From Escherichia phage P896: a stretch of 64,000 nucleotides of DNA. The stretch lies in the sequence record OL451225.1; one strand, given 5' to 3'. Below, piece after piece: positions 1 to 64,000 of this stretch; positions within the stretch are counted from its first letter, which is position 1; every line of letters begins with the position of its first letter. A program made the position numbers and the translations under genes. Under the pieces are notes generated by a model. The model was not told the DNA's origin. It saw only the letters and a list, made by a program, of their open reading frames with translations, and made no database searches.

Positions 1-191
1 GACGGACCAGCAAAAATAGTCAAACCTGACTGCATACCACCATCTAGTGCACCGCTGATTGCAATGTTCAGCATCGGGATTTTTGTACGAACTACATCTT
101 TACCATTAAAGAACTTGGACTTGGTAAGAGTCGCGGTCATTTTGGATGTAGAAGCTTTAATCAAACGGGATTTCAAATCTGCAATAGACAT
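1..191 (-). CDS. uvsX: UvsX recombinase (RecA-like), N-terminal fragment; gene continues beyond the window start
   Basis: Minus-strand translation from ATG at 191 reads MSIADLKSRLIKASTSK...SKFFNGKDVVRTKIPMLNIAISGALDGGMQSGL, matching the recalled T4 UvsX N-terminus. Absent from the ORF track because there is no stop inside the window. Confidence 0.7.
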   Translation of the reverse strand, partial: MSIADLKSRLIKASTSKMTATLTKSKFFNGKDVVRTKIPMLNIAISGALDGGMQSGLTIFAGP

Positions 192-276
192 TCATTTTTT
201 CCATAGGCACCATCATATTTTTCTCACAGGTTTAAGATATGATAATTATATCACTGTATTTTTAGAGCAATTAATG

Positions 277-780
277 TTAGTTAATACCTTGGCGTGCTTT
301 CTCTTTAGCTACACATTTATTAATATAGCTCAGACGGTTTTGAGCAGAACGCTGATACATATCGCGGTACTCATTAGCTTTTGGAGAACCCGTCTCCGCT
401 GCCTGATAAGCTTCTGCGCGCATGATGTTTATCTGCATATTGATATATGACATGCAGACCTGCGAAATCTGGTTAACAGTATCCAGGTCATTTTGTCGCT
501 TGGTTTCTGCTTCCAGCTTGGCAATGATTTCGTCATGCTTCGCAGCTTGCTCGCGTTTGTACTCAATTTCTTGTTGAGCATATTTCGCGCAGTTGTTTCC
601 ACATTGATTGTTGTCGCGTTTGTAGATAAGTCCAGTACCACCTTTGAAATCAAAGGAACCATTATGCACCTGACGGTCTGCAGCAATTCGCGCTTTACCA
701 ATCTCGTTGGCATTAACAACATCACCCTGGTAAGCACAACCAGATAGCAGCATAACAGCTGCGATAGCTAACTTTTTCAT
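277..780 (-). CDS. predicted lipoprotein, 167 aa (signal peptide with LSGC lipobox)
   Basis: ORF 277..807 trimmed to the internal ATG giving MKKLAIAAVMLLSGC. Sits where T4 carries beta-gt and gene 42. Confidence 0.55.
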   Translation of the reverse strand: MKKLAIAAVMLLSGCAYQGDVVNANEIGKARIAADRQVHNGSFDFKGGTGLIYKRDNNQCGNNCAKYAQQEIEYKREQAAKHDEIIAKLEAETKRQNDLDTVNQISQVCMSYINMQINIMRAEAYQAAETGSPKANEYRDMYQRSAQNRLSYINKCVAKEKARQGIN

Positions 781-930
781 TGTATTTTCCTCAATTAAAA
801 CATTCATAGCGGGCTTGGAGCCCCAAAAATACCCAACCCAAAATTAAAGTTGGAATCATATGTGGAGTCATTATTGCCCAGTAGATTGACATACTAAAAA
901 ATGCAATCAGTACAATAATTGTAATTATCT

Positions 931-1173
931 TCATTTTGCTTCCTTGATGATAATTACTTGTGCATTTGATTTACGTTCAGCAACGAGTGCCCAGATAAAT
1001 GCAATAAACCATCCGACCATTGTCCAACCTAACAGGAGGTTAACAAAGAAGATTCCGCAATTACTTTTGGTTCCACGCAGTAGCGCGATAATCCACGGCA
1101 GAAAATATACCAGTGCAGCCAGGAAGAAAGAACCAGCCCCAAGAACAACAGTACCCGCAATTAATGCTTCCAT
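931..1173 (-). CDS. imm: small two-helix membrane protein, Imm-like (superinfection immunity) by position
   Basis: ORF 931..1245 starts on GTG; trimmed to ATG at 1173 preceded by GAGGA. 80 aa with two hydrophobic helices, immediately downstream of gene 43 as imm is in T4. Confidence 0.5.
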   Translation of the reverse strand: MEALIAGTVVLGAGSFFLAALVYFLPWIIALLRGTKSNCGIFFVNLLLGWTMVGWFIAFIWALVAERKSNAQVIIIKEAK

Positions 1174-1189
1174 TTTAATATCCTCAAGT

Positions 1190-1245
1190 TTGTAATCAGT
1201 AGTTGATGGAACAATCATACGGCAATCCTTTGCCGTTGTAAACAC
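1190..1245 (-). promoter_or_regulatory. sigma70-type early promoter cassette (minus-strand -35 GTTTACA, 17-bp spacer, -10 TATGAT) with CGGCAA/TTGCCG inverted repeat in the spacer
   Basis: Read directly on the minus strand upstream of the imm-like start; same architecture recurs across the window. Confidence 0.5.
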
Positions 1246-3960
1246 TTAAAAATCAAACATATCAAAAAGAGTTGCTTTCTTTTCGTAATCAACCTTTGCA
1301 GCTTCGGAGAAACCTGTTAATGGCTTAACAAAAGTCTTCTGGAACAGTGTGTTGTAGTCCATCCACTGCAGAACCTGGTCACGGATTTCAATCGGGAGTT
1401 CAATCCCAGATGGCCATGCAATCACGGTTTCACCAAACGGGTTGCCGACTTTGAGCGGAAGTACATACACCTTTTCCCCTTCCATGATTTGCGGAACAGT
1501 CTTCAGACCTTTAGTTGCACGCATATATGCAAGCACACCTTTGATATGAGCCGGACACTTAAATCCAGGGAAACCGCCTTCATTATATTTCTGGATGTTG
1601 TTAACCGATGATACACCTGCGATGGTCATGTAGTTAAGCTCATTAAATTCCTTATTGAATTCCTTGAAGTATGTCTGCAGAGATTCTTCACCTTCTTGCA
1701 GCATACGGCGGATACATTCTTTCAGAGCTTTCTGACATGCCTTTGGAGTACTCGACTTTTGAGTTTCCAGACCCATGATTTTCAGTTTCGGAACAGCATA
1801 TCGTGTGCCTTCCATATCGTACACGTTCAACGCATAACGCTTCTTCGCTGTCCAGAATCCACCAACACCCTTCGAACCCAGTGGAGGACATGCAATCGCC
1901 TCACGGTCCATAAACATAAGGTGCTGTTTGTTGTTCATGTATTCAGCCAGCTCACGGAAAGCTTTATCGATTGCCGGTTCCAGACGGTCTTTCGCAAACT
2001 TGTCCATGAAGTCAACCAGGTGGTTTGTATCGCGGAATTTAGATTCACCACCAACCTTTTTAATCAGGTTATCGCACTGGATATAAATGGAGTCAGTGTC
2101 ACCATAGAATACGTAGGTTTCGCCGCTTGTCCCACAGACACTATCGAAGTATTCGTTAACTTTACGCTCAATCCACTGCAATGCAAGTTGTCCGAAAGAT
2201 GTAATCGCGGTTGCATTTCGCAGGTCAAAGTAACGGAACCATATATTGCCCAGAGCGCCATAACAACTGTTGATAAGCAGTTTACGGTTAATCTGTGCGG
2301 TCATGCCTGCAACTTCTTCCATCTGCGCTTTGTACAGCATACCATTTAGGACTGTTTGATTCAGACCATGCAGGGCCGTTTTCATATTGTCATCAAAGTC
2401 ATGACGATAATCAACTTCAGGCTCGGTTGTACCAGTTCCTGGATTACGCAGAGCTTCCTTAATCAGTTCACCATTACGTTGAGCCGCAAGCATATAGCCT
2501 TTGTGTTCTTTACGCTGATTAAACACCTTGGTGACTTCTGTCGGAATAATACCCGCAACATCTTTAAAATACATCATACCATTTGGAGCACAACTAAATG
2601 TATCAGATGGACGGTCAGCAGTTCCTGCAATGTATTCGTACATCGGCGCTGGCGCAAATGACCCGGCAATCGTTTCTGGACTGATGTTAATCTGTCGGAT
2701 AATGCTTGGATACAGAGATGTTAAGTCACAGCTCATTACATATTTGTATGCGTTCGGAATCGGTTCCTTAACAAATGCACCAGGGAACGATTGGCGAACA
2801 TGTGATTTGGTTTCCGGAATGACTTTGTTTTGAGTCTTCAGGCTGTTAAAGATAATCGCATCCCAAGTTTTGATTGGGCTGAATACAGACTGAATCTGCA
2901 TTTTTGCATAATAACCCATTGACTGGCTCAGGTTAATAAACTGCCGCTTACGGTCAATCTGCACAACACGATAAACGTCGATGATGTTATAAGAAATATA
3001 CCGCTGGTGATTTGATTCACGCAGTTTAGAAATCGGGCCATCATACGGGAGTTTACCAACACCCAGTTCAGATTCCGCAACATAATCCAACGAATAAGAC
3101 GGTTGGTTTGTGAAGCTGAACTTTTTATACAGGTCCAGATAATCCAGAACAGAGATACCCAGAATCTGAATGATTTCTTGTTCTTCACCAAAGCCGTTGT
3201 TAATGACTTTAACTTTTGTACGACGATGTGGGCTCAGACGTTTTGCCGTAGCTTCACCAAATACATTTTTAAGGCGGTTGTAGATATATGGAATATCAAA
3301 CTTCTCGATGTTCCAACCAGTTAACATAACCGGAGTTTTCTCGTTCCAGAATACCAAATACTGCTGGAGCATTTCTTCTTCTGAATCGAAAGCCATATAA
3401 ACAATTTTTTCCAGGATTTCTTCCGGGACTTCATCACCACCATCTTCCTGCAGCTTAGCAGCAATATCAATAGACCATTGCTCCACAGTGGCGTATGGTG
3501 AGCCCAAAAGGTCAAAGACATAGAATTTATCGTCTACCGAATCATAGTGCGTCAGGGCGTCAATAGGGTGACGTGCTTCAGACGGCTCAGGGAACCCATC
3601 AGGAGATGTCACCTCGATATCGAAGTTAGCCACACGGATTTTACTTGAATCGTATTTGATTTCGTGCGGGTAACGGTCGGACAAGTATGCGAGTTTAAAG
3701 TCGTCCATGCCCATGGCTTCGAGGCCCATGTCATTCATTCGCTTCATCCACTGGGATGCATCACGCATGGAATCGAATTCTTTTTTCACACAACCTTTAT
3801 TATAGATGTCTGTATACTTTGCAGCTTGGTCTTCACGGGCGTGCATAAACAAGCATGGAGCATAAGGGATTTCACGAACACGTTCATGACCATTCTTGTC
3901 AATATATCGTTCGTGTAGGTTGTCACCGATTTGTTCGATAGTTAAATAAAATTCTTGCAT
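1246..3960 (-). CDS. 43: DNA polymerase (family B), gp43
   Basis: 904-aa ORF with N-terminus MQEFYLTIEQIGDNLHERYID close to recalled T4 gp43; exonuclease and polymerase motifs (YGDTDS) present; ATG start with AAGGAAA RBS. Confidence 0.97.
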   Translation of the reverse strand: MQEFYLTIEQIGDNLHERYIDKNGHERVREIPYAPCLFMHAREDQAAKYTDIYNKGCVKKEFDSMRDASQWMKRMNDMGLEAMGMDDFKLAYLSDRYPHEIKYDSSKIRVANFDIEVTSPDGFPEPSEARHPIDALTHYDSVDDKFYVFDLLGSPYATVEQWSIDIAAKLQEDGGDEVPEEILEKIVYMAFDSEEEMLQQYLVFWNEKTPVMLTGWNIEKFDIPYIYNRLKNVFGEATAKRLSPHRRTKVKVINNGFGEEQEIIQILGISVLDYLDLYKKFSFTNQPSYSLDYVAESELGVGKLPYDGPISKLRESNHQRYISYNIIDVYRVVQIDRKRQFINLSQSMGYYAKMQIQSVFSPIKTWDAIIFNSLKTQNKVIPETKSHVRQSFPGAFVKEPIPNAYKYVMSCDLTSLYPSIIRQINISPETIAGSFAPAPMYEYIAGTADRPSDTFSCAPNGMMYFKDVAGIIPTEVTKVFNQRKEHKGYMLAAQRNGELIKEALRNPGTGTTEPEVDYRHDFDDNMKTALHGLNQTVLNGMLYKAQMEEVAGMTAQINRKLLINSCYGALGNIWFRYFDLRNATAITSFGQLALQWIERKVNEYFDSVCGTSGETYVFYGDTDSIYIQCDNLIKKVGGESKFRDTNHLVDFMDKFAKDRLEPAIDKAFRELAEYMNNKQHLMFMDREAIACPPLGSKGVGGFWTAKKRYALNVYDMEGTRYAVPKLKIMGLETQKSSTPKACQKALKECIRRMLQEGEESLQTYFKEFNKEFNELNYMTIAGVSSVNNIQKYNEGGFPGFKCPAHIKGVLAYMRATKGLKTVPQIMEGEKVYVLPLKVGNPFGETVIAWPSGIELPIEIRDQVLQWMDYNTLFQKTFVKPLTGFSEAAKVDYEKKATLFDMFDF

Positions 3961-4010
3961 TTGGTTTCCTTTATAGTCGAGTGATTGACTTTTGTTTTAT
4001 GACTTGACGC

Positions 4011-4031
4011 TATTATACTACAAAAGGGACC
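4011..4031 (-). terminator. stem-loop GGGAC-UUCG-GUCCC followed by U-rich tract, between regA and gene 43
   Basis: Hairpin with tetraloop and TTTTG run read on the minus strand; about 50 nt upstream of the gene 43 RBS. Confidence 0.5.
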
Positions 4032-4050
4032 GAAGTCCCTTTGCTTTAAA

Positions 4051-4419
4051 TCAATTACCAATTGTATATTTGGCTACGAGCTTCCAGTCGTCTTTTTGTT
4101 TGAAGGAGATAACACGGAAGTTATTTGTTACTGCGAACAATTCATTATGCTCTTCTTCTTTGATAGCGATTAAGCCCCAGTCTTCAAGCAGTTGAGCAAT
4201 GGAATCACGGCGCTGATAGTCTTCGCCATCAATATCCACCTGACGACCATCCATGCGCAGCATTTCTTTGAAGTGAACAATATAATAACGACCTTGCTTT
4301 TGGAGGATGTGGCAGCTCTGGTACAGCACACGGTCTTTATTATTTGCGATGCCCATACGGGTCAGAGTTTCTTTAACTTTCAGGAAGTCTTCAGGTTGCT
4401 TTAATGTAATTTCAATCAT
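4051..4419 (-). CDS. regA: RegA translational repressor of early genes
   Basis: 122 aa, same length and position (between 62 and 43) as T4 RegA. Confidence 0.85.
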   Translation of the reverse strand: MIEITLKQPEDFLKVKETLTRMGIANNKDRVLYQSCHILQKQGRYYIVHFKEMLRMDGRQVDIDGEDYQRRDSIAQLLEDWGLIAIKEEEHNELFAVTNNFRVISFKQKDDWKLVAKYTIGN

Positions 4420-4420
4420 T

Positions 4421-4999
4421 TTACCATTCCAATATTTGTTTTTTAATTTCTTTTTGTTCTTTCACATTACTGGTAACGGTCTTTAAGAATTCATCCGTTA
4501 CCAGACCTTTTGTCTTTTTCAAAACATCTTTAAGACTACCTTTGACTTTCAATGTTTCCATATACATCAAAGCATCATCTGCATTAATTGTATAATATTT
4601 CATTAAAAGCTTGAGCACAAGCTGAACGCTGACTACATCCGGTTCAGACTTGGCCCATTTGCCATAACGCTTGCCTTGCGGAACCGCATGCAGCAAATAA
4701 TTATAATGCTGCTGGTCTGTTAACCCGGAACCGATTAAGTTCATCACGTTCACCTGCATGATGCAATCAACATGTTGACTCAATGCGTTATCCAGCCAGA
4801 ATTTATTGTAGTTTTCCGATTGAATCAGGTTCCGTGGTTTTTTGCTAACGGTTATGTCGTTAAGAATCGCGAACAATTCATTTTCTGCTTTCTCTTTGTA
4901 TGAATCGGACAATTCCTGAATTTTGTTAAAGTCGCGTGATTTCCACGCAACCTCATGTTCGTTTAATTGAACGTCATCATCAAAGAGACTTACAGCCAT
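4421..4999 (-). CDS. 62: clamp loader small subunit gp62
   Basis: 192 aa; N-terminus and synteny with gp44 match T4 gp62. Confidence 0.88.
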   Translation of the reverse strand: MAVSLFDDDVQLNEHEVAWKSRDFNKIQELSDSYKEKAENELFAILNDITVSKKPRNLIQSENYNKFWLDNALSQHVDCIMQVNVMNLIGSGLTDQQHYNYLLHAVPQGKRYGKWAKSEPDVVSVQLVLKLLMKYYTINADDALMYMETLKVKGSLKDVLKKTKGLVTDEFLKTVTSNVKEQKEIKKQILEW

Positions 5000-5949
5000 T
5001 TCATTTCCCCAGCCAGTTGAGCAAACAAATAAGTCAAGTGAACTTCGGTATTGGCCGCAATGCCATGGTACTGATTATTCTCACCTACAATCTCATACAT
5101 GCGGATGATACTTGCACCAGTCAGTTTGCCATACATTTCATCAGCCAGCTTTGCGATGAAGCTTGAATAATCATTTGCATGCTTAGGAGCCAGGCCACGG
5201 AGAACTTTAAAGTTACGGTCCTTAAGGGCATCAATCACATCATCAATTGGTGTGCGATTGTTTGTCACGATACTCAGAATACCAGAATCGATAACACCCT
5301 TTGCCGAGTAACGGTCAAGCTCGTTAATTGTCTTACGCAGGTCCGGGAAGTTATGCTTAACCAGAGCAGCAACAACTTTCAGGTCTTCGATTTCAACGCC
5401 TTCATTTTTACATACCGCAACTGCACGATGAATCATCTCTTTCATCATGGTAGTCTGGTCAGCCGGAGTTGCTTCACCGAACTTAATGACGCGACAACGA
5501 GACTGCAACGGAGTAATGATGCCATCAATATTGTTCGCGGTCATAATGATTGAACAGTTGCTCGAATAAGCTTCCATAAAGCTACGGAGGTGCCGTTGTG
5601 ATTCAGCCAGACCTGCACGGTCGAACTCATCGATAACGATTACCTTGCGGCGACCTTCGATTGATTTGGATGATGCAAAGCGAGTCAATTCATTACGCAC
5701 AAAGTCAATTCGACAATCGGAGCCGTTAACAAACAGCATATCAGAATTCGTATCTGCGCACATAGCTTTTGCAACTGTTGTCTTACCAGTACCAGGGGAA
5801 CTACTGACCAGAATCAAGTTAGGAATCAAACCTTTTTTAACAATCGCCTCTAATGTTTCTTTATCATGAGCCGGGAGAATACACTCTGATAATGTACCTG
5901 GGCGGTATTTTTGTTCCCACATGAATTCTTTGTCATTAACCGTTAACAT
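4990..5949 (-). CDS. 44: clamp loader ATPase subunit gp44 (AAA+)
   Basis: 319 aa; Walker A SSPGTGKTT and DEFD Walker B; position between 45 and 62. Confidence 0.95.
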   Translation of the reverse strand: MLTVNDKEFMWEQKYRPGTLSECILPAHDKETLEAIVKKGLIPNLILVSSSPGTGKTTVAKAMCADTNSDMLFVNGSDCRIDFVRNELTRFASSKSIEGRRKVIVIDEFDRAGLAESQRHLRSFMEAYSSNCSIIMTANNIDGIITPLQSRCRVIKFGEATPADQTTMMKEMIHRAVAVCKNEGVEIEDLKVVAALVKHNFPDLRKTINELDRYSAKGVIDSGILSIVTNNRTPIDDVIDALKDRNFKVLRGLAPKHANDYSSFIAKLADEMYGKLTGASIIRMYEIVGENNQYHGIAANTEVHLTYLFAQLAGEMKWL

Positions 5950-6005
5950 ATATTTTCCTCATATTAGTTTCTACTTTGTACTCCATGGGGTCAAAGCCCC
6001 ATTTA

Positions 6006-6701
6006 TTAATCTTGGAATTCGTGGCTAGAGCCTTGTTCCATTGCAATCACATAGCTTGCTTGTGTGCCTTCAAACTTCGTAGCAAATTTATCATCTTTCG
6101 CCCAAAGCATAACACGGTAATCAGCCGGAATCATTTTCATGTTCAGTTTGTTAATGATAAATTTGAACGCTGCATCGCCTTCATAATCACCACACACCAG
6201 GGAATACAATGGACGCGTTAATTCTTTATCTTCGAGCTGGTTATAACCATGGATAACAATCTTACCGTCTTTGTTGGTGATTGCAAAAGTATCCAGAGAC
6301 AAACCACCAGCCACACGCAGAAGCTGCTGCAGGTCACTACCTTTCAGGTCGAAGATAACCTTAGCTACCGGGAAAGGAATCTTCTTAGCAGGGAACACGA
6401 TAGTGCTCGGGTCAGCTGCAGGCCAGTGAATCGTTGAACGTTGGTCTTTGATAATGATATTCGATGCATCTTCAGCCAGGGATACTTCAGCTTGGTCAGT
6501 TACCAGGCCCAGAATACTTAAGAAGCCGTTCAGGTCATAAATTGCAGCTTCAAAGTCAATTGTATCATTGATTTCAGATTCACCATATGACGCTCCAGTT
6601 ACAGAACGAGTCAGGATGGTATTACCCGGCTTAAGCATAATGCCAGAGTAAATGGAAGTGAAGTTTTTCAGAACTGCGATAGTGTCTTTAGAGAATTTCA
6701 T
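6006..6701 (-). CDS. 45: sliding clamp gp45
   Basis: 231 aa; N-terminus MKFSKDTIAVLKNF close to recalled T4 gp45 MKLSKDTTALLKNF. Confidence 0.95.
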   Translation of the reverse strand: MKFSKDTIAVLKNFTSIYSGIMLKPGNTILTRSVTGASYGESEINDTIDFEAAIYDLNGFLSILGLVTDQAEVSLAEDASNIIIKDQRSTIHWPAADPSTIVFPAKKIPFPVAKVIFDLKGSDLQQLLRVAGGLSLDTFAITNKDGKIVIHGYNQLEDKELTRPLYSLVCGDYEGDAAFKFIINKLNMKMIPADYRVMLWAKDDKFATKFEGTQASYVIAMEQGSSHEFQD

Positions 6702-6731
6702 TTAATTACCTTTTATTCAAATCAAAATTAA

Positions 6732-7139
6732 TTAAGCAACAACTGCCATTTGTTTGCGGATAGCTTCTGGAAGAGATTCAATATACTCTGGAAGTTGCGC
6801 AGCAATAATAGAACCAGCTTGCACCAGATGGTCGTCAGAGTTAACACAATAATCATCTTCAAGACGTTCGGAACCGTCGCGGTCGATAACCAGTTTAGCA
6901 CCAGCAGCCAGTGAATCGTTGTAGTGATTGCGCATCAGTTCAATCCACTTATCAGATACATCAGTATCAATCACACCATACAACATGAATTTAACTTCTT
7001 GAGGAAGTGATTTCAAACGGGTGGCAGATGCTTCATCACATGCCAGGACCCAGGATTTGCGGACGCGGTTTTGGTTATGTGGGTTGGCGTCGGTGCGGAT
7101 GGTTTTAACTTGGATATCTTTAGCAGTTACGTTGTTCAT
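6732..7139 (-). CDS. rpbA: RNA polymerase binding protein RpbA (by position)
   Basis: ORF 6732..7163 begins on TTG; trimmed to ATG at 7139 preceded by AGAGAGAAT; lies between 46 and 45 as in T4. Confidence 0.55.
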   Translation of the reverse strand: MNNVTAKDIQVKTIRTDANPHNQNRVRKSWVLACDEASATRLKSLPQEVKFMLYGVIDTDVSDKWIELMRNHYNDSLAAGAKLVIDRDGSERLEDDYCVNSDDHLVQAGSIIAAQLPEYIESLPEAIRKQMAVVA

Positions 7140-7163
7140 AATATTCTCTCTATTCATTATCAA

Positions 7164-7355
7164 TTAATCAAAGTATTCATATGCAAACCAGGCTTTGTGT
7201 CTGTTCGCGATTATTTTAACATATTCTTCACCGAAAGCGTTTTGTAAGTCACGTTCAGTAACAAGGTGTTCATCTTTCGAAAAGGTATTAACTAACACAT
7301 ACCGTTTAATTTCAGGGACAGCCAGTAAATGCTGCCCGGTTAAGAAGTCAGCCAT
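7164..7355 (-). CDS. hypothetical protein, 63 aa
   Basis: ORF 7164..7415 begins on TTG; trimmed to ATG at 7355 with AGAGG RBS. Confidence 0.4.
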   Translation of the reverse strand: MADFLTGQHLLAVPEIKRYVLVNTFSKDEHLVTERDLQNAFGEEYVKIIANRHKAWFAYEYFD

Positions 7356-7389
7356 AATAGCCTCTATTATAACATCCTTGTTTAAAGCA

Positions 7390-9072
7390 TTATTCCATAA
7401 CAGTGAATCGACCAACTTTTTTCATCTGGAGATGTTGCCCGTATGCTTCCGGGTCATGGTCTCGGTGACTGATAATAAAGATGTTGGTGTCTTCCAATTT
7501 GTTCAGGATGGTAGCAATTGCTTTAACCCCCTCTACATCAGTAGCTGAATCGAAAACTTCGTCCAGAATCAAGGTGTTAATATTAACACCAGATACTTTC
7601 GCAGCAATATCACGCCATGTAAACAGCAATGCAATATCGATACGAGCTTTTTCACCTTGGCTAAATGATGCATAGCTGAAGTCTTCACGTCCACGAGATT
7701 TAATCGTTTCGTTGAACTCTTCATCTAACGTAAAACTATAATCAGCTTCCATAACTTTAAGGTAAGCGTTTATCTGCTTATTAAAGATAGGAATATATTT
7801 CTTAATAATAGCACCTTTGATACCGGAATCTTTCAACATATCCGTTAGGATACCACGTTGATATTTTTCCATCACAAGGTCGGATTTCTGTTTGACTATT
7901 TTATCAAGCTGGTCTTGAAGCATTTTAATGTCTGCCGCATGGTCAATGAATTCTGACTTAGCTTGCTCGATTAATGCTTTAACCTTTTTAGCTTTTTCGA
8001 CAGTCTGGACTAAGGTTTGTTTCTTAGTTTGAATGTCTTGAGCTATTGTACGTTGTTTTTGTCTTGCAGCAGAATACGCATCAAATTGCTCCTGAACAGC
8101 GTTCTGGCGAGCTTTATGGTTATCAGCTGATACATTACATTCTTCAATCTTTGACTCAATCCTGGCGACAATGGGGTCTCCTGGATGCAACTGACTGGCA
8201 CAAGTCTGACAACAACCACCTTTCTCGTACAGACCAACAACCTTTCGGTAATCGTCTATCTTCGACTTAATCAGGAATGATTCCTGCTTTAACTTCGTGA
8301 GTTCATGCTCAGGGTCTTCTCCCAAGATTATCTCGGTCAGTCTTGTCGTTGCTTCTTCGATAGTCGTTTTGATTCCACGTGCTTCCGTAGCAAGTTCATC
8401 ATACATCGTTTGTAGCCGCAACAGATTATCACCTGATAATTTTCTTTGACGGTCTTCGTTGTCCTGATAGATTTTAATCTGTTGAACAATACCATCATGC
8501 TGCACATCCATCACCTGGATTTGACTATTGACTTCGCGGATAAGAGATTTGTTCAGCTTATCCATATCGGCCAGTACAGAAACCTCTAAAAGGTCTTCGA
8601 CAAGTTTTCTTCTTGCAGGAGTGGATAGGCCCATAAAAGGGGTATATCCAGCTGTGCCGAGTACGACAATCTGTTTGAAGCTTGCATAGGACATTCCGAT
8701 AAGCTGTTCAAATTCCGCTTGGAAGTCTTTACTGCTGGCAGATTCATCAAGACGTTTACCGCCACAAGAGATTTCAAAAACATTGGGTTTTTGCCCGCGT
8801 TTGATATAGTATTCTTTTCCATCATATTCCATCCACAATTCAACGAGCATATCTTTTTTGTTGCTCGAGTTAATCAACTGGCCTTTCTTTACATCACGGA
8901 AAGGCTTACCGAACATAGCAAAGGTAACCGCTTCAAGGAACGTAGATTTACCCGCGCCATTCTTACCGGTGACCAGAGTTTTTTGGACTTTATCCAGTTC
9001 AACAGTAATCGGTTGAGCACCAACCGACATAATATTTTTATAGATAACTTTCTTAAGCTTAAAAGTCTTCAT
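7390..9072 (-). CDS. 46: recombination endonuclease subunit gp46 (SbcC/Rad50-like ATPase)
   Basis: Walker A GKNGAGKST near N-terminus, long coiled-coil middle, C-terminal signature/Walker B; start set at MKTFKL (T4 gp46 begins MKNFKL). Confidence 0.93.
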   Translation of the reverse strand: MKTFKLKKVIYKNIMSVGAQPITVELDKVQKTLVTGKNGAGKSTFLEAVTFAMFGKPFRDVKKGQLINSSNKKDMLVELWMEYDGKEYYIKRGQKPNVFEISCGGKRLDESASSKDFQAEFEQLIGMSYASFKQIVVLGTAGYTPFMGLSTPARRKLVEDLLEVSVLADMDKLNKSLIREVNSQIQVMDVQHDGIVQQIKIYQDNEDRQRKLSGDNLLRLQTMYDELATEARGIKTTIEEATTRLTEIILGEDPEHELTKLKQESFLIKSKIDDYRKVVGLYEKGGCCQTCASQLHPGDPIVARIESKIEECNVSADNHKARQNAVQEQFDAYSAARQKQRTIAQDIQTKKQTLVQTVEKAKKVKALIEQAKSEFIDHAADIKMLQDQLDKIVKQKSDLVMEKYQRGILTDMLKDSGIKGAIIKKYIPIFNKQINAYLKVMEADYSFTLDEEFNETIKSRGREDFSYASFSQGEKARIDIALLFTWRDIAAKVSGVNINTLILDEVFDSATDVEGVKAIATILNKLEDTNIFIISHRDHDPEAYGQHLQMKKVGRFTVME

Positions 9073-9322
9073 CGTAATAAGCATCCTTGATACATGATTC
9101 AGCCATATGGATTAATGCCTCTGGAGTATCATCTTCCATTACATTAAAGCTAAATTCCACGGCCCAATCGGTGACTACATAGACTTTGATAAGTTGACCA
9201 GTTTCCCGGTCAGTGATAGCTTCAAACCAATACTTAATAGTATTCGGTTGATTATCGTCGTCAACCACATCACATTCGCGGATATGCTCAAGTCCCGCTT
9301 CATTAAAATCATAAAGTCTCAT
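9059..9322 (-). CDS. hypothetical acidic protein, 87 aa, between genes 47 and 46
   Basis: ATG start; start overlaps gene 47 stop and end overlaps gene 46 start (coupled). Confidence 0.5.
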   Translation of the reverse strand: MRLYDFNEAGLEHIRECDVVDDDNQPNTIKYWFEAITDRETGQLIKVYVVTDWAVEFSFNVMEDDTPEALIHMAESCIKDAYYDEDF

Positions 9323-10338
9323 TGTTGCACCTCAAGATATAATTTGTTGGCCAATGCTTTGAGAGCTTTTGATTCTTTCTCATTGGCGTCAGGTAATGCA
9401 TCGATATATTCTGCCATCATATCTGTTAAGCGTTTTATGTCTAACTCTTCATCAGAGTCTGACGTATCAACACTGTTATCAACCTTATTGACAACACGCA
9501 ATTCATGCACACGCTTTTCTAATTCAGATTCGAACTTGGTCAGGTCTTTATCGACTTTTTCTACAATAACACGGACTGATAAGTCTTTGAAGTCGTCGTA
9601 GTTAATAGTTTCGTTTGGATAGAAAATCTTCCGATGCCAGGTGGTTTCATTCGGAATAAATTTCATCTCTTCGGTTTCGGTATCAAATTCCCAGAACCCG
9701 CGCGGGTCGTTCTCATCACCTGCTGTTAATGTCCATGGTGTCCCGATGTACTTAACGTTTGCGGCTTCTGAAATGGTATGAAAGTGACCAGACCAAACTT
9801 GCTTGTACTTCTTAAGGAAATCAGGCTCAAGTCCGTGGGATTTCAATCCTTTATAGAAATAAAACCCGGTTAATTCCCAGTGACCGATGCAATATTCAGC
9901 CCCAGAAGTTTTGATGTGTTGATGAATGTCAGTTGCGTTCTCGTCACACATCCATGGAATCATATCAATCTGATAACCGTCAAAATCAACAGTCGTTGGC
10001 TTATCGTAGATTTTAACATGGTCATACTTATTCAGGAGTTCAGTGATAGCATTGGGATGAATCTTATTCTTCAGATTCATGTCATGGTTCCCGACTATCG
10101 TGTGCATAGTAATTCCTGCTTCACGAAGGAGTTCCATAATCTCACGGCTGAATTCCATCGTCTTATGCGTTACGGCCTTACGGACGTCAAAAATATCACC
10201 ATATTGAATCCAGACTTTAATCCCATTCGCTTTGGAATATGCAATCGCCTGTAAAATACCATCGCGTTGAATGTTTTGAGCCCATGGGTCGTCAGCTTTG
10301 ACACCCAAGTGCCAATCACCTAAATTTAAAATTTTCAT
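9319..10338 (-). CDS. 47: recombination endonuclease subunit gp47 (SbcD/Mre11-like phosphoesterase)
   Basis: Trimmed from TTG at 10365 to MKILNLGDWHLGVK (T4 gp47 start); calcineurin-like phosphoesterase motifs GDxxD, GNHD. Confidence 0.93.
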   Translation of the reverse strand: MKILNLGDWHLGVKADDPWAQNIQRDGILQAIAYSKANGIKVWIQYGDIFDVRKAVTHKTMEFSREIMELLREAGITMHTIVGNHDMNLKNKIHPNAITELLNKYDHVKIYDKPTTVDFDGYQIDMIPWMCDENATDIHQHIKTSGAEYCIGHWELTGFYFYKGLKSHGLEPDFLKKYKQVWSGHFHTISEAANVKYIGTPWTLTAGDENDPRGFWEFDTETEEMKFIPNETTWHRKIFYPNETINYDDFKDLSVRVIVEKVDKDLTKFESELEKRVHELRVVNKVDNSVDTSDSDEELDIKRLTDMMAEYIDALPDANEKESKALKALANKLYLEVQQ

Positions 10339-10478
10339 AAGCCAAGCACCGTTATCGCAATGCAAAATAAAATTATTGAAATGAACCCGTCAGGAGTGGA
10401 AAAGAATCCTATCCAACAAGCTCGTGTGAATGTATAGAATGCCATGAATAGCACGACATATCCTAAAAATAATTCCAT
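10335..10478 (-). CDS. small hydrophobic membrane peptide, 47 aa
   Basis: Not in ORF track (below 60 aa). ATG with GAGGAG RBS; stop overlaps gene 47 start (ATGA). Confidence 0.4.
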   Translation of the reverse strand: MELFLGYVVLFMAFYTFTRACWIGFFSTPDGFISIILFCIAITVLGL

Positions 10479-10525
10479 ATGTTCTCCTCAGTTGGTTCAT
10501 TTTATCATCCCGAATATAAAGCAAA

Positions 10526-10547
10526 AAGGAAGCACTAGGCTTCCTTT
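10526..10547 (-). terminator. hairpin GGAAGC-n4-GCUUCC followed by UUUUUGCUUU
   Basis: Inverted repeat plus T-run read on the minus strand. Confidence 0.45.
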
Positions 10548-10708
10548 CCAATTAATACACCATACAGAGGTTCATGAGAAGACCTGAACTTGATAGGCTT
10601 ATAGGTAATAGTACCTTCATTTTCTGCTTTAATACGAGCGGCTTCAAATTGAAGTATCATCTCATTTTTGTCAGATTTAATCTTATCAAAATCCGTCGAA
10701 TTCGTCAT
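10535..10708 (-). CDS. possible small ORF, 57 aa
   Basis: ATG 8 nt after GAGG; below the ORF-track cutoff; weak support. Confidence 0.25.
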   Translation of the reverse strand: MTNSTDFDKIKSDKNEMILQFEAARIKAENEGTITYKPIKFRSSHEPLYGVLIGKEA

Positions 10709-10766
10709 TCATATGACCTCTTAAACTTTTTCGTATTCGTCGTTCATTAGCCTGCTGTCCATGTTA

Positions 10767-10973
10767 TCATCGTTGCCACCATTTCTTAAGTTGATGTGAG
10801 TCTACCCAAACTTTGGATGTCGGCTCAATTTTAACAATACCTTTTGGAACACCATAAGGGCCAAGGAGCTTACATTCGGTTTCGGACTGCTTGATACAGA
10901 TATTACCGTATGAGCGAAGTCTGAAAGCGGCTCCAATAAGAAGCCGTTTAAAAGGTTTATTTACTAATGCCAT
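10767..10973 (-). CDS. hypothetical protein, 68 aa
   Basis: ORF track; ATG start; lies where T4 has alpha-gt. Confidence 0.45.
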   Translation of the reverse strand: MALVNKPFKRLLIGAAFRLRSYGNICIKQSETECKLLGPYGVPKGIVKIEPTSKVWVDSHQLKKWWQR

Positions 10974-11268
10974 TTACGATTTCCCAAATTTGTTTGCGAG
11001 TAGAATCCCACATCAACTTAATCAGGTCTTCCGTAACGGGTTGGCGGTAAATCCCACGCAGTTTAACTAAAGCGTATTTGTATGCTTCAAAATTGTTTTC
11101 CAGCACTGCGCCTTGAGCATGCTTATTCAGTCGTGCAATTTCACGAGCATTCTTTTTCAGAATCTTCGCTGCTTGGCTGGTTGCTTCAAGTGCGTTCGCT
11201 TCTTCGAGACGTTCCTGTGCTTCTTCAATCTGCTTATCGGTCAGTTGAGAAATATCTGGAGCTTGCAT
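10957..11268 (-). CDS. hypothetical protein, 103 aa, helical
   Basis: ORF track. Confidence 0.5.
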   Translation of the reverse strand: MQAPDISQLTDKQIEEAQERLEEANALEATSQAAKILKKNAREIARLNKHAQGAVLENNFEAYKYALVKLRGIYRQPVTEDLIKLMWDSTRKQIWEIVNGISK

Positions 11269-11269
11269 A

Positions 11270-11503
11270 TTAATCCTTGGGAGTTAACTCAATTGTAAAA
11301 TATAGATTAGCATTATCCACATGATAACGGTAATCAACGTTATTATCCGGTGAAGTAAATTCCAGATTCCGGACGTTTAAAGGGTCGATATCAATTGGAA
11401 GACCTTTTATGTCTCGCAGATAAAGTTTAATGAAATATGGGAGCGCCGTAAAGTCTTCCTCGATTTTATCTAAAAAATCGGTAATATCAAATTGATGTTC
11501 CAT
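11270..11503 (-). CDS. hypothetical protein, 77 aa
   Basis: ORF 11270..11521 begins on GTG; trimmed to first ATG. Confidence 0.4.
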
Positions 11504-12044
11504 ATAAAAAATCCAAATCACCCTCTTTATCTTTGGCGCTCTTATCAGACCCTGGCGCTTTAACTAAGGAGGATTCGTACTGTGTCATTTTGTCGTAGAT
11601 GTCCTGGATAAATGTTTCATCAGCCAGAGCCACCATATCGTCATCACGTGAATCGTATACGTTATGGACGAAGTAGCTATATTTCTTTGCCATTTCTTTA
11701 CGTTCTTTTTTGATACGCTGAACGAAAGCATTGAAGCAAGCCATTGTTATGTAAGCATGTGGATTATCGTATTTTGTTTCGTCGAAGTTGTGAAGACCTT
11801 TTATTGCGGCCTCAATTCCGTCCGCTATCATTTCTTGCTTCCAGGATTGGGTATATCCGGAGAAGTTGAAACGTTTGCTAAGACCTTCGGCTATAAGCAT
11901 AATCGCCAGACCAATAACATCGTTCTGGCGAATAATTTTGTTCGGGTCAGTGTTCGCATTCAGCTTCTGTTTCCACTCCGAAATAGCTTTCAAAAGCTCT
12001 TTATTATTTACATAGTTATTCTTGGTTAATTTAATTTCGTTCAT
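11487..12044 (-). CDS. 55: late-transcription sigma factor gp55
   Basis: 185 aa; internal segments ([39 protein letters not shown]) match recalled T4 gp55 almost exactly. Confidence 0.93.
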
Positions 12045-12092
12045 ATCGCCTCACTTAGTATATGAATATTATATCATCCTTTATACAAAGCA

Positions 12093-12359
12093 TTAGCGAA
12101 GTAAACAGTAAGCCTGGAAGACCTTCTCCATAATTGCCTTAAATTCATGGATGTCAATATAAGGGATAACCTCGGCATCACTAATGAATTCCATCAGACG
12201 GTCATGCTCGTTGCGGTATTGTCCTTCATTCAACATGCCGATATGGGACTCCCACGAGCCATACCCTTCTACGTGTGGGAAGAATGTTATTTTCATGAAT
12301 TCATCCACCCAAAACGTTCCCAGGTCCTGGATGGATATCATTGTATGATTGATGTGCAT
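12093..12359 (-). CDS. hypothetical protein, 88 aa
   Basis: ORF track; ATG start. Confidence 0.5.
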   Translation of the reverse strand: MHINHTMISIQDLGTFWVDEFMKITFFPHVEGYGSWESHIGMLNEGQYRNEHDRLMEFISDAEVIPYIDIHEFKAIMEKVFQAYCLLR

Positions 12360-12625
12360 CAGTACACCAATTGAGCAGCTTCTAAAACATCATCAAGCTT
12401 ATCAAACTGGTCAATATAATCAATCCCACCAACTTCATCTTTAGCATACAACCAATATTGGTGGAATTCATATTCAATAATAAAGTGGTCACCTTCAATC
12501 TGGAGAACCCCATCACCATTAAATTGAACTGCATAACCCGTAAAGCGGACATCATTCAGGAGTTCTTCTTTCATAGTAATCATTTCCAAGTTTTTATCGT
12601 AATTAGAGAGTTTTATTTTAATCAT
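12359..12625 (-). CDS. hypothetical protein, 88 aa
   Basis: ORF track; stop/start overlap with the downstream gene. Confidence 0.5.
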   Translation of the reverse strand: MIKIKLSNYDKNLEMITMKEELLNDVRFTGYAVQFNGDGVLQIEGDHFIIEYEFHQYWLYAKDEVGGIDYIDQFDKLDDVLEAAQLVY

Positions 12626-12881
12626 TTAAGTAGTCCAGGAATTCGTCTAATGTCATGCCTTCCGCCCAAGCTTCCCAAGCATCGATTTTAGTGTACTTGG
12701 TTTTAGTACACATAGGATAGATTCTGAATTCATATCCCATTGCAATGAAATAATTTAAAGTCCTTTGTAAATAGTATCCTTGGCTAATTTTATGAGCTCG
12801 GCGAATTCCATTAGCATACGTATGTTTGTAAGATACTATCACCGCAACACCTTCAGGTAATTCAATAGCAGGACACATCAT
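12618..12881 (-). CDS. hypothetical protein, 87 aa
   Basis: ORF track. Confidence 0.5.
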   Translation of the reverse strand: MMCPAIELPEGVAVIVSYKHTYANGIRRAHKISQGYYLQRTLNYFIAMGYEFRIYPMCTKTKYTKIDAWEAWAEGMTLDEFLDYLND

Positions 12882-13204
12882 TTCGCACCCTTAATAATTT
12901 TCAGGTCAACAAAACCTTTCTTACGCTGGGAATTCATGCGCTTGATGGCTTTGTCAGAAACTTCTTTGTTTTCACGTGGAAGCGGCAGACCAAACGCTAC
13001 TACATCAAATTCATTCAGGATATACTGGACAAGGCTTTCACGAATACGCGCTTTACCCATTGTCTGACCTTCTGCAATAATTAGCTTCTGTACATCGCCT
13101 TCCCACTGGTCCAGAATTTCAGGGGTAACGAAACCAGATTTCATCAGAGTGTTGACTTTAGCAAACGCGAAATTAGCGATGGTGTTAGTGATAGATGCAG
13201 TCAT
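12878..13204 (-). CDS. hypothetical protein, 108 aa
   Basis: ORF track; ATG start. Confidence 0.5.
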   Translation of the reverse strand: MTASITNTIANFAFAKVNTLMKSGFVTPEILDQWEGDVQKLIIAEGQTMGKARIRESLVQYILNEFDVVAFGLPLPRENKEVSDKAIKRMNSQRKKGFVDLKIIKGAK

Positions 13205-13239
13205 GATATATTCCTCAGTCTCATTAAATTAAAATTTTA

Positions 13240-13276
13240 TTATCCTGGGGTCATTATACCATGACCCCGTTGGTTT
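13240..13276 (-). promoter_or_regulatory. stem-loop GGGGTCAT/ATGACCCC with a TATAAT hexamer in the loop (promoter-cassette-like; no clear -35)
   Basis: Inverted repeat and hexamer read on the minus strand; function uncertain. Confidence 0.3.
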
Positions 13277-13474
13277 TTATTGCGCTTTAGCCGCTTTCCA
13301 GCCTTCATACATCATTGCGGCTGATATTAATATCGCTCCTGAACAACTTGAATACTTGTGATTCCAAAACCAGTTTAGAAAAACTTCGTCATCGATACCT
13401 TGAGCTATCATATTTTCAAAGAACTGACGACGAGCTTCAGCAATTCGCTGTGATAATTTAGATTCAGGGTTCAT
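13277..13474 (-). CDS. hypothetical protein, 65 aa
   Basis: ORF track; ATG start. Confidence 0.45.
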   Translation of the reverse strand: MNPESKLSQRIAEARRQFFENMIAQGIDDEVFLNWFWNHKYSSCSGAILISAAMMYEGWKAAKAQ

Positions 13475-13606
13475 TTAAATTTTCCAGTTACCGTTTTCAT
13501 CAATAAATTCAATCCAGTCATTTACTGACCACTTGGTTGTATCGCCTTTTGGAGCAGAATTTAAAGCGTATAATCCTTGTTTAAAAAGCATTCGTTTGAT
13601 ATTCAT
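13475..13606 (-). CDS. possible small protein, 43 aa
   Basis: ORF 13475..13699 trimmed to ATG at 13606 with GAGGAAAAC RBS to remove overlap with the upstream gene. Confidence 0.3.
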   Translation of the reverse strand: MNIKRMLFKQGLYALNSAPKGDTTKWSVNDWIEFIDENGNWKI

Positions 13607-13613
13607 GTTTTCC

Positions 13614-13907
13614 TCAGCTGTAACGATAGCACTCGTTTGATTTACGTTTTGCAACACGGTGAGAAGTATTATAATCAAAATCATCCTCAACGTATACATC
13701 TTTTTTCAACTGACGAACTTCTTTACGCAGTTGACGATTCATCTCATTCTTGACTTCTGAATCAACGCCACGCATACGCTTCCATTTGTCTGAACGGAAG
13801 ATATTTTCTTCAACTTGTTCCTGACTTACACCATCAGGCGCTCGGCGACGCCCTGAATAATAAAAATCTTTTACAGACAATTCTTTGCGACGAATAGTTT
13901 TACCCAT
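13614..13907 (-). CDS. hypothetical basic protein, 97 aa
   Basis: ORF track; ATG start. Confidence 0.5.
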   Translation of the reverse strand: MGKTIRRKELSVKDFYYSGRRRAPDGVSQEQVEENIFRSDKWKRMRGVDSEVKNEMNRQLRKEVRQLKKDVYVEDDFDYNTSHRVAKRKSNECYRYS

Positions 13908-13909
13908 AG

Positions 13910-14164
13910 TTACCTCAGCAGTTTGTATCCAATAAGCTTTTTAATGTACTGGATATCTTTGACATCCAAATCCAACTTAAGGTCTTTCAGACGGTCGACC
14001 AGGGTCAAAAAGGTTACATGTTTCCAATTCTTCACTGGGCAACAATAAGTCTTAGGACCATTTGCAATTTCAATATTTTTATCTGTGACGGTGATAAAAA
14101 TCAAACGTTCATCATCAAGATTAAGGGTGGCGACATTTTTCATTGAATGTAATTTCAGGCTCAT
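13910..14164 (-). CDS. hypothetical protein, 84 aa
   Basis: ORF track; ATG start. Confidence 0.5.
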   Translation of the reverse strand: MSLKLHSMKNVATLNLDDERLIFITVTDKNIEIANGPKTYCCPVKNWKHVTFLTLVDRLKDLKLDLDVKDIQYIKKLIGYKLLR

Positions 14165-14343
14165 AATTTAGGTCCTTTTGCAACTGTATTGAACAAGCTA
14201 CGGTCACACACCATCAACGGAGCATCAGGCCATTTCAAAGGACGATACCATACATCTTGGTCCGTCACTTTGGTTACTTGCACAGGATAGCCATTTACTG
14301 AATAATACTGGTCGGCTTTAATTTCTTTATCTTCAATAACCAT
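14161..14343 (-). CDS. hypothetical protein, 60 aa
   Basis: ORF 14161..14421 trimmed to ATG at 14343 (GAGGAAAAC RBS); the removed N-terminal residues are translation of the promoter cassette. Confidence 0.4.
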   Translation of the reverse strand: MVIEDKEIKADQYYSVNGYPVQVTKVTDQDVWYRPLKWPDAPLMVCDRSLFNTVAKGPKL

Positions 14344-14350
14344 TTTGTTT

Positions 14351-14410
14351 TCCTCATCAGTAGTTGATGGGATAATGATACACCGTTCAAAGGGGCTTGT
14401 ACACCCCTTT
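14351..14410 (-). promoter_or_regulatory. early promoter cassette (-35 GTGTACA inside a GGGG/CCCC hairpin, -10 TATCAT, conserved leader ATTATCCCATCAACTACTGA)
   Basis: Read on the minus strand; member of the GATGGGATA class of repeats. Confidence 0.5.
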
Positions 14411-14728
14411 TTAATCTTCAATTAAGTCCTGGTCATACCCCAGGGATATCAGTTTTGTTTTAAAGGCAGGAATATTTGTCATTTTTTCATCATTGACAAA
14501 AATCACTGGGTAACGAATGTTAAGGGTAGGATATCCAGCACGCTTAGCCAAAGACACGATTAATGGCCTGTCATAAGCGATTTCAGAGCCTTGTTTGTTA
14601 AGGACTGAATAGAATGTATAAGGAAGGTTTAAGGAGCCCAGAAGGCTCCTGACGTGCATACAACCTGGGCATCGACCGACTTCTTCGGGGATACCATAGA
14701 TTTCAATCTTAGTCGAGTTTTGGTCCAC
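14411..14728 (-). CDS. nrdH: glutaredoxin-like protein NrdH (CPGC active site)
   Basis: 105 aa thioredoxin-fold protein with CPGC upstream of nrdG/nrdD as in T4; start is GTG with AAGGAG RBS. Confidence 0.65.
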   Translation of the reverse strand: MDQNSTKIEIYGIPEEVGRCPGCMHVRSLLGSLNLPYTFYSVLNKQGSEIAYDRPLIVSLAKRAGYPTLNIRYPVIFVNDEKMTNIPAFKTKLISLGYDQDLIED

Positions 14729-15008
14729 AGGAAATCACTCCTTGGTAGTTCCAGGTTTTAATAACTTCTTCATCGCTGGCAGTTGCGTACGGGACATAAA
14801 CCTGAATAAGGAAACCCGTGTCATCGAAAGAGAAATAAACCGTCGGTTTGATTCCATGAATCTCAGACAATGCATAGATGTCTTTAAGGTCTTCTTCCTT
14901 ACCGACAAAGAATTCCGGGTCCAGGTCACAGTCGTGGAAGTACCATTCATCACCGAACTTGTCCCATGCGGTCCAATTAGTAGCTACATATTCTTCAAAA
15001 CGTTTCAT
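14709..15008 (-). CDS. hypothetical protein, 99 aa
   Basis: ORF track; ATG start. Confidence 0.5.
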   Translation of the reverse strand: MKRFEEYVATNWTAWDKFGDEWYFHDCDLDPEFFVGKEEDLKDIYALSEIHGIKPTVYFSFDDTGFLIQVYVPYATASDEEVIKTWNYQGVISCGPKLD

Positions 15009-15220
15009 TCTTTCACCTTCAGCATTTTTGCAATGGTACTATGAATAGTCTGGATTCTTTTGTTGAATTCAGAGCTTTCGAGGCCAGGATTGGTGCTTAA
15101 CCAACCGATAATAACAAACAGCAAACCAAACGGGATAGCCAGAATAAGCAGACAAACGATGAACAAAACAAGCGTTATGTTTGCCAGAATATCTGCTGTA
15201 GCATTACGAAATTTATTCAT
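15005..15220 (-). CDS. small membrane protein, 71 aa
   Basis: ORF 15005..15244 begins on TTG; trimmed to ATG at 15220 with AAGGGT RBS; two hydrophobic segments. Confidence 0.45.
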   Translation of the reverse strand: MNKFRNATADILANITLVLFIVCLLILAIPFGLLFVIIGWLSTNPGLESSEFNKRIQTIHSTIAKMLKVKE

Positions 15221-15334
15221 ATTTACCCTTAATTGATTAACCAAGCATTGATAAACACTAAACTATACTGCGAATAAAATTCTGGACCAAAACGAAAAAT
15301 CATATCATTTATAGTATCCATAATGTAATTCAAT

Positions 15335-15805
15335 TTAATCATGTTTCCACACCCCATCGGTATTTGACCAAAGTCGCTGATTATCCGACCCTCGCCACAG
15401 TTTTTTGGTCGGAAGATTTTTCTCATACTTCCCATCAATAATAACATCAACATATTTAAGCATTTCTAGTTGTTTAATATCTTCAAACTTATATCCTGTC
15501 CACATCCAAATGCTTTTATTGGGATAAAGATTTTTAATAGTTTGAACCACAGAGTGAATAACATCTCGGTTATCAGGATAGAGAGGGTCTCCTCCGGTTA
15601 TAGTTAATCCTTCTATATAATCATTATTCAAACATTCAATTAATTGTTCTAGTGTTTTACCAGTAAATGGAACACCATTTCTAGCATTCCATGTTGATTT
15701 ATTATAACACCCTTCGCATTTATGCAAACAACCTGTAACGAAAAGAACGACCCTGCATCCAGGGCCATTCACAAAATCGCAAGGATAAAATCTATCATAA
15801 TTCAT
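15335..15805 (-). CDS. nrdG: anaerobic ribonucleotide reductase activating protein NrdG (radical SAM)
   Basis: 156 aa with Cys cluster CLHKCEGC; directly downstream of nrdD. Confidence 0.9.
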   Translation of the reverse strand: MNYDRFYPCDFVNGPGCRVVLFVTGCLHKCEGCYNKSTWNARNGVPFTGKTLEQLIECLNNDYIEGLTITGGDPLYPDNRDVIHSVVQTIKNLYPNKSIWMWTGYKFEDIKQLEMLKYVDVIIDGKYEKNLPTKKLWRGSDNQRLWSNTDGVWKHD

Positions 15806-17619
15806 TGGTGTTTAACCCTATGCATGATTTCTTTATTTTTGCCGAGATTAAATCCGCGTTCGTTCGGATTTCCCAAATAACCACAAGTTCTTCTTATTGT
15901 GTTCATCTTTTTAGGGTCAGTTTCTCCACAAATAGAACAAACAAATCCGTTTTCAGTAGGAGTCATTTCATGGGTACTTCCACATGTAAAACATTTATCT
16001 ACTGGCATATTAACACCAAAATAATCTAAATGTTGTGCAGCATAATCCCACACAGCCTCAAGACCTTTTAGGTTATTTTTCATATCAGGAAGTTCAACAT
16101 AAGAAATGTGACCGCCTGTCGCAATGAAATGATACGGTGCTTCGCGAGAAATCTTTTCAAACGGAGTAATATTTTCTTCTACTGAAACATGGAAACTATT
16201 AGTGTACCAGCCTTTATCAGTAACATCTTTTACACTTCCATATTTTTCAGTATCAAGTTTACAGAAGCGATAGCACAGGTTTTCAGCAGGAGTAGAATAC
16301 AAGCTAAAAGCAAAACCGGTTCTTTCGGTCCACTGCTTAAGACGAGCATTCATTTTAGTTAAAATTTCTTGCCCAATATCACGACCGACAAGAATATTCA
16401 ATTCGTGAATACCAATGTATCCCAAAGACACTGAACTTCTACCGTTTTTAAATAACTCAATTATATCATCATCGGGTTTAAGACGAACCCCGAATGCACC
16501 TTCTTGGTAAAGAATAGGAGCAACAGTCGCTTTAACTCCTTTTAAGGAATTAATTCTACACATCAAAGCTTCAAAACACAAATCCATTCGCTCATTGAAC
16601 AATTCAGTAAATTTCTGTTCATTGAACTGTGTTCCAATATAAGAATCTAACGCAATACGAGGAAGATTCAGTGTTACAACGCCAAGATTATTACGCCCAT
16701 CAAGAATTTCATTACCAGCCGAATCTTTCCATACGCTCAAGAAACTACGGCAACCCATCGGAGAAACAGGAACTGAAGAACCGGTAATAGCTTTATTATT
16801 CTTAACCGAAATAATGTCAGGATACATTCTTTTGCTTGCACACTCTAAAGCAAGCTGCTTAATATCATAGTTCGGGTCGTCTTTATAAAGATTAACACCT
16901 TCTTCAACGAACATAACAAGTTTAGGGAAAATAGGAGTTATCCCATCACGACCAAGACCTTTAATACGATTTTTCAGAATTGCTTTCTGAATCATTCGTT
17001 CGGTCCAGTCAGTTCCGGTACCAAATGTAATTGTCACAAAAGGAGTCTGACCATTTGAGCTAAAGAGAGTATTTACTTCATATTCATAAGCTTGGAATGC
17101 GTCGTATACGTCTTTTTCTGTTTTAGATTGTGCATAATTCAACGCATCAGTGATTTGCCATTTTTCCGCGTCCTCAATATGTTTCGCATAGGTACGTTTA
17201 ACATAAGGAGAAAGTACTTTATCTACATTCGCAAAAGTCGTTCCGCCATATTGATGGGAAGCAACCTGTGCAGTAATTTGTGCCATAATTGCAGTAGCAA
17301 CACTGATTGATTTAGGAGTTTCAATCTGTGCATTACCGAGCTTAAACCCGTTCTCAAGCATTCCTTTTAAATCTACTAAACAGCAATTAGTAAATGGAAG
17401 AGCAGGGGAATAATCAATATCATGGAAATGAATAATTCCACTTTCATGTGCTTTCATAATAAAAGACGCGACCATATTTTTGGCAATGTGTTTAGATACA
17501 ATACCAGCCATAAGGTCCCGTTGAGTTGGAAAAACACGAGAATCTTTATTAGCATTCTCGTTTAAAAGGTCTTTATTAGTTTTATGAATCAATCCTTCAA
17601 TTTCGTTTTCAATTGTCAT
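15802..17619 (-). CDS. nrdD: anaerobic ribonucleoside-triphosphate reductase NrdD (uninterrupted, no intron)
   Basis: 605 aa, same length as T4 NrdD; C-terminal glycyl-radical region and Cys-x2-Cys zinc site present. Confidence 0.95.
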   Translation of the reverse strand: MTIENEIEGLIHKTNKDLLNENANKDSRVFPTQRDLMAGIVSKHIAKNMVASFIMKAHESGIIHFHDIDYSPALPFTNCCLVDLKGMLENGFKLGNAQIETPKSISVATAIMAQITAQVASHQYGGTTFANVDKVLSPYVKRTYAKHIEDAEKWQITDALNYAQSKTEKDVYDAFQAYEYEVNTLFSSNGQTPFVTITFGTGTDWTERMIQKAILKNRIKGLGRDGITPIFPKLVMFVEEGVNLYKDDPNYDIKQLALECASKRMYPDIISVKNNKAITGSSVPVSPMGCRSFLSVWKDSAGNEILDGRNNLGVVTLNLPRIALDSYIGTQFNEQKFTELFNERMDLCFEALMCRINSLKGVKATVAPILYQEGAFGVRLKPDDDIIELFKNGRSSVSLGYIGIHELNILVGRDIGQEILTKMNARLKQWTERTGFAFSLYSTPAENLCYRFCKLDTEKYGSVKDVTDKGWYTNSFHVSVEENITPFEKISREAPYHFIATGGHISYVELPDMKNNLKGLEAVWDYAAQHLDYFGVNMPVDKCFTCGSTHEMTPTENGFVCSICGETDPKKMNTIRRTCGYLGNPNERGFNLGKNKEIMHRVKHQ

Positions 17620-18089
17620 TTTAAACTCTTTCTAAGCTGCTTCTTAAATGAAGCCATTAATTGTGTTTTTGTGTCAGATTCATTATAATTCATACCGTTC
17701 AAAAGCATTTCCCGAATCATTTCTTCTTTCCCCAGGCGACCGAACTCTTTGGCTTTGTCTGCCACAAAATTAGGGTGAATATTGTTTTCGGTATAATCAG
17801 ATTTCAGATAGACAAGCAAACTCTCTAACCATTCCAGGTAGTCAACATCGCGACCTTTTAGACCCGAACGGCTGAACTTATGCTTCATTTGTCCTTCTGT
17901 TCCATTGCACAGATTGCATAGTAACCCGCGAACCTTACCGGCTTTTGGTCCGTTCAATTCGTGGTCATGGTCAAGATGGTTGGCCTGAACATCAGAGTCC
18001 AAATCACGGTGGCAAATTGGACACTTACCAGCTTGTGCATCATAAAGTTTTTGTTTTTCTTCTTTGTATAATTTGCCAGTCAACAACAT
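17616..18089 (-). CDS. 49: recombination endonuclease VII (gp49, Holliday junction resolvase)
   Basis: 157 aa, zinc-binding CPICH...HDHE...CNLCN motifs; position after nrdD as in T4. Confidence 0.9.
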   Translation of the reverse strand: MLLTGKLYKEEKQKLYDAQAGKCPICHRDLDSDVQANHLDHDHELNGPKAGKVRGLLCNLCNGTEGQMKHKFSRSGLKGRDVDYLEWLESLLVYLKSDYTENNIHPNFVADKAKEFGRLGKEEMIREMLLNGMNYNESDTKTQLMASFKKQLRKSLK

Positions 18090-18124
18090 AATAAACCCTT
18101 ACCATTATTAGATAAGGGTATTTA

Positions 18125-18310
18125 TTATTTTTCAAATGTGCTATAGAACGAACGATGCAACCGTTTAAATTGACGAATCATCTTTTTGGTAGGACGAGTA
18201 TACAATCCTACACAGGTGGCCATAAACTGGTCAGTAGGACTTCCTTTGATAAGAAGTTTCCAGACCTTGTCACCGTTTAACTTTTCGGTATAGACTAATT
18301 TAGTTTTCAT
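18125..18310 (-). CDS. hypothetical protein, 61 aa
   Basis: ORF track. Confidence 0.4.
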   Translation of the reverse strand: MKTKLVYTEKLNGDKVWKLLIKGSPTDQFMATCVGLYTRPTKKMIRQFKRLHRSFYSTFEK

Positions 18311-18579
18311 TAAACAATCCTAAAACAAGGATAATGGCAGTCAACGTTACCATTATCAATTATCATATACTCAGTGATACAGGTCCATGACCCTTCAATT
18401 TCTATGGTATCAAAAAGGTATTCATCTGTTTCAACAACGTCCCAAACATTACATTCAACGTCAGGGTCAAAACGTTGTCTTAACGCATGGATAACATCAC
18501 CATTTTTAAATCCTGCGTCTTGAAGCTCTTTCATAAAACCTGATTGAGCAGCATGAATATTAACAATTTCTAAAAACAT
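18310..18579 (-). CDS. hypothetical protein, 89 aa
   Basis: ORF track; ATG start. Confidence 0.5.
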   Translation of the reverse strand: MFLEIVNIHAAQSGFMKELQDAGFKNGDVIHALRQRFDPDVECNVWDVVETDEYLFDTIEIEGSWTCITEYMIIDNGNVDCHYPCFRIV

Positions 18580-18752
18580 TAAAAGACCTCATCAGAAAAG
18601 CGGAGTTGAGCTTCAAGCCAATGAATGTAGTCAGCTGCAGCAAAAATTAAAGCAGATTCTTCATCAGGTAACTTACGGGAATCCGACAATTCGTAAAGTG
18701 AATGTTCAATCAGACGGCCTTTATGACGGCCAACTTCAATTTTGGTACTCAT
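18579..18752 (-). CDS. possible small protein, 57 aa
   Basis: Below ORF-track cutoff; ATG start; stop overlaps the downstream start (TAATG). Confidence 0.35.
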   Translation of the reverse strand: MSTKIEVGRHKGRLIEHSLYELSDSRKLPDEESALIFAAADYIHWLEAQLRFSDEVF

Positions 18753-18869
18753 ATCCAAACTCCATATCGATTAAATCATTGTTTGAAGGTTCATTATAAT
18801 CTATTTCGGAATCGTTGTAAACCGGTTCCTCTGGCTCGACGGTTTCCCATCGAGCGGTATACCATGGTT

Positions 18870-19190
18870 TTATAGCGTAATCCATTCTCGGATAGTTTGG
18901 GTTACGACACGTTCTTGGAGCTTAACCAGTTCAACAGTCGGGACCATATGGTCCCAGTCGGTATGATAAGAGCCGGTACGAGTTTCGTTTACAGCCACAT
19001 GCACATTATGTTTTTTGCTGAAATAAATTGCCTGGCGATATTGGTATTTGCCGGTTTGTGTCCATTCGCCTAATTCAACCGGAACCAGGTAGTCCGAAAA
19101 TTCAAACTCGTATGATTCAGTAAACGCATCATGGTCTTCAATGATTTCGCTTAAAACAGCATCAACATCTAATTCATTTTCAATAGTCAT
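18870..19190 (-). CDS. hypothetical protein, 106 aa
   Basis: ORF track; ATG start. Confidence 0.5.
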   Translation of the reverse strand: MTIENELDVDAVLSEIIEDHDAFTESYEFEFSDYLVPVELGEWTQTGKYQYRQAIYFSKKHNVHVAVNETRTGSYHTDWDHMVPTVELVKLQERVVTQTIREWITL

Positions 19191-19495
19191 TGGTCACTCC
19201 AATAGCTTGATACTTCAAAATCAGGCTCGCCGTTTTCCCAGTACCAAGGACCAACCGGATGCCAATCGCCATGCTTATCTTCTTCATATTCTTCAGATTC
19301 AAGCCCAACGTATTGCCATTGGACTTCATAAGCAGTGCCGCCGATTACAACAGTGTTCTCACCATACGGGTGAGCCACAGCAAAGTCAATACCTTCTGCT
19401 TTAGCCAACCAAACCATATATTCGTATAGTTTATATTCCAGGTCATCTTCGGTACCATCACCTAGAAAAATGGTTTGTTCGTTTAATTCAATCAT
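19187..19495 (-). CDS. hypothetical acidic protein, 102 aa
   Basis: ORF track; ATG start. Confidence 0.5.
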   Translation of the reverse strand: MIELNEQTIFLGDGTEDDLEYKLYEYMVWLAKAEGIDFAVAHPYGENTVVIGGTAYEVQWQYVGLESEEYEEDKHGDWHPVGPWYWENGEPDFEVSSYWSDQ

Positions 19496-19680
19496 AATTC
19501 CACCATAAATTCAAATAGCTGGTCACGTACACAAGTATCAGTCCAACCCCATTCGTTGGCTTCTTCTTTTAACCAATCCGGGAGATTTGCCAATACGGTT
19601 TCTTTACTAGGCGCGGGAGTATCAAACTCTCTCGTCAACTCTCTTGCGCAGGTTTTATAGGCCATATCAAATTCAGTCAT
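19492..19680 (-). CDS. hypothetical protein, 62 aa
   Basis: ORF track; ATG start. Confidence 0.45.
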   Translation of the reverse strand: MTEFDMAYKTCARELTREFDTPAPSKETVLANLPDWLKEEANEWGWTDTCVRDQLFEFMVEL

Positions 19681-19838
19681 TTAAAGTTCCAGAATGAAGC
19701 ACCAACCAGAAATAAAGGCCAACAAATCATAGACGTCAGCCACCAACAAAAGTCACCTGAATCATCTAATTTAGCTAGGGTCTTAGCATAACCAATACCG
19801 ATGATAAGATACAAAACAACCAACATTAATTCAATCAT
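19677..19838 (-). CDS. small membrane peptide, 53 aa
   Basis: Below ORF-track cutoff; both ends overlap neighbours by ATGA (coupled between nrdC and the next gene). Confidence 0.4.
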   Translation of the reverse strand: MIELMLVVLYLIIGIGYAKTLAKLDDSGDFCWWLTSMICWPLFLVGASFWNFK

Positions 19839-20098
19839 TTGAAATACGCTCGCAGTTGGTCAAAGCCACCAATATGACTTCCATCAGGGGCAAATACCTG
19901 TGGCAAGGTCAAACCAATTTGAGATTCACGACCAAGTGCCGCCAGGAGTTGAGCAATCTTCTCATCATCAAACACACCTTTTTCTGGCATAACGTTGATG
20001 AACTCGTAAGGTTGTTTTTTAACATCCAAAAAACGTTTTGCATTATCGCAGAATACACAGCGATGAATAGATGAATCATAACCATATACTTTAAACAT
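19835..20098 (-). CDS. nrdC: glutaredoxin/thioredoxin NrdC
   Basis: 87 aa; MFKVYGYDSSIHRCVFCDNAKRFL and C-terminal GLTLPQVFAPDGSHIGGFDQLRAYFK match recalled T4 NrdC closely. Confidence 0.88.
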   Translation of the reverse strand: MFKVYGYDSSIHRCVFCDNAKRFLDVKKQPYEFINVMPEKGVFDDEKIAQLLAALGRESQIGLTLPQVFAPDGSHIGGFDQLRAYFK

Positions 20099-20099
20099 A

Positions 20100-20342
20100 T
20101 TATTCCTTAATTCCTAATACTTGTTTGAAGGTCTCAGTATAATCGGGGTATTGACCGGTTTGTTCTTTATGTTTGACCATAATACCATAAACTTCTGAAC
20201 GCATATTATTATATGAACGAGTTAAAGCAGATTTCAATACTGAATAACTATCCGGAAGTTTACCGTGTTCTTTATAATAGGCCAGAGTTAATTCACGGAC
20301 CGCCTTATCAGCAGTCTCAAGATATTCTTTACGCTTTGCCAT
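20100..20342 (-). CDS. hypothetical protein, 80 aa
   Basis: ORF 20100..20357 begins on TTG; trimmed to ATG at 20342. Confidence 0.45.
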
Positions 20343-20622
20343 TTTCTTCTCGCTCAAATTTGTGTTTGCAATGTCTGCATTTATAACGAAGATTACTAGT
20401 CTGCCAATGGACTAACTGGACCTGTTCAGTTCCACATTCTGGACAGTTTGGAACGCTCTTAGAAGCACGTTCCCGGCGGCGAACCATAGCCATTACCATA
20501 TCCCAATCAGGAACCTGACTATAATCATCAGTCCAGTTTATAAGACCTTTATTAACCCCCGCTGCGGGGGTCCATTCTGGAAATGCAGTTTCTGCAATAT
20601 CTTCAGCTAAACGTTGTTTCAT
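20329..20622 (-). CDS. small zinc-ribbon protein (CPxCG...RYKCxHCxHKF)
   Basis: 97 aa with two Cys pairs resembling the Zn-ribbon of IS1595/InsA-type transposase N-termini; no transposase catalytic domain follows. Confidence 0.5.
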
Positions 20623-21608
20623 TTCAGCAGCTCCAGAGCTTGTTCCAGTTTATCCAGACGATTGGTTGATTCTTCCCAAAGTCGCTTGGCTTTAGTATAG
20701 TCTTCAGTTGCCTTTTTATTAACAGCAAGAGCTTTATTATACGCCATTTCCAGAGCAATAATTTCAGGCGCTTTTTGTTTCACTGGCTCATTGTTCAGAT
20801 TATCAATCAGGTCTTCAAGGGTGGTTTCTTGTGGTGCATTCATAATTTCCTCACTTTTCTTTTTATGGATTTCTGTAACAGTTGGTTGCTTTGCACATTT
20901 AACTTCGCGTAATGTCACCACAATTTTCCAACCTTTCCAACCATGAGTACTGGTGATAGGGTCTACTTTAATTTTTTCAACAGTGCGCATATAGTTAAGG
21001 GCACACACCAGCTGATGAGTAAGCGTACAGGCAACATCAAGATACTTTTTGACATTTTCTGGAGTAGCCACCGGCGTAAAGAACTCATGCTTAACTGTAA
21101 TAATTACCTGGTTTTCACCAGACTCTTTAACCTTTATCATGTGCTCAGCCAAATGGGAGATAGTGCGAAAATCACCGCCCATCAATTTTGTCGCTGATTT
21201 TATGATAGACATTTTATTATCTCTGAATTCACGAGCCCAGCAATGTGCGAATTCAGAAACAGTATAGCCTTGTTTATCAAGGTAGTATTTTTCAACATCG
21301 CCAAACCAATGATACCCAATTGTACCTTTACCGCGGTTGGATTCAACACCAAACTTATGAAGAAGGTCTTTATTAACCAGGTACGCCAGGACTCTGGAAC
21401 CTTTAAAAGTTTTCTTGATATCATCATTACCGGCACGACTCGCAATAGTTGCAATGTCTTTCTTGAAGCGACCAGATGCAACAATCGTCGAATCAATCTG
21501 ATTTAACCAATAATTGATAATTAAAAGGATAGCCGATTCGCCTGTCAATGGTTTTACTTTTGTGTCGATAGTTGCGTTAAAGGCCTGGATATATTCGTTA
21601 CGTGTCAT
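20619..21608 (-). CDS. hypothetical protein, 329 aa
   Basis: ORF track; ATG start; translationally coupled to the zinc-ribbon gene; no recognisable motif. Confidence 0.6.
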   Translation of the reverse strand: MTRNEYIQAFNATIDTKVKPLTGESAILLIINYWLNQIDSTIVASGRFKKDIATIASRAGNDDIKKTFKGSRVLAYLVNKDLLHKFGVESNRGKGTIGYHWFGDVEKYYLDKQGYTVSEFAHCWAREFRDNKMSIIKSATKLMGGDFRTISHLAEHMIKVKESGENQVIITVKHEFFTPVATPENVKKYLDVACTLTHQLVCALNYMRTVEKIKVDPITSTHGWKGWKIVVTLREVKCAKQPTVTEIHKKKSEEIMNAPQETTLEDLIDNLNNEPVKQKAPEIIALEMAYNKALAVNKKATEDYTKAKRLWEESTNRLDKLEQALELLK

Positions 21609-21629
21609 AGTGTTCTCCTCATAAAGTAG

Positions 21630-21670
21630 GAATTCATTATACTCCCTCCATCCTTGGAAGTAAACATTAT
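21630..21670 (-). promoter_or_regulatory. early promoter (-35 GTTTAC, 18-bp spacer, -10 TATAAT)
   Basis: Hexamers read on the minus strand just upstream of the 329-aa gene. Confidence 0.55.
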
Positions 21671-22572
21671 TTTAATGCTAAAATCGCCGCCTGCAATTTA
21701 TTGCGTTGTGTTTCCATGTTCTTGATGCGATTCAGAACATCCTGGATACCCTTTTTCTCATCTTCAATCAGACCATTTAAGCGGTTGACTGATTCCTGGA
21801 TAGCATCAGCATGATGTTTCTCAATAGGCTTCATTGATGGGTTAAAGATTCCAAGAGAGCTAGCCGGTTTGACTTTCCATTGGTACATATTTTTAACGTC
21901 CAGCGGTGAAATAGGCTGTGTTTTATATTGACCTGCAAATGCTGGACCATATGATGCGGATGATGCGATAGGGGTACGTTCTGTCATTTCTGGTTCCTTT
22001 TTCTCCTGATAAGGAGCGTAAGACAAAAGATATTCTTTAGTCAATTTAATATCAATGGTTATAGTTTTAAGGAATTTTTCCGTTTGGTGGATATAATTTG
22101 TATCTTCTTCAAACGTGTATGCTTCAACAGCATGGCGCATATAAAACAGCGCAATACCCATAACCTCTTTAAAGGTATCACAAAGAGCAACATCACCCTT
22201 GGTGGTTGGCTTGAACTTAATCTGCACACCATCATTCTTGATATTGATAATCAAGTTACTGGAGGTAAAATTATAGTTCTTGATGTTAACTGGAGCTTTA
22301 CGAATACGAAGTCCAGCTGCCAGGATTTCCTTGATACTCTTACGAACTGTGACACCAAACAAAAACGCAGGGCGGCGGCAGTAATCATTCAGAGAGTTAA
22401 TTCTTACAATACGTTGACCATACCCCTGGGTGGCAGAACCAGATTTGATTTTGCCAAAGTTAACCAGAGAATTCATCGCAATAAGACGGGTTGCACGTCC
22501 TTCACGCTGTTCAAATCGAGAATATTCTTTACGTGTTTTAATGTTCATATCAGAGTCCAAATAATTTTTCAT
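21667..22572 (-). CDS. hypothetical protein, about 300 aa
   Basis: ORF track; start uncertain (ATG at 22572 or 22548, neither with a strong RBS). Confidence 0.55.
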   Translation of the reverse strand: MKNYLDSDMNIKTRKEYSRFEQREGRATRLIAMNSLVNFGKIKSGSATQGYGQRIVRINSLNDYCRRPAFLFGVTVRKSIKEILAAGLRIRKAPVNIKNYNFTSSNLIINIKNDGVQIKFKPTTKGDVALCDTFKEVMGIALFYMRHAVEAYTFEEDTNYIHQTEKFLKTITIDIKLTKEYLLSYAPYQEKKEPEMTERTPIASSASYGPAFAGQYKTQPISPLDVKNMYQWKVKPASSLGIFNPSMKPIEKHHADAIQESVNRLNGLIEDEKKGIQDVLNRIKNMETQRNKLQAAILALK

Positions 22573-22765
22573 AGAGTTTAGCGATAGGCCACAGAATTAG
22601 CATACATAACCAGGCAAAGCAAAATACTGGCCATACAAATGTAATGAATACCGCATCATAGCTTGATTCAATTTTAACCGGGTTCCATGCGCCTGTTTTA
22701 TGCGCAATCAAAGCAGTAATAAATCCTATCACAAGATAAGCAAGAATAAAACCAATAATTTCCAT
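22550..22765 (-). CDS. small membrane protein, 71 aa
   Basis: ORF track; ATG start; two hydrophobic helices. Confidence 0.45.
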   Translation of the reverse strand: MEIIGFILAYLVIGFITALIAHKTGAWNPVKIESSYDAVFITFVWPVFCFAWLCMLILWPIAKLYEKLFGL

Positions 22766-22767
22766 AA

Positions 22768-23613
22768 TTAATCCTTAAGAAGATTTAGGATATCGATATA
22801 TTTCTGACGTTCAGCCTTGGCTTTAGCATTCAGACCGGAGAGTCGGAAAATCTCATCATCTTGTTGTTGAATTGTAACATTCAAGCAAGTAAGCAAATTG
22901 CTAAAATACTCAATCTGGGCTTGATGCTTCTCATTGCTTCGCACTGGAACAGGTTCCATTTTAGGAGCTTGTTCTGAAGAGTCTTCAGCCAGGTCTTTAA
23001 TTTTATAAAGTTTAATACGCTGACCTGCTCCAGTTTCGGCATCACCAAAACTAAGAACACCATGCTGTTCTAATTCAGACAAGGCCAATCGGAGATGGAA
23101 CTTCCAGTTGTCATATTGACAACCACTGTAATGGGAAATGGTATACTCATTTTCATTTCTGGGGTGGTTAACAATACTAAAGATAATCCAATCACCCGAA
23201 CCATTGGTTTTAAAGGTCATTTGTTTATCTTGACCTTTTGCAAGGCGAGCACCTAGTGCTAGTAAACGTCGTTGGTTGGCATGAAGGTCTTTAACCACTT
23301 CATCAAACGTCATGGTGTTAATCGCACGACCATAAAGGTCGTAGCCTTTGTTATATTTTTTAAGAATAATTTTGGCATTAGCACGAGACAACATACCTGT
23401 TTTACGAAGAGTTTTCATGACTCGGTCTTCTAACGTAAACGAACCTTTAGTCTTGTCAAAGATTTTAGTGAAGTCATTTTTAACAGTACAAACATTGAAC
23501 TTGTCCCACATCATATATAGAACCTTTTCAACCACTTCTTTAGAACTCGGGATACGACCAAATTTAATAACTTTTTTAACTTCAGAACGAATTTCATTAA
23601 TTGCTTGTGACAT
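22768..23613 (-). CDS. hypothetical protein, 281 aa
   Basis: ORF track; ATG with GAGGAAA RBS. Confidence 0.6.
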   Translation of the reverse strand: MSQAINEIRSEVKKVIKFGRIPSSKEVVEKVLYMMWDKFNVCTVKNDFTKIFDKTKGSFTLEDRVMKTLRKTGMLSRANAKIILKKYNKGYDLYGRAINTMTFDEVVKDLHANQRRLLALGARLAKGQDKQMTFKTNGSGDWIIFSIVNHPRNENEYTISHYSGCQYDNWKFHLRLALSELEQHGVLSFGDAETGAGQRIKLYKIKDLAEDSSEQAPKMEPVPVRSNEKHQAQIEYFSNLLTCLNVTIQQQDDEIFRLSGLNAKAKAERQKYIDILNLLKD

Positions 23614-23676
23614 AATAATTTCCTCAATAGATTAATCAAAGGTCAGAACCATTATACCATCCTTGGTATAAAGCGT

Positions 23677-24201
23677 TTATGCGAGAACCGTCTTTAAACG
23701 CTCTTCAAACTTCTGAAGGAGTACCTGGCGCTCTGCTCTTTGTTTGGTATAGGTTTCAATACGCTCTGAAGTGAGATTGTATTGTTCATTAACTGATTCC
23801 CTCATGAATTCAGGAATCTCTTTACACGCCTTGATTTCATTGAACTTATCAAGCACCGCTTGTTGTTCAGCAATCAGACCATCATAATATTGGATATCTG
23901 ATTTGATGTTTTGTACATCAGATTCAGTAGGCATATTTTTCTTCGCTCTTGTCGCTTGATATTCTGCATTAGTCTCTCTTGACCAGAACAAAGAGCGGTT
24001 TTTGTTGGTGTTTTTATACACATCAACAATACCAACTGAATCAACAGTCACAATCCAGTTCCAGGCGTTTTTATAAGTCTGACCACCTGATACTGTAATC
24101 TCACCTGCACAAGCAACATCATTAAAGAACTTGCTTTGCGCTTCTGATTTAAAATTACCATTATTGTAATTAATCAGATTAAAGATTGATTTTGCGTCCA
24201 T
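23677..24201 (-). CDS. hypothetical protein, 174 aa
   Basis: ORF track; ATG with GGAGAATAAA RBS. Confidence 0.55.
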   Translation of the reverse strand: MDAKSIFNLINYNNGNFKSEAQSKFFNDVACAGEITVSGGQTYKNAWNWIVTVDSVGIVDVYKNTNKNRSLFWSRETNAEYQATRAKKNMPTESDVQNIKSDIQYYDGLIAEQQAVLDKFNEIKACKEIPEFMRESVNEQYNLTSERIETYTKQRAERQVLLQKFEERLKTVLA

Positions 24202-24211
24202 TTTATTCTCC

Positions 24212-24268
24212 AGTATTTGGTAACTCAGTATGGGAACATTATACGTCTATCCCCATACTATGTACACA
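24212..24268 (-). promoter_or_regulatory. early promoter cassette, CAGTATGG class (inverted repeat AGTATGGG/CCCATACT around the -10)
   Basis: Repeat read directly; upstream of gene 23677..24201. Confidence 0.5.
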
Positions 24269-24269
24269 T

Positions 24270-24572
24270 TTAATTAAAAGTTCTTTCAGTATTTTCACCA
24301 CTGAACCAGACGCTCTTAACGGCTTGCTGGGCACGATGAAGCTGCTCTGCCATATAAACACCAAGGGCCTCGGCTTTACGTGTCCTGTGAGCTTCTGCGG
24401 CGACCATTTGCAGCTTATCCATCATGATAAGAGCTTTACATTTCTCCTTCAGAGCATATCGCTTCTTCTCTTCTGGAGTTTTGACCATTCCTCTTAACTT
24501 GTGCATTTTCAGCTTAAAATGGTCAGCAGATTTCAGACATGCATCAATCATGTCAAGTTCATACTTCTTCAT
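24270..24572 (-). CDS. hypothetical protein, 100 aa
   Basis: ORF track; ATG with GAGGAA RBS. Confidence 0.5.
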   Translation of the reverse strand: MKKYELDMIDACLKSADHFKLKMHKLRGMVKTPEEKKRYALKEKCKALIMMDKLQMVAAEAHRTRKAEALGVYMAEQLHRAQQAVKSVWFSGENTERTFN

Positions 24573-24578
24573 AATTCC

Positions 24579-24785
24579 TCACTTGCGACGACGTTTTGGT
24601 AATGGTTTAGGGAAGAACATTGCTTTACCTGCAGGGGTCAAAGTCACACGCAAAGCATTACCAATACCAAGGGATGCTTTAACCAGACCTTTGGCTTTTA
24701 ACTCACCAAATGCTTGACGTTGTTCAGGGTCACGAGTGTTAACCATCAGACCTTTTTCACCAGCAGCTTTGATTAATTCTAACAT
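24579..24785 (-). CDS. hypothetical basic protein, 68 aa
   Basis: ORF track; ATG with GGAGAATAAA RBS; C-terminal KRRRK tail. Confidence 0.45.
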   Translation of the reverse strand: MLELIKAAGEKGLMVNTRDPEQRQAFGELKAKGLVKASLGIGNALRVTLTPAGKAMFFPKPLPKRRRK

Positions 24786-24794
24786 TTTATTCTC

Positions 24795-24860
24795 CGTTTG
24801 TTTATTTGGTAACTCAGTATGGAATCATTATGCCTCATGACCATCTGGTTGTACATTACT
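24795..24860 (-). promoter_or_regulatory. early promoter cassette, CAGTATGG class
   Basis: Conserved TTGGTAACTCAGTATGGAATCATTATGC block on the plus strand; follows the terminator of the nucleotidyltransferase gene. Confidence 0.5.
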
Positions 24861-24892
24861 TTTTAAAATAAAAAAGGACCCCGAAGGGTCCT
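24861..24892 (-). terminator. intrinsic terminator GGACCC-UUCG-GGGUCC plus UUUUUUAUUUU
   Basis: Perfect 6-bp stem with UUCG loop and T-run on the minus strand, immediately after the stop of gene 24899..25909. Confidence 0.7.
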
Positions 24893-24898
24893 TAGAAT

Positions 24899-25909
24899 TT
24901 AACGATAATAGGAATTATGGTTGTCAAGATATACCTCTTCAACAAACTTGTCCCAGAACTTCATGTCCACCTTCGCAGGCATACCGTTCTTAGCAGCCTG
25001 AATGGCCAGGACTTCAACTTCATCGACGGTATTTTCCAACAGGCCTTGGACTACTTTAAAAGGCATATCACCAGCTTTTATTGCTTTAATAACAGAAGCA
25101 TTTTTAAGCGGATAAACCAAATCGCCGGTTTGATAGATTTCCTTCAACTGGTATCCAGCACGATAAGCATGGCTCAGAGCTTTCCAGTCAATACCTTCAT
25201 TGGCTTCTGCCTTACGAGCACGTTCACCATATTCGGCATCGAGCTTATTCAGAGATTGCTTGAGCTCGATTAAAGACAGGGTGGTTTGGTACTTACGTCC
25301 AAGAACAGTATAGAACGTTTGAGGACCTGTTTTCTCGTGGTTATGGAATACCCATTCACAGAACTCATTTTCAGGGAGTCTGTGTTTGATATCTTCTACC
25401 TTAGTGCGACGTTGCTTAGTCGAACCGTCTTCTTGATAATCGACCCACTGTTCAGGAATCTGGTTAACGATTGTCAGTACACCACGCAGTGCAGCCAATC
25501 GAGAACCTTTAACACCATATTTGGAAGCTTGCTTACGGACATACCCCAAATAGGCTTTCATGTTAGTTGTATAGAACCGCGAACGGTTATCCTGAATAAA
25601 CTTCCATACATCTGGTAAATCGGATTTGACAACCAGGTCAGCCGGTGTGTGAATCATGTCCAGGGCAACGGTTTCGCCATCGGCTGCCAGTTTAAAGAAA
25701 TATTTCAGACTATAAAGTTCATGGTCAACATCATCTTTTGTATTTTTGGTAGCCGTGTTATTCGTGTTCAGGTTTGTATGGTTCATCGCGGTTCCGAGCA
25801 GGATATCTCGCGGATGAGGAACGAAGATTTCTTTAAAATCAACATCAGATTCCGGAGTACTTGTTCCATAAAGGTGGGAGCCAAAATATCCCTTCATAAC
25901 AGTTCTCAT
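24899..25909 (-). CDS. Pol-beta-superfamily nucleotidyltransferase, 336 aa
   Basis: N-terminal GS-x10-DVD (YFGSHLYGTSTPESDVDF), the minimal nucleotidyltransferase motif; ATG with GAGGA RBS. Confidence 0.6.
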   Translation of the reverse strand: MRTVMKGYFGSHLYGTSTPESDVDFKEIFVPHPRDILLGTAMNHTNLNTNNTATKNTKDDVDHELYSLKYFFKLAADGETVALDMIHTPADLVVKSDLPDVWKFIQDNRSRFYTTNMKAYLGYVRKQASKYGVKGSRLAALRGVLTIVNQIPEQWVDYQEDGSTKQRRTKVEDIKHRLPENEFCEWVFHNHEKTGPQTFYTVLGRKYQTTLSLIELKQSLNKLDAEYGERARKAEANEGIDWKALSHAYRAGYQLKEIYQTGDLVYPLKNASVIKAIKAGDMPFKVVQGLLENTVDEVEVLAIQAAKNGMPAKVDMKFWDKFVEEVYLDNHNSYYR

Positions 25910-26358
25910 TTTTTGTCCTCGAAGTGGATTACCGGACAGACCTTAGATTTACGAGCTTTAATGTACTGGATAACAATGTTTTCTTTAATTTCCTTTCCTT
26001 CACGTTTAGCTTTAATTAGTTGCCATTCCTTTTCTTCTTTACGTAAATCATACCAGGCCCATAAACTCATTATACAATACACAATACCAACGGCTACCGC
26101 TAGAATAAGGGCCAGTGTAACCAGTCCTAAAATAAAACCTAAACTTAAACCAACAGGAGTACTCAATACAAAGAAATGCTCTAATACACCAGCACCTGCA
26201 ACAGTTAAGCCGAAAATAGTACTACCTGCAAGCACAGAACACATAAAGCACGCCCAAACCATTTTCCAGAAGTATGCGCATAATGAGCGCGGACGCGAAT
26301 AACTGGCATAAAAACGGTCGTGTAGTTTAACGTGCCAAGAGTTTGTATTGATAATCAT
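25906..26358 (-). CDS. membrane protein, 150 aa, coupled to the nucleotidyltransferase gene
   Basis: Two to three hydrophobic helices then a charged C-terminal tail; stop overlaps the nucleotidyltransferase start by 4 nt; AAGGAAAA RBS. Confidence 0.55.
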   Translation of the reverse strand: MIINTNSWHVKLHDRFYASYSRPRSLCAYFWKMVWACFMCSVLAGSTIFGLTVAGAGVLEHFFVLSTPVGLSLGFILGLVTLALILAVAVGIVYCIMSLWAWYDLRKEEKEWQLIKAKREGKEIKENIVIQYIKARKSKVCPVIHFEDKK

Positions 26359-26368
26359 AATATTTTCC

Positions 26369-26929
26369 TTAAGAGTTCATAGTTGGGATAACAGAGTTCA
26401 GATAAGAGACTAAAACTTTTAGCTCGTCTTTAGTAAATACAACTTCACTTTCACCGTCATGTCTTTGGACAATGGACAACAAGTCACGGCCGTTATGTTG
26501 ATGCACAGTCAGTTCAGTATTATAATCTAATTCCTCTTCATCGCCTTCAAACGTTTCGCTAGAGCGAATCAGTGCGTCTTGACCAGGGACTTTCCATTCA
26601 ACTTCTGGCTTGCATTCTTCCTGGAACAGTTTGAAAATACAATCAAAGAATTTATCAGAATCGCTGATGCTCAGACATTCAATACCATTTTCTAAATTAA
26701 ACCCGTTTTCGTTTTTATAGATATAGGCATACATATCATCATTGATATCAACAGGAGCACTAGCACGACCATTAAGATAATCGTGTCTATCCAAAACCAT
26801 TAAATCATAAAGCGGTTTAATATCAGCGATAGTCAGTACGATTTTATCGTCTTCTTGACAAAGCTCAATTGCGTTATTAACTACTTCAGCGGTCAGTTCG
26901 CCAAACAATTCAGTTGTTTCAATAATCAT
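26369..26929 (-). CDS. hypothetical acidic protein, 186 aa
   Basis: ORF track; ATG start. Confidence 0.55.
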   Translation of the reverse strand: MIIETTELFGELTAEVVNNAIELCQEDDKIVLTIADIKPLYDLMVLDRHDYLNGRASAPVDINDDMYAYIYKNENGFNLENGIECLSISDSDKFFDCIFKLFQEECKPEVEWKVPGQDALIRSSETFEGDEEELDYNTELTVHQHNGRDLLSIVQRHDGESEVVFTKDELKVLVSYLNSVIPTMNS

Positions 26930-26939
26930 TTTCTGTTCC

Positions 26940-27155
26940 TCAACGGTTATGTTTTAAAATACTATAAAGAGCTTCTACTTGGCTTGCATCCAGGTAAATA
27001 ACATCATCATCTTGCTCAATGGAAATCCCACCAGTATTACCTTTAACAAAATTACATTCGCACACTTCAACTGGACGGTATACGTCACCAACTGGATGCT
27101 CAGGCTCCAGAACAATCACACCATTTTCAGAATTACCACTTGGGTCATATAACAT
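26940..27155 (-). CDS. hypothetical protein, 71 aa
   Basis: ORF 26940..27230 begins on TTG; trimmed to ATG at 27155 with GAGGAAA RBS. Confidence 0.4.
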   Translation of the reverse strand: MLYDPSGNSENGVIVLEPEHPVGDVYRPVEVCECNFVKGNTGGISIEQDDDVIYLDASQVEALYSILKHNR

Positions 27156-27246
27156 TACAGTTTCCTCGCTAACCATGAAAAGAATAAACCAATTAAAACA
27201 GGCCCTACAGCCATTGTTAACCAAGCCCAAGGTTCAAGATAGTAAA

Positions 27247-27504
27247 TCATCTCATGCTCCTATGCCAACAGTTTCTTGGCTCACGTTTAAAAATTTCATC
27301 ATGCATTGATTGACAACCAACACAATATATCACGCCTTTAATCGCTTGTCTCCGCGCTTCAGGAATTTTTTCGTCGCAGTCAAAACAGAATTCAGCAGAC
27401 TCCCTTTCAACTGCAACTTGTGCTCTCGCATGGGTGATAGCGGCCTGTACAACCGCTTCCATCTCTAACTGTTCAGCACCATCTTTTGCAAATCCAACAG
27501 CCAT
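27247..27504 (-). CDS. TraR/DksA-family C4 zinc-finger protein, 85 aa
   Basis: CFDCDEKIPEARRQAIKGVIYCVGCQ matches the TraR/DksA C4 signature (C-x2-C-x3-IPxxR-x9-C-x2-C). Confidence 0.6.
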   Translation of the reverse strand: MAVGFAKDGAEQLEMEAVVQAAITHARAQVAVERESAEFCFDCDEKIPEARRQAIKGVIYCVGCQSMHDEIFKREPRNCWHRSMR

Positions 27505-27686
27505 TATTCTTTCAACCCATTCAGATAAGCAATTAATTCTTCTTTAGAGCTCTTTAAATCGCGCTCACATACTTCTACCCCAGAATATGAATAACCTTCG
27601 CAATGTTCAACAGCTAGTTCATAAGAGTTGATTTCAACATCACGAGCAAGTTTAAGGATTTTTTCAATCTGTTCAATAGTTAACAT
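27504..27686 (-). CDS. hypothetical protein, 60 aa
   Basis: ORF track; ATG start. Confidence 0.4.
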   Translation of the reverse strand: MLTIEQIEKILKLARDVEINSYELAVEHCEGYSYSGVEVCERDLKSSKEELIAYLNGLKE

Positions 27687-27690
27687 AATG

Positions 27691-27927
27691 TCACCAGTAT
27701 TTGTTAATGTTAGAAATCAATTCTTGGACTTGTGTGTTTTTCAGCTTGCACCCGCAACTTTTTAATGTTTCTTTAAAAAGCTCAACATCTTTAAGTTGTT
27801 CCTTTTCTAGGCGGATTCTATATCCTCTGTAATCAGCAAATATGCTTCTGTCATCAAATATCTTAATTTCAAGAATATGATTATTGGTTTCATATTCCAA
27901 TGAAACCATGGTATTTGTAAGTTTCAT
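27691..27927 (-). CDS. hypothetical protein, 78 aa
   Basis: ORF track; ATG start. Confidence 0.45.
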   Translation of the reverse strand: MKLTNTMVSLEYETNNHILEIKIFDDRSIFADYRGYRIRLEKEQLKDVELFKETLKSCGCKLKNTQVQELISNINKYW

Positions 27928-28130
27928 TATTCCACCACATATGATAATGAGAAAATTGCTGATGAAAGATGGGTAGCATCTTCTTCACACAGTTCAAATG
28001 GAGCTTTCTGTAAGAGTTCAACCACTTCTTCATCAGTGACACTGTCCATAAAGATTGCATAATCATTAAGATAGATAACAACCTCATCACCAGTATTAAC
28101 TGCATCAATCTTGATATTTTTAATTCTCAT
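27927..28130 (-). CDS. hypothetical acidic protein, 67 aa
   Basis: ORF track; ATG start. Confidence 0.45.
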   Translation of the reverse strand: MRIKNIKIDAVNTGDEVVIYLNDYAIFMDSVTDEEVVELLQKAPFELCEEDATHLSSAIFSLSYVVE

Positions 28131-28140
28131 TGTGTTCTCC

Positions 28141-28195
28141 TCAGTAGTTGATGGGATAATAGTACACCCTTTTTATGGTGATGTAAACCCCTAAA
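28141..28195 (-). promoter_or_regulatory. early promoter cassette (-35 GTTTACA, 17-bp spacer, -10 TACTAT, leader ATTATCCCATCAACTACTGAGGAGA)
   Basis: Read on the minus strand upstream of gene 27927..28130. Confidence 0.55.
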
Positions 28196-28202
28196 TGAAA
28201 AA

Positions 28203-28228
28203 AGGTCCACCCGAAGGCAGACCTTTTG
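28203..28228 (-). terminator. hairpin with UUCG loop followed by UUUUUUCAUUU
   Basis: Imperfect 8-bp stem (two G-U pairs) plus T-run directly after the stop of gene 28231..28614. Confidence 0.5.
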
Positions 28229-28230
28229 AA

Positions 28231-28614
28231 TTACTCTAGTGTTAACAGATACTTAGTCTGAAAGAAAACTCCAACGATATCGTCCAGAGTCGATTGAATA
28301 GCCTTGGGTACAACTTTATAGACTCTTTCCGAGCTTTTAATCATTTCATCTAAAAACAAAATTGTATCTTTCGGCAAGTCCGAGGCGGACGGTAATGCAG
28401 CTTTGTATTGTTTCCCGCTGTAACCTAACCATTGCTCACTGAACTGGTCGAGTGGACCTTGGATTTCTGTGAAGTAGAAATCATAAGCTTTATGGCGGGC
28501 GTAACTTTTGGTTTCAAGATGGGCGGACTTAAAATAAGCCAAAGAGACTAACAACCACCCAATATATGAATCCACCTCAGACCCACGACCCGTTACGAAA
28601 TCATCAAATTTCAT
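28231..28614 (-). CDS. hypothetical protein, 127 aa
   Basis: ORF track; ATG start. Confidence 0.5.
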   Translation of the reverse strand: MKFDDFVTGRGSEVDSYIGWLLVSLAYFKSAHLETKSYARHKAYDFYFTEIQGPLDQFSEQWLGYSGKQYKAALPSASDLPKDTILFLDEMIKSSERVYKVVPKAIQSTLDDIVGVFFQTKYLLTLE

Positions 28615-28897
28615 CTTCCAATTTTACCTTCATTAATTTAGCGTACTCTCTCGCCGCAGCTTTACCATCGCTTTTGCAGGTAATTTCAGTTTCGCATTGG
28701 CTTTTGTTGTTCCATTCAGTCTTGATAAACGCCCAGAACTGTTCGGATTGGTGCACGCTTGGTTCTTTGAATTGCGAATAAATCTTCATCGCACTATCTG
28801 CATATTGGGTAAACTTCCCCTCTGTTGCAGAGGACAGATTTGGGCCTAAACAACCCAGGAGTATTAGACTTAATGAAAGTCCTCGAATAAGGTCCAT
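28604..28897 (-). CDS. rI: lysis-inhibition regulator RI-like periplasmic protein
   Basis: 97 aa with signal-anchor; SEQFWAFIKTEW, conserved Cys pair and YAKLMKVKLEDE resemble recalled T4 RI; position upstream of tk as in T4. Confidence 0.55.
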   Translation of the reverse strand: MDLIRGLSLSLILLGCLGPNLSSATEGKFTQYADSAMKIYSQFKEPSVHQSEQFWAFIKTEWNNKSQCETEITCKSDGKAAAREYAKLMKVKLEDEI

Positions 28898-28969
28898 AAG
28901 GACTCCTATTGTTGGTCATGATTACGCTTTGCAGCCTTAACATAGCGGAATACTAGTTAGTAACTGTAT

Positions 28970-29245
28970 TTATAGACGTTTAAAATTAAAGCAATACTCT
29001 GAAAATAAACTTGCAAAATTACGTTCAACCCAGACCCGTTGTTTTGGACTGGTAATCGTTGACAAATAGTATGCTTGTTGCAGGCTTATTCCGTTTTTAT
29101 TGGGGCACTCTTTGTTGAACGAGTGATAGGTACTTGCAACGATTTCGACTTCGCGCTCATACCTTTCCTGGTCCTGTTGCATAGGAACAAAAACCAAAAC
29201 CAGGAATATCAAAATAGAGATATACGTCCAAACCTTGTATACCAT
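28970..29245 (-). CDS. small membrane protein, 91 aa
   Basis: ORF track; N-terminal hydrophobic helix. Confidence 0.45.
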   Translation of the reverse strand: MVYKVWTYISILIFLVLVFVPMQQDQERYEREVEIVASTYHSFNKECPNKNGISLQQAYYLSTITSPKQRVWVERNFASLFSEYCFNFKRL

Positions 29246-29252
29246 GCGAACC

Positions 29253-29825
29253 TCAGCTTGTTAATTCGAGCCAATGTTTTCTGCACAAAGATACGTACGA
29301 TTCATTCCCACCGACCAATACTTGCTCGCCGTCCTTTACAGCAGCACCGTCGATTACTCGAGCGGTCATGGTTGCTTTCCGGCCGCAATGACAGACGCCC
29401 TTTAATTCAACCAGTTTATCCGAAATAGCCAGAAGTCTGGCCGAACCGGGAAATAATTGACCCCGAAAATCTGTTCTTAACCCGTAACACATAACGGGGA
29501 TATTGTAATTATCAACCACTTGAGCTAACTGGTCAATTTGCTCTGGTAACAAAAATTGAGCTTCATCGACCAGGACACAATGGATATCCTTTTGAGACTC
29601 GGCCCATTTATAGAATTCAAACAGGTTCATGTCGGCCGTTACCAGGTTTGCTTCCTGGCTAATACCAATGCGTGATTTAATTTCAGATTCCGAGTCCCGA
29701 TTATCAATAACAGGTTTTAGCAAAAGCACACTCATTCCACGCTCTTTATAGGAATAAGCTGCAGTCAGCAATGAAGCTGTTTTGCCTGCATTCATTGCTG
29801 CGTAATGATAAATTAAACTCGCCAT
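29253..29825 (-). CDS. tk: thymidine kinase
   Basis: 190 aa; P-loop MNAGKTASLL, VDEAQF, C-terminal zinc ribbon CxCG; matches recalled T4 Tk. Confidence 0.93.
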   Translation of the reverse strand: MASLIYHYAAMNAGKTASLLTAAYSYKERGMSVLLLKPVIDNRDSESEIKSRIGISQEANLVTADMNLFEFYKWAESQKDIHCVLVDEAQFLLPEQIDQLAQVVDNYNIPVMCYGLRTDFRGQLFPGSARLLAISDKLVELKGVCHCGRKATMTARVIDGAAVKDGEQVLVGGNESYVSLCRKHWLELTS

Positions 29826-29834
29826 GTCACCTTC

Positions 29835-30020
29835 TTATTCTGTAATACTTTCCAGATAATTTTCTAAATCGTCTGAAGCCTTATTAAGGGCTTCTAGCGC
29901 TTTATAATAGTCTTCACGGGAGTAATATTCTGTATGAAGTTCTTCGTCGTATTCGCTTTTAGCATCAACAACAGTTTCAATCATATCCAGAATTTTATTT
30001 TTCTGTTCTTTAGTAATCAT
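29835..30020 (-). CDS. hypothetical acidic protein, 61 aa
   Basis: ORF track. Confidence 0.4.
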   Translation of the reverse strand: MITKEQKNKILDMIETVVDAKSEYDEELHTEYYSREDYYKALEALNKASDDLENYLESITE

Positions 30021-30028
30021 AATATACC

Positions 30029-30214
30029 TTAAAGAGTATTCACATAAGCAATTAATTCGTTTTCTTTCTCATCAAACCGATTAGCAAATTCTTCCAGATG
30101 TTCGGCATCTATCGGGCCGTATTCATCATAAAAGGCGTTTGCTTCTGTATGCTCATCCAAAAGCTCATGGATAAGCTCAAATAATCTACTTTTCTGACTA
30201 ATGCTTAAACTCAT
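30029..30214 (-). CDS. hypothetical acidic protein, 61 aa
   Basis: ORF track. Confidence 0.4.
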   Translation of the reverse strand: MSLSISQKSRLFELIHELLDEHTEANAFYDEYGPIDAEHLEEFANRFDEKENELIAYVNTL

Positions 30215-30438
30215 TTCGGTTCCCCATATCGTACAAATTTAGGATGTTCGCAATCACCAGAATGAAAACCTTCACCCTTATGATTAGAACATCCTTTATT
30301 AGAACAGTACCACCAGTAATCATATTCGCAATTCATTTCATCGTTGCATAAAGCTGCGATTACTGGCCATTCACATTTTTCACATTTGGCCGTTTTAAGA
30401 ATTCGGGCTTGGCTCATAACCATTGCACCTTTAAGCAA
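30211..30438 (-). CDS. Cys-rich small protein, 75 aa
   Basis: ORF track; about ten Cys including CxxC pairs. Confidence 0.45.
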   Translation of the reverse strand: MLKGAMVMSQARILKTAKCEKCEWPVIAALCNDEMNCEYDYWWYCSNKGCSNHKGEGFHSGDCEHPKFVRYGEPK

Positions 30439-30626
30439 TATTCTTCTACGTGCTGTTTACGTTTATTTTTATCTATAAAAGTATATTCAACATATTCACC
30501 GATATACCATTTATCAGTGTTGTGCTGACTTTTTATAGGACATTTGGTTACTCGAGTTTCGGTCCAGCGTCGAATAATTTCCGCTTTGTTTTTAGGGTCA
30601 AACGGATGTGGGTAATGTGCTTTCAT
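30414..30626 (-). CDS. hypothetical protein, 70 aa
   Basis: ORF track. Confidence 0.4.
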   Translation of the reverse strand: MKAHYPHPFDPKNKAEIIRRWTETRVTKCPIKSQHNTDKWYIGEYVEYTFIDKNKRKQHVEEYCLKVQWL

Positions 30627-31077
30627 AATCCACCACTATTAAATCAATGTCAGGAGTAAACATATCAATTAATTGAGATACCTTATCCCAATCACCACCA
30701 GCAATACCACAACCAATACGAGGAATATAAATTACCGGTTTAAACAAAAGGGTTTCTGCTTGTAGATTTAATTCTATCATACAATTTACTAAAGCGCCAT
30801 AATCAAGATTAGGGCCTGGCTCGTATTGCGTATACAAGTTATAGCACATGCCAAAACCTGTCGGCTTATGTTTAAAAACAATAGACATATCGCCTAATTT
30901 ATCGCGAGAACCATATTCAGTAGTGGTTTTATCTATTTCTAAAACTTTTGGATAAGCCTTCGCCAACTGTCCAGCTACGCCAGAACCCATTGTGTGAAAG
31001 CAGTTACAACCATGTGCAATAATATTGCCTTGAAGAAAGAGGGCGACGATATCGCCCTTAATATACTGGGTAATCAT
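30598..31077 (-). CDS. macro-domain protein (ADP-ribose binding or processing), 159 aa
   Basis: GDIVALFLQGNIIAHGCNCFHTMGSGVAGQLAKA and later IPRIGCGIAGGDW match the two glycine-rich ADP-ribose-binding loops of macro domains. Confidence 0.65.
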   Translation of the reverse strand: MITQYIKGDIVALFLQGNIIAHGCNCFHTMGSGVAGQLAKAYPKVLEIDKTTTEYGSRDKLGDMSIVFKHKPTGFGMCYNLYTQYEPGPNLDYGALVNCMIELNLQAETLLFKPVIYIPRIGCGIAGGDWDKVSQLIDMFTPDIDLIVVDYESTLPTSV

Positions 31078-31433
31078 TTAGAGTTCAATCCTCTATTATA
31101 TGAATCCACTAACCTGTCAACCATACTGGTGCAGGCCGCCTTATATTTTGCACTTGACAGAATGCAATCCATTTCAAATAATTTCTTTTCATATTTGTTG
31201 GATAATACATTCTTTTTCAAAAGCGTATGTTCAACATCATTTTGACCATCTTTATAGGCTGCGGTGAGCTTGGCACTGAACCGGATTACACAATCCACAT
31301 TGCTTGATGCGCAATAATCTTTAGCCGTCCTCGTTGCATATTCTACGATGCTGTTGTTGTCGTCGCTCTGTACTGAAGCTATTCCTCCCGTGCTGAATAC
31401 TAACCCTATGGCTAAAGTGATAACTCTTACCAT
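31074..31433 (-). CDS. secreted protein, 119 aa (signal peptide)
   Basis: N-terminal MVRVITLAIGLVFSTGGIASVQS signal peptide; four Cys. Confidence 0.5.
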   Translation of the reverse strand: MVRVITLAIGLVFSTGGIASVQSDDNNSIVEYATRTAKDYCASSNVDCVIRFSAKLTAAYKDGQNDVEHTLLKKNVLSNKYEKKLFEMDCILSSAKYKAACTSMVDRLVDSYNRGLNSK

Positions 31434-31435
31434 TT

Positions 31436-31978
31436 TTAATCCACCGTTTTTAATAGGCCTCGTGATTTTAAGTAGTTAGCTTTTTCTAGGACCTGTGAAG
31501 CATACTTATTACCAGCTTTCACATTCCACCCTGCGTTATATGATGATAGTGTTTTCCTTATATCCCCCTTATGAATATTTAACCAATATGAAAGCTCAAT
31601 ATAAGCCCAGCGTGCACTGTTCTCTCTCTTGCTTATCATCTTGATTATTTCTTTATCTGTCATTGTCCACCCAACCTGTTTCACGCGTTCGCGCACGGTT
31701 GGAAGATAATTTTGGAATATACCATATGCATGATGCTTATCTTTATTTAATCCAGTATTAACCCCAGCAGAACTTTCCTGCCAGGTTAAACCAGCCATGA
31801 TATATCCCAAACCATTATGTTGGTGCGGATTTTCTTTGTACTTGCCATTTTTCTGGAACTGTTCTCCAAACGCATAAGCATATTGGAGGTTCTCCATTTG
31901 TTCATTACTGAAAGTAGGCTCTACGCTATGGGCAGACATACTAACTGTCAATAGTAAGGTGGCGATTACTTTTTTCAT
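31436..31978 (-). CDS. exported SLT-like lytic transglycosylase, 180 aa
   Basis: Signal peptide then WQESSAG...AYGIFQ (catalytic Glu-Ser plus GLMQ-like motif); at the position of T4 vs.1, next to regB. Confidence 0.5.
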   Translation of the reverse strand: MKKVIATLLLTVSMSAHSVEPTFSNEQMENLQYAYAFGEQFQKNGKYKENPHQHNGLGYIMAGLTWQESSAGVNTGLNKDKHHAYGIFQNYLPTVRERVKQVGWTMTDKEIIKMISKRENSARWAYIELSYWLNIHKGDIRKTLSSYNAGWNVKAGNKYASQVLEKANYLKSRGLLKTVD

Positions 31979-31988
31979 GAATTCCCCA

Positions 31989-32447
31989 TTAGATATAAAT
32001 CACTTTTGTGCTAATTTTTCCTTCCAGACGATTAGAGTTAACAAACGCCATACGACAACACATGGTCGGAGACTTCCCAGGAAGAGCTGGGTTAACTGTC
32101 ATTCCTAACCATAGGTTCTTGTCTGTGATTTCCAGACGAAGTGGACGATAGTTCACATTCGGGTCAATTTGTGCTTCAACTTCCGGGAGTGGTTTCATCT
32201 CCAGGAATTCAACGATTTCTTTTACATGTGGTGTGATTTTTCCAAACAAATCAAAAACATATTGTTCATCAATTTCACGTTGGATTGCACGGTCCAACAG
32301 GTGTGGACTGTACTTAATGAAGAATGCCTCAAGGCCTGCTTCTTTACAAGCCTTGTTGATAGCATTATTAATTTTGAGGAACTCCGTTTCAAAAATGCGA
32401 CGAAGTTTATTGCGGCGAATGTAAACACTTGAATCGATAGTAGTCAT
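31989..32447 (-). CDS. regB: RegB site-specific endoribonuclease (by synteny, length and recalled sequence)
   Basis: ORF 31989..32504 trimmed to ATG at 32447 (AAAGGAGATAATC RBS) gives 152 aa, about the recalled T4 RegB length; lies between the SLT-like gene and the vs-like genes. Confidence 0.5.
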   Translation of the reverse strand: MTTIDSSVYIRRNKLRRIFETEFLKINNAINKACKEAGLEAFFIKYSPHLLDRAIQREIDEQYVFDLFGKITPHVKEIVEFLEMKPLPEVEAQIDPNVNYRPLRLEITDKNLWLGMTVNPALPGKSPTMCCRMAFVNSNRLEGKISTKVIYI

Positions 32448-32503
32448 GATTATCTCCTTTTGTTTGATGGGATAATCATAACTCATTTCAATCTGCTTGT
32501 ACA
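32448..32503 (-). promoter_or_regulatory. early promoter cassette, GATGGGATA class
   Basis: Conserved GTTTGATGGGATAATCATA block plus GTACA -35-like element upstream of regB. Confidence 0.45.
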
Positions 32504-33083
<580 letters not shown>

Positions 33084-33087
<4 letters not shown>

Positions 33088-33317
33088 TTCACTTCCTCGC
33101 CAGTTGCGATATCATATTCTACTAAACGAAGGCCTTCAGTCCAACCTTGCACGGAGATATAGGTAGACGGGTAAATCATTTCTTTACCATTCCACCGACC
33201 GCCATCCCAGACTTCCAGAAAGTCTTGTTCACCTGGTCCATTAAACCATTCAACAAATCTTTTCAGAGCTTCATCAGAGCCTTCAATTGTCAATTTAGAC
33301 ATATTTTTTCCAATCAC
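33084..33317 (-). CDS. hypothetical protein, 77 aa
   Basis: ORF track. Confidence 0.45.
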
Positions 33318-33594
33318 TAATTAATCGCACATCCTGGTCATAGGTCAGGAGGCTACGAGTGATAATACCCTTACACGGTCCAGAAATAAATTCCAGAGTA
33401 AAGTAAGGAACCAACTTCATCAAGCGAATACTCGGAGCAGTGCAACGAAATCTGGACCCAATAAAAGGCCCAGACAAAAACACATACTCAAAGAAATTTG
33501 CTTTATTAAAGATTTCAAAATTCTTTACGAAATCTTCTGACCTAACCTTTGGAATAAAATAGATTTGGTCAAAAAGCTCTTCATGGGTCATCAT
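33295..33594 (-). CDS. hypothetical protein, 99 aa
   Basis: ORF track. Confidence 0.45.
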   Translation of the reverse strand: MMTHEELFDQIYFIPKVRSEDFVKNFEIFNKANFFEYVFLSGPFIGSRFRCTAPSIRLMKLVPYFTLEFISGPCKGIITRSLLTYDQDVRLISDWKKYV

Positions 33595-34118
33595 TGCATT
33601 CCTATCACAAAGAACAGTGGCAAAGGCTTATCACCTTGACACATAAATTTATTCATCATTACCTGATAAGCTTCATAGAACTTATCCATTGCAGGGAGGC
33701 GAATAGGTTCTTCAATAATGATTAAAAGACGCGTAAAACGCAATCCACGGTACTTATGGAAATTATCTTCATCAAGGAAACTGCGTACAGTATCATAGAC
33801 AACGAATCCAGGTCGTTCAACATTAAGATGTGGTTGGGCCTTAGAAACCTGTTTTATTACATTACAAATTTCTCGTGAGCGATGTGAAGAACTCGACATA
33901 ACAATCACATCATTACCTTTAGAAACCCAATCAGCTGCGAACTGTGCAATGGCACTTGTTTTACCTGTTTGTCTTCCACCGTCAAGTCTCAGAGTGCCAA
34001 ACTCTTGCATTCTTGAAGCGGGTTCATACCAGGTGTATTGGTCTGAATCTAATCGTTCAATGGCGCGTTCAGCGAAGGCGTGCATTAAGGTTAGATAAAT
34101 GGGAGTTAAAAATTTCAT
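33591..34118 (-). CDS. small P-loop protein, 175 aa (Walker A GGRQTGKTS)
   Basis: ORF track; Walker-A-like GxxxxGKT motif near residue 47. Confidence 0.5.
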   Translation of the reverse strand: MKFLTPIYLTLMHAFAERAIERLDSDQYTWYEPASRMQEFGTLRLDGGRQTGKTSAIAQFAADWVSKGNDVIVMSSSSHRSREICNVIKQVSKAQPHLNVERPGFVVYDTVRSFLDEDNFHKYRGLRFTRLLIIIEEPIRLPAMDKFYEAYQVMMNKFMCQGDKPLPLFFVIGMQ

Positions 34119-34278
34119 AATTGTCTCTTAGTTGTGGGGCCATTCCTTGGCACATAATTCGTCCATGTATCCGTATGTAAACCCTTTACCGCACTTGGGC
34201 TCGACCTTATTACAGGTAGGGAAAGGCCCATCACTCAGAGGACACGAAGTTCATGAGGAGAGGGTCGGCTTGCCTTTA

Positions 34279-34578
34279 TTAGAAAGAACCAGAACCTTTA
34301 ATTGTGTTCTGGCGACCTTTATTTTCCAATTCAGAATGGTCAATTTCATATGCTTGTGCCACGCCAAAAGCCTTTTTAACTTTAGCTAAAGAACCTTTAG
34401 ATGTAACAATATTAAAAGTATTACCTTTGGTAAAATCAACCAAATCCACTTGTACACCTTGTTTACCGAGGCTTGCGACAATAGCATCAACATATTGTTG
34501 GTCTAAATTGCCCTGGACTCCAATTTGGAATGCTTTAGGAGCTTTGGCTTCAGTAATAAATTCTTGATAAGTTTTCAT
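34279..34578 (-). CDS. internal-protein-like head protein with N-terminal capsid-targeting-like sequence MKTYQEFITE
   Basis: 99 aa starting MKTYQEFITEA; matches the recalled T4 internal protein targeting sequence (MKTYQEFIAE). Confidence 0.6.
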   Translation of the reverse strand: MKTYQEFITEAKAPKAFQIGVQGNLDQQYVDAIVASLGKQGVQVDLVDFTKGNTFNIVTSKGSLAKVKKAFGVAQAYEIDHSELENKGRQNTIKGSGSF

Positions 34579-34632
34579 TTTATTCTCTCTAAGTTGATGG
34601 GATAATTATGCACTATCCCATCAAAAAGTAAA
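34579..34632 (-). promoter_or_regulatory. early promoter cassette (-35 GTTTAC, 17-bp spacer, -10 CATAAT bracketed by GATGGGATA/TATCCCATC)
   Basis: Read on the minus strand upstream of the internal-protein-like gene. Confidence 0.55.
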
Positions 34633-34635
34633 CAG

Positions 34636-34899
34636 TTATGCTTTACCGCCAGAAACAATACCAAAGGTCTCAAAGTCCCATTCAATATCGTCAACATCAA
34701 CTTTCTTACCAGCAACCACGAATGCGATTTCGCGACGTTTTGCATAGGTGACAATTTCTTTACCATCGCCGCCAAAGAAAGAATAACCATTGCGCTTCAT
34801 GGTGCCAAAGTCTTCAGCATCACCAGCGAATGCGCGGACTTTAAAGGAACCAGCAGGAGCTTTGGCAGATTCAGTAATAAATTCTTGATAAGTTTTCAT
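34636..34899 (-). CDS. internal-protein-like head protein (MKTYQEFITE start)
   Basis: ORF 34636..34938 trimmed to the internal ATG that yields MKTYQEFITESAKAP; 87 aa. Confidence 0.55.
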   Translation of the reverse strand: MKTYQEFITESAKAPAGSFKVRAFAGDAEDFGTMKRNGYSFFGGDGKEIVTYAKRREIAFVVAGKKVDVDDIEWDFETFGIVSGGKA

Positions 34900-34947
34900 T
34901 TTATATTCCATTGTTTGGTTGATAAAATCATTATACAACCTTTTTAG

Positions 34948-35364
34948 TTAAGCGTACACAGCTTTCCCATAGTATTTGTACCAGGTAGGCTTTTGAGAAA
35001 TTTTCTCATTCAGTCTGGCTTGACTGATTTCAATTGACCAGATTGATGGTTGATAATCATTCTTCCATTCATCAGGAATATCATTTAAATCTTGGGTAGA
35101 AATATCTTTTATGTTAAACCCTCGCTTTAAACATTCCGCAATAAGTTCTTGATGACGGTTTTTAAGGAACAAAAGCTTATCATAAAAGAAGGTGACATGA
35201 CCAGTCCCTAAAAGAAAAGATGATGGGATTTTAAAGTCAGAAACCTTTTTACCATTTTGCACATGCTTACGAACAGCACCAAACACGCGAGGAAGTTCAC
35301 GATATTCGGCCATAAGATGTTGGTCAGCAAGTTCAGATACCAGGGTCAAATTAATGCGAGTCAT
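34948..35364 (-). CDS. denV: endonuclease V (pyrimidine dimer DNA glycosylase) DenV
   Basis: Trimmed to [31 protein letters not shown]..., near-identical to recalled T4 DenV; 138 aa as in T4. Confidence 0.92.
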
Positions 35365-35423
35365 GTTTGTTCTCCTATGTTTGTAGGAGAACATTATATC
35401 ACACGTATCGTGGAAGTAAACTG
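35365..35423 (-). promoter_or_regulatory. promoter-like element with -10 TATAAT followed by hairpin GTTCTCCTA/TAGGAGAAC that contains the denV RBS
   Basis: Read on the minus strand. Confidence 0.4.
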
Positions 35424-35726
35424 TTATTTACCTTTAATTGCTTTAGCTGCTTCGATAGCCGCTTGCTGAAGGTCATCCATAGACATGCCGAACTTAGAAG
35501 CAAAGTTATCAATTTTCTTTTCGACAGAATTCAAAGGCTTGGCCTGTTTACCTTCGTTAGCGCCAGGGAGAGCTAGAATACGCTCTTTGTCAATATAAAG
35601 GCTTACAAGTTTCTTACGGTCTTTATCTGGTAAATCATGAAATGAATGGGCCTTTTTATTTACAGCGGCTTCTAATTTACCTGCACTTACGCGCGCTTCG
35701 GTGATAAATTCTTTATACGTTTTCAT
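35424..35726 (-). CDS. internal-protein-like head protein ([10 protein letters not shown] start)
   Basis: 100 aa; N-terminal capsid-targeting-like sequence; between denV and e, where T4 has ipII/ipIII. Confidence 0.6.
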
Positions 35727-35734
35727 ATTTTACC

Positions 35735-36226
35735 TTATTTGTATGCGCTAAAAGTTCCGGTACGGAACGTTTCTATAACTCGTTTGGCTCGGTTCGGAGT
35801 CTGGACTTTATACCATCTCGAGTCGGCCAGTTCTTTGGCGGCGGCTTCCCACGATTTGGCCTTCAACAATCGCATACCCTTAGGAAAACCAGCAACACCA
35901 GCAACACCCATCTGGAATACCATATTAATGAGTGCACAACGACGAACTTCATCTAGCACATCATAAACAGGTTTTAAGACAGGGTGTCTCAAGATTCCGG
36001 CTTTAGCTTTTTCGACCGAACGGTTAAACAATGTTTCAGCTTCGTGCTGGGTTATGCGACCATTACAGACGCGACCCATGAGCTTGTCGAGCTCGGCACG
36101 AGCAACATCTTTTGATGGGTTCTTAGTTATCAGTTGCCCGATACCAATGGTCCAAAAGCCTTCGGTATCTTTATACAAATCCAACTTACAACCTTCATCT
36201 ATGCGTAACATTTCGAATATATTCAT
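35735..36226 (-). CDS. e: lysozyme (endolysin), gene e
   Basis: 163 aa; [12 protein letters not shown]...KDTEG.WTIGIG...[12 protein letters not shown]...RWY...TPNRAKRVI matches recalled T4 lysozyme. Confidence 0.95.
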
Positions 36227-36252
36227 AATACCCCCTTATATAGGGGTATTTA

Positions 36253-36705
36253 TTATCCGAAAATTTGAGTCATTACCTTGTACATCGATTTACCCATCAC
36301 GTATTGCCATTGGCTCGGTTTAATCAGAGCAAATGCATCAAACTCTGGGACTGTACTGCCATCCGGAAAGGTATGATAGGCAGAGCATTTACTGTGTCTG
36401 AATTGTTCATGCTCGACAGGAACCGTATACAAAAACAGGTGAAGGTTTTTGTTATCTGAATAACGGAACTCACCGAGGTCTTTTAAGAATGCCGGGTCGT
36501 ATTGGGTAAACCCAGTTTCTTCTTCGGTTTCACGAATAGCCGCTTCAATTGGGGATTCATCAGCTTCAACATGACCCTTAGGGATGTCCCATTTGTGTGC
36601 AGGCATACCTGGTTTACGAGAACCGGTCACACGACCCATGAATAACTCTTTATCTTCGGTCATGAAAATAATGCCAGCAGATAATTCCTTCACTTTCTTA
36701 CTCAT
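36253..36705 (-). CDS. nudE: Nudix hydrolase NudE
   Basis: ORF 36253..36780 begins on GTG; trimmed to ATG at 36705 gives 150 aa, close to the recalled T4 NudE length; Nudix box GHVEADESPIEAAIRETEEETG. Confidence 0.75.
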   Translation of the reverse strand: MSKKVKELSAGIIFMTEDKELFMGRVTGSRKPGMPAHKWDIPKGHVEADESPIEAAIRETEEETGFTQYDPAFLKDLGEFRYSDNKNLHLFLYTVPVEHEQFRHSKCSAYHTFPDGSTVPEFDAFALIKPSQWQYVMGKSMYKVMTQIFG

Positions 36706-36934
36706 CGTCACGTTCCCAAGATTTTTTAAAGATTTCGGCCATAATAATTTCAACGCGTGTTTCTGTTGATGGGCTTTCACTATCAGTTATTTGCACCATA
36801 TAGTCAGAAATCGGGCAGAACATATCCAAGTCAGTTTCTAAATCATCTTTGATTTTCTCTTCTGATGTACCTGTATCATAGGAATACAGATAAGAATCAC
36901 ATGACTCGGATTTAATATAAATTGCAATACTCAT
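36698..36934 (-). CDS. hypothetical acidic protein, 78 aa
   Basis: ORF track; ATG with GAGGAA RBS. Confidence 0.45.
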   Translation of the reverse strand: MSIAIYIKSESCDSYLYSYDTGTSEEKIKDDLETDLDMFCPISDYMVQITDSESPSTETRVEIIMAEIFKKSWERDDE

Positions 36935-37515
36935 TTACGGCATTCCTCAATAAAAGAGTTTAATGTATTTTTCTTGGCGATATCATCATATACCTTTTTA
37001 ACTTTAGAAATACGAAAAGGTACTTCAATAGCCATAGTCCATAAAAATGATGCAATAAGTCCAACAGCAGCAGAAGAAATGCACGCGCCCATTACAGCCA
37101 CAGGTGCTTCATTTTTACCCGTCAAGAAAAACCACAGGATTGGTAAAAATAAGATTCCAGCCCAGGCATAAAACCTGGAACAAATTAACTTATCAAATTC
37201 ATCTTTCCAGGTACGAAATCCATATTTCTTGCTATAAGAAATTAATGGGTCGGGTGTCTGTTCTTTGAGTGGTTCCGGTTGATACCCATTAACAATATAT
37301 CCCATTTTATATTCCTTAATTAAAAGCTCTTTCACATGACGATTGCATCGCGACCAATCAACATTTTCCACCTTGATTCCTTCATCACCATCGTCAAGGT
37401 TCGCCCAATATTTTTTGGTAATCATAAATTCATCTCTTGATACAATTATACCTGCATTTTCTGCCCGACGGATGAAGTTTACATCAACACCCATACAACC
37501 AGGTTCATACAGCAT
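36931..37515 (-). CDS. membrane protein, 194 aa, C-terminal FIEECRK tail
   Basis: ORF track; two hydrophobic helices near the C-terminus; tail motif shared with three genes at 41765..43011. Confidence 0.55.
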   Translation of the reverse strand: MLYEPGCMGVDVNFIRRAENAGIIVSRDEFMITKKYWANLDDGDEGIKVENVDWSRCNRHVKELLIKEYKMGYIVNGYQPEPLKEQTPDPLISYSKKYGFRTWKDEFDKLICSRFYAWAGILFLPILWFFLTGKNEAPVAVMGACISSAAVGLIASFLWTMAIEVPFRISKVKKVYDDIAKKNTLNSFIEECRK

Positions 37516-38201
37516 TACCAGCCCTCCATAGGAAATTCCAGATATACTTGAGCATTAACGCGGATTTCATTGGTGATTTTATTAACGCGGTCAGTTTTAC
37601 GAGATACGCGACCAAACCAGCGCCAACCATTACCAACCGTTTTTGTTCCAGTATGCCAGGTCTGCCAGTTGAATTCACACAACGTGCGGTCAGGAGCTTC
37701 TTGAACTAAAAGTTCACCCGCCTTGATTTTTTCCAGAACTTCCTGATGCCACTGGCGATAGATAAGTTCGCCATCAGGAATCTGACTGAATTCTGAAGTT
37801 CCCAGAGCAAAATGAGTAGGGCAAACAGAAGCGTTAACCAGACCCAGGATGTGTTCAGAATGGTAACGAGGGTTATCATAATCAGGTTGTCCTGCTGTAA
37901 TAAAATGTTGTCCTGCTGGAATATCTGGACGTGGTACATCATCATGGTGATACCCAGGGATAGCAGGATACCAACCAGGCATCAACATATGGACGCGAGA
38001 GTCAAATACAACCTGGTCAGTGTTCCAATCATCCGGCAGGTTCATGATGAAGCTGCGAGTAATAGGACCGCCATTATCAAAAGCGAAGGCTAACGAGCTG
38101 TTGAAGAACATAGTTTCGTTTTTGATTTTATCGTTAGAAATTTTACCAGCAAATTGACCAACTTCACGCATTTGACTATTAAAAGTTTTTGAGCTATTCA
38201 T
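37515..38201 (-). CDS. hypothetical protein, 228 aa
   Basis: ORF 37515..38339 trimmed to ATG at 38201 (GAGGAAAAT RBS); His/Asp-rich segment HHDDVPRPD. Confidence 0.55.
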   Translation of the reverse strand: MNSSKTFNSQMREVGQFAGKISNDKIKNETMFFNSSLAFAFDNGGPITRSFIMNLPDDWNTDQVVFDSRVHMLMPGWYPAIPGYHHDDVPRPDIPAGQHFITAGQPDYDNPRYHSEHILGLVNASVCPTHFALGTSEFSQIPDGELIYRQWHQEVLEKIKAGELLVQEAPDRTLCEFNWQTWHTGTKTVGNGWRWFGRVSRKTDRVNKITNEIRVNAQVYLEFPMEGW

Positions 38202-38211
38202 GATATTTTCC

Positions 38212-38448
38212 TCAGTATTCTTCATCATATTCAAAGTCTTCATCAAACTCGGGTTCCAGAGAAATTTCTTCTTCCGGGTGGAATTCACAAGGGAAGTATT
38301 CCACTTCACCACAATCGGCGTCATAGGACTGGAAATCAATTTGGATTACGGTTTCGGATACAACAATAACTTCAGCAACCAAGTCACCTGCAATTTCCAT
38401 TCCAACTTTAACATCTTTAGCTTTGATAGTATTCATTTTATTCTCCAA
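38212..38448 (-). CDS. hypothetical strongly acidic protein, 78 aa
   Basis: ORF track; C-terminal EEEISLEPEFDEDFEYDEEY. Confidence 0.5.
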   Translation of the reverse strand: MENKMNTIKAKDVKVGMEIAGDLVAEVIVVSETVIQIDFQSYDADCGEVEYFPCEFHPEEEISLEPEFDEDFEYDEEY

Positions 38449-38449
38449 T

Positions 38450-38502
38450 TTGGTAACTCAGTATGGAATCATTATGCACTGACTCCATACTGATGTACAC
38501 AC
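38450..38502 (-). promoter_or_regulatory. early promoter cassette (-35 GTGTACA, 17-bp spacer, -10 CATAAT, inverted repeat CAGTATGGA/TCCATACTG bracketing the -10)
   Basis: Read on the minus strand; clearest copy of the CAGTATGG class. Confidence 0.6.
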
Positions 38503-39462
38503 TTATTTTGTGAAAGGACGAATTAAATGTTGGTTAGCCTTAAAGCGTTTAACATAGTCTTCGCGACCCAGGGTGTTGTACATATTAACCACTTCCTGGT
38601 AATGTTCCCAGGCATACTCGCGGAACCATCCAGAAGTAATGGAGGTACAGACTTTTTCCAGCGCAATATGGAAGCTCACAGATGGAGAGATATTGAACTC
38701 ATTAGGAACCTGCGAACGCTCCAGAGCGAGCACACATGCTTCTTCATAAACCCCTGCCAGTTTAATAATCTCAGGGAGTGCTTCAAATTTTTCACGCGAG
38801 GTCATGACTTCTGAATCATCCTTCATATAAAACTTATATGCAGGCTTATCAGCAAGCGCCACAGCCTCGTGGATGGAGTCATGGTCAAGGGTGTAGATTG
38901 TATCATTAAAGAAAGTTTTCTTGCCCACGTCTAGTTTAGGGTGACTGTATGACAGTGTTTCTGCCTGACGCTGCAGCATGATTTTCTGCAGTTCATCATT
39001 AAGAACAATACCCTTATTGCGAAGGTAATTAATATGACTCATGGTCTTCAGGAAGAATGGATTGTTCTTCAGGTAACGATGAGACAATTTAATCGCCAGA
39101 CAAATATCAGGCGTCGCCCAATAGAAACCTGTAAGACGGTCTTTCTTAATATGATTTTCAGCGTATTTCAAGAGACGATAACTTGAGGTGAAATCTTCGT
39201 CTTGAAGCTCACCAGTAATTTCTCGTACGTTGGTCAGGGCACGGACAATATAAGCTTCAAAATAGGTTTCTTTGCCATTGTACATACATTTAAAAGCTTG
39301 GACATCAGGGTTATCCACAGGAACATGAGCACCGAACATACGTGCTTTAAAGTGGTTCCAAGAACCCTGGTCAGCGATAAAGTCCCAATCAGAGTTTTCA
39401 ATTTTCTGACTTTCAATCAGACCAGCGTTATGTAATGCACGAGAACCAATAACTAACATCAT
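38503..39462 (-). CDS. hypothetical protein, 319 aa
   Basis: ORF track; ATG with GAGGAAAAT RBS; no firm motif. Confidence 0.6.
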   Translation of the reverse strand: MMLVIGSRALHNAGLIESQKIENSDWDFIADQGSWNHFKARMFGAHVPVDNPDVQAFKCMYNGKETYFEAYIVRALTNVREITGELQDEDFTSSYRLLKYAENHIKKDRLTGFYWATPDICLAIKLSHRYLKNNPFFLKTMSHINYLRNKGIVLNDELQKIMLQRQAETLSYSHPKLDVGKKTFFNDTIYTLDHDSIHEAVALADKPAYKFYMKDDSEVMTSREKFEALPEIIKLAGVYEEACVLALERSQVPNEFNISPSVSFHIALEKVCTSITSGWFREYAWEHYQEVVNMYNTLGREDYVKRFKANQHLIRPFTK

Positions 39463-39475
39463 AATATTTTCCTCA

Positions 39476-39643
39476 TTAGTAAAGACGAGTTACTTCATAT
39501 TTTCCAAGTGCCGATTTTTTCGCTTCAATTCGTGAGGCAGCAAGATTGGCGGCCTCTAGTGAAGAAAATTGAACCACTTGAGAAGTATTCTGTCTTACTC
39601 CACCTTGCGGGTGAGTGACAAAAACAATAAGAACATTATACAT
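39476..39643 (-). CDS. possible small protein, 55 aa
   Basis: Below ORF-track cutoff; ATG with GAGGAAAAT RBS filling the gap between two genes. Confidence 0.35.
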   Translation of the reverse strand: MYNVLIVFVTHPQGGVRQNTSQVVQFSSLEAANLAASRIEAKKSALGKYEVTRLY

Positions 39644-39653
39644 AATATTTTCC

Positions 39654-39854
39654 TCAAATAATACCGTATGCGTAAATATCTCTTTTAATGCAGGAAACTA
39701 CTTCTTCCAGAGAATCACAAACACGTTCTGTGACGCCTGCGTAATCACCACTGATGGTTACTTTAATGCCATCAGAAACTTCCTGGAGATTAACCTCCAG
39801 TTGGTTGACTTTGGCTTCGTTCAGAACTTTGATTAATTCGTTTGCGATAGACAT
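39654..39854 (-). CDS. hypothetical protein, 66 aa
   Basis: ORF track. Confidence 0.45.
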   Translation of the reverse strand: MSIANELIKVLNEAKVNQLEVNLQEVSDGIKVTISGDYAGVTERVCDSLEEVVSCIKRDIYAYGII

Positions 39855-39918
39855 TTTTATTCTCCTGTTCTGATAACGTGATTGTCATCAGTTGATAGGA
39901 GTATAGTAACACAGTTTT

Positions 39919-40263
39919 TTAGACTTGTATACTGCTTCTACAATATTCTAAAAATAATTTATCGTTGTCTACCGTATCCCAACGACGCCAAGATGGATTC
40001 CAGACCAGAGCGTTGTCACCGCAATCATTGAGCTTAAAATGGTCGTAGTACATAGCTATATGTCTGGTTTCGTCACCAGAGAACCCCAGTATAGGCTCAC
40101 CGTGAGTATGATACATATGATGATGCATTGAGAGGTCGCATTTGTAAAACATCTCACGTTTACCACGAACGAACAAGAAGGCTTGCCCATTCATATAGAA
40201 TTCTTTATCTGTTTTCAAAAGATATTTGAATACCGAATCTTTATGCATAATTCCTCCTACCAC
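39919..40263 (-). CDS. hypothetical His-rich protein, 114 aa
   Basis: ORF track; MHHHMYHTHGE segment. Confidence 0.5.
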   Translation of the reverse strand: MVGGIMHKDSVFKYLLKTDKEFYMNGQAFLFVRGKREMFYKCDLSMHHHMYHTHGEPILGFSGDETRHIAMYYDHFKLNDCGDNALVWNPSWRRWDTVDNDKLFLEYCRSSIQV

Positions 40264-40278
40264 ATCCTTGTGATTAAA

Positions 40279-40506
40279 TTATTTTCCTAACGAAATGCGA
40301 GTAGGTTTTTTACCGAAATATTCTTCATAGGAACCATCTAAACGACCCGCTTTAGACCGACAATACGAATCATACTTTTTGTAATAAGCCAACTCGGTAT
40401 TGTAACGTGGATGTCTATCAGCCATAATAATACTTAACGGCCAACCTTTGGCGTAATCACGAAGACCATTTATTTTACGAATATATCTTTTCTTTAATTT
40501 TAACAT
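40279..40506 (-). CDS. hypothetical basic protein, 75 aa
   Basis: ORF track. Confidence 0.45.
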   Translation of the reverse strand: MLKLKKRYIRKINGLRDYAKGWPLSIIMADRHPRYNTELAYYKKYDSYCRSKAGRLDGSYEEYFGKKPTRISLGK

Positions 40507-40733
40507 GAACTTGGGTACCAGATTTTACCATCGGCACTAGCAACGAAGGTGCGACCAGCTTCTTCCCCATAACAAGAGCTGTTCAACCAGTCTTCAAGAC
40601 GGACTTCGCCGTCATAATCATCAAGCTCAACACCAAAATCTTGAGCAGAAGCCATATCTTTTACTTTCTTATACAGTGCAGCCAGTTCAAGGGCGGCTTT
40701 TTCTAATTCAGCACGTTCAACAGCAGTAGTCAT
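40500..40733 (-). CDS. small acidic protein, member 1 of a W-x-SS-x-x-C C-terminal paralog array (ends KIWYPSSC)
   Basis: ORF track; N-terminal helix and C-terminal Cys as last residue. Confidence 0.5.
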   Translation of the reverse strand: MTTAVERAELEKAALELAALYKKVKDMASAQDFGVELDDYDGEVRLEDWLNSSCYGEEAGRTFVASADGKIWYPSSC

Positions 40734-40742
40734 TTTATCACC

Positions 40743-40970
40743 TTAGCAAGACATAGAGGAGTTAAACCAGAAACCTTTACCATCTGGGATACCGTAATCA
40801 CCACGAATCCAGTCATACTCTTCGTATTCTGGACAACCCGCAGGAATATATCGTTGAAGACTGTCAGCATACACATGAAAGTATTCACCAGTTTTATCGG
40901 CCAGTTGTTCACCTTCACAGATTAGTGCACGGATTTGGTCTTCAATTTCTTTAACAGTTTTAGCAGTCAT
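40743..40970 (-). CDS. small acidic protein, member 2 of the paralog array (ends GFWFNSSMSC)
   Basis: ORF track. Confidence 0.5.
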   Translation of the reverse strand: MTAKTVKEIEDQIRALICEGEQLADKTGEYFHVYADSLQRYIPAGCPEYEEYDWIRGDYGIPDGKGFWFNSSMSC

Positions 40971-40979
40971 TTTATTTCC

Positions 40980-41177
40980 TTAGCATTCATAAGAGGAGGA
41001 CACCCAGGAGCCACCCGTAATTGTAATACAGCCATTGTAAATCGTGATATGACGGTCCAGATGGTTTTCACCTTCGATATAGATATCAGCTTCTTCACGC
41101 TCTTCTTTACAAATCTGGATAACGTTTTCAATAGCTGCCGCGGCAGTACGGATTGCACAATCTAGTTCACGAGACAT
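40980..41177 (-). CDS. small acidic protein, member 3 of the paralog array (ends GGSWVSSSYEC)
   Basis: ORF track. Confidence 0.5.
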   Translation of the reverse strand: MSRELDCAIRTAAAAIENVIQICKEEREEADIYIEGENHLDRHITIYNGCITITGGSWVSSSYEC

Positions 41178-41186
41178 AATAATTCC

Positions 41187-41468
41187 TTAACATTCAGCAG
41201 AAGAGGACACCCAACCACCATTTTCCAGGTCAGTTGTATAGTCATGAGTATTAACAATAGCCCATTCAGGATGACCATGTTCTTCCCAATGAGCAAGGTC
41301 AGCTTTCAGGGCACCAGGAGAATAATAGTCACCGCCCATACCGCGAGCAGGGTATATATTAAAATGAGTCTCATATTTGTCTGCAATTTCCTCGGCACGA
41401 CGAATAGCTTTATGGATGTCATTTACTGCGTTAGCCAGTTCTTTATTTTTACGGTAATCATTCATCAT
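41187..41468 (-). CDS. small acidic protein, member 4 of the paralog array (ends GGWVSSSAEC)
   Basis: ORF track. Confidence 0.5.
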   Translation of the reverse strand: MMNDYRKNKELANAVNDIHKAIRRAEEIADKYETHFNIYPARGMGGDYYSPGALKADLAHWEEHGHPEWAIVNTHDYTTDLENGGWVSSSAEC

Positions 41469-41477
41469 AACGTTTCC

Positions 41478-41768
41478 TTAGCACATTGCCGAAGAGGAGA
41501 CCCAAGCACCAACTGTAACGACACCGTTTTCAACTTCACCGCCGTTGTTTTCAATTTCATTTTTAAACCACTGGGAGCATTCATAACCGACAGGATAATA
41601 TGTACGGCCCGAACCATAATCACCGGTACCAAATTGGATACCATATTCATCTGCGATTTCTTCACAGTGTTTTTCAATTTCAGAGGTCTTATTTAGAAGA
41701 GAATAGATAGCTTTTTCTGCAGATTTCTCATCATAATACTTGGGGATAGCAATTTCAATTTTATTCAT
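41478..41768 (-). CDS. small acidic protein, member 5 of the paralog array (ends GAWVSSSAMC)
   Basis: ORF track. Confidence 0.5.
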   Translation of the reverse strand: MNKIEIAIPKYYDEKSAEKAIYSLLNKTSEIEKHCEEIADEYGIQFGTGDYGSGRTYYPVGYECSQWFKNEIENNGGEVENGVVTVGAWVSSSAMC

Positions 41769-42118
41769 GATTTACATTCCTTAATAAAGGTTTCAAGTTC
41801 ATTGCGTTTTGTTTTGTCTAGGAACTTATTATACTCAGCCATTGCTGAAGCATATCTCTTCCGACTAGGAGCATTCACGGCATTTGTGTGACAGATATCA
41901 TACACAACAGGGATAAAATAAGACACAACAGCCGGAGCGATTATCATAAAGAAGCCCATCTCAATAGGCATCACTCCCTCGATTGCAGCCATAACCGTGG
42001 TCATTACCAGGCCAACCAGGCCGCCAAGCATGGCGGTGACAATCCCTAATAATAAATTGGCACCAATATCATATTCAGCCAATTGATAAACATGTGATGC
42101 AAGACTAGGCCGTTCCAT
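41765..42118 (-). CDS. membrane protein, 117 aa, C-terminal FIKECKS tail
   Basis: ORF 41765..42211 trimmed to ATG at 42118 (AAGGAGG RBS); three hydrophobic helices. Confidence 0.5.
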   Translation of the reverse strand: MERPSLASHVYQLAEYDIGANLLLGIVTAMLGGLVGLVMTTVMAAIEGVMPIEMGFFMIIAPAVVSYFIPVVYDICHTNAVNAPSRKRYASAMAEYNKFLDKTKRNELETFIKECKS

Positions 42119-42464
42119 TACGAACCTCCTTAATAAATTCTTCGGCGCATTTAATTTTGTGCTCTTCTTGTAGGGAAACACATTTTTGTTCCCACTCTTT
42201 AACTCGTCCACGATATCCTTTATTCATATGATTTTGATGCCACACATTTATCAATACCATACACAGGACTGTAATAAAAGGAGCTGCAATTACTAGCGTC
42301 CAGGCGACTCCAACACTAATGATATTCATATCCCCACAAAGCACCATCATTATAACCCCAACGATGCACATGGACAAAGCTCCAAATGGAGGCATAAGGT
42401 CTTTATCAATCTTGTCTGCGTATACAAATTTTTCTGGTTTACTTGGCAGATATAACGTTCGCAT
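42105..42464 (-). CDS. membrane protein, 119 aa, C-terminal FIKEVRN tail
   Basis: ORF 42105..42500 trimmed to ATG at 42464 (AAAGGGG RBS); two hydrophobic helices. Confidence 0.5.
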   Translation of the reverse strand: MRTLYLPSKPEKFVYADKIDKDLMPPFGALSMCIVGVIMMVLCGDMNIISVGVAWTLVIAAPFITVLCMVLINVWHQNHMNKGYRGRVKEWEQKCVSLQEEHKIKCAEEFIKEVRNGTA

Positions 42465-43011
42465 TTTTAACCCCTTTAGCATATTCACGACATTCAGCAA
42501 TAAAACGATTAAGCTTACGTTTCCGTTTACGACTCTCTAATGTGTACTCAGCCGCCAAATCAAGAAGCTCATCTTTATCATAATTTTTAATATCAGTATA
42601 AGTTGGGCGGCGGTCAACCATTCCAAAGTGGTCACCATTTTCCAACATCAAATAACACACCAAATGGTCATCATCGTTCGCATTAATAAGTTGCCTATAA
42701 TCATCTGGGTCATTTAACGCATACACGGAATAACTCAGCCCACCGAATTCCACTCGTTGAATACCTAGATTTACATCAATAATTTCCAAGGCATCTGCAA
42801 AAGAAAGGTCTTCAGCTAAAGCAAAAATAAAAGGCAATTTTGTAGTATCACCGCGGCTAGTTGTTCTTCTTAAGAAATCATTGGAATAACCCAAGTCACC
42901 GCGGATTCTATAAAGAACTGTGTTAGTTTCAGTGGCAAGACCACTACCGCCAAACCAGTCTACATTTGATAGAAGGTCAGTATATAAGCTCATAATTTTC
43001 TCCTCTCCCAA
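42439..43011 (-). CDS. hypothetical protein, 190 aa, C-terminal RFIAECRE motif
   Basis: ORF track; soluble; shares the tail motif with the adjacent membrane proteins. Confidence 0.55.
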   Translation of the reverse strand: MGEEKIMSLYTDLLSNVDWFGGSGLATETNTVLYRIRGDLGYSNDFLRRTTSRGDTTKLPFIFALAEDLSFADALEIIDVNLGIQRVEFGGLSYSVYALNDPDDYRQLINANDDDHLVCYLMLENGDHFGMVDRRPTYTDIKNYDKDELLDLAAEYTLESRKRKRKLNRFIAECREYAKGVKNANVISAK

Positions 43012-43036
43012 TTAGGGGGCAAAGCCCCCTTTTATC

Positions 43037-43630
43037 TTACTTAAGTGAATTGATGTATTCTTCAATGTCAGCGGACGTGGTATCCACACCAACCTGTGGA
43101 CCTTTGAAGGTTTCAACACGCATCAGAGTGTCTTCAATATCAATCTTGGTCAATGCAGCGATTTCAACAACATCATCTGCGGTTGCAATACCTAGGGCAG
43201 ACACCTTACGGGTTTCGCGGATGTATTCCAGTTTAACAGCTAGTTCCTGACGAGAGTCATCCAGCTCTTTAACTTTCAATTTAATTTCATTACGCATTTC
43301 AACATAATCATCTGCCTTCTTACGAAGTTGTTTAGCAGTGCGACGATACAGGAGACCCAGTTTAGCATGGACCTGGACATCAGCACCATCAGCAATCAGT
43401 TTTCGGATTTCACGCTCTTTTGAAGCGGCAAGCTGGTCTTTTTCATTCGCTAACTCGCGGATGCGTTTTTCTTCATTAACAGACTTAACATGGGCAGTCT
43501 GGAGCTCAGTAATCTTATCAATCAGGGTAGAAGCTGCTTTAGTATACTGGTCTTCAATAGACAGGTTTTGCGCCATTGCAGTACCCAGTTTGGAGCGGAT
43601 GAATTCAACAATTTTCTTTAAAGTATTCAT
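43037..43630 (-). CDS. coiled-coil protein, 197 aa (PspA-like architecture, low confidence)
   Basis: ORF track; long heptad-rich helices; similarity to PspA is architectural only. Confidence 0.5.
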
Positions 43631-43660
43631 GGTATTTCCTTCAGATGGTTAAAGTTTTAT

Positions 43661-43705
43661 TATCCAGGGAACATACTATCATGTTCCCAGAGGTATGTAA
43701 ACATT
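43661..43705 (-). promoter_or_regulatory. early promoter (-35 GTTTACA) with GGGAACAT/ATGTTCCC inverted repeat around a TAGTAT -10
   Basis: Read on the minus strand upstream of the coiled-coil gene. Confidence 0.45.
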
Positions 43706-44104
43706 TTATTTCATTTTTGCGAGGCAGATTTCATTGGCTTCCCATTGAGCTTGCTTAATAATAGCTTTGGATACAGGAACCTTTTGACCATAAGTTTTTG
43801 ACGTTGAGAGAACAATATATTTGTTTGCCTCATTATGCCAACCCCATGATTTTTCACCATGAGTACCTTTAACTACAGCTGACACCTCAACAGAACAACC
43901 ATCAGCGCCAATCTTGGTATCAACAATCCATTCATTTCGCTTAATTGCTTCTTCCAATGCTGCCGCTTCCGCCATCCAGTGCGTTTCAGGGTCTATTTGT
44001 TCAATCTCACGAGTTAACGCAGCTCCCAGGTCTTTTGCATATTTTTGTTGCTCTGGGGTTAATGAGTCATATAACTTTTTCATTTCTTTATCTTCAATAT
44101 TCAT
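43706..44104 (-). CDS. hypothetical protein, 132 aa
   Basis: ORF 43706..44134 trimmed to ATG at 44104 (GAGGAAAAT RBS); a GGGGC-GAAA-GCCCC hairpin lies just upstream of the RBS. Confidence 0.5.
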   Translation of the reverse strand: MNIEDKEMKKLYDSLTPEQQKYAKDLGAALTREIEQIDPETHWMAEAAALEEAIKRNEWIVDTKIGADGCSVEVSAVVKGTHGEKSWGWHNEANKYIVLSTSKTYGQKVPVSKAIIKQAQWEANEICLAKMK

Positions 44105-44138
44105 AATATTTTCCTCAGGGGGCTTTCGCCCCAATCAT

Positions 44139-44444
44139 TTAGATTTTGTTTTCCTGCACACCATAATAAAGTTCATCAGACACAATATCCAGGATGCGGC
44201 GAACATATTCATCATGGTATTGGCAGTCAAAATCAAATGCAACAGTAGTTTCCGCTTCACGAGTGAATTTAACTTGCACATTCAGGTGATTAACAACGTT
44301 AGTTAATTTATCAGTAAAGAACTCTTTTGCTACCGCCTGTTGGACTTGCACTTTGAACTTGGTGTTACGAATCATATTTTCAGCAGATGCGAAATTACCA
44401 GTTTTATCAAAGTCAACAAGCGCCAGGTTGATGATGAATTTCAT
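44139..44444 (-). CDS. hypothetical protein, 101 aa
   Basis: ORF track; ATG with GGAGAATAAA RBS. Confidence 0.5.
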   Translation of the reverse strand: MKFIINLALVDFDKTGNFASAENMIRNTKFKVQVQQAVAKEFFTDKLTNVVNHLNVQVKFTREAETTVAFDFDCQYHDEYVRRILDIVSDELYYGVQENKI

Positions 44445-44525
44445 TTTATTCTCCAGTGTTTTATTTGGTAACTCAGTATGGAATCATTATGCCTTAAAGC
44501 AGGGGGCTTGTATACCCCTTTTTAA
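44445..44525 (-). promoter_or_regulatory. early promoter cassette, CAGTATGG class, with GGGG/CCCC hairpin over the -35
   Basis: Conserved TTATTTGGTAACTCAGTATGGAATCATTATGC block. Confidence 0.5.
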
Positions 44526-44969
44526 TTAAATTTCAAATTCTTTGCGGAAGTTGGAAGCATAAGACTGAACTGATGCTTTGTTGAATCCAAACTCACGCAC
44601 AATCATATCAATAACAGCTCTGCGAGCAGCACCATTAGACATATTAACAGTTTTGAACATATCATAGCATAAATCTTTGTTGCTCATACCGGAGCGTTTA
44701 GGTGCCTTACGTTCAGCTTTTGGTTCAGCTTTAGGAGTAGGTTTAACTTCTGGTTTAACCTGTCCATCATTCAGACCTTTAAAAATTTTACCTGCCAGAG
44801 TTGCCAGTTTAGCAGCTTCGCCACGAGTGATACCAAATACTGCCGGGTTAAATGAAATACCTTCAGCTGTCAGACGTTTGAAGAACATACGTGCTGCGGA
44901 TTGTGCTTCAGCTTCAGAAGAGTTGTTTAATGCCAGTTTAACATACTTAACCAGTTTTGAAGTTTTCAT
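44526..44969 (-). CDS. hypothetical two-domain protein, 147 aa (Pro/Lys-rich linker)
   Basis: ORF track; C-terminal 35 aa (NGAARRAVIDMIVREFGFNKASVQSYASNFRKEF) shared with gene 45422..45847. Confidence 0.5.
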   Translation of the reverse strand: MKTSKLVKYVKLALNNSSEAEAQSAARMFFKRLTAEGISFNPAVFGITRGEAAKLATLAGKIFKGLNDGQVKPEVKPTPKAEPKAERKAPKRSGMSNKDLCYDMFKTVNMSNGAARRAVIDMIVREFGFNKASVQSYASNFRKEFEI

Positions 44970-45042
44970 TTTATTATCCCGTTTGTTTATTTGTTAACTC
45001 AGTATGGAATCATTATGCCTTAGTTAAATTCCAAAGTACATA
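44970..45042 (-). promoter_or_regulatory. early promoter cassette, CAGTATGG class
   Basis: Conserved GTTAACTCAGTATGGAATCATTATGC block upstream of gene 44526..44969. Confidence 0.45.
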
Positions 45043-45339
45043 TTAATTTTCAGAAGTTGGGAAATAAACTTCAAAGTCATACATGTTTACTACTGCAGAC
45101 GCGATTGCTTGGTACTGCATACCCAAGAAAGTTTTCTTGTTCTTACGCCACAAGTTAACCATTTCTGTTTTGATGCATGCCAGGGAGTAGTTGGATGCAG
45201 GATACTGTTTGATGATTGCAACAACTTCTTCAGAAGCAGTTTCGCACAATTCATTCAGTTGAGCTTCAATTTTAGCAGAAATGATTGCTTTGTTTTCTTC
45301 TTGAGCTTGGGTAGCGTGCCATGCAGGTGCGTTGAACAT
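45043..45339 (-). CDS. hypothetical protein, 98 aa
   Basis: ORF track; ATG with GGAGAATAAA RBS. Confidence 0.5.
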   Translation of the reverse strand: MFNAPAWHATQAQEENKAIISAKIEAQLNELCETASEEVVAIIKQYPASNYSLACIKTEMVNLWRKNKKTFLGMQYQAIASAVVNMYDFEVYFPTSEN

Positions 45340-45421
45340 TTTATTCTCCAGTGTTTTATTTGTTAACTCAGTATGGGATAATTATACACTATCCCACCTG
45401 GAAGTAAAACACTTTTCTCAA
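45340..45421 (-). promoter_or_regulatory. early promoter cassette (-10 TATAAT bracketed by ATGGGATA/TATCCCAC)
   Basis: Read on the minus strand. Confidence 0.5.
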
Positions 45422-45847
45422 TTATTTTTGAGCTTTGCGGAAGTTGGATGCATATGACTGAACAACAGTCTTTTTGATATCATGGGTGGTAACCAGAACA
45501 TCAATCAGAGCGCGACGAGCTGCATTATCATTCATATCAATTTCTGCAAATGCCTGGAAGCAAATGTCACGAGCGTTACCAGATTTGGACTGGATTTTTT
45601 CTTCTTTAACTTCTTCAATTGGGAATTCAATCATTTCAGCTTGGATTAATTCAATGATAGATTCTTTTGACTGTTTGGTGTTTACCTTCAGTTCAGAATT
45701 AAGGGACTTGGCGATGGCAACAATCTGGGTTGAAGTCAGATGAATAAGTGCATCTTCACGAATGCAGATTTCACATACTTCGTCAGCAACCATTTTGTTA
45801 GTGATGCGGGTAACAGAGAATGCAGAGGTCAGGGTCAGGAAGTTCAT
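45422..45847 (-). CDS. hypothetical protein, 141 aa, paralogous C-terminal domain
   Basis: ORF track; C-terminal NDNAARRALIDVLV...VVQSYASNFRK shared with gene 44526..44969. Confidence 0.5.
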   Translation of the reverse strand: MNFLTLTSAFSVTRITNKMVADEVCEICIREDALIHLTSTQIVAIAKSLNSELKVNTKQSKESIIELIQAEMIEFPIEEVKEEKIQSKSGNARDICFQAFAEIDMNDNAARRALIDVLVTTHDIKKTVVQSYASNFRKAQK

Positions 45848-45945
45848 TTTATTTCTCCAAAGTTTTGTTTTGATTCAGTGTGTAACTCAGTATGGAATCA
45901 TTATGCACCCGGTCAATCCGGATGTACACTACTTTTTGAAGAAAA
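45848..45945 (-). promoter_or_regulatory. early promoter cassette (-35 GTGTACA, 17-bp spacer with CCGG inverted repeat, -10 CATAAT, CAGTATGG leader)
   Basis: Read on the minus strand. Confidence 0.5.
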
Positions 45946-45970
45946 TTTCAAATTTATTCGGGGTATAAAA

Positions 45971-45994
45971 AAACCCCAACCTTTCGGAAGGGGC
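45971..45994 (-). terminator. hairpin CCCCUUCC-GAAA-GGUUGGGG (GNRA loop, two U-U mismatches) followed by UUUUUUUAUA
   Basis: Read on the minus strand after the stop of gene 46033..46416. Confidence 0.45.
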
Positions 45995-46032
45995 CATACC
46001 TTGTCGGGGTTCCACCTGCAAGGCAAGTGTTC

Positions 46033-46416
46033 TTATCCGCGAGCAAAGGCCATTGCAGCGCGTTCGTTGGCACGGTCAGTGATGTTCAAGAATTTATCAC
46101 GAGCGATTTCGATTGGAGCACCAACCCAGTCAGCGGCACCATTACCTGGAGACTGTTTAGGACGAACCATATAAGTTGAAACTTTGGAACCAGCTAGTTT
46201 AGCACCAGGTGCTGCTGCGTTTTTAACATCTTTAGCTTTGATGCCAAACCCAGTTACGATACCCCAAGAAACGCCATTAACTGGTTTCTTGAACATAACA
46301 CGGTCACCAATTGAAACACCGGCTTTTTCTGGAGCCACTAAAGAAAATTTGCCAGCTTCAGTCAGTACGGATTCGGTGATGGTATTGCGATTTAAAAATT
46401 CTGCATATGTAAGCAT
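46033..46416 (-). CDS. hypothetical protein, 127 aa
   Basis: ORF track; ATG with GGAAAAA RBS. Confidence 0.5.
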   Translation of the reverse strand: MLTYAEFLNRNTITESVLTEAGKFSLVAPEKAGVSIGDRVMFKKPVNGVSWGIVTGFGIKAKDVKNAAAPGAKLAGSKVSTYMVRPKQSPGNGAADWVGAPIEIARDKFLNITDRANERAAMAFARG

Positions 46417-46458
46417 TTTGTTTTTCCATTATTAGGGTTGTTGTTAATATTTATATTC

Positions 46459-46521
46459 CATAGTACCGGATGCACCATCCGCTCGGATTTCTCATACTAC
46501 CGGACGCACCGTCCGCTCTGG
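46459..46521 (-). ncRNA. candidate structured RNA or regulatory element: two tandem 28-bp repeats each forming a 6-bp hairpin with a compensatory base-pair change
   Basis: CGGATGcacCATCCG and CGGACGcacCGTCCG differ by a T-A to C-G covarying pair; lies in a 237-bp ORF-free gap downstream of the tRNAs. Confidence 0.3.
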
Positions 46522-46653
46522 AAAAACTCCGTAAAAGGGTGCGCCGTTTCTGCTGTGATATAAGGGGACATCAACAAATCGTAAAGATTTATTAATGCCA
46601 GTCCTTAAACAGGGAACATCAGTCCGACGACTTACCGGTAGCGACCCGGTTTC

Positions 46654-46893
46654 TCATTCAATTGTAATAGCTAATTTGACTTTAACAACCTTATAATTGG
46701 AATCAAGGTCATTGAATTCCATAAAATTTGTTGCTAATCTGCGAGTCGGGAAACTTAGATATTTATTATGCTCAGGTGGAGCAGTTAATGCAAACCATGG
46801 GACTTGTTTATCATTTTCATCAAACTCATCAAAGCTATAAACCAGCTCGTTGCTGGTTATATCCATAACTGCATATGATTCACTAATAACCAT
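46654..46893 (-). CDS. hypothetical protein, 79 aa
   Basis: ORF 46654..46938 begins on TTG and would overlap tRNA-Arg; trimmed to ATG at 46893 with GAGGATATT RBS. Confidence 0.45.
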   Translation of the reverse strand: MVISESYAVMDITSNELVYSFDEFDENDKQVPWFALTAPPEHNKYLSFPTRRLATNFMEFNDLDSNYKVVKVKLAITIE

Positions 46894-46908
46894 AATATCC
46901 TCAGTAAT

Positions 46909-46985
46909 TGGTCGGGGTGGTGGGATTCTAACCCACAACCTACGGTTTAGAAGACCGTTGCTCTATACAATTAAGCTACACCCCG
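46909..46985 (-). tRNA. tRNA-Arg (anticodon UCU), CCA encoded
   Basis: Minus strand folds as a cloverleaf: acceptor CGGGGUG/CACCCCG, anticodon loop CUUCUAA, T-loop GGUUAGAAUCC, 3' ACCA. Confidence 0.75.
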
Positions 46986-47061
46986 GGTGGCCCCATCCGG
47001 ACTTGAACCGGAAACCTGCCAGTTATGAGCCGGATGCTCTAACCAATTGAGCTACAGGGCC
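46986..47061 (-). tRNA. tRNA with CAU anticodon (Ile2-type or Met), directly abutting tRNA-Arg
   Basis: GGCCCUGUAGCUCAAUUGGUUAGAGC D-arm, anticodon loop CUCAUAA, T-arm UCCGGUUCAAGUCCGGA; acceptor has two G-U pairs and the anticodon stem one mismatch. Confidence 0.6.
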
Positions 47062-47066
47062 TAAAA

Positions 47067-47342
47067 TTAAATTACAAATCCAGCGGGAGCATTATCATCT
47101 TTAGCCATATGCTGAATTGTATGATAAGTCATTTCTTCTGGTGCAACCAGATAAGCCGCCGTATTAACCAACGGGATTAATTTGACTTTATTGAATGTTG
47201 AACAACCAATTGACATAAAGGTTTCGCCTGTTGGATGCTGAATTTCGCCAAATTGACACTCATACGAAATAGAGCAACGTTTGGTAGTGGTTGTCTTTGT
47301 TTTAGGGTCATAAAAAGCTAATTTTAATACTAACATAAACAC
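47067..47342 (-). CDS. hypothetical protein, 91 aa
   Basis: ORF track; start codon not verified. Confidence 0.4.
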   Translation of the reverse strand: MFMLVLKLAFYDPKTKTTTTKRCSISYECQFGEIQHPTGETFMSIGCSTFNKVKLIPLVNTAAYLVAPEEMTYHTIQHMAKDDNAPAGFVI

Positions 47343-47457
47343 CTCAAGTAAAATTAAGTAAAGTAAGTTTGATTAATAGCACATGCTATTATGAAAGGTT
47401 CTTTGAGGGAAGAACCTTTGGTAATAGAGGGTACTTATTAATAATAACGCGTTTTTG

Positions 47458-47934
47458 TTAAAGCATATCAAGCGCTTTAACAGATGGGATTCGGATTTCT
47501 TCTTCGATTATATATAGCTTAACATAAGAAATTACACGCATGAAATCGCCATCATATTCGCAAGCCATACCAAGGAGCTCAGTAAGGGATTCATTCAGGT
47601 AGTATGCTTCTTCATCATCATTCAGCAATGCATCTAAATCTTCTACACCCAGAACCTTACTTAAAAATTCATGGGTTAACTGGCCAGATTTTACGCCAGA
47701 TGCAATGTGGGCAATAACCAAGTGTTTAACCACATCCCATTCTGAATTACCACATTTATTGCGGTTGTTACAATGTGAACCATGGAAAAGTTCCAGGATA
47801 TATTTGTACTGTTGGATTTCTTGTTCTTCTACGCCAAATACCGTTTGGGTTTTATAGTTGTCACCATCATTTTCCCAGGTTTCAATTTCAATCACATAAC
47901 CTTTAGGGATGGTCTGACCAAATTTAATATTCAT
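47458..47934 (-). CDS. hypothetical protein, 158 aa
   Basis: ORF track. Confidence 0.5.
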   Translation of the reverse strand: MNIKFGQTIPKGYVIEIETWENDGDNYKTQTVFGVEEQEIQQYKYILELFHGSHCNNRNKCGNSEWDVVKHLVIAHIASGVKSGQLTHEFLSKVLGVEDLDALLNDDEEAYYLNESLTELLGMACEYDGDFMRVISYVKLYIIEEEIRIPSVKALDML

Positions 47935-47936
47935 AA

Positions 47937-48317
47937 TCAGCCCTCATCAACAATAGTATGTGTATTGGCATTAACAATCTGCCACCAGTCAAAACGGTTG
48001 GAACCATAACAAGACTTCTTCTCGTTTTCTTTAATGATATCACGCAGTTCATCTTCAGTCGCAGCTTTTGCAATTAAGTCAGCATAACCGCCACGAGGAT
48101 AATAGTTATCACCAGCAAAGAGCAAAAAGTTTGTTTTGATATTCTTGAATTCTTCAAGAGTAATAACTGTTCCACCAGGTTGAACAATATCTACATAACT
48201 ATACCCTAATTTTTGAGCTTCATCTACCGCTTCAAGCAGGGTGTCATGTGCCCACCCAATTTGACAATCTGGTTTTTCAGATGGATTTGCCTGATAATCC
48301 GCATACACTTTATACAT
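47937..48317 (-). CDS. hypothetical protein, 126 aa
   Basis: ORF 47937..48365 trimmed to ATG at 48317 with AAGGTGAG RBS. Confidence 0.5.
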   Translation of the reverse strand: MYKVYADYQANPSEKPDCQIGWAHDTLLEAVDEAQKLGYSYVDIVQPGGTVITLEEFKNIKTNFLLFAGDNYYPRGGYADLIAKAATEDELRDIIKENEKKSCYGSNRFDWWQIVNANTHTIVDEG

Positions 48318-48318
48318 T

Positions 48319-48504
48319 TTACTCACCTTTAGAGATTTTATCCATAACGAAAGAGATTGAACCAATTAAAAATGCAACTACTAAAGAGATTATATTCTCA
48401 GAAGTTGAAAGCATATTCAACATAAAGCCAGCAAACATGCTAAAACCAAAAGCGGTAACAGCAACAAAGGCAGTAACATTTCTAATTAATTCGCAACGTT
48501 TCAT
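48319..48504 (-). CDS. small membrane protein, 61 aa
   Basis: ORF 48319..48537 trimmed to ATG at 48504 (GAGGAGAATAAA RBS); the removed residues MIIPSTTEENK are translation of the promoter cassette. Confidence 0.45.
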   Translation of the reverse strand: MKRCELIRNVTAFVAVTAFGFSMFAGFMLNMLSTSENIISLVVAFLIGSISFVMDKISKGE

Positions 48505-48561
48505 TTTATTCTCCTCAGTAGTTGATGGGATAATCATACTACAGTTATCCCATCACGTACA
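48505..48561 (-). promoter_or_regulatory. early promoter cassette, GATGGGATA class (inverted repeat GATGGGATAA/TTATCCCATC)
   Basis: Read directly. Confidence 0.5.
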
Positions 48562-48840
48562 CTAAATTTTTGTATATTGTCCAGCTTTAACTTTTTTCAG
48601 TTCACGAGGGCTTACCGCGTAAGTGAATGGAGCATTCCAGGAAGAACTGACTTTGTAACCTTTAGTCAACATCATTGCTGAAACTTTCTTGTTATCAGGA
48701 CCGTTTTCGCCTTTAACAAGAAACAACTCAAATGCGCCCCCATCAACCGGTTTGGCCTTAACCATCAGATGTCCTTTCAGGTCTTCCAGCATATCCGGGT
48801 GACTAATTGATTCGTTAATAAATTCTTGATAAGTTTTCAT
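48562..48840 (-). CDS. internal-protein-like head protein (MKTYQEFINE start)
   Basis: 92 aa with N-terminal capsid-targeting-like sequence. Confidence 0.55.
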   Translation of the reverse strand: MKTYQEFINESISHPDMLEDLKGHLMVKAKPVDGGAFELFLVKGENGPDNKKVSAMMLTKGYKVSSSWNAPFTYAVSPRELKKVKAGQYTKI

Positions 48841-48895
48841 TAGTAGCTCCAGTAGTTGATGGGATAATTATACTGCAACTATCCCATCGTGTACA
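48841..48895 (-). promoter_or_regulatory. early promoter cassette (-35 GTACAC, 16-bp spacer, -10 TATAAT bracketed by GATGGGATA/TATCCCATC)
   Basis: Read on the minus strand. Confidence 0.55.
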
Positions 48896-49195
48896 TTACA
48901 TTTTTGAACCACGAATTACACCATAAGCGGCGAAGTCGTCAGAAATATCTTTAGGTGAGTTCTTACCAGTTTCAATGAAGGCAATGCTTGACTTCTGACT
49001 AAAAGAGGTAATTTTGTTATAGTTGGAGTCAAGGAAGGTATAACCATTTTTGCGTAGCTGGTCAAAGTCTTCAGCGTCGCCTTTGCCTTTGAAGTCAACC
49101 CATTTGTAGGTGTTTTTCTTCTGAAGACCCAGAGGCCAGGTTTTTGCTTCTGCCAGGTAATTGTTTTCTACCAAAAATTCATGAAAAGTTTGCAT
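48896..49195 (-). CDS. internal-protein-like protein (MQTFHEFLVE start)
   Basis: 99 aa; divergent targeting-like N-terminus. Confidence 0.5.
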   Translation of the reverse strand: MQTFHEFLVENNYLAEAKTWPLGLQKKNTYKWVDFKGKGDAEDFDQLRKNGYTFLDSNYNKITSFSQKSSIAFIETGKNSPKDISDDFAAYGVIRGSKM

Positions 49196-49203
49196 TTGAA
49201 ATC

Positions 49204-49476
49204 CTATTTTAGATAAATTGCATATTTTTTATAACCAGCTGTCTCATGACGGAGACCCTTGTCATTGGCAAAACGCTCAATGTTATTAATTTGGTTCTGG
49301 TCAAGTTCTGAAATGTCAAACGCGAAAAAGTTGCGTTTGTTACCAATTGTTATATGGTCAGTCAAGTCAATGCTATACAGGTGATTGATATTGTCAATCA
49401 TAGCTTTGACTGCTTTACTAATTTTTACTTCTTCATTCAGTTGGGACTCGTTGAAAAGTTCATTGAAAGTTTTCAT
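49204..49476 (-). CDS. internal-protein-like protein (MKTFNELFNE start)
   Basis: 90 aa; divergent targeting-like N-terminus. Confidence 0.5.
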   Translation of the reverse strand: MKTFNELFNESQLNEEVKISKAVKAMIDNINHLYSIDLTDHITIGNKRNFFAFDISELDQNQINNIERFANDKGLRHETAGYKKYAIYLK

Positions 49477-49484
49477 AAGAAACC

Positions 49485-49817
49485 TTATTTATATAGTTTT
49501 GCCAGTTCTTTACGTCCGCGAGCAGACATAATAAATTGTTCATCGCCAATTTTAAAATAAGCCATACCACCGTCAACAGCGATACCAATTTCTTTAGTAC
49601 CTTCTTTGCCTTTCCACTTGCCACCAGATTTCAGAACAGCTTCAACTGCAGCTTTGGAATATTTGGACGTTTGAAAACGTTCATTACCAATCTGAAAGAA
49701 AACACCATCTGCATTTTTGGTTAAACCAAATTTCAGAGAGCCTTCACTATCATCAATTGATTTGGTCTCATTGATGGCGGATTCGGCTAAAAACTCGTTG
49801 TAAGTTTTGATGTTCAT
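49485..49817 (-). CDS. internal-protein-like protein (MNIKTYNEFLAE start)
   Basis: ORF 49485..49850 trimmed to ATG at 49817 with GGAG RBS; 110 aa. Confidence 0.5.
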   Translation of the reverse strand: MNIKTYNEFLAESAINETKSIDDSEGSLKFGLTKNADGVFFQIGNERFQTSKYSKAAVEAVLKSGGKWKGKEGTKEIGIAVDGGMAYFKIGDEQFIMSARGRKELAKLYK

Positions 49818-49877
49818 ATTAACTCCGTTTGTTCGTTGGTGTAGGAACATAATACTGCGCCTACACTCATTTGTACA
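49818..49877 (-). promoter_or_regulatory. early promoter (-35 GTGTACA, 17-bp spacer, -10 TATTAT inside GTGTAGG/CCTACAC inverted repeat)
   Basis: Read on the minus strand. Confidence 0.5.
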
Positions 49878-50562
<685 letters not shown>

Positions 50563-50563
<1 letters not shown>

Positions 50564-51240
50564 TATATTACCTTATTAATTTTATCAAAAAGTTCATCGA
50601 GTGTGCCATCGTTTTTAATAACAATGTCACTAGCTAGTGGTGGAAGTCCAGCTTCCGTAATGTGTGTATCAGTAGAATGATTTGCTTCATCGCGTTCTAC
50701 AAAGATTATTGTAGCACCCATCGCCCGAAGCGAATCAAGTTCGTTCTTTTGGCGAACATCTGGGACAACGTAATATTTATATCCAGAATAGAGGTTGTCA
50801 AGATAGTCGCATGCAAAAGTTTTAATCCAAAACATGCTGTCGAACTCTGTACAAACGATGTCAGTTCCAAGGGTCTGCATGAAACGTCTAACTGTCCAGG
50901 GCTCAACATTATTTAGTGTGTGAAATTCAATAATTTTACGAACCATATCTGGATTCGGAAGGTCAAGATTATATTGTTGTTTCAACCATTCAAGAGCATC
51001 AACCAGAAGAATATAAGCTTCGGTGTTGTTCATTATCAAGGTTTTTTCACGGTCATAACCTTGCCCGTCAAAATTTTCCAGGGTCAAATTGTGTGGCAGG
51101 TCTTGACGAATCCACGCTTTATAAAGCGCTTCTTTAATCGGACCAGCAAGCTGCCACTTTGTTCCATTTTGACTAATAACATAATCAGCAGTCGTATCTT
51201 TACCGCTGCGTTTTTTACCCACAATCGCAATTAATTTCAT
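50563..51240 (-). CDS. 1: deoxynucleoside monophosphate kinase gp1
   Basis: 225 aa; P-loop IVGKKRSGKDT; position before genes 3-2-4. Confidence 0.88.
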
Positions 51241-51836
51241 ACGTTTCTCATAGATGGATGCATTGACTTAGACCTGATTTCCTGTTGCATTGCTGCATTA
51301 CTATCAATCTGTGGTCTACCTTCTATTATTATACCATCAATTTCTACAGCAAAAGACTTAAAGTTAAAAGTTGCTGTTGCATTGATAGCCGGGTCAGAAT
51401 CTTCTTTATACGAATACTGAATCTCTGACAGGTCGGACGGCCATGCTCCATAGTAATGGATTGACATGACAATTTTGTCCTTGTTGTTATCTAAGATATG
51501 AAGCGTGACCGCTTCGGGACGACCCTTCGGATGCCATGCTTTTGATTCGTGTGTGATGTAGTTGTTGAGCGAGAGCATCCATTTATAGATGTCAAGCCAT
51601 GCTCTTAGGTCTTTGTCACACAGAAAGTTAACAATCAGGGGGTCGAATTCTATTGTACTACCAGGAAGACTGGAGCGATTTATACCTTGTGTTCCCCCAG
51701 GGACATCCGTTACAGGAATGTGAACTCCAGGGAGGGTAACGTCTTGAACGTTTAGTTTAAAGGTCTGTGTGAGGTTTGAATCGCTTACCTCTAATATAAA
51801 GTTAGTCGTGTTAGTTTGATTATATAAACCTGACAT
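51237..51836 (-). CDS. 3: tail sheath stabiliser / tail completion protein gp3
   Basis: ORF 51237..51998 trimmed to ATG at 51836 (AAGGTG RBS) to remove the 77-nt overlap with gene 2. Confidence 0.7.
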   Translation of the reverse strand: MSGLYNQTNTTNFILEVSDSNLTQTFKLNVQDVTLPGVHIPVTDVPGGTQGINRSSLPGSTIEFDPLIVNFLCDKDLRAWLDIYKWMLSLNNYITHESKAWHPKGRPEAVTLHILDNNKDKIVMSIHYYGAWPSDLSEIQYSYKEDSDPAINATATFNFKSFAVEIDGIIIEGRPQIDSNAAMQQEIRSKSMHPSMRNV

Positions 51837-51921
51837 AATGCACCTTGTTTGCTTTAAAACAATCAGTGTTATAATGGTTCTAGACCTTTTGTCCTTACAA
51901 ATAACACTGACCGATAATAGA

Positions 51922-52755
51922 TTATGAATTTCTCCATACTTTCTGGGAAGAGAATCTTTTGCCTTTCGACATAAATTGTTGCAATGGAAGCATAACAACG
52001 TTTGCCCAGTCGCTGGGCTTGATTTCAGTAATAGTACCTTTTATATTGCCAGGTATATATGCTTTAATCATCTGGTCAGCCCCTTTAAATCCCTTCACCT
52101 TTGACCAATCAATTTTCAGATGAGTCTTGTTCGTAATCGTAGGAGTATTAGCATATTGCTTAAGAAGTTCCTCAAGGAATTCTTGACGTGCCTTTGGTGG
52201 AATATAGTGCAAGTTCAAACCATACATCAAATTGTGCTTACCTAGTCCAAGATAAATGATTAACGGGTATTTGTCCCAGTACGGAAGAGTATCCTTATGC
52301 TTTGCATCATAGATATAAGCATAAATCTTACCTGGTTGAGGTTTAGCCGTTACGTGGCCACGAACTGATTTCTTAATTGTCTCGGCGAACCATCTGGCAG
52401 ATTTGGTGTTGCTTGCAGCACCTTCGTTAGCAATCTTATCTCTTATGCTCTTCCTAAAACTATTCACCATTATCAGCTGGCGTTCAGCCTTCGTAAGTTT
52501 ACCAGCAGGTTTCTTTTTGAGCTTGGATACTTTATAAGCAGTCTGAATTCTCGAATGGTATCTTGACATGCTTTTGGTAAAGGTCGAATAGTTGATTCCT
52601 TTCTCTTCAGCAAACTTCTTCGAGGTCATTCCCTTTTCTTTTGCTGTATAAAATTCAACCCCTATCTCAACCCATTGTTGTTCGGATTTACTGGGTTTCG
52701 GACCCGGTTTATCTGCAGATTCATTGATAAATGTAAAAATACTCATCCTTTCCAT
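51922..52755 (-). CDS. 2: DNA end protector protein gp2
   Basis: 277 aa, basic; position between genes 4 and 3; start could be 52755 or 52746. Confidence 0.8.
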
Positions 52756-53192
52756 CCTAATTTTTTCAGTGAGTTTTCAGTGATTATCCTGAACGTTATA
52801 CCCATCTTATCAGCTGTAGCTTGCGCAGCTTTCCATTTGTCAGAGTTAACGCTCCAGGTGTACATCTCATTAATAAATCTCTTTTTACTCGCAGTGGTAT
52901 TATTGGCCGGTTTGGTTGGGGGTCTTGTTTCTTTTAATGGCTTAACTTCGAAAAAGAACTGTTGCCCCGTATCGAACTTAACCCAGAAATCCATATAATA
53001 TCTGCGTTTTTTCCCTTCAGCGTTGCAGAAGTATGGAATAATCACAGTCTCAGAACCCCATTGAACAACGTTCGGATGGTTGTCGAGCCATCTCATCAGC
53101 CACGCCTCCCAGCTTGACCGGTATTGTATTTTCTTCCAGTCGCCCTTATATTTTTCTATATTAGTGGGCTTGAATTTCCCGGAGTATGCCAT
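52743..53192 (-). CDS. 4: head completion protein gp4
   Basis: 149 aa; ATG with AGGAGG RBS; late promoter TATAAATA 30 nt upstream. Confidence 0.85.
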
Positions 53193-53218
53193 ATAGCCTC
53201 CTAATAAATATTGATATA

Positions 53219-53228
53219 CTTATTTATA
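53219..53228 (-). promoter_or_regulatory. T4-type late promoter TATAAATA for gene 4 (minus strand), inside the palindrome ATTTATAAAT
   Basis: Exact TATAAATA on the minus strand; the plus strand reads TATAAATG toward gene 53. Confidence 0.6.
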
Positions 53229-53240
53229 AATGGAGGCTTT

Positions 53241-53843
53241 ATGCTTTTTTCATTTTTTAACCCAATTGATTATGATGCGAAAACAATCAGAAAAAACTCG
53301 GCATCATTGACGAAAGAAGACGTCTTAAGCATTCCAATGACTGACATCTTCAGAAACTACCGCGCTTATTTCGATAAGGTCGCTGCTAATTATACACCCA
53401 AAACCTATTACATCGCAGGAGCTCCGAGACCTGAAGAACTTGCATATCAGCTCTATGGGAACACGCAACTCTATTGGGTTCTCCTGATGATTAATGACAT
53501 CTATGACCCTTATTATGGTTGGCTCGGCTCTCAGGAATCATCCTATCAGGCATCTATTCAGAAATATTCGAATGTCGGTGGTAACCAGGTCCTTTATCAT
53601 GTGAATGAAGATGGTGAGAAGTTCTGGAACCTTGTATCTTATCCTGATAATCCATACACCTGGTACGATAAAGGTGACCGCAACAGATTATATCCGCAAT
53701 ACGAAGGCCCATTGGCTGCAGTGGATATCTATGAAGATGCTATCCGTAAAAATGAATACAAACGCGAAATAAAAATAATTGACCCAGAAGATATTGAGTC
53801 ATTTATTTCCGCATTAATCCGTGAAATGGAAAAGGCACTCTAA
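53241..53843 (+). CDS. 53: baseplate wedge protein gp53
   Basis: ORF 53211..53843 trimmed to ATG at 53241 with GGAGG RBS; 200 aa; divergent from gene 4. Confidence 0.85.
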   Translation: MLFSFFNPIDYDAKTIRKNSASLTKEDVLSIPMTDIFRNYRAYFDKVAANYTPKTYYIAGAPRPEELAYQLYGNTQLYWVLLMINDIYDPYYGWLGSQESSYQASIQKYSNVGGNQVLYHVNEDGEKFWNLVSYPDNPYTWYDKGDRNRLYPQYEGPLAAVDIYEDAIRKNEYKREIKIIDPEDIESFISALIREMEKAL

Positions 53844-54478
53844 TGTTTTATTATGTATATAAAATAACCAATAATATTAACGGCAAATTTTATATCGGGG
53901 CGCATAGTACATCAAATATGGATGATGGATATATGGGCTCAGGTAAATTAATTAAACGTGCCATACTAAAATATGGCATTGAAAATTTCAAAAAAGAAAT
54001 ATTAAAATTTGTTGATTCCAAACAAGAAATGTATGAACTTGAAAAGGAACTTGTTGTTCTTAATGAAAACTCATACAATTTAAAACCAGGCGGCTCCGGT
54101 GGATTTTTAAAACATGATAACTTTAAAGGTCGAAAACATAGCCAGAAAACTAAAGATATTATGAGTGCAAATAACTCAGGTAAAAATAATCCCATGTATG
54201 GAAAAAAGCGAGACCAGCATGGAGTAAATGCACCAAATTATGGCAAAAAATGTTCAGAAGAGAAAAAGAAGATTCTTTCTGATAAGCTTAAAAAGCATTT
54301 TGAAAATGAGCAGACAATAACTAAGAACATGGGGTTTATACCAACGTCGGTTGAAACCCGTTATGTATCTCGACATATTAAAAAGTTAGGATTTGATTTT
54401 TACCAATTCAATCGAAATATATGTGAGCATAATATTTCCATAGTTAAAAATATTTTAAAACAGAGGAAGGCTTTATGA
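53843..54478 (+). CDS. GIY-YIG homing endonuclease (Seg-like)
   Basis: N-terminal YVYKITNNINGKFYIGAHS...GYMGSG (GIY-YIG motif) and C-terminal NUMOD3-like repeats (GRKHSQKTKDIMS, GKKCSEEKKKILS); AT-rich; start overlaps gp53 stop (TAATG), stop overlaps gp5 start (ATGA). Confidence 0.8.
   Translation: MFYYVYKITNNINGKFYIGAHSTSNMDDGYMGSGKLIKRAILKYGIENFKKEILKFVDSKQEMYELEKELVVLNENSYNLKPGGSGGFLKHDNFKGRKHSQKTKDIMSANNSGKNNPMYGKKRDQHGVNAPNYGKKCSEEKKKILSDKLKKHFENEQTITKNMGFIPTSVETRYVSRHIKKLGFDFYQFNRNICEHNISIVKNILKQRKAL
53843..54478 (+). mobile_element. free-standing homing endonuclease gene inserted between baseplate genes 53 and 5
   Basis: T4 has no gene between 53 and 5; GIY-YIG ORF fills the junction exactly. 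Confidence 0.6.
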
Positions 54479-56217
54479 TTAATATGTCAGATAATGTAAG
54501 TTGGTTCGTCGGGGTTGTCGAAGACCGAATGGACCCACTTCAGCAAGGTCGTGTGCGTGTTCGTGTATGGGGTATGCATCCATATGAGAAAGCACAAGGG
54601 CCTGTTAAAGGTATCAGAACCGAAGACCTTCCTTGGATGTCTGTATTGATGCCGACATCATCTGCATCAGTTTCTGGGATTCAAACGGCCATGACTGGTA
54701 TGGTCCCGGGTACTCAAGTATATGGTCACTTTTTAGACAAGTGGAAGCTCAACGGTCTTGTTATTGGTACGTATGGTTCAGCCTCAAGACAAAAAGCAAA
54801 TCCTAACGAAGGTTTCTCTGACCCCACAGGGCAATACCCACTTTATGTTGGTAATGATGCTGCAGCGCTTAACCGTGGCGGTGAAGTCGGTTATGATGCA
54901 ACTTCGAACGTAATTCAGGATGCGAACCTTGACCTTGGTATTAACCCCGATGGTCTTGATTTGAGTCAGGTTAAACCGGATGATAATCCTAATTTCACAA
55001 TTGAAAATATGCTCCACCGTGATGAAGGTCTTCGTTTGAAAGTATATTGGGACACCGAAGGATATCCAACTATAGGTATAGGGCACTTAATTGCACCACA
55101 ACCTATTAGAGATATGAATCAGATAAACAAAATATTATCTAATCAAATAGGTCGTGAAGTTAAAGGTAACCCTGGTGCAATATCAATGGACGAGGCTTCT
55201 AAGTTATTCCAAGAAGACCTTAAAAAAGTTCAAAATGATATAGGTAGGCATAGTGTTGTGGGTCCGGTTTACAATAAAGAAAACCGTTCGAGACAAATGG
55301 CTCTTGAAAACATGGCTTTCCAAATGGGATTAGGTGGATTGGCTAAATTCCGTGGAATGCTTAGCGCAATGTTAGTAGGTGATTATAAAAAGGCATTTGA
55401 GGAAGCACGTAATTCAGTATGGTTTAACCAAACTAAAGGACGTGCATCAAGGGTATCAATGATTATCCTTACCGGTAATATGGAATCATATGGTATTATG
55501 GCCCCCAAAGAAAGAGCGTTTAAAGGGCGTTCATATAGGATGATTCAAACCTTTACAGCCCCTGTAAATTCAGACCCTGCTGACCCGTGGACTCCAGAAG
55601 ATACAAGGATTCTGTTTAAAGAGCCAGAATCAAGTTACAAGGGCGAATATCCTTACGTGCAGACAATGCAAACCGAAGGCGGGCATGTACAGGAATTCGA
55701 TAATACCCCTGGGCAAGAACGTTATCGACTGATTCATCCGACCGGTTCCTATGAGGAAGTTGCACCAGATGGTCGTAAGACTTCGAAGACAGTGGCTGAT
55801 GGTTATTATATGACCCAGGGCGATTCGAGTACTTACGTTGGTGGTAATAATAAAGTCAACGTTGGTGGTGATGAAACCTATTATAATATGGCTAACGTTC
55901 GACGTCAGACTGATGGAAACGAAAGTATTCATATCAGAGGGAATGAAACCAAAACTATCGAAGGCGATGGTACAATTATCGTCAAAGGTAATGTAAGTAT
56001 TCTTGTCGAAGGTAATGCTGAAATAACTGTTAAAGGTGATGCAAAAACTCTTGTCGAAGGTAACCATGATTATACGGTAAATGGTAATGTCAAATGGTCC
56101 GTTAATGGAAATGTTGATATGACTGTGGCTGGCAACTGGTCCGAAACAATGTCAACAATGAGTTCAATTGCATCTGGTCAATATACTATCGATGGTTCGA
56201 GGATTGACATTGGCTAA
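54475..56217 (+). CDS. 5: baseplate hub and tail lysozyme gp5
   Basis: 580 aa; N-terminal OB domain, central T4-lysozyme-like domain (LHRDEGLRLKVYWDTEGYPTIGIGHLIA), C-terminal beta-helix repeats. Confidence 0.95.
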   Translation: MINMSDNVSWFVGVVEDRMDPLQQGRVRVRVWGMHPYEKAQGPVKGIRTEDLPWMSVLMPTSSASVSGIQTAMTGMVPGTQVYGHFLDKWKLNGLVIGTYGSASRQKANPNEGFSDPTGQYPLYVGNDAAALNRGGEVGYDATSNVIQDANLDLGINPDGLDLSQVKPDDNPNFTIENMLHRDEGLRLKVYWDTEGYPTIGIGHLIAPQPIRDMNQINKILSNQIGREVKGNPGAISMDEASKLFQEDLKKVQNDIGRHSVVGPVYNKENRSRQMALENMAFQMGLGGLAKFRGMLSAMLVGDYKKAFEEARNSVWFNQTKGRASRVSMIILTGNMESYGIMAPKERAFKGRSYRMIQTFTAPVNSDPADPWTPEDTRILFKEPESSYKGEYPYVQTMQTEGGHVQEFDNTPGQERYRLIHPTGSYEEVAPDGRKTSKTVADGYYMTQGDSSTYVGGNNKVNVGGDETYYNMANVRRQTDGNESIHIRGNETKTIEGDGTIIVKGNVSILVEGNAEITVKGDAKTLVEGNHDYTVNGNVKWSVNGNVDMTVAGNWSETMSTMSSIASGQYTIDGSRIDIG

Positions 56218-56251
56218 TATACTTCCAATGAGCACTGACTTAGGAGACTCC

Positions 56252-56749
56252 ATGGAAGGAGCTTCAATCGATGTTACGTTTACAGCTCAATTAGAAACAA
56301 ACGAAACATTAGTCGAAATAAATATAACTGAATATGAGGCCACCCCTGGCGTTAATGTTGAGGGTAATCATCTTTATGGTGTTTATGAATCCGTGTTCGG
56401 ATTTGCAGATGATGCGCTTAAATACCGACTTAACGATGAATTCAAAACTGCCGGTTCATGGGAAGACCTTCCTACCGATAAGAGTACTCAATTGTATCTC
56501 TGGAGGGCCCCAGCGAGCCTCCAGAAGGTCTTTTCATACACGGTAACCCTAACCTATGACTTTCAAGAAGAGAGCTCTGGTGGAGACACAGGGAGCTCTG
56601 GTGGCAGTAATAGCCATGCAGGTAATGAGACCGACCCACCTCCTGCTCCAGTAAGAAAGACAATGACAAAAGTTTACACAAAAACTATCGTCGGTAACTG
56701 GTCAAGGTGGGCAGATAAATTACGTTCATACGTATACGCGAGGGATTAA
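56252..56749 (+). CDS. hypothetical protein at the gene 5.1 position, 165 aa
   Basis: ORF 56168..56749 trimmed to ATG at 56252 with AGGAG RBS. Confidence 0.55.
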
Positions 56750-57042
56750 TGGCTGGATTAAGTTTCAATCAATGTGTTACAGCAGGTCACGAAGCATGGC
56801 CACCGACTGTAATCAATGCAACTCAAGGTAAAGTATTCACCGGGGGAATTCCTGTATTAGTTGCCGGAGACCCTATTACCGAGCATACCGAAATTAAAAA
56901 ACCATATGAAACCCACGGCGGAGTAACACAACCGAGAACTCCAAAGGTATTCGTTACCGGTAAGAAAGCTGTTCAAATGGCAGACCCGATTTCATGTGGT
57001 GATACTGTGGCTCAAGCCTCATCAAAAGTCTTTATAAAATAG
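56749..57042 (+). CDS. 5.4: PAAR-repeat spike-tip protein gp5.4
   Basis: 97 aa PAAR-like protein between gp5 and gp6. Confidence 0.8.
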
Positions 57043-57050
57043 GAAATAAA

Positions 57051-59009
57051 ATGGCTACTCCTACGAATTACCAATTAACAAGAACCGTTAACGCTATCCC
57101 AAAAGTATTTGTGGGAGCTACGTTTGAAGAAATTAAAAAGAACATCATTGACTGGCTATCAAGCCAGGATGAATTTAAGGATTATGATTTCGTAGGTTCG
57201 CGAATGAATATCCTGATTGATATGCTTGCATATAATACATTGTATATGCAACAGTTTGCTAACACGGCAGTTTATGAATCATTTATCGGAACTGCAAACC
57301 TAAGGTCTTCGGTTGTTCAGGCTGCACAGGATAATGGTTATCTTCCATCTTCACGTTCGGCCGCAAAGACTTCGGTTATGTTAACATGTTCTCACGCTCT
57401 CCAACCATCGAATATTGAAATCCCGCGCGGGACTAAGTTCCTGGCTTATGCTCGTGATACATCAGCTGACCCCTATATGTTTGTCACAACGGATAATGTA
57501 ATCGCGGTAAAAGACATTAACAACCAATATCTGCCGATTGTATCCCTTGCGCAAGGTCGCATTATTCGTACTGAACTTTTGTATGACCCGAAACAACCTA
57601 TTCTTATTCGTGACCCGGATATTGACCGAAAAGAAGTTAAGCTTTTTGTGAACGGTATCGAGTGGACTGACTGGACAAACAAATCAATGGTTCATGCTGG
57701 CTCAACGTCCACCATTTTCTATATGCGTGAAACTGTTGATGGTAATACCGAATTCTTCTTCGGTGAAGGCGAATCGACCAAATCTGTTGCTGGTGGCGTA
57801 TTGGAAGCCAACTATATTGGTGGATTGAAACCCGTACAGGATTCAACAATTGTTATCGAATATCTTCGCACATCAGGGGCTGATGCAAATGGTGCAGTTG
57901 ATTTCAGCTATGCAGACTCCTTGACTTATATCACTGTTGACAAGATTACCGAAAACTACAATAACGATAAAGATTACGTTGGAGCTGATGGCGGTGGTGA
58001 CCCGGAAGATATTGAACGAATCCGTGAACTGGCTGTAGTTAAACGTGAAGCGCAGATGCGTGCTGTCACCGGGACCGATTATGATACCTTCGTATCAGAA
58101 AGATTCGGCTCAATCGTACAAGCCGTACAGACGTTTACGGACGCAAATAAACCTGGATATGCGTTTATATCAGTTAAACCTAAATCGGGCTTGTATCTCA
58201 CCGCAGTGCAGCGTGAGGACATCAAAAACTACCTTAGTGAGTTCAACGTATCGACAATTACACCATCAGTTATTTCTCCTGATTATTTGTTCCTTAAACA
58301 CAATATCAAAGTGTCTTATGCGCTGAATAAATTACAGGAATCTGAACAGTGGTTGCAAGCACAAATCATTAACCAGATTGACCGCTATTATATTGATGAA
58401 GTTGAATTGTTTAACCACAGTTTTGCTAAATCGAAAATGCTCACTTATGTGGATAATACTGACCATAGTATTTTGGGTTCGTCTGCAACGGTGACAATGG
58501 TTCGCGAAGTCTTGAACTTCTTTAAGACTCCAGAATCCGGCATTAAATATTATAATCAATATACTAATAGGTCGGTGGAATCAAGCGAATTCGAATTCGT
58601 TCCAACAAACCAAAGCGATACCGTTACCTCCTATAACGTCCGTATTGTAGCGACTGACCGCAACTCATCTGGTGATGGTAAAATGGTCATTGGCCCGTTC
58701 CGTCCAGGTGATGTTCAGCTTAATGCGAATATTCAACCTTATACAGGTAATGACTTTAATAAGATGGCTGCGCCTGCTGACCAGACTCAATACTTTGTAA
58801 TCGGTGAAATCGATTATTGGTCTGATTATATCTTCTGGGATATCGCCGCGATTGGTTTGACTTCGGACCGTTTTGAAGTGCAAACAATCGAACTATATGC
58901 GGGTCCAGACCAGGACAACATCTATACAAAAGACGGTTCGCTTATCGTATTCGAAAATGACCTTCGTCCACATTATACGACTATTAATTTAGAACCAATT
59001 ACATTATAA
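57051..59009 (+). CDS. 6: baseplate wedge protein gp6
   Basis: 652 aa (T4 gp6 about 660), position before gene 7. Confidence 0.9.
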   Translation: MATPTNYQLTRTVNAIPKVFVGATFEEIKKNIIDWLSSQDEFKDYDFVGSRMNILIDMLAYNTLYMQQFANTAVYESFIGTANLRSSVVQAAQDNGYLPSSRSAAKTSVMLTCSHALQPSNIEIPRGTKFLAYARDTSADPYMFVTTDNVIAVKDINNQYLPIVSLAQGRIIRTELLYDPKQPILIRDPDIDRKEVKLFVNGIEWTDWTNKSMVHAGSTSTIFYMRETVDGNTEFFFGEGESTKSVAGGVLEANYIGGLKPVQDSTIVIEYLRTSGADANGAVDFSYADSLTYITVDKITENYNNDKDYVGADGGGDPEDIERIRELAVVKREAQMRAVTGTDYDTFVSERFGSIVQAVQTFTDANKPGYAFISVKPKSGLYLTAVQREDIKNYLSEFNVSTITPSVISPDYLFLKHNIKVSYALNKLQESEQWLQAQIINQIDRYYIDEVELFNHSFAKSKMLTYVDNTDHSILGSSATVTMVREVLNFFKTPESGIKYYNQYTNRSVESSEFEFVPTNQSDTVTSYNVRIVATDRNSSGDGKMVIGPFRPGDVQLNANIQPYTGNDFNKMAAPADQTQYFVIGEIDYWSDYIFWDIAAIGLTSDRFEVQTIELYAGPDQDNIYTKDGSLIVFENDLRPHYTTINLEPITL

Positions 59010-59025
59010 GCCTCTTCGGAGGCTT
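59008..59025 (+). other. RNA hairpin AAGCCUC-UUCG-GAGGCUU between genes 6 and 7 (no U-tract)
   Basis: 7-bp perfect stem with UUCG tetraloop overlapping the gene 6 stop and preceding the gene 7 RBS. Confidence 0.5.
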
Positions 59026-59037
59026 TAAGGAATCTTA

Positions 59038-62000
59038 ATGACTGTTAAAGCCCCTTCTGTTACTAGCTTGCGGATTGATAAACTATCTGCCAACCAGGTT
59101 AGTATTAAATGGGATGATGTAGGCTCCAACTTTTACTATTTTGTGGAGATTGCACAAATCACAGAAAATGGAGTACGCATCCCAACTAGAGATTTAATTT
59201 GGCGCGACCTTGGTTATACCGCAGACAATGAATGGTTCGAGCAGGAATATATTCGTCCGTTGACAAGTTATCAGATGCGTGTGTCTGTTGCGGCAATGGG
59301 CTTCGAACGGTCTGATTGGGAATATACCGAGGAATTTGAAACCTTTGCAACGAACGCATATACTTTTGAACATATGCGTGAATTTAGTTTGGCCAATAAA
59401 TTCATTGAAGAAAAATTCACCAATAACAATCAGAGCTATATCAACTTTAACAATGATGCTATTATGGCTTCATTGATGTCCGAAGACTTTACATGGACTT
59501 CTGCTTATTCTCATTTGTCTTCAATTTCGAACTATGTTTTGCAAGAAGACCAATATCATGAAATCCAGGGACCGATTCAAGCAGTTTGTGTTGACCAAAA
59601 CCGCACGATGCTTGCTGAACTCGGTGGCGTGCTTTATCTGTTCGAACGCTTTCAGCCGATGGTTAAAGTCTCCAATGACAAAGGTCAGAACTGGTATTAC
59701 ATAAGACTCTTTAATGAGCGTATCGGTAACCCTGTGTCAAGAACTGTATATTACCAGACCGATACCACAACTTATGTTCTGGGGTATGACCGCATATTCT
59801 ATGGCCGTCAATCAAGCGACATAAGATGGTCTGCAGATGATGTTCGATTCAGTTCTGAAGATATTACATTTGCTAAAGTCGGTTCAGATATTAACCTTGG
59901 ATTTGATATTGAAATCTTCGGGAACTATGCAAGACTTCCTGCCTATATTTCACAAATAGCTGAAGCTATCACGGTTTCAGATGATTTCATTTATGTTGCG
60001 GCTCGTGGTCGTGTGTATAAAGCAAAAACCTCTGATGCACCGATTGATACAACTCCAGGGTCTCCGACCTTCGGTGAAAAACTATTTGAAACTGGCTACA
60101 GTACAATTACGACGAACCCTAAAGCAGTTTGTTATAAAATGGATTCAGTCCAAGGTCATACGTTTGCATTAATTACGGGTGAAGTTAAAGAAGAAAGACA
60201 AGACCCAACTAAACCTGAAAATGTTGTTGACTCTCTGGATAAAGGTGTTTATAAATTAGACCCTGATACTGATACATGGACGAGAGTTTTTGGTAATACA
60301 GAAGAAGAACGTCGTCGAATCGAACATGGCTATGCGAGCATGTCAACTGATGGCATCGAAGTGTTCTTTAGCTCCAGTAACTTCAAATATTCGGTTGAGC
60401 CTGATACTGAACTACCTCTTAAATATCCTGATGAAGTTAATGAAGCAGTCAAATACGTTTACGATGAGCAATGGATACATGATAAGCATTACCTGATGAT
60501 GAGCTTCAGAGCTGGCGAAGATTCTGGCTTCGAAGAGTTCAAACCAGGCCGTATGACTTACTATGCAGAGCCGTTCTTTAACTGGTCAAGACGTGACGAT
60601 ACTCGTTGTTGGATTACGACTTCAGACCGAGCAATGGTCGTCTATAATGATGTTCTTTATCAATATATCATCGATACATTTGGTGGAACTTCCCCGGAAC
60701 GTATCGTGCATGAATATTGGAACAAAGGTCGAGTAACGATTACTGCACCTAACATTGAATTCAATGGCTTTAAAAAATATGCATCCGGGATTATGCTTCA
60801 TAAAAATACCGGGGAATTAATTGGCTATTTTGAATTTGACTATCGCGTGCGTGATGAAGTGCGTATCATCTGGAAGCCAAAAGAAATTATGCTTATGGCT
60901 GAACTACAAAACCAGGAACATGATATTCCGTGGACTCCGGAAAATGAGAATAAGGAAAAAGACCCGGACTTGCAACCACTGTTAACGAAGATGGTTCCGG
61001 ATAGTTATCTTTTACAGGATAGTAAATTTGAAAAATTCTGTGAATACTATTTGCAGTTCATCAGTGATGGCTCCGGTACATACTATAACAACCTTTTGAA
61101 TCTTATTCGCAACCAATATCCGCGCGAGGAAGATGCATGGGAATATCTCTGGAGCGAAATGTACAAACGCAACATTTACCTCTCCAAGGAAAAACGTGAC
61201 GAAGCTGTTCGATTCTTCCAGGCCCGACAGTCTGATTTTTGGGCAACAAAAGGCACAGAAGCGTCTTATAAATTCCTGTTCAAATTGCTGTATAATGAAG
61301 ATGTTGAAATTGACATCGAATCCAAGAACGGAACCGAGTATGATATTGTAGTTGAATCTGATAATATCAGTGAAGACATTGTAGGCCAAACCATTTATAC
61401 CGCAACTGGTCGCAGTAATGTGACTTATATGGAGCGCGATTATAAAGATGGTAAATTAAGATGGCGTATTACTATTCATAACCTCCTGGGACGTTTTATT
61501 GTTGGACAAGAAATTAAATCAGAAAGAACCTCATTCGAGGGGATGATTGTACAAGGTGTTCGTGGTAAAGAGTTGTTGAGTAACAACATCGATTATATTA
61601 ATCGTAATCGCTCTTATTACGTAATGACAATTAAGTCAAACCTTCCGACCTCCCGTTATCGTAATGACGTTTTGAGATTCGTTCACCCGGTTGGATTTGG
61701 ATTCATCGGTATCACGTTGCTGACAATGTTTGTTAACGTTGGTTTGACTCTTAAACACACCGAGACAATCATTAATAAATTAAGTAACTATAGATGGTCT
61801 TCTGGTATTCCATCAGAATGGAATGACCGAGTTGCAGTGATTGGTGTTGATGGTACTATTGAGAAAAACCCTACCACAGGTGAAGCAATATATAACATCG
61901 CTCCTAATGCTGGCCAACCATTCCCATTACCAGCCGATTATGATGCCGAGAACGATTTCTCTATGTTCTATGGATTGTTACCGTCACAACGTCGTGGAAA

Positions 62001-62133
62001 ATATAGTCCACTGTTTGACCAGTCAGCTGTTACATTCTCGAACTGGAGAGCATTAGTTGACCAACGTCTTAAAGATGATATTGGTAATCCAAGAGACCCG
62101 GTTAATCCTACACAGGTAAATGTAAATGAATAA
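59038..62133 (+). CDS. 7: baseplate wedge protein gp7
   Basis: 1031 aa (T4 gp7 1032 aa); position between 6 and 8. Confidence 0.92.
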   Translation: MTVKAPSVTSLRIDKLSANQVSIKWDDVGSNFYYFVEIAQITENGVRIPTRDLIWRDLGYTADNEWFEQEYIRPLTSYQMRVSVAAMGFERSDWEYTEEFETFATNAYTFEHMREFSLANKFIEEKFTNNNQSYINFNNDAIMASLMSEDFTWTSAYSHLSSISNYVLQEDQYHEIQGPIQAVCVDQNRTMLAELGGVLYLFERFQPMVKVSNDKGQNWYYIRLFNERIGNPVSRTVYYQTDTTTYVLGYDRIFYGRQSSDIRWSADDVRFSSEDITFAKVGSDINLGFDIEIFGNYARLPAYISQIAEAITVSDDFIYVAARGRVYKAKTSDAPIDTTPGSPTFGEKLFETGYSTITTNPKAVCYKMDSVQGHTFALITGEVKEERQDPTKPENVVDSLDKGVYKLDPDTDTWTRVFGNTEEERRRIEHGYASMSTDGIEVFFSSSNFKYSVEPDTELPLKYPDEVNEAVKYVYDEQWIHDKHYLMMSFRAGEDSGFEEFKPGRMTYYAEPFFNWSRRDDTRCWITTSDRAMVVYNDVLYQYIIDTFGGTSPERIVHEYWNKGRVTITAPNIEFNGFKKYASGIMLHKNTGELIGYFEFDYRVRDEVRIIWKPKEIMLMAELQNQEHDIPWTPENENKEKDPDLQPLLTKMVPDSYLLQDSKFEKFCEYYLQFISDGSGTYYNNLLNLIRNQYPREEDAWEYLWSEMYKRNIYLSKEKRDEAVRFFQARQSDFWATKGTEASYKFLFKLLYNEDVEIDIESKNGTEYDIVVESDNISEDIVGQTIYTATGRSNVTYMERDYKDGKLRWRITIHNLLGRFIVGQEIKSERTSFEGMIVQGVRGKELLSNNIDYINRNRSYYVMTIKSNLPTSRYRNDVLRFVHPVGFGFIGITLLTMFVNVGLTLKHTETIINKLSNYRWSSGIPSEWNDRVAVIGVDGTIEKNPTTGEAIYNIAPNAGQPFPLPADYDAENDFSMFYGLLPSQRRGKYSPLFDQSAVTFSNWRALVDQRLKDDIGNPRDPVNPTQVNVNE

Positions 62134-63130
62134 CTCTACCGTAGTTTACCGTTCGATTGTTACATCAAAATTCAGAACGGAAAAAATGTATAACTTCTAC
62201 AGCGTCATCGGAGATGGCGCCACTGAAAATACAATGTATGTCACGTTCGGTCGTGCAGAACCATGGGCTGCAAACGAGAACGACCCGGGCTTTGCTCCAC
62301 CTTATCCGGTTGATGATGCTCAAGGTGTTGAAGATGTTTGGACTAATATGATGGGCGCAGTCAAGGTGTATAAATCCATGCTTGACTGCGTGGTTCCTCG
62401 TAAGGATTGGGGTGATGTTCGTTATCCTAACCCGCTGAACTTTCAGATTGGCGAAATCGTCGTAAGTAATACCGCACCATATAACCGAACTGATGTTGGT
62501 AAAGGTTGGATGGTTTATCGTTGTGTGGATGTTCCTGAATCTGGGACCTGTTCGATTTATTCCATCACTAATAAGCAAGAATGTCTTAAGCTTGGTGGTA
62601 AATGGACTTCAGACTATGCTTCCAGCCGTGCACCATCAGGGACTGGTGATACTGAAGGACGTGTTGATATGGGTGATGGTTATCTCTGGGAATATCTCTA
62701 TGAGATTCCACCTGACGTATCCATTAACCGTTGTACAAACGAATATATCGTTGTCCCATGGCCAGAAGAAATTGCAGAAGACCCAGAACGCTGGGGATAC
62801 AAAGATAACCTGACATGGCAGCAAGATGATTATGGTTTAATCTATCGTATCAAAGGAAATACAATTCGATTCAAGGCTTTCATGGATTCGATTTATTTCC
62901 CTCAGTTCAGTCTTCCAGGTAACAAAGGTTTTAGACAGATTTCAATTGTCGCTAACCCTCTGGAAATCAAAGCTGCACCTAATGACCCGAATATCAAAGC
63001 AACAAAAGAATATTACGATGCTATTGATTTGAGTCGACATTCTGGTGAAATGATTTACATGGAAAACAGACCACCTGTTTATCGTGCGATGGACCAAACC
63101 GAAGAAGTAAATATTATTTTTGAATTCTAA
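62126..63130 (+). CDS. 8: baseplate wedge protein gp8
   Basis: 334 aa (same as T4 gp8); start overlaps gene 7 stop. Confidence 0.92.
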   Translation: MNNSTVVYRSIVTSKFRTEKMYNFYSVIGDGATENTMYVTFGRAEPWAANENDPGFAPPYPVDDAQGVEDVWTNMMGAVKVYKSMLDCVVPRKDWGDVRYPNPLNFQIGEIVVSNTAPYNRTDVGKGWMVYRCVDVPESGTCSIYSITNKQECLKLGGKWTSDYASSRAPSGTGDTEGRVDMGDGYLWEYLYEIPPDVSINRCTNEYIVVPWPEEIAEDPERWGYKDNLTWQQDDYGLIYRIKGNTIRFKAFMDSIYFPQFSLPGNKGFRQISIVANPLEIKAAPNDPNIKATKEYYDAIDLSRHSGEMIYMENRPPVYRAMDQTEEVNIIFEF

Positions 63131-63133
63131 CTA

Positions 63134-63161
63134 GGGACCTTCGGGTCCCTTTTTTATTTTA
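63134..63161 (+). terminator. intrinsic terminator GGGACC-UUCG-GGUCCC plus UUUUUUAUUUU after gene 8
   Basis: Perfect 6-bp stem, UUCG loop, T-run on the plus strand. Confidence 0.7.
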
Positions 63162-63167
63162 TAAATA
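63160..63167 (+). promoter_or_regulatory. T4-type late promoter TATAAATA for gene 9
   Basis: Exact TATAAATA 28 nt upstream of the gene 9 ATG, immediately after the gene 8 terminator. Confidence 0.65.
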
Positions 63168-63194
63168 TAGCTATATCAATAATGAGGCTTACCT

Positions 63195-64000
63195 ATGATT
63201 AATCAAACCCCAAAACTTTTAATAGATGTCGGCGAAATTGGTAACGCCAGCACCGGCGATATCTTATATGATGGTGGTCGTAAAATTAACGAAGATTTTA
63301 ATAACGTCTATAATACCTTTGGTGACCAACGTCTTTATTCAATCGATAATGGCCAGAACTCTCAGGTCTTGCACGCTACAGGTTATTATCAAAAAGCAAC
63401 AAACATAATCGAATGGAACACTCCTGTTGCGCTTGGTTCTCTTCGTGATGTCGATACCTCCAAGGGTGTTGTTACTGCCAGGATTGCCCGCGGTAAAATG
63501 GGTGAAGGTATTATCTTCATTAACTCTAACGGGACTTTATCACCAACTCAATCTCTGGAAATCGAACTTCAAGGCACAGATACTTTCGTTTCGGCTCCGA
63601 CCAACAAAATTCGCTTCACAAGCCCTTATACAAAGATTACTCTTTGGTGTATCGATGACGCAAACGGCGTTGGCACCTGGGATTATTCAATCGAAAATAT
63701 GTTTGGTGTAAAACATATTCCTTTAGACCGAACTTATAATATTGGTCTGAACGCAAGAGATATTCCGATTGCATTGCGCGGTGATTTCAAAACAATGAAA
63801 CTTTTGTTAACCGCTATATCGACCGATGAAACTAAATACAAAGCATCAGAGGTCATGCTCTTTGTAGACACTCAAGCTAACCAAGTGTATAGCACAGAAT
63901 ACGGTGTATTGCGTCGTGGTCACGTGAATGACGATGATGAGTTATATACCATTAACTTTAAAATAGGCGCTGACAACTTCGTTACGGCGACCGTAAGCGC
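63195..64000 (+). CDS. 9: baseplate wedge / tail-fibre socket protein gp9, N-terminal 268 codons (runs off the window end)
   Basis: Translation MINQTPKLLIDVGEIGNASTGDILYDGGRKINEDFNNVYNTFGDQR... matches recalled T4 gp9 (MFIQEPKKLIDTGEIGNASTGDILFDGGNKINSDFNAIYNAFGDQR); absent from the ORF track because no stop lies in the window. Confidence 0.88.
   Translation, partial: MINQTPKLLIDVGEIGNASTGDILYDGGRKINEDFNNVYNTFGDQRLYSIDNGQNSQVLHATGYYQKATNIIEWNTPVALGSLRDVDTSKGVVTARIARGKMGEGIIFINSNGTLSPTQSLEIELQGTDTFVSAPTNKIRFTSPYTKITLWCIDDANGVGTWDYSIENMFGVKHIPLDRTYNIGLNARDIPIALRGDFKTMKLLLTAISTDETKYKASEVMLFVDTQANQVYSTEYGVLRRGHVNDDDELYTINFKIGADNFVTATVS

What the first reader, a model, noticed from the sequence alone, without database searches (positions are those of the whole stretch)
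46417..46653. ORF-free gap beside the tRNA genes contains tandem hairpins with a compensatory base change: candidate small RNA
The 237-bp gap between gene 46654..46893 and gene 46033..46416 holds two tandem 28-bp repeats (about 46459..46486 and 46493..46521). Each forms a 6-bp stem with a 3-nt loop; the two copies differ at one stem position by a T-A to C-G covarying pair, which preserves the structure. Covariation is evidence of selection on structure rather than on sequence. T4 encodes small stable RNAs of unknown function in its tRNA region, so this may be an analogous RNA or a protein-binding regulatory site.
Basis: partly seen in the sequence, partly recalled or inferred. Interest (0 to 1): 0.6.

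Follow-up and report, generated by a model that had tools for sequence, protein, structure and literature searches.

The report
Paired hairpins before a late gene
The two hairpins are real and selected for their pairing, but they are most likely a cis-acting part of a late-gene cassette that replaced the small RNA rnaC in this T4-like phage, while the true small stable RNA in the gap is the already known rnaD next to them.

Summary
Two 6-bp/3-nt-loop hairpins lie 34 nt apart at 46501-46515 and 46467-46481, on the transcribed minus strand. Eight distinct versions from 12 Gaprivervirus and 5 Kanagawavirus genomes pair at every position. Five of the six stem pairs show compensatory double changes, and the apex CG-GUG-CG never varies.

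The upstream half of the "ORF-free gap" (46537-46657) is the ortholog of T4 rnaD (species 2 RNA), which is a known RNA. The hairpins lie outside it. Relatives such as SP18, CJ20 and T4 carry rnaD-rnaC-terminator. In this lineage (15 phages) rnaC is exactly replaced by linker, two hairpins, TATAAATA late promoter, ribosome-binding site and a 127-aa ORFan. That ORFan has an internal-protein-type capsid-targeting leader.

The hairpins have no promoter, no U-tract and no Rfam match, and they occur only at this locus. The tandem pair is a 34-bp duplication of one unit (hairpin plus promoter-proximal sequence).

Best reading: cis-acting RNA stem-loops at the 5' edge of a late-gene cassette. They resemble the stem-loop/promoter cassettes of T4-like phages but carry a late promoter, and probably punctuate read-through from the tRNA-rnaD unit. 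The mechanism is inferred. Masking of the ribosome-binding site was tested and did not exceed chance. Interest is modest.

The parts
46986..47061 (-). tRNA-Met (CAU), first gene of the local tRNA/stable-RNA unit
   Evidence: ARAGORN; Rfam tRNA 62 bits
46909..46985 (-). tRNA-Arg (UCU)
   Evidence: ARAGORN; Rfam tRNA 72.5 bits
46654..46893 (-). 79-aa ORF (phrog_33509, function unknown) inserted between tRNA-Arg and rnaD. Its stop codon lies in the first bases of rnaD.
   Evidence: It is absent in TH40, where tRNA-Arg abuts rnaD as in T4/RB6.
46537..46657 (-). Ortholog of T4 rnaD (species 2 small stable RNA), about 121 nt. This is the real small RNA of the gap.
   Evidence: It is 90-97% identical to rnaD of several hundred T4-type genomes. 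It is annotated as ncRNA rnaD in RB6 and as misc_RNA rnaD in T4 NC_000866. The consensus fold has a 5' hairpin, a closing stem and a variable central hairpin, with 9 compensated pairs.
46516..46536 (-). U-rich linker CUUUUACGGAGUUUUUCCAGAG. This is the left junction of the cassette that replaced rnaC. It contains GGAG and the 5' arm GUUUUUCCA (46519-46527) of a possible long-range helix.
   Evidence: The junction was deduced from SP18 and CJ20, which carry rnaC here. The helix appears in the MFE fold.
46501..46515 (-). Hairpin A, CGGACG-GUG-CGUCCG (repeat copy 46493-46518)
   Evidence: Among relatives, position 4 is A-U in six genomes and G-C in six. CM score 40.5 bits.
46487..46496 (-). TATGAGAAAT, a degenerate copy of the promoter-proximal sequence. 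It marks the tandem as a duplication of a unit made of hairpin plus promoter.
   Evidence: Kanagawavirus has TATGATAAAT directly after its second hairpin. This is read directly from the sequence.
46467..46481 (-). Hairpin B, CGGAUG-GUG-CAUCCG (repeat copy 46459-46484)
   Evidence: TH40 and TH44 have A to G, giving G.U on the minus strand only. CM score 39.1 bits.
46448..46455 (-). TATAAATA, the exact T4 late-promoter consensus, 32 nt upstream of the AUG and 11 nt after hairpin B
   Evidence: It is invariant in all 12 genomes, with no polymorphism from 46466 to 46430. The assignment as a late promoter is by consensus only.
46420..46428 (-). UGGAAAAAC, containing the Shine-Dalgarno GGA. This is the 3' arm of the possible long-range helix.
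   Evidence: The occlusion it gives does not exceed chance.
46033..46416 (-). 127-aa ORFan with an internal-protein-type N-terminal leader (MLTYAEFL..ITE/S..LTE/A). This is the late gene of the cassette.
   Evidence: It occurs only in 15 phages and has no Pfam or PHROG family and no distant homolog. Of 41 variable nucleotides, 40 are at codon position 3, and the protein is 99-100% identical. The leader aligns with RB6 IpI and four neighbouring IP-like ORFs.
45967..45993 (-). Hairpin CCCCUUCC-GAAA-GGUUGGGG followed by U7. It is homologous to the terminator that follows rnaC in T4, RB6, SP18 and CJ20, and marks the right-hand end of the unit.
   Evidence: Homology resumes at AACACTTGCC directly after the ORF stop codon. 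The simple terminator scan did not list it because of two U.U mismatches.

Best explanation
The window comes from a Gaprivervirus (a T4-like phage). Transcription runs on the minus strand in this order: tRNA-Met, tRNA-Arg, a 79-aa ORF, rnaD, then the region in question, then a terminator.

In the ancestral layout, rnaC followed rnaD. In this lineage rnaC was replaced exactly by a cassette. The cassette consists of a U-rich linker, two copies of a 34-nt unit (a GC-rich hairpin plus promoter-proximal sequence), a TATAAATA late promoter, a ribosome-binding site and a 127-aa gene. The product of that gene carries the capsid-targeting leader of T4 internal (injected) proteins.

The hairpins are cis-acting RNA stem-loops on the transcribed strand and form the 5' boundary module of this late-gene cassette. 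They are made only as part of read-through RNA from the early/middle tRNA-rnaD unit, because the late promoter fires downstream of them.

Their most likely job is to punctuate that RNA. They would attenuate, pause or direct processing and decay of read-through transcripts, so that the late gene is expressed from its own promoter. They would also provide a short conserved module through which such cassettes are exchanged, in the manner of the stem-loop/promoter cassettes (PeSL/PmSL) of T4-like phages.

Shown: the anatomy, the homology, the replacement of rnaC, the selection on pairing and the strand. Inferred: late-promoter activity, the internal-protein nature of the gene, and the attenuation/processing function.
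For: Phage identity and gene order.

rnaD at 46537-46657.

rnaC replaced: SP18 and CJ20 have rnaD-rnaC-terminator. The window has identical flanks, with the junctions at the rnaD 3' end and directly after the ORF stop codon.

Stem pairing under selection: 8 distinct versions are 100% paired, 5 of 6 pairs are compensated, and 0 of 500 shuffles reach the score.

Strand: the G.U variant pairs only on the minus strand.

Constraint on the whole non-coding stretch: 12 of 124 columns are polymorphic, against 40 of 128 third codon positions in the adjacent ORF, Fisher p = 2e-5.

Same module in another genus: Kanagawavirus has 23 identical nt including hairpin A, again in tandem. There too it lies directly upstream of an xATAAATA late-type promoter and of a different gene that shares only the leader MLNFNEF..ITESV..TEAG.

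Late-gene character: an exact TATAAATA, invariant, 32 nt upstream of the AUG. The leader resembles IpI and four adjacent IP-like ORFs. Internal proteins share only the capsid targeting sequence (PMC3012670).

A hairpin followed by a late promoter is the routine layout in late regions of Kosakonia phage 305.

Stem-loop + promoter + SD cassettes next to gene replacements, including copies degraded or duplicated by slippage, are described for T4-like phages (PMC2839356, PMC4122927).

No promoter, terminator or Rfam family is found at the hairpins.
Against: There is no U-tract after either hairpin, so they are not canonical intrinsic terminators.

The stability is ordinary, z about -1.1.

The motif is not dispersed. 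A covariance model finds it only at this locus in the 64-kb window and in 100 kb of Kosakonia phage 305, whereas PeSLs are multi-copy.

The invariant apex CG-GUG-CG and the invariant 5' GAG, alongside freely covarying lower stems, hint at specific recognition. A simple attenuator would not need that.

The hairpins have decayed in EcS1, CHI14 and Vettismorki although the promoter and gene remain. The function is therefore accessory.

There are no transcript data.
Confidence: 0.5

Rival explanations
1. The hairpins are specific recognition sites on the RNA for a phage or host RNA-binding protein or endoribonuclease. They would act as an operator or a processing signal, with the apex CG-GUG-CG and the 5' GAG read by sequence and the lower stem by shape only.
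For: The apex and the 5' GAG are invariant in all 8 distinct versions, while stem positions 1-5 all vary. Two sites in tandem occur in both genera. The non-coding region evolves about 3-fold more slowly than synonymous sites.
Against: There is only one locus per genome. No partner can be named. The downstream proteins differ between the genera, which makes autoregulation by the gene product unlikely. The hairpins have been lost in related genera without loss of the gene. The invariance of 7-10 nt rests on few independent lineages.
Confidence: 0.2
2. Translational masking of a late gene in early read-through RNA, as for T4 e, soc, 49 and I-TevI. GUUUUUCCA (46519-46527) would pair with UGGAAAAAC (46420-46428), which covers the Shine-Dalgarno sequence. 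The two hairpins would shorten the enclosed loop. Late transcripts start inside the loop and leave the site free.
For: The 9-nt perfect complement is tied for the longest among 121 ORF starts in the window. The helix appears in the MFE fold of the window and of 7 of 11 relatives. YenP8 changes G-C to G.U. The mechanism is established in T4 (PMC3014915).
Against: The energy needed to open the ribosome-binding region in read-through RNA is no greater than with a shuffled upstream sequence: 78 of 150 shuffles are at least as high for the window, 38 of 150 for Kosakonia 305 and 11 of 150 for IME523. The difference between early and late RNA is only 1.3-4.3 kcal/mol. There are no compensatory changes. 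Homopolymer indels in TH54, TH55 and MN01 break the register. The helix is lost when rnaD is included in the fold.
Confidence: 0.1
3. The hairpin region is processed out of the tRNA-rnaD precursor as a new small stable RNA that took the place of rnaC.
For: The region occupies the position of rnaC, in the same transcript as rnaD. The structure is conserved and covaries. T4 rnaC and rnaD are themselves processed from this precursor, and their functions are unknown (PMC3014915; PMC9697503).
Against: There is no tRNA-like end structure of the kind that makes rnaC and rnaD processable and stable (one search compared). There are no promoter, terminator or defined ends and no Rfam match. In Kanagawavirus the same hairpins lie after a terminator-like hairpin and abut a late promoter, while rnaC is still present upstream. 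The unit is a duplication that includes promoter-proximal sequence.
Confidence: 0.08
4. The element acts at the DNA level or has no function. It would be a palindrome acting as a cruciform or ssDNA hairpin or a recombination site, or simply a slippage duplicate that has not yet decayed.
For: The tandem copy with a degenerate promoter fragment looks like recombinational slippage, as described for PeSLs. The hairpins sit near the junction of a gene replacement.
Against: Symmetric double changes at five stem positions do not fit a dimeric DNA-binding site. The G.U variant would be an A.C mismatch on the other strand. Both copies keep perfect pairing and show low polymorphism relative to synonymous sites, which argues against neutral decay.
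Confidence: 0.07

Closest known systems
T4 rnaD (species 2 RNA) and rnaC (species 1 RNA), the small stable RNAs of the T4 tRNA region
   Same: Window 46537-46657 is an ortholog of rnaD. It has the same 5' end (AUGAGAAACCGGG), the same 3' end (GGCGCACC), the same position downstream of tRNA-Arg and the same conserved fold.
   Different: The hairpins are not part of rnaD and show no similarity to rnaC, which is absent here. The 3' end reads CACCC rather than CACCA.
PeSL / PmSL cassettes of T4-like phages (promoter-early or promoter-middle stem-loops; Arbiol 2010 PMC2839356, Comeau 2014 PMC4122927), and the shuffling of the internal-protein locus (Repoila 1994, as cited in those papers)
   Same: It is a composite module of stem-loop(s) directly upstream of a promoter, an SD and a start codon. 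It sits at the edge of a gene replacement in a hyperplastic region. Part of it is shared between phages whose downstream ORFs are unrelated. A duplicated copy with a degraded promoter is present.
   Different: The promoter is of the late type (TATAAATA), not sigma-70-like or Mot-dependent. The motif is single-locus, not dispersed. No terminator activity has been shown and there is no U-tract.
Inhibitory leader hairpins of the T4 late genes e, soc, 49 and I-TevI
   Same: A late promoter lies downstream of a sequence complementary to the ribosome-binding site, inside a region crossed by early transcripts.
   Different: The predicted occlusion does not exceed that of shuffled controls. The two hairpins themselves do not touch the ribosome-binding site.
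Intrinsic (Rho-independent) terminators placed before late promoters in T4-like late regions
   Same: A GC-rich hairpin sits a few bases upstream of a late promoter, as in Kosakonia phage 305 late genes.
   Different: There is no U-run, the loop is a triloop rather than UUCG or GNRA, and the stem has only 6 bp.

Membership tests
T4 rnaD (species 2 RNA) | Sequence homology to annotated rnaD | tested here: met
   Met for 46537-46657: 90-97% identity to T4-type rnaD, which is annotated in RB6 and in T4. Not met for the hairpins at 46459-46521, which have no match outside 15 Gaprivervirus genomes plus Kanagawavirus.
T4 rnaD (species 2 RNA) | Conserved secondary structure (5' hairpin, closing stem, central hairpin) | tested here: met
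   RNAalifold on 7 sequences predicts 26 pairs, 9 of them with compensated changes.
T4 rnaD (species 2 RNA) | Accumulates as a discrete stable RNA processed from the tRNA precursor | not testable with these tools
   No transcript data are available for this phage. This has been shown for T4 only (PMC9697503).
PeSL/PmSL stem-loop-promoter cassettes | Stem-loop directly upstream of a promoter, followed by an SD and a start codon | tested here: met
   Hairpin B ends 11 nt before TATAAATA, and GGA and the AUG follow. The same order occurs in Kanagawavirus.
PeSL/PmSL stem-loop-promoter cassettes | Promoter of the sigma-70-like early type (PeSL) or Mot-box middle type (PmSL) | tested here: not met
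   No sigma-70-like site is found at the hairpins, and no TGCTT box lies at the right spacing (read from the sequence). The promoter present is the late consensus.
PeSL/PmSL stem-loop-promoter cassettes | Many dispersed copies in the hyperplastic regions of one genome | tested here: not met
   The covariance model R1 finds only the two tandem copies in the 64-kb window and only the one locus in 100 kb of Kosakonia phage 305. VR20 has a single locus.
PeSL/PmSL stem-loop-promoter cassettes | [quoted passage not shown] | tested here: met
   rnaC in SP18 and CJ20 is replaced here by the cassette carrying the 127-aa ORFan. The ORF occurs in only 15 phages.
PeSL/PmSL stem-loop-promoter cassettes | The stem-loop acts as a transcription terminator or attenuator | not testable with these tools
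   A reporter assay as in PMC2839356 is needed. The sequence lacks a U-tract.
Intrinsic terminator | GC-rich hairpin followed by a U-run | tested here: not met
   The hairpins are followed by GUAGUAUGAG and GUACUAUGGA and are not listed by the terminator scan.
T4-type late-gene translational masking (e, soc, 49, I-TevI) | The upstream arm pairs with the SD/AUG in long transcripts, and the late promoter lies inside the structure | tested here: inconclusive
   A 9-nt complement exists and appears in the MFE fold. The opening energy does not exceed that of shuffled upstream sequence, and no covariation supports the helix.
Independent small RNA gene | Own promoter and terminator, or defined processing ends, or a match to a known RNA family | tested here: not met
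   No promoter or terminator is present. There is no Rfam hit at E <= 10 in 46417-46537.
T4 internal proteins (downstream gene) | N-terminal capsid targeting sequence with (L/I)-x-E cleavage motifs | tested here: met
   MLTYAEFLNRNTITE/SVLTE/A aligns with RB6 IpI (MKTFKEF..ITE/A) and with four adjacent IP-like ORFs. The meaning of the motif comes from the literature (PMC3012670) and from my own knowledge of gp21 cleavage sites. Packaging into virions was not tested.

The most novel reading that the evidence does not exclude
The hairpins would be a previously undescribed sequence-specific RNA recognition element. The element would be an invariant GAG followed by a stem capped by CG-GUG-CG, used in tandem. 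A phage or host factor would act through it to process the tRNA/stable-RNA precursor or to gate expression of injected anti-defence (internal) proteins. It would be shared by at least two genera of T4-like phages.
Probability: 0.15. Interest if true: 0.55.

Novelty: new variant of a known kind. Interest (0 to 1): 0.3.

Why it matters
This corrects the annotation of the locus. rnaD is unannotated, or overlaid by spurious CDSs, in most related genomes. The locus also shows a clean natural replacement of rnaC by a late gene for an internal-protein-like product, which means rnaC is dispensable in this lineage.

The hairpin module extends the idea of portable stem-loop/promoter cassettes in T4-like phages to a late promoter and to the internal-protein repertoire. 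Those genes are thought to counter host defences, so the module is relevant to how such genes are moved and insulated.

The hairpins themselves are a small, well-supported structured element. Their function is cheap to test with reporters.

Tried and rejected
(1) A generic motif scan of viral contigs with AGCGGNNGGTGCNNCCGG returned more than 80 unrelated, mostly chance, loci. Only VR20 was relevant.

(2) More specific patterns found only VR20, CIP9 and one metagenomic Kanagawa-like contig with no new stem variants. One pattern with many ambiguity codes returned nothing although VR20 should match. I disregard that result.

(3) Looking for relatives of the 127-aa protein gave nothing beyond the same 15 phages: tblastn against phages, PHROGs and Pfam, and the 5.8-billion-protein search.

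(4) The cassette has no match in E. coli genomes, so there is no sign of a host or REP origin.

(5) Ribosome-binding-site masking was promising by eye and by rank. It failed the shuffled-upstream control and has no covariation.

(6) A conserved leader peptide or small ORF over the hairpins was rejected. The AUG after hairpin A is ACG in TH44, and the AUG in the hairpin B loop region is GUG in TH40 and TH44. The CDSs called there by other annotators lie on either strand over rnaD.

(7) A sigma-70 or MotA promoter inside the repeats was rejected on spacing and on the scan result.

(8) Complementarity between the hairpin apex (GGUGC) and the rnaD 3' end (GCACC) was noted. That strand is already paired within rnaD, so I did not pursue it.

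Full report
**What the window is.** The region matches Gaprivervirus phages (T4-like Straboviridae; DK-13, TH55, VR20 and others) at 95-98% identity. All genes here run on the minus strand:
- tRNA-Met, 47061..46986, and tRNA-Arg, 46985..46909;
- a 79-aa ORF, 46893..46654;
- the gap in question;
- a 127-aa ORF, 46416..46033;
- a hairpin plus U7 at 45993..45967. This is homologous to the terminator that closes the T4 tRNA/stable-RNA unit.

**Checking the observation.** The repeats are real.
- Two copies at 46459-46484 and 46493-46518 are 88% identical and 34 nt apart.
- Their consensus occurs twice in 64 kb, against 0.00 expected.
- On the transcribed strand they read CGGACG-GUG-CGUCCG (A) and CGGAUG-GUG-CAUCCG (B).
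- Energetically they are ordinary: -9.3 and -10.1 kcal/mol, z about -1.1. On this window alone the case would be thin.

**Comparative evidence for the structure.**
- Among eleven related Gaprivervirus genomes, hairpin A has A-U at position 4 in five and G-C in six; counting the window, the split is six and six.
- In hairpin B, TH40 and TH44 carry A to G. This gives G.U on the minus strand but A.C on the plus strand.
- Kanagawavirus phages (Kosakonia 305, IME523, Q7622, CIP9, MY742) carry two tandem hairpins of the same design. These are CAAGCG-GUG-CGCUUG and CGGACG- or UGGACG-GUG-CGUCCG/A.
- Over the 8 distinct versions, every cell is paired and 5 of 6 pairs have changes on both sides. No shuffle out of 500 reaches the covariation score, and all slid registers fail.
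- The apex CG-GUG-CG and a 5' GAG never vary.
- The structure is therefore selected, and it is selected on the strand that is transcribed.

**What else is in the gap.**
- The upstream half of the gap, 46657..46537, is 90-97% identical to a segment present in several hundred T4-type genomes.
- That segment is annotated as ncRNA rnaD (species II RNA) in RB6 and as rnaD, "small, stable RNA; species 2 RNA", in T4 NC_000866.
- The 5' end (AUGAGAAACCGGG) and the 3' end (GGCGCACC) coincide with those of T4.
- A consensus fold of seven orthologs gives a 5' hairpin, a closing stem and a variable central hairpin, with nine compensated pairs.
- Rfam has no model that matches it.
It is a known RNA, and it ends about 20 nt before hairpin A.

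**What the hairpins belong to.**
- In T4, in RB6 and in the Gaprivervirus phages SP18 and CJ20, the order is rnaD, rnaC, terminator.
- In the window and 14 other phages, the flanks are the same but rnaC is missing.
- Homology stops at the rnaD 3' end and resumes at AACACTTGCC directly after the stop codon of the 127-aa ORF.
- The replacing segment, 46536..46033, contains:
  - a U-rich linker with a GGAG;
  - hairpin A, followed by TATGAGAAAT;
  - hairpin B, followed by an exact TATAAATA at 46455..46448;
  - a GGA Shine-Dalgarno sequence;
  - the ORF.
- In Kanagawavirus the second hairpin is followed directly by TATGATAAATA. Other late genes of Kosakonia phage 305 are preceded by CATAAATA- and TATAAATA-type sites that lie just after hairpins.
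- Hairpin A with its flank is therefore a copy of the unit "hairpin plus promoter-proximal sequence" in which the promoter has decayed (T to G). The tandem pair is a 34-bp duplication.

**The downstream gene.**
- The 127-aa ORF has no family and no distant homolog. It is nevertheless clearly a gene.
- Among 12 genomes, 41 nucleotides vary. Forty of them are at third codon positions, and the protein is 99-100% identical.
- Its N-terminus, MLTYAEFLNRNTITE-SVLTE-A, matches the leader of RB6 IpI (MKTFKEF...ITE-A). It also matches the leaders of four adjacent internal-protein-like ORFs in the window, starting at 48840, 49195, 49476 and about 49817.
- T-even internal proteins are diverse and share only the capsid targeting sequence (PMC3012670).
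- The Kanagawavirus gene behind the same hairpins is unrelated except for this leader.
- A virion-packaged protein has to be made late, which fits the TATAAATA site.

**Constraint on the non-coding stretch.** Between the rnaD 3' end and the AUG, 12 of 124 alignment columns are polymorphic. At third codon positions of the adjacent ORF the figure is 40 of 128 (Fisher p = 2e-5). Nothing varies from hairpin B to the Shine-Dalgarno sequence. Both hairpin copies are therefore maintained, not decaying.

**What the hairpins are not.**
- They have no sigma-70-like promoter and no terminator-like site, and no U-run after them.
- They have no Rfam match.
- They are not a dispersed family. A covariance model built from the 8 versions finds only these two copies in the window, only the one locus in 100 kb of Kosakonia phage 305, and nothing in T4, RB6, SP18 or CJ20.
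- In EcS1, CHI14 and Vettismorki the hairpins have decayed although the promoter and gene remain. The function is accessory.

**Mechanism.**
- The late promoter fires downstream of the hairpins. They can therefore exist as RNA only in transcripts that read through from the tRNA-rnaD unit.
- The best-supported reading is that they are the cis-acting stem-loop module at the 5' edge of a late-gene cassette. They would punctuate read-through RNA by attenuation, pausing or processing/decay. They would also be part of the short conserved sequence through which such cassettes move.
- This works like the stem-loop/promoter cassettes (PeSL, PmSL) described for T4-like phages, including their slippage-duplicated or degraded copies and their link to the internal-protein locus (PMC2839356, PMC4122927).
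- It is not a member of that family as defined, because the promoter is late and the motif is single-locus.
- The attenuation or processing step is inferred, not shown.

**An attractive alternative that did not hold up.**
- GUUUUUCCA (46527..46519) is perfectly complementary to UGGAAAAAC (46428..46420), which covers the Shine-Dalgarno sequence.
- This is tied for the longest such complement among 121 ORF starts. The helix closes over both hairpins in the MFE fold.
- It recalls T4 e, soc, 49 and I-TevI (PMC3014915).
- However, the energy needed to open the ribosome-binding region in read-through RNA is no higher than with a shuffled upstream sequence. Shuffles were at least as high in 78 of 150 cases for the window, 38 of 150 for Kosakonia 305 and 11 of 150 for IME523.
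- The gain of early over late RNA is only 1.3-4.3 kcal/mol. There is no covariation, and homopolymer indels break the register in three genomes.
- I keep this hypothesis at low probability.

**The main open point.** The apex and the 5' GAG are invariant while the lower stem changes freely. This would fit recognition by a protein or a nuclease. It is the most novel reading that the evidence does not exclude.

**Verdict.** The gap holds a known small RNA (rnaD) plus a duplicated, structurally selected stem-loop module. That module belongs to a late, internal-protein-like gene cassette that displaced rnaC. It is a new variant of a known kind of element, and its interest is modest.

Noticed in passing
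window 46537-46657 (-); L003, L005, L008: In the related records inspected, no RNA feature is annotated over the rnaD ortholog; three of them (pEC-M719-6WT.2, vB_YenM_P8, UPEC01) carry hypothetical CDSs over it on either strand. Rfam 15 returned no match for rnaD here.
   Followed up: partly
window 46560-46612 (-); alignments A2, A3 and A6: The central hairpin of rnaD exists in at least three unrelated sequence versions among Gaprivervirus phages: the window/DK-13/T4 type, the M719/TH41/TH44/UPEC01 type and the SP18 type. The 5' hairpin and the closing stem stay identical. The rnaD type does not track the hairpin-A allele about 40 nt away, which suggests recombination at very short range.
   Followed up: partly
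window 46654-46893 (-): A 79-aa ORF (phrog_33509, function unknown) is wedged between tRNA-Arg and rnaD, and its stop codon lies inside the first bases of rnaD. TH40 lacks it and has tRNA-Arg abutting rnaD as in T4.
   Followed up: partly
window 48562-49850 (-): Four tandem small ORFs (92, 99, 90 and about 110 aa) all begin with the capsid-targeting-type leader M-K/Q-T-Y/F-x-E-F/L. This is a diversified internal-protein array upstream of the tRNA genes. One of them has TATAAATA only 10 nt before its AUG.
   Followed up: no
window 44970-45050, 45340-45420 and 45850-45930 (-): A repeated intergenic motif is present. It has a T4-type early promoter (TGTACA/TTTAC - N17 - CATAAT/TATAAT) followed by GATTCCATACTGAGTTA. 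It shows up as recurring 'NSVWNHYAL' pseudo-ORFs on the plus strand. These look like PeSL-type early cassettes flanking small ORFans.
   Followed up: no
window 46033-46416 (-): The 127-aa ORFan shows extreme purifying selection. Forty of its 41 variable sites are at third codon positions across 12 genomes, and the protein is identical in 14 of the 15 phages that carry it. Its function is unknown.
   Followed up: partly
L134 553-950; L013 2088-2470: Kanagawavirus phages have an rnaC homolog (86% identical to T4) right after tRNA-Met. It is followed by about 200 nt of unannotated, strongly structured sequence that includes a tRNA-like T-arm (GGTTCGAGCCC). Three consecutive hairpins give z = -4.3 over 176 nt. 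These may be further stable RNAs.
   Followed up: no
window about 45850-45960, compared with L002 2718-3272: DK-13, P8, UPEC01 and others carry an extra 555-nt gene just downstream of the terminator. It is annotated 'holin' in some records. The window lacks it, giving a 600-bp indel.
   Followed up: no

What the first reader, a model, noticed from the sequence alone, without database searches (positions are those of the whole stretch)
48562..49817. Second cluster of four capsid-targeting-like genes next to acb1 (ipI-equivalent locus)
Four tandem genes start MKTYQEFINE, MQTFHEFLVE, MKTFNELFNE and MNIKTYNEFLAE, progressively diverged versions of the same targeting-like leader, with unrelated bodies. 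Together with the denV-proximal set this gives seven candidate packaged proteins, more than the three recalled for T4. Each has its own promoter cassette, which suggests modular acquisition.
Basis: partly seen in the sequence, partly recalled or inferred. Interest (0 to 1): 0.65.

Follow-up and report, generated by a model that had tools for sequence, protein, structure and literature searches.

The report
Internal-protein gene array at ipI locus
Four small genes next to the anti-CBASS gene acb1 in a T4-like (Gaprivervirus) phage all carry the known T4 capsid-targeting leader on unrelated protein bodies, so they are most likely extra injected "internal proteins"; this is a known, fast-changing kind of locus, not a new system.

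Summary
The sequence observation holds. Four tandem minus-strand genes (48562-48840, 48896-49195, 49204-49476, 49485-49817) start MKTYQEFINE, MQTFHEFLVE, MKTFNELFNE and MNIKTYNEFLAE. Their bodies show no detectable similarity to each other. Three more such genes flank denV, giving 7 motif hits in 64 kb against about 0.005 expected by chance.

The window is a Gaprivervirus T4-like phage, 98% identical to Escherichia phages 212 and CJ20. The cluster fills the slot between acb1/57B and trna.4 that holds the single gene ipI in T4.

- One gene is the named internal protein Ip9.
- One belongs to a PHROG "internal head protein" family and has a paralogue near denV.
- Two are unannotated, and one of these is an ORFan.

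The claim "each has its own promoter cassette" is wrong. Two early-promoter/stem-loop cassettes of the PeSL type serve four genes, and three genes are joined by 8-nt gaps. Nine related genomes carry at least seven body families at this locus. An ip6 presence/absence difference maps to recombination between two cassettes.

Packaging, processing and function are inferred only. The class has been known since 1994, so this is a new member of a known kind and of modest interest.

Extras:
- Ip9's body occurs without the leader in siphoviruses.
- The fourth gene is modelled with a Whirly-like fold.
- A possible eighth leader-bearing gene lies at 46033-46416.

The parts
48562..48840 (-). g1: 92-aa leader-bearing gene (MKTYQEFINE, then an 82-aa basic body with pI 9.6). 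A lineage-restricted ORFan (PHROG 15565, unknown function).
   Evidence: Found in only 17 phage records, all at least 97.8% identical. One 90%-identity cluster in 5.8 billion proteins.
48841..48895 (-). PeSL-type cassette driving g1. The g2 stop codon abuts the -35 TGTACA (48895-48890). The -10 is TATAAT (48872-48867). The hairpin is GATGGGATA...TATCCCATC (48855-48888), followed by SD GGAG.
   Evidence: Promoter scan scores 10/12. 57-nt repeat D2 at 86% identity. Hairpin dG -17.3 kcal/mol, z -2.9. The same cassette lies upstream of the swappable genes in 9 genomes.
48896..49195 (-). g2: 99-aa leader-bearing gene (MQTFHEFLVE), PHROG 2667 "internal head protein". Paralogue of the denV-proximal gene 34636-34899.
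   Evidence: Frameshifted pseudogene in SP18. Replaced by ip5 in VR26, MN01 and RZ.
49204..49476 (-). g3: 90-aa Ip9 orthologue (MKTFNELFNE; a second LxE motif, LNE, ends at residue 15). PHROG 7673 "internal head protein".
   Evidence: 78% identical to RB15 Ip9, Q38376. AF2 pLDDT 81.2 with no PDB fold match.
49485..49817 (-). g4: 110-aa leader-bearing gene (MN + IKTYNEFLAE), PHROG 3966 (unknown function). The body is modelled as a (beta4-alpha)x2 Whirly-like fold.
   Evidence: All homologues start MKTY.EF; this lineage has a 2-residue N-terminal extension. The 121-aa annotation starting at 49850 lacks an SD and begins inside the hairpin/-10 region.
49818..49877 (-). Diverged PeSL-type cassette driving the g4-g3-g2 block. 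-35 TGTACA (49877-49872), -10 TATTAT (49854-49849), hairpin GTGTAGG...CCTACAC, SD GGAG.
   Evidence: dG -14.3 kcal/mol, z -1.7. Conserved in all nine genomes.
48505..48561 (-). PeSL-type cassette between the g1 stop codon and trna.4. It is the 3' homology arm of the g1 cassette and a chimera of the two VR7 cassettes that flank ip6.
   Evidence: (dG -19.5 kcal/mol, z -4.0).
49878..50333 (-). acb1 (T4 57B), the conserved upstream boundary of the locus.
   Evidence: Pfam Acb1 E 1.5e-59. Synteny.
48319..48504 (-). trna.4 homologue (small membrane protein), the conserved downstream boundary of the locus.
   Evidence: PHROG 1692. Annotations. SD GAGGAG precedes the ATG at 48504.
34279..35726 (-). 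Second internal-protein locus flanking denV. d1 34279-34578 (PHROG 2667, preceded by the same GATGGGATA hairpin cassette). d2 34636-34899 (paralogue of g2). d3 35424-35726 (T4 IPII orthologue, 95.6% identical).

Best explanation
The four genes are an expanded ipI locus of a Gaprivervirus T4-like phage: an array of internal-protein genes.

**Gene architecture.** Each gene fuses a short N-terminal capsid-targeting sequence to an unrelated 80-98 residue body. The leader pattern is K/Q-T-Y/F-x-E-F/L-hydrophobic-x-E, with hydrophobic residues at positions 4, 7 and 8 and acidic residues at 6 and 10. This is a predicted short amphipathic helix.

**Inferred mechanism, from T4.**
1. The leader binds the scaffolding core during prohead assembly.
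2. The prohead protease gp21 cuts after the Glu of the (L/I)-x-E motif.
3. The mature protein of about 9-10.7 kDa stays in the head with the DNA.
4. It is injected with the DNA at the next infection and acts before any phage gene is expressed.
5. It probably neutralises a host first-line defence, as T4 Ip1, Ip2 and Ip3 each neutralise a different GmrSD type IV restriction enzyme.

**Transcription.** There are two units. One early-type promoter/stem-loop cassette drives g4-g3-g2, which have 8-nt junctions. A second cassette drives g1.

**Evolution.** The locus changes by homologous recombination between these dispersed cassettes. For the swappable genes, the nucleotide-conserved leader codons also provide homology. 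This inserts, deletes or replaces whole leader+body units.

**Shown here:** the motif, synteny, homology to named Ip families, the cassette anatomy, and the turnover with one chimeric junction.
**Inferred:** packaging, cleavage, injection and the anti-defence role.
For: **Motif**
- 7 hits versus about 0.005 expected, all at ORF starts.
- The residues reported to matter in T4 IPIII are kept in every gene: positions 4 and 7 for targeting, 8 and 10 for processing (PMC9026906 section 2.6). Position 4 is Y or F, 7 is F or L, 8 is I, L or F, and 10 is E.

**Selection acts on the peptide, not only on the DNA**
- The g2, g3 and g4 leaders share only 20-22 of 30 nt with g1 but keep the amino-acid pattern. 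They use synonymous codons such as TAT/TAC, TTT/TTC and GAA/GAG.
- In 12 g4 homologues (52-98% identity), K, T, Y, F and E of the leader are invariant. The linker right after the leader is the most variable stretch and has pLDDT below 50.

**Synteny and homology**
- The cluster sits in the same slot as T4 ipI.
- g3 is Ip9 of RB15. g2 and d1 are in PHROG 2667. d3 is the T4 IPII orthologue at 95.6% identity.
- g4 homologues sit next to 57B, or next to endolysin e (the other IP locus) in other genera. In Edwardsiella phage PEi20 the match overlaps features annotated ipI and hypothetical protein.

**Protein properties**
- Mature proteins are small and mostly basic: pI 9.6, 9.1 and 9.3, and 6.8-8.3 for g3.

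**Modularity**
- The leader MKTYQEFI is attached to 17 other body families (59-610 aa) in IMG/VR.
- At least seven body families occupy this locus in nine genomes that are 95-98% identical in the flanks.
- The window's g1-to-trna.4 cassette is a 5'/3' chimera of the two VR7 cassettes that flank ip6.

**Promoter arrangement is not a problem**
- T4 ipI, a proven packaged protein, has the same arrangement. It is flanked by two promoter/stem-loop cassettes and has no TATAAATA just upstream.

**Function by analogy**
- Ip1, Ip2 and Ip3 are type IV restriction inhibitors (PMC12373910).
Against: - There is no direct evidence of packaging, cleavage or injection for any of the four. I found no virion proteomics for this genus.
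- No consensus late promoter (TATAAATA) precedes g4 or g1. The only nearby copy, at 49493, sits 9 nt upstream of the g3 ATG inside the g4 stop region. It may be a by-product of the codons for L-Y-K-stop.
- g3 has Phe, not Ile or Leu, at the P3 position of the first cleavage motif.
- g4 has a 2-residue N-terminal extension of unknown effect.
- g2 has Q2. It has Leu at position 4 in VR7 and is a pseudogene in SP18, so its leader may be decaying.
- None of the four bodies resembles Ip1, Ip2 or Ip3.
- Gaprivervirus phages are reported to lack the hydroxymethylcytosine synthase gene (PMC8056088, PMC12115623). GmrSD-type enzymes may therefore not be their targets.
Confidence: 0.78

Rival explanations
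1. The proteins are ordinary early cytoplasmic accessory or anti-defence proteins that are not packaged. The shared 5' end is kept as a DNA-level element, either a translation-initiation region or a homology arm for cassette recombination, and not as a targeting peptide.
For: - The promoters are early-type sigma-70-like cassettes, and g4 and g1 have no late promoter.
- For g1 and the other swappable genes, the leader codons are conserved at the nucleotide level together with the promoter cassette. They match 28-30 of 30 nt and so act as part of the recombination arm.
- Ip9-body homologues in siphoviruses work without any leader.
- T4 IPIII lacking its leader still rescues infection when expressed in the host (PMC9391042).
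Against: - g2, g3 and g4 keep the peptide pattern with only 20-22 of 30 nt identity and with synonymous codon changes.
- Leader residues are invariant across g4 homologues that are 52% identical overall.
- T4 ipI has the same promoter arrangement and is packaged at about 360 copies per head.
Confidence: 0.1
2. Only some of the four are functional packaged proteins. g1, with the canonical leader, is packaged. One or more of g2, g3 and g4 have decayed leaders and are poorly targeted or unprocessed, or are on their way to being lost.
For: - g2 has Q2 and F4. It has L4 in VR7, is frameshifted in SP18, and is replaced by ip5 in three genomes.
- g3 has L7 and F8.
- g4 has an N-terminal extension whose second and third residues vary (MNI, MSI, MSV, MNL).
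Against: - g4 and g3 are present and intact in all nine genomes compared.
- T4 IPI itself has a divergent leader (MKTFKEFTST...ITE, cleaved after residue 19 according to my recollection of the T4 literature) and is packaged (for the sequence).
Confidence: 0.3
3. The packaged proteins mainly serve inside the head or on the entering DNA and are not specific defence inhibitors. Possible roles are charge neutralisation, DNA organisation or end protection. The g4 protein, with a Whirly/PUR-like fold, would bind single-stranded nucleic acid.
For: - The mature proteins are basic.
- In T4, lysines of internal proteins contact DNA phosphates, and IPIII loss reduces the rate of head assembly (PMC3012670 and PMC9026906).
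Against: - Rapid gain, loss and replacement among near-identical genomes fits an arms-race function better than a housekeeping one.
- All three T4 Ips with known targets are defence inhibitors.
- The g4 model is only moderately confident: the best model has pLDDT 76.7 and the other four have 53-67.
Confidence: 0.15

Closest known systems
T4 internal protein I (ipI) and the polymorphic ipI locus of T-even phages (Repoila et al. 1994; Mullaney and Black 1996)
   Same: - Same genomic slot between 57B/acb1 and trna.4.
- Same type of N-terminal capsid-targeting leader ending in an (L/I)xE protease site.
- Small bodies that are unrelated between genes.
- Flanked by early-promoter/stem-loop cassettes.
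   Different: - Four genes instead of one.
- None of the bodies is homologous to IPI.
- The host phage genus reportedly lacks the hmC pathway whose glucosylated product IPI's target enzyme attacks.
Ip9 of phage RB15 (UniProt Q38376) and the ip5/ip6/ip9 annotations in vB_EcoM_VR7 and VR26
   Same: - g3 is 78% identical to RB15 Ip9 and 100% identical to VR7 Ip9.
- ip5 and ip6 occupy the variable slots of the same locus in sister genomes.
   Different: g1, g2 and g4 are annotated only as hypothetical in those records. Elsewhere g4 is mislabelled "profilin" and g2 "homing endonuclease".
PeSL elements (promoter-early stem-loop cassettes) of T4-type phages (Arbiol et al. 2010, PMC2839356; Comeau et al. 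2014, PMC4122927)
   Same: - Each is a sigma-70-like promoter plus a stem-loop lying between -35 and -10 or overlapping -10, followed by SD and ATG.
- They are dispersed in hyperplastic regions.
- Indels and replacements are bounded by them, and there is a chimeric junction.
   Different: - At this locus the conserved unit extends into the coding sequence and includes the 30-nt leader. The body is therefore exchanged between a promoter+leader arm and the next promoter.
- Promoter and terminator activity were not tested here.
T4 Ip2 and Ip3 as subtype-specific GmrSD type IV restriction inhibitors (Silas et al. 2025, PMC12373910; Srikant et al. 2022, PMC9391042)
   Same: Same protein class. The window carries an Ip2 orthologue at 35424-35726.
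   Different: - The four genes here have no sequence similarity to Ip1, Ip2 or Ip3.
- Their targets are unknown.
- Ten other ip genes showed no activity against the newly tested GmrSD systems.
Whirly / PUR / MRP (beta4-alpha)x2 nucleic-acid-binding fold
   Different: - Sequence identity is 8-13%.
- The model is only moderately confident.
- No binding data exist, and the oligomeric state is unknown.

Membership tests
T4-type internal proteins (capsid-targeted, gp21-processed, injected) | N-terminal capsid-targeting leader M-K-T-Y/F-x-E-F-I/L-x-E, with the residues at positions 4 and 7 that are needed for targeting | tested here: met
   All four genes match: Y/F at 4, F/L at 7, E at 6 and 10. 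g4 matches after a 2-residue extension. The criterion comes from PMC9026906.
T4-type internal proteins (capsid-targeted, gp21-processed, injected) | Prohead-protease site (L/I)-x-E at the end of the leader | tested here: inconclusive
   g1 has INE, g2 has LVE and g4 has LAE, all of which fit. g3 has FNE at 8-10 (Phe at P3) and a canonical LNE at 13-15. Cleavage itself was not observed.
T4-type internal proteins (capsid-targeted, gp21-processed, injected) | Encoded at one of the two IP loci (57B-trna.4, or around e/denV) | tested here: met
   Synteny with T4.
T4-type internal proteins (capsid-targeted, gp21-processed, injected) | Homology to a named Ip family | tested here: inconclusive
   - g3 is Ip9.
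- g2 is in PHROG 2667, "internal head protein".
- g4 (PHROG 3966) and g1 (PHROG 15565) are in families of unknown function.
T4-type internal proteins (capsid-targeted, gp21-processed, injected) | Physically present in virions in processed form and ejected into the host | not testable with these tools
   Needs virion mass spectrometry. Literature searches found no proteomics for this genus.
PeSL regulatory/recombination cassettes | Sigma-70-like early promoter with a stem-loop between or overlapping the boxes, followed by SD and start codon, in an intergenic position | tested here: met
   Met for the cassettes at 48841-48895 and 49818-49877. At 48505-48561 the -35 is weaker and the promoter scan did not report it. 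There is no cassette before g3 or g2. Definition from PMC2839356.
PeSL regulatory/recombination cassettes | Repeated across hyperplastic regions of the genome | tested here: met
   The 15-mer ATTATCCCATCAACT has 5 exact minus-strand copies (14362, 28146, 34592, 48520, 48854) against 0.21 expected.
PeSL regulatory/recombination cassettes | Gene insertions, deletions and replacements between close relatives are bounded by the cassettes, with chimeric junctions | tested here: met
   Nine-genome layout. The window cassette equals the VR7 cassette a 5' half plus the cassette b 3' half.
PeSL regulatory/recombination cassettes | Demonstrated promoter and terminator/attenuator activity | not testable with these tools
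   Needs reporter fusions or transcript mapping.
GmrSD (type IV restriction) inhibitors of the Ip1/Ip2/Ip3 type | Sequence or fold homology to Ip1, Ip2 or Ip3 | tested here: not met
   The four bodies give no BLASTP similarity to T4 IPI, IPII or IPIII. No PDB sequence relatives were found. IPI* did not appear among the listed matches in the fold searches for g3 and g4.
GmrSD (type IV restriction) inhibitors of the Ip1/Ip2/Ip3 type | Phage DNA carries glucosyl-hmC, the substrate of the inhibited enzymes | not tested
   The relevant genes lie outside the window. The literature reports that Gaprivervirus lacks the hmC-synthesis gene and may carry an unknown base.

The most novel reading that the evidence does not exclude
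The capsid-targeting leader may work as a general "pre-loading tag". T4-like phages would fuse it to free-standing small early proteins drawn from the wider phage gene pool, turning an early-expressed effector into one delivered with the DNA.

Ip9 is the worked example. Its body occurs without any leader in Kagunavirus and Seuratvirus siphoviruses, among their small early-region genes.

In Gaprivervirus the hmC pathway is reportedly missing. The seven or eight such proteins would then target defences other than the GmrSD enzymes hit by T4 Ip1-3. One of them (g4) would be a Whirly-fold nucleic-acid binder, which would be a new mode of action for an injected protein.
Probability: 0.25. Interest if true: 0.55.

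Novelty: new member of a known kind. Interest (0 to 1): 0.3.

Why it matters
Injected internal proteins are the first phage factors to meet host immunity. After 50 years, only T4 Ip1, Ip2 and Ip3 have known targets.

This locus offers four more candidates, two of them unannotated, in a phage genus whose DNA modification is unresolved. It also shows how the repertoire is reshuffled.

Practical value:
- Better annotation. Three of the four genes are "hypothetical" or mislabelled in GenBank relatives.
- A short list for anti-defence screens.
- A natural leader-less homologue of Ip9 that allows packaging-dependent and packaging-independent function to be compared.

It does not change the current understanding of the system.

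Tried and rejected
**Searches that gave nothing useful**
- Pfam gave nothing above threshold for the four proteins.
- PDB sequence searches gave nothing.
- The g3 model has no fold match in the PDB; the best E is 0.2.
- Rfam and tRNA scans show no RNA gene inside 48562-49817.

**Alternatives rejected**
- Plus-strand ORFs in the region are 34-68 aa and I saw no support for them in any search or annotation.
- Promoter-like matches inside g4 (49576-49549) and g3 (49397-49370) are not above shuffle expectation: 12 found against 10.2 ± 3.2. The first is not conserved in VR7. I did not accept them as own promoters.
- The 121-aa start of g4 at 49850 was rejected. It has no SD, lies within the hairpin/-10, and the extension is absent in EAWsc9, MN01 and RZ.

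**Literature and other dead ends**
- I looked for virion proteomics of related phages and found none usable.
- Repoila 1994, Miller 2003, Rifat 2008 and Bair 2007 are not held in the library. Their content is cited only through papers that summarise them.
- I tried to infer DNA modification from the window. It starts at gene 43, there is no long ORF where T4 has a-gt, and gene 42 lies outside.
Full report
**What is there**

The region 48562-49817 holds four tandem genes, all on the minus strand:

| Gene | Coordinates | Length | Start |
|---|---|---|---|
| g1 | 48562-48840 | 92 aa | MKTYQEFINE |
| g2 | 48896-49195 | 99 aa | MQTFHEFLVE |
| g3 | 49204-49476 | 90 aa | MKTFNELFNE |
| g4 | 49485-49817 | 110 aa | MNIKTYNEFLAE |

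- Each gene has a Shine-Dalgarno-like sequence at normal spacing.
- The longer 121-aa reading of g4, used in several GenBank relatives, starts at an ATG inside the upstream hairpin/-10 region and has no Shine-Dalgarno sequence. It is unavailable in three sister genomes.
- The upstream gene 49878-50333 is Acb1 (Pfam E 1.5e-59).
- The downstream gene is the trna.4 homologue.
- No Rfam family or tRNA lies inside the cluster.

**Is the motif more than chance?**

- A six-frame scan with a pattern derived from the leaders finds exactly seven matches in 64 kb. All are at ORF starts: the four genes plus 34279-34578, 34636-34899 and 35424-35726.
- Shuffled sequence gives 0 hits (mononucleotide) or 0.005 hits (triplet blocks) on average. 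The per-N-terminus probability is about 1e-6.
- With the leader removed, the four bodies show no pairwise similarity.
- Across clusters, g2 is a paralogue of 34636-34899 (38% identity over 61 aa, E 5e-14).
- 35424-35726 is the orthologue of T4 IPII at 95.6% identity.

**Identity of the window and of the locus**

- The region is 98.4% identical to Escherichia phages 212 and CJ20, and 95-97% identical to vB_EcoM_VR7, VR20 and Shigella phage SP18. The classified relatives belong to the genus Gaprivervirus, subfamily Tevenvirinae.
- T4 has trna.4 | ipI | 57B | 57A | 1 | 3 | 2.
- The window has trna.4 | g1 g2 g3 g4 | acb1(57B) | 57A | 1 | 3.
- So this is the ipI slot, with four genes where T4 has one.
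- g3 is 100% identical to the gene annotated ip9 in VR7 and 78% identical to Ip9 of phage RB15, UniProt Q38376.
- g2 belongs to PHROG 2667, "internal head protein". g4 (PHROG 3966) and g1 (PHROG 15565) belong to families of unknown function.
- g1 is an ORFan. It appears in 17 phage records, all at least 97.8% identical, and forms a single 90% cluster in a 5.8-billion-protein collection.

**What the leader is**

- In T4, the first 10 residues of IPIII (MKTYQEFIAE) are sufficient to load foreign proteins into the prohead core. Residues 4 and 7 matter for targeting and residues 8 and 10 for processing by the prohead protease (PMC9026906 section 2.6; PMC3012670).
- All seven window genes keep an aromatic residue at position 4, F or L at 7, a hydrophobic residue at 8, and Glu at 6 and 10.
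- Two results argue that the peptide is under selection and not only the DNA.
  - The g2, g3 and g4 leaders share only 20-22 of 30 nt with g1 but keep the residue pattern, using synonymous codons.
  - In twelve g4 homologues (52-98% identity), K, T, Y, F and E of the leader are invariant. The linker just behind it is the most variable stretch and is modelled as disordered.
- AlphaFold models place a short helix on the leader: residues 6-12 in g4 and 4-13 in g3.
- Predicted mature products are 8.7-10.7 kDa. pI is 9.6 (g1), 9.1 (g2), 6.8-8.3 (g3) and 9.3 (g4).
- Caveats:
  - g3 has Phe at P3 of the first cleavage motif, with a canonical LNE ending at residue 15.
  - g4 carries a 2-residue N-terminal extension that varies (MNI, MSI, MSV, MNL) among sister phages.
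  - g2 has Gln2. It has Leu4 in VR7 and is frameshifted in SP18.

- A 57-nt repeat (86% identity) occurs at 48516-48572 and 48850-48906.
- Read on the minus strand, the repeat is: stop codon, (G)TGTAC as -35, GATGGGATA, a short loop holding TATAAT or TATGAT, TATCCCATC, AACTACTGGAG as Shine-Dalgarno, then ATG.
- The promoter scan scores the g1 copy 10/12 (TGTACA-17-TATAAT). It scores a diverged copy upstream of g4 9/12 (TGTACA-17-TATTAT, with a different stem, GTGTAGG/CCTACAC).
- The hairpins fold at -17.3, -19.5 and -14.3 kcal/mol, with z -2.9, -4.0 and -1.7.
- g3 and g2 have no such cassette. The g4-g3 and g3-g2 gaps are 8 nt each.
- The cluster is therefore two transcription units, g4-g3-g2 and g1.
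- The anatomy matches published PeSL elements: a sigma-70-like early promoter plus a stem-loop between the boxes or overlapping -10, followed by SD and ATG (PMC2839356; PMC4122927).
- The cassette is not specific to internal-protein genes. Its 15-mer core has five exact copies in the window, including one upstream of the denV-proximal gene 34279-34578. Only 0.21 copies are expected.
- T4 ipI is itself flanked by two cassettes of this type.

**Turnover**

I compared the acb1-trna.4 interval in nine Gaprivervirus genomes. A dash marks an 8-nt junction and a bar marks a cassette-containing gap of 54-83 nt.

| Genome | Layout |
|---|---|
| window, phage 212 | g4-Ip9-g2 \| g1 |
| VR7 | g4-Ip9-g2 \| g1 \| Ip6 |
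| SP18 | g4-Ip9-(g2 pseudogene) \| g1 |
| TH54 | g4-Ip9-g2 \| E |
| EAWsc9 | g4-Ip9-g2 \| Ip5 \| E |
| VR26 | g4-Ip9-Ip5 \| Ip6 |
| MN01, RZ | g4-Ip9-Ip5 \| E \| F |

- At least seven body families use this one locus within a genus whose flanks are 95-98% identical. g4 and Ip9 are constant.
- For the swappable genes, the promoter, hairpin, Shine-Dalgarno sequence and the 30 leader nucleotides are conserved together. Each body therefore lies between two homology arms.
- A three-way alignment shows the window's g1-to-trna.4 cassette is identical to VR7's g1-to-ip6 cassette on its 5' side and to VR7's ip6-to-trna.4 cassette on its 3' side. The switch falls inside the shared hairpin/-10 segment.
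- That is the footprint expected if ip6 was gained or lost by cassette-by-cassette recombination, as proposed for PeSLs.
- "Modular acquisition" is thus supported for the variable slots, though not because every gene has a cassette.

**Wider context of the bodies**

- *g4 family.* Homologues occur in T4-like phages of Edwardsiella, Citrobacter, Salmonella, Serratia, Pectobacterium and Erwinia. They sit either next to 57B or next to the endolysin gene at the other IP locus. In PEi20 the match overlaps features annotated ipI and hypothetical protein.
- *g2 family.* It extends to Salmonella S16-like and Morganella phages.
- *g3 (Ip9) family.* The body has homologues of 72-74 aa with no leader in the siphoviruses JSSK01 (Kagunavirus) and SHIN8 (Seuratvirus), at 49-50% identity. 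They lie among small early-region genes.
  - An exhaustive HMMER search of 1.84 billion representatives found only eight clusters. Some have leader-like N-termini (MKFNEFLTE, MKSFKEYLTE) and some have none.
  - This shows directly that the leader is an add-on to a free-standing protein.
  - It parallels the finding that T4 IPIII without its leader still works when made in the host (PMC9391042).
- *The leader elsewhere.* A scan of IMG/VR for codons of MKTYQEFI returned 62 loci and 52 distinct proteins. These fall into 17 body families of 59-610 aa.

**Structure**

- The g4 model has mean pLDDT 76.7 and pTM 0.64; the other four models score 53-67. It shows two beta4-alpha repeats.
- This is a fold-level lead only.
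- The g3 model (pLDDT 81.2) is a small alpha/beta domain with no PDB match.
- None of the four has a PDB sequence relative.
- None resembles T4 IPI, IPII or IPIII.

**Most likely mechanism**

Inferred from T4:
1. The leader docks the protein to the scaffolding core.
2. The prohead protease removes the leader.
3. The mature protein remains in the head.
4. It is injected with the DNA and acts before phage gene expression.

- T4 Ip1, Ip2 and Ip3 each inhibit a distinct GmrSD type IV restriction enzyme. Related phages are said to carry at least ten further Ips found by their leader (PMC12373910).
[quoted passage not shown] The functions of Ip9 and its neighbours are therefore open.
- Gaprivervirus phages are reported to lack the hmC synthesis gene and may carry an unknown base (PMC8056088, PMC12115623). 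I do not assume GmrSD is the target.
- An open point is the supply of protein during head assembly. The only nearby TATAAATA sites on the coding strand are at 49493 (9 nt before the g3 ATG, overlapping the g4 stop), 50781 and 53228.
- T4 ipI has the same arrangement and is packaged. This is not evidence against packaging.

**Comparison with what is known, and verdict**

- The class is established: leader-tagged internal proteins at a polymorphic ipI locus.
- The cassette type is published (PeSL).
- One of the four genes is a named Ip.
- New at the level of detail:
  - g1 and g4, annotated as hypothetical or mislabelled, belong to the class by motif and position.
  - The operon and cassette anatomy of this locus is resolved.
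  - A chimeric-junction footprint of an ip6 indel is documented.
  - Leader-less Ip9 homologues exist in siphoviruses.
  - g4 is predicted to have a Whirly-like fold.
- I rate it a new member of a known kind, with interest 0.3.

Noticed in passing
window 46033-46416 (-), promoter at 46448-46455, terminator about 45975-46025: A possible eighth internal protein. The 127-aa ORF starts MLTYAEFLNRNTITE|SVLTE|A, keeping Y4, F7 and L8, with ITE and LTE protease-type motifs. This resembles the long leader of T4 IPI (MKTFKEFTSTTTPVSTITE). It has a consensus late promoter TATAAATA 39 nt upstream and an intrinsic terminator downstream. The mature pI is about 10. It has no PHROG family and occurs in only 15 phage records, all at least 99% identical.
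   Followed up: partly
L006:2507-2725 (Kagunavirus JSSK01); L007:2492-2716 (Seuratvirus SHIN8); P0021, P0022, P0025: The Ip9 body exists as a free-standing 66-74 aa protein without any capsid-targeting leader in unrelated siphoviruses and metagenomic sequences. This shows the leader is a modular add-on.
   Followed up: yes
P0018 ("ip7 protein", Escherichia phage OLB35) versus window 34279-34578 and 49204-49476: A mosaic internal protein. By my visual comparison, which was not tested with an alignment tool, the N-terminal part resembles the denV-proximal protein d1. The last 36 residues are about 80% identical to the C-terminus of Ip9. This suggests recombination within bodies as well as between cassettes.
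   Followed up: no
window 34279-35726: In this phage, internal-protein genes flank denV on both sides: the IPII orthologue sits between e and denV, and two more lie downstream of denV. T4 has e-ipIII-ipII-denV. There is no IPIII orthologue in the window. The gene at 34279-34578 is preceded by the same GATGGGATA hairpin cassette as the ipI locus.
   Followed up: partly
L008:2087-2369 (Shigella phage SP18): The g2 orthologue is frameshifted to a 27-aa stub, and SP18 annotates it as a misc_feature. In VR7 its leader has Leu instead of Phe at position 4. This suggests g2 is dispensable or decaying.
   Followed up: partly
Public records PQ341120 (EAWsc9), PQ765507 (phage 212), HM563683 (VR7): Likely mis-annotations of this locus in GenBank relatives. 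g4 is labelled "profilin", g2 "homing endonuclease" and acb1 "RNA ligase". In several records the g4 start is set 11 codons too far upstream (366 nt instead of 333 nt).
   Followed up: partly
window 14362-14376, 28146-28160, 32462-32476 (-): Further copies of the ATTATCCCATCAACT cassette core lie elsewhere in the window, presumably marking other hyperplastic, swappable genes. I did not examine them.
   Followed up: no
L003 about 3317-3361 (EAWsc9, between the g2 stop and ip5); MN01/RZ upstream of trna.4: Alternative intergenic elements occupy the same positions. One is a GGGGATAATTATCCCC palindrome followed by a T-run, which looks like a terminator with no clear promoter. The other is a cassette with a different stem (GGTCTAG/CTAGACC). 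The hairpin is thus conserved in position but not in sequence.
   Followed up: no
IMG/VR loci L017-L074: The exact leader MKTYQEFI also heads much larger proteins of 282-610 aa in uncultivated viral contigs. One is a nine-member family of about 283 aa. The tag may therefore load large cargo in environmental T4-like phages.
   Followed up: no
window 10366-11486: T4 has the alpha-glucosyltransferase gene between genes 47 and 55. I inferred the window's equivalents of genes 47 and 55 from ORF length and position only. At that position the window has no ORF of 170 aa or more. This fits reports that this genus lacks the T4-type hmC/glucosylation pathway. Gene 42 lies outside the window.
   Followed up: partly

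What the first reader, a model, noticed from the sequence alone, without database searches (positions are those of the whole stretch)
53843..54478. GIY-YIG homing endonuclease inserted precisely between baseplate genes 53 and 5
The ORF has a canonical GIY-YIG N-terminus and NUMOD3-like C-terminal repeats. It is markedly AT-richer than its neighbours. Its start overlaps the gp53 stop and its stop overlaps the gp5 start, the footprint expected of a mobile homing-endonuclease gene that invaded an intergenic junction. It sits inside an essential late operon, so its expression and cleavage specificity may affect marker exclusion in mixed infections.
Basis: partly seen in the sequence, partly recalled or inferred. 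Interest (0 to 1): 0.6.

Follow-up and report, generated by a model that had tools for sequence, protein, structure and literature searches.

The report
Mobile Seg-type endonuclease gene between baseplate genes
A selfish, recently mobile GIY-YIG homing-endonuclease gene of the well-known T4 "Seg" kind sits between phage baseplate genes 53 and 5; it is an ordinary example of its class, apart from carrying its own replacement copy of the last four codons of gene 53 and a DNA-binding tail with no known relatives.

Summary
ORF 53843-54478 (+, 211 aa) overlaps the gene 53 stop (TAATG) and the gene 5 start (ATGA). It has GIY-YIG and NUMOD3 domains and is the most AT-rich 636-bp stretch of the window (GC 0.30 vs 0.40). 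The window is a Gaprivervirus-like T4-type coliphage. About 95% of its relatives lack exactly these 635 bp. Four phages from two genera carry a copy with only 2-4 differences in 636 nt, although their flanking genes differ by up to about 30%. A second allele (83.5% identical) shows dN/dS of about 0.08. All 18 invariant residues shared with T4 SegC are present, and the predicted N-terminal fold matches I-TevI. So it is a free-standing Seg-family homing endonuclease gene that has moved recently.

There is no intergenic gap: 53 and 5 overlap in empty sites, and the cassette brings a recoded copy of the last four codons of 53. The native copy now ends the endonuclease ORF, just downstream of gene 5's ribosome-binding site. 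The NUMOD3 motifs are central; the real C-terminal ~60 residues have no homologue among 1.84 billion proteins. One GenBank record already calls the orthologue "putative Seg-like homing endonuclease". It is a new member of a known kind, of modest interest.

The parts
53241..53843 (+). Gene 53 (baseplate wedge subunit). The start is taken from the annotated orthologues; the mechanical ORF begins at TTG 53211.
   Evidence: Pfam Phage_gp53 6.9e-74; orthologue annotations.
53832..53843 (+). Cassette-borne, recoded copy of the last three codons plus stop of gene 53 (AAG GCA CTC TAA = K A L stop). It now supplies the C-terminus of gp53. Positions 53831 and 53837 are the only flank sites that separate all young-allele carriers from all empty sites.
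   Evidence: Junction alignment; linked-site scan over gp4-gp5.
53843..54478 (+). Free-standing Seg-type GIY-YIG homing endonuclease gene, 211 aa.
   Evidence: orthologue in IME540 annotated 'putative Seg-like homing endonuclease'.
53843..54106 (+). GIY-YIG catalytic domain, residues 1-88.
   Evidence: pLDDT above 93. Top Foldseek hits are the I-TevI catalytic domain 1MK0/1LN0, prob 1.00, TM 0.58-0.62. hhalign to I-TevI residues 3-98. About 61% identity to SegB and 46% to T4 SegC.
54122..54298 (+). Linker with two NUMOD3 motifs, residues ~94-152.
   Evidence: Pfam NUMOD3 1.3e-12, two stretches when scanned alone.
54299..54475 (+). Orphan C-terminal module, residues ~153-211, presumed to be the sequence-specific DNA-binding domain.
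   Evidence: Found only in the five insert-bearing phages by tblastn. No true homologue among 1.84 billion representatives. No Pfam family. dN/dS 0.09 between the two alleles. AF2 confidence is low.
54467..54478 (+). Native, host-derived tail of gene 53 (AAG GCT TTA TGA). It is now read as the last codons of the endonuclease (K A L stop), and it overlaps the gene 5 ATG. The Shine-Dalgarno sequence for gene 5 (GAGG, 54463-54466) lies just upstream.
   Evidence: This copy follows each host lineage's own empty site: window = SP18/phage 212, PSD2001 = VR20/CJ20. SD context.
54475..56217 (+). Gene 5 (baseplate hub / tail lysozyme).
   Evidence: Pfam Gp5_OB 1.5e-60, Phage_lysozyme, Gp5_C, Gp5_trimer_C.

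Best explanation
This is a free-standing, promoter-less homing-endonuclease cassette of the T4 Seg (GIY-YIG + NUMOD3) family. Shown: it sits in the late 53-5 transcription unit of a Gaprivervirus-type phage, with start and stop codons overlapping those of its neighbours. Inferred: it is co-transcribed with gene 53 and translated from a weak AAGG Shine-Dalgarno sequence. Inferred from family behaviour: in a mixed infection the protein makes a double-strand break in a co-infecting relative that lacks the gene, and recombinational repair copies the cassette plus a short stretch of flank into the broken genome. Shown: because genes 53 and 5 overlap, the cassette carries its own recoded last four codons of gene 53. 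The displaced native copy now ends the endonuclease ORF and sits next to gene 5's ribosome-binding site, so both essential genes stay intact. Shown: the cassette has moved recently between divergent phages of two genera, and its protein is under purifying selection. Inferred, about 50% confidence: the recognition site spans the 53/5 junction, so insertion itself destroys it. That is closer to intron-encoded I-TevI than to the remote-cutting T4 SegF and SegG.
For: Domains and fold. All 18 family-invariant residues shared with T4 SegC are present. Sporadic presence: 5 of about 100 related records. Empty sites differ by a clean 635-bp absence. The young allele differs by 2 (PSD2001), 2 (P479) and 4 (KIT01) of 636 nt from the window, and all but one of these differences (54367) lie in the host-derived last 10 nt. 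By contrast, gp53 synonymous differences between window and KIT01 are 0.84 per site, against 0.033 in the endonuclease gene. KIT01 is a mosaic: a donor-type tract runs from 53802/53810 to 54468, inside otherwise Dhakavirus-type sequence. Between the window and IME540 alleles dN/dS is 0.079 overall, and 0.034, 0.033 and 0.092 for the three regions. One copy (FB) is frameshifted, as expected in the decay phase of a homing-endonuclease gene's life cycle. There is no exact late-promoter consensus on the + strand in or just before the ORF, matching the 'promoter-less cassette' class described for segC, segF and segG (PMC2988022). For the junction-spanning target: within gp4-gp53-gp5 only 53831 and 53837 separate carriers from empty sites, and downstream the window is identical to empty-site phages SP18 and phage 212 for 212 nt.
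Against: No cleavage activity, target site or homing cross has been measured. The I-TevI Arg27 segment has no counterpart in the alignment; this is true of the whole Seg subfamily, including the active SegB and SegC. KIT01's right junction matches the old IME540/FB allele and not a Dhakavirus empty site. That transfer may therefore have been allele replacement by ordinary recombination, not homing into an empty site. T4 Seg enzymes usually cut hundreds of bp from their gene (PMC2988022), and SegB also cuts its own genome (PMC2330249). So the lack of distal carrier-specific differences does not prove that the target spans the junction. The C-terminal module is modelled with low confidence, and its DNA-binding role is assumed.
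Confidence: 0.85

Rival explanations
1. The enzyme is a typical remote-cutting Seg endonuclease. It cleaves inside gene 53, gene 5 or further away, hundreds of bp from its own gene. The cassette is inherited only when resection reaches it, and protection of its own genome relies on low expression, not on a disrupted target.
For: This is the rule for the characterised T4 SegF, SegG and MobE (PMC2988022). SegB cuts T4's own DNA and is thought to be controlled by expression level (PMC2330249). The endonuclease has a weaker Shine-Dalgarno sequence (AAGG) than gp53 or gp5.
Against: The one mapped natural transfer (KIT01) has very short co-converted flanks: 33-41 nt on the left and none on the right. 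That is hard to reconcile with a break hundreds of bp away, which should drag the intervening donor sequence along. No carrier-specific polymorphism exists within about 1 kb on either side.
Confidence: 0.3
2. The gene is an inactive or passive passenger. Its patchy distribution and near-identical copies come only from the very high general recombination among co-infecting T4-like phages, plus occasional deletion.
For: KIT01's right junction looks like the old allele, which fits plain allele replacement. The flanks are mosaic everywhere in this phage group. The FB copy is frameshifted.
Against: There is strong purifying selection on all three protein regions (dN/dS 0.03-0.09), and every family-invariant residue is intact. 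General recombination does not explain why a 0.3%-divergent 635-bp segment sits in backgrounds that are 10-30% divergent, with boundaries that hug the ORF.
Confidence: 0.08
3. The endonuclease has been co-opted for a function that benefits the phage, such as excluding competitors' baseplate alleles or driving local amplification or recombination. It would be retained for that function and not as a purely selfish element.
For: T4 Seg enzymes cause localized marker exclusion (PMC2988022). SegB was recently reported to help immune evasion by amplifying anti-defence loci (PMC13096335 abstract). Purifying selection has persisted between two old alleles.
Against: About 95% of close relatives do without it and one copy is decaying. 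Nothing defence-related lies next to it; the neighbours are structural genes.
Confidence: 0.1

Closest known systems
Phage T4 SegC (free-standing GIY-YIG endonuclease between genes 5.1 and 5.3/5.4)
   Same: It is the best T4 match, 46% identity over residues 2-135, and shares all 18 invariant catalytic-domain residues. It is a promoter-less cassette in the same late baseplate gene cluster, only about 2 kb downstream in the T4 map (PMC2988022).
   Different: It occupies a different insertion site and has an unrelated C-terminal region: BLASTP finds no alignment between the two tails. SegC's target lies in the 5.1/5.3 region.
Phage T4 SegB (tRNA-region GIY-YIG homing endonuclease)
   Same: The catalytic domain is about 61% identical over residues 1-88 (RB18 segB). 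SegB is a proven site-specific enzyme that leaves 2-nt 3' overhangs and drives preferential inheritance with co-conversion (PMC2330249).
   Different: SegB recognises a tRNA T-psi-C motif and lies among tRNA genes. Similarity ends after the catalytic domain.
I-TevI (td intron endonuclease of T4)
   Same: It has the same catalytic fold (Foldseek prob 1.00; hhalign) and the same modular plan of catalytic domain, linker and C-terminal DNA-binding module. If the target spans the insertion point, the cleavage logic would also be I-TevI-like.
   Different: I-TevI is intron-encoded, whereas no intron or other Rfam family is present here. Identity is only about 20%. The I-TevI Arg27 segment has no aligned counterpart. 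No zinc finger or confidently predicted HTH is seen here.
Mitochondrial mobile endonuclease ORFs that carry a foreign C-terminus for the host gene (Allomyces macrogynus atp6; Glomus atp6, atp9, cox2, nad3)
   Same: The mobile ORF brings a replacement 3' end for the invaded gene, and the native 3' end is displaced downstream. The native copy matches close relatives, while the inserted copy is divergent but (near-)synonymous (PMC3630166). That is the pattern seen here.
   Different: In those cases tens to hundreds of codons are duplicated and the native copy becomes a pseudogene. Here only four codons are duplicated, and the native copy is reused as the endonuclease's own C-terminus, adjacent to gene 5's ribosome-binding site.

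Membership tests
GIY-YIG nuclease superfamily (Pfam PF01541 / PF19835) | GIY ... YIG motif pair separated by about 10-11 residues at the N-terminus | tested here: met
   YVY (residues 4-6) and YIG (17-19). Y6, Y17 and G19 are invariant in 40 homologues. Pfam GIY-YIG scores 24.3 bits (cut-off 22.6) and SegE_GIY-YIG 27 bits (cut-off 25).
GIY-YIG nuclease superfamily (Pfam PF01541 / PF19835) | Conserved catalytic Glu (I-TevI E75) and Asn (I-TevI N90) | tested here: met
   E67 and N79 are invariant. hhalign puts Y78-N79 on I-TevI Y89-N90. The Glu-rich helix (E65/E67/E69) aligns with I-TevI E73-E75; the exact register is uncertain by two residues.
GIY-YIG nuclease superfamily (Pfam PF01541 / PF19835) | Conserved Arg (I-TevI R27) following the YIG strand | tested here: inconclusive
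   The I-TevI segment DFEKRWKRH aligns to a gap in the Seg-type profile, and no Arg is invariant in the family. H21, T23, D28, Y30 and near-invariant K35 occupy that region. T4 SegC shares this arrangement. SegC is listed as active (PMC2988022), as is the closely similar SegB (PMC2330249), so this is a subfamily trait and not a lesion.
GIY-YIG nuclease superfamily (Pfam PF01541 / PF19835) | Three-stranded sheet flanked by helices (I-TevI catalytic-domain fold) | tested here: met
   In the AF2 model residues 1-88 have pLDDT above 93, with strand-strand-helix-strand-helix order. The top three PDB hits are 1MK0/1LN0, prob 0.99-1.00, TM 0.58-0.62 normalised to the target.
T4-type Seg free-standing homing endonucleases | Free-standing gene between conserved phage genes, not inside an intron or intein | tested here: met
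   The ORF abuts gene 53 and gene 5 with overlapping stop/start codons. No Rfam family, group I introns included, matches 52700-55200 at E <= 1.
T4-type Seg free-standing homing endonucleases | GIY-YIG domain followed by NUMOD-type linker/DNA-binding modules | tested here: met
   NUMOD3 at 1.3e-12, two stretches. phrog_314 'homing endonuclease' at 5.1e-49 over residues 1-195. The last ~60 aa are not a recognised NUMOD.
T4-type Seg free-standing homing endonucleases | Sporadic presence or absence among otherwise collinear close relatives | tested here: met
   Five of about 100 records carry it. The empty sites are precise.
T4-type Seg free-standing homing endonucleases | Site-specific double-strand cleavage of the gene-less allele (2-nt 3' overhangs) | not testable with these tools
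   This needs purified protein and cloned VR20 or SP18 53/5 DNA.
T4-type Seg free-standing homing endonucleases | Unidirectional transfer with co-conversion of flanking markers in mixed infection | tested here: inconclusive
   A natural mosaic is consistent with it: the KIT01 donor tract 53802/53810-54468 includes 33-41 nt of gene 53. However, KIT01's right junction resembles the old allele, so allele replacement cannot be excluded. No cross was done.
T4-type Seg free-standing homing endonucleases | Cleavage site hundreds of bp from the endonuclease gene ('intronless homing' hallmark, PMC2988022) | tested here: inconclusive
   Comparative data point the other way, with short co-conversion and carrier-specific differences only at 53831 and 53837. 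This is indirect, and SegB shows that self-cleavage can be tolerated (PMC2330249).

The most novel reading that the evidence does not exclude
The orphan C-terminal module is a previously unseen DNA-recognition domain that reads the overlapping 53/5 stop-start junction and directs cleavage within a few tens of bp of the insertion point. This would be a free-standing phage endonuclease that behaves like an intron-encoded one. It could colonise a site with no intergenic DNA only because the cassette carries a recoded four-codon replacement for the invaded gene's 3' end. That would be a miniature phage version of the mitochondrial 'mobile ORF plus foreign C-terminus' design.
Probability: 0.25. Interest if true: 0.5.

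Novelty: new member of a known kind. Interest (0 to 1): 0.3.

Why it matters
The finding adds a well-documented natural example to the Seg family. It has a defined empty site in two phage genera, two alleles of different age, one decaying copy and a mapped natural transfer tract, so the whole invade-persist-decay cycle can be seen at one locus. It also shows how a homing-endonuclease gene can settle between two overlapping essential genes without harming either: it duplicates and recodes four codons. If the junction-spanning target is confirmed, the orphan C-terminal module would be a new specificity domain of possible use for engineered GIY-YIG nucleases. For phage-therapy genomics, it flags the gene 3/2/4/53/5 block of Gaprivervirus and Dhakavirus as a hot spot where mixed infections will skew the inheritance of baseplate alleles.

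Tried and rejected
1. Sequence search of the PDB with the protein and with a 40-sequence profile found nothing significant; I-TevI scored only E = 0.77. The fold search was needed to link the domain to I-TevI.
2. The C-terminal tail looked like a helix-turn-helix when aligned by eye with the tails of SegC and P0040. That idea has no support. BLASTP finds no alignment with SegC's tail, Pfam has no family even at E <= 10, the AF2 model is low-confidence there, and the exhaustive HMMER search returned only FB's own truncated copy and three long repetitive proteins matched in 8-11 short stretches. I leave it as 'presumed DNA-binding'.
3. I looked for an RNA hairpin that might mask the endonuclease or gene 5 ribosome-binding site, as occurs in some T4 endonuclease genes. 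The folds are no better than shuffled sequence (z = -0.07 and +1.39).
4. I looked for a dedicated late promoter. There is no exact TATAAATA on the + strand between 53150 and 54520, only one-mismatch sites.
5. An IMG/VR search for more orthologues found none; the best hit was 48% identity over the N-terminal half.
6. There are no paralogues or other GIY-YIG motifs elsewhere in the window.
7. No Rfam family, group I introns included, matches around the insert.
8. I looked for distal carrier-specific polymorphisms that could mark a remote cleavage site and found none in gp4-gp5.

Full report
**Observation**

The window has an ATG-initiated ORF at 53843..54478 on the + strand, encoding 211 aa. The sequence reads ...GCA CTC TAATG TTT..., so the gene 53 stop (TAA, 53841-53843) shares one base with the ORF's ATG. 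At the other end it reads ...GCT TT ATGA TTA..., so the ORF's TGA (54476-54478) overlaps the gene 5 ATG (54475-54477). The upstream gene is gp53 (Pfam Phage_gp53, 6.9e-74). The downstream gene is gp5 (Gp5_OB 1.5e-60, Phage_lysozyme, Gp5_C repeats).

The ORF scores above the curated cut-offs for NUMOD3 (1.3e-12), SegE_GIY-YIG (5.8e-6) and GIY-YIG (4e-5). It also matches phrog_314 'homing endonuclease' at 5.1e-49. Its GC content is 0.300 (GC3 0.255), against 0.398 for gp53, 0.418 for gp5 and a window mean of 0.397 (sd 0.024). No other 636-bp stretch of the 64 kb is as AT-rich. The NUMOD3 motifs lie in the middle of the protein (residues ~96-152, two stretches), and the real C-terminus is something else.

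**Genomic context and distribution**

The window is a T4-type coliphage of the VR7/SP18 group (genus Gaprivervirus). SP18 is 97.4% identical over the first 25 kb, and phage 212 is 97.3% identical over the last 25 kb. No record in the phage collection is identical to the window.

A 2.5-kb query across the locus matched 99 phage records, and only five cover the insert. These are PSD2001 and P479 (Gaprivervirus) and KIT01, IME540 and FB (Dhakavirus). The others lack exactly 635 bp, including the closest relatives VR20 (97.3%) and SP18 (96.9%). A reciprocal search from KIT01 gave the same five carriers among 102 records. In IME540 the orthologue is already annotated 'putative Seg-like homing endonuclease'; in the other four it is 'hypothetical protein'. 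IMG/VR contains no orthologue. I found no paper that describes this gene or this insertion site.

**Anatomy of the junction**

- In empty Gaprivervirus genomes the site reads ...CGT GAA ATG GAG AAG GCT CTA TGA TTA AT..., so genes 53 and 5 overlap by ATGA.
- In empty Dhakavirus genomes it reads ...GAG AAA GCC CTC TAATGATTAAC, so they overlap by TAATG.
- There is therefore no intergenic DNA to invade.

In occupied genomes the end of gene 53 reads GAA AAG GCA CTC TAA (53829-53843). The endonuclease ORF ends AGG AAG GCT TTA TGA (54464-54478). The last three codons plus stop of gene 53 (K-A-L-stop) are thus present twice.

The right-hand copy follows each host lineage's own empty site. The window has GCTTTATGA, like SP18 and phage 212. 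PSD2001 has GCTCTATGA, like VR20 and CJ20. The left-hand copy travels with the endonuclease gene and differs only at synonymous positions.

So the mobile unit supplies a recoded C-terminus for gp53. The displaced native tail is reused as the endonuclease's own last codons. Gene 5's Shine-Dalgarno sequence (GAGG, 54463-54466) lies immediately upstream of that tail, eight bases before the gene 5 ATG. The same design, on a much larger scale, is documented for mitochondrial mobile endonuclease ORFs that bring a foreign C-terminus for atp6, atp9, cox2 or nad3 (PMC3630166).

**Evidence of mobility**

The window's copy differs from PSD2001 and P479 at 2 of 636 positions each, and from KIT01 at 4. All but one of those differences (54367) fall in the host-derived last ten bases. 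Over the same comparisons the flanks are far more divergent.

- P479 is 85-97% identical in the flanks, and KIT01 only 67-86%.
- Between window and KIT01, synonymous differences per site are 0.84 in gp53 and 0.58 in gp5, against 0.033 in the endonuclease gene.
- The window's flanks are closer to the empty-site phages VR20, SP18 and phage 212 (95-100%) than to other carriers.

Site-by-site classification shows KIT01 is a mosaic. It is Dhakavirus-type up to 53801, donor-type from 53810 through the ORF to 54468, and Dhakavirus-type again from 54469. The transferred piece is thus the ORF plus 33-41 nt of the 3' end of gene 53.

There is one caveat. KIT01's right junction (GGAAAGCGCTATGA) equals that of the old IME540/FB allele and not an empty Dhakavirus site. 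That event may therefore have replaced an older copy rather than filled an empty site.

**Evidence that the protein is functional**

IME540 and FB carry a second allele, 83.5% identical in DNA, at exactly the same position. Between the two alleles dN/dS is 0.079 overall. It is 0.034 for residues 1-88, 0.033 for residues 89-135 and 0.092 for residues 136-211. All three regions have therefore been under purifying selection. FB's copy has an extra A in an A-run that truncates it at 170 aa. This may be real decay or a homopolymer sequencing error.

In an alignment of 40 homologues that includes T4 SegC, 18 columns are invariant: Y6, N10, Y17, G19, H21, T23, D28, Y30, G32, G34, G45, F49, M63, E67, Y78, N79, G83 and G84. 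The window protein has every one.

The AlphaFold model is confident for residues 1-88 (pLDDT above 93). Its best structural matches in the PDB are the I-TevI catalytic domain entries 1MK0 and 1LN0 (probability 0.99-1.00, TM 0.58-0.62). Profile comparison with I-TevI taken from a T4 record aligns Y6, Y17/G19 and Y78-N79 with I-TevI Y6, Y17/G19 and Y89-N90.

The I-TevI segment that holds Arg27 has no counterpart in this alignment. This holds for the whole Seg-type subfamily, including SegC. SegC is listed as active, and SegB (about 61% identical over residues 1-88) is a proven site-specific endonuclease (PMC2988022; PMC2330249). I therefore treat this as a subfamily trait and not a defect.

**The C-terminal module**

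By tblastn, residues 130-211 occur only in the five carrier phages among 50,697 phage records. An exhaustive HMMER scan of 1.84 billion representative proteins returned only FB's truncated copy and three long repetitive proteins matched in many short stretches. Pfam finds nothing and the structural model is unreliable there.

By analogy with I-TevI and other Seg proteins this should be the sequence-specific DNA-binding part. That is an inference, and the helix-turn-helix I suspected from the alignment has no statistical support.

**Expression**

No exact T4 late-promoter consensus (TATAAATA) lies on the + strand within or just upstream of the ORF. No RNA structure better than shuffled controls covers either start codon, and no Rfam family, group I introns included, matches the region.

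The gene therefore looks like the 'promoter-less cassettes' segC, segF and segG, which ride on host transcripts (PMC2988022). It would be read from the late gene 53 message, using a weak AAGG Shine-Dalgarno sequence seven bases before its ATG and possibly coupling to gp53 termination. This is inferred and not shown.

**Where does it cut?**

Characterised free-standing T4 endonucleases usually cut hundreds of bp from their own gene (PMC2988022). Here the comparative data lean the other way.

- Across gp4-gp53-gp5, the only positions where all young-allele carriers differ from all eight empty sites are 53831 and 53837, both inside the recoded tail copy.
- Downstream of the insert the window is identical to empty-site phages SP18 and phage 212 for 212 nt.
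- The one mapped transfer has very short co-converted flanks.

If the enzyme distinguishes occupied from empty alleles at all, the distinguishing sequence must be the junction itself. That would make it behave more like an intron-encoded enzyme. The sequence just downstream of the junction is nearly invariant between the two genera, which would make it a plausible target.

I put this at about 50%. SegB shows that a Seg enzyme can tolerate sites in its own genome and rely on low expression (PMC2330249), and no cleavage has been measured here.

**Verdict**

It meets every membership criterion that could be tested here except the Arg27 position, which is inconclusive for the whole subfamily. The biochemical criteria remain untested.

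It is a new member of a known kind, and orthologues are already in GenBank, one of them correctly labelled. The details of some interest are the four-codon 'replacement tail' that lets it sit between overlapping essential genes, the orphan C-terminal module, and the hint of junction-proximal cleavage. I score overall interest at 0.3.

Noticed in passing
window 52743-53192 (-): The gp4 head-completion protein matches Pfam Tn7_TnsA-like_N (endonuclease N-terminal domain) at 2.4e-21. One relative annotates the orthologue as 'head completion nuclease'.
   Followed up: no
L001:592-1239 (-) in PSD2001, the same position in P479 (L005); corresponds to the gene 2 / gene 4 overlap at window 52743-52755: PSD2001 and P479 carry a second, different GIY-YIG/NUMOD3 endonuclease gene between genes 2 and 4, which the window lacks. 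VR7 has a MobB-like HNH gene upstream of gene 2, and phage 212 has an extra 708-nt ORF between genes 4 and 53. The 3/2/4/53/5 block looks like a hot spot for free-standing endonuclease genes.
   Followed up: partly
window 56168-57042 and the equivalent region of L004, L007 and L009: The region downstream of gp5 is polymorphic among relatives. The window, VR20 and PSD2001 have 5.1 plus a PAAR-motif 5.4 (window 56749-57042, PF05488 1.7e-10). SP18, CJ20 and FB have a longer gp5 (1788 nt) followed by a ~2-kb 'RB43ORF205w-like' gene.
   Followed up: no
window ~39000-44400: Many close relatives show no megablast match to this stretch (matches start at query positions 2183, 5137 or 5439 of 39001-64000). 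It holds small ORFs, six of which have no Pfam hit, so it is a variable accessory region.
   Followed up: partly
L007:2336-2972 (phage FB): FB's copy of the endonuclease gene has one extra A in an A-run (alignment column 481), which truncates the ORF at 170 aa. It could be genuine decay or a homopolymer sequencing error.
   Followed up: partly
L002:2324-2336 (IME540) and L007 (FB), the left tail copy: In the old allele the cassette-borne gene 53 tail reads GAG AAG TCA CTC TAA, so gp53 ends E-K-S-L instead of E-K-A-L. The replacement tail is therefore not strictly synonymous in every lineage.
   Followed up: no
window 53193-53240: The 48-nt gene 4 / gene 53 divergent intergenic region holds an exact late-promoter consensus on the - strand (53221-53228, facing gene 4), but only one-mismatch versions on the + strand (AATAAATA at 53203, TATAAATG at 53225) for gene 53.
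   Followed up: no
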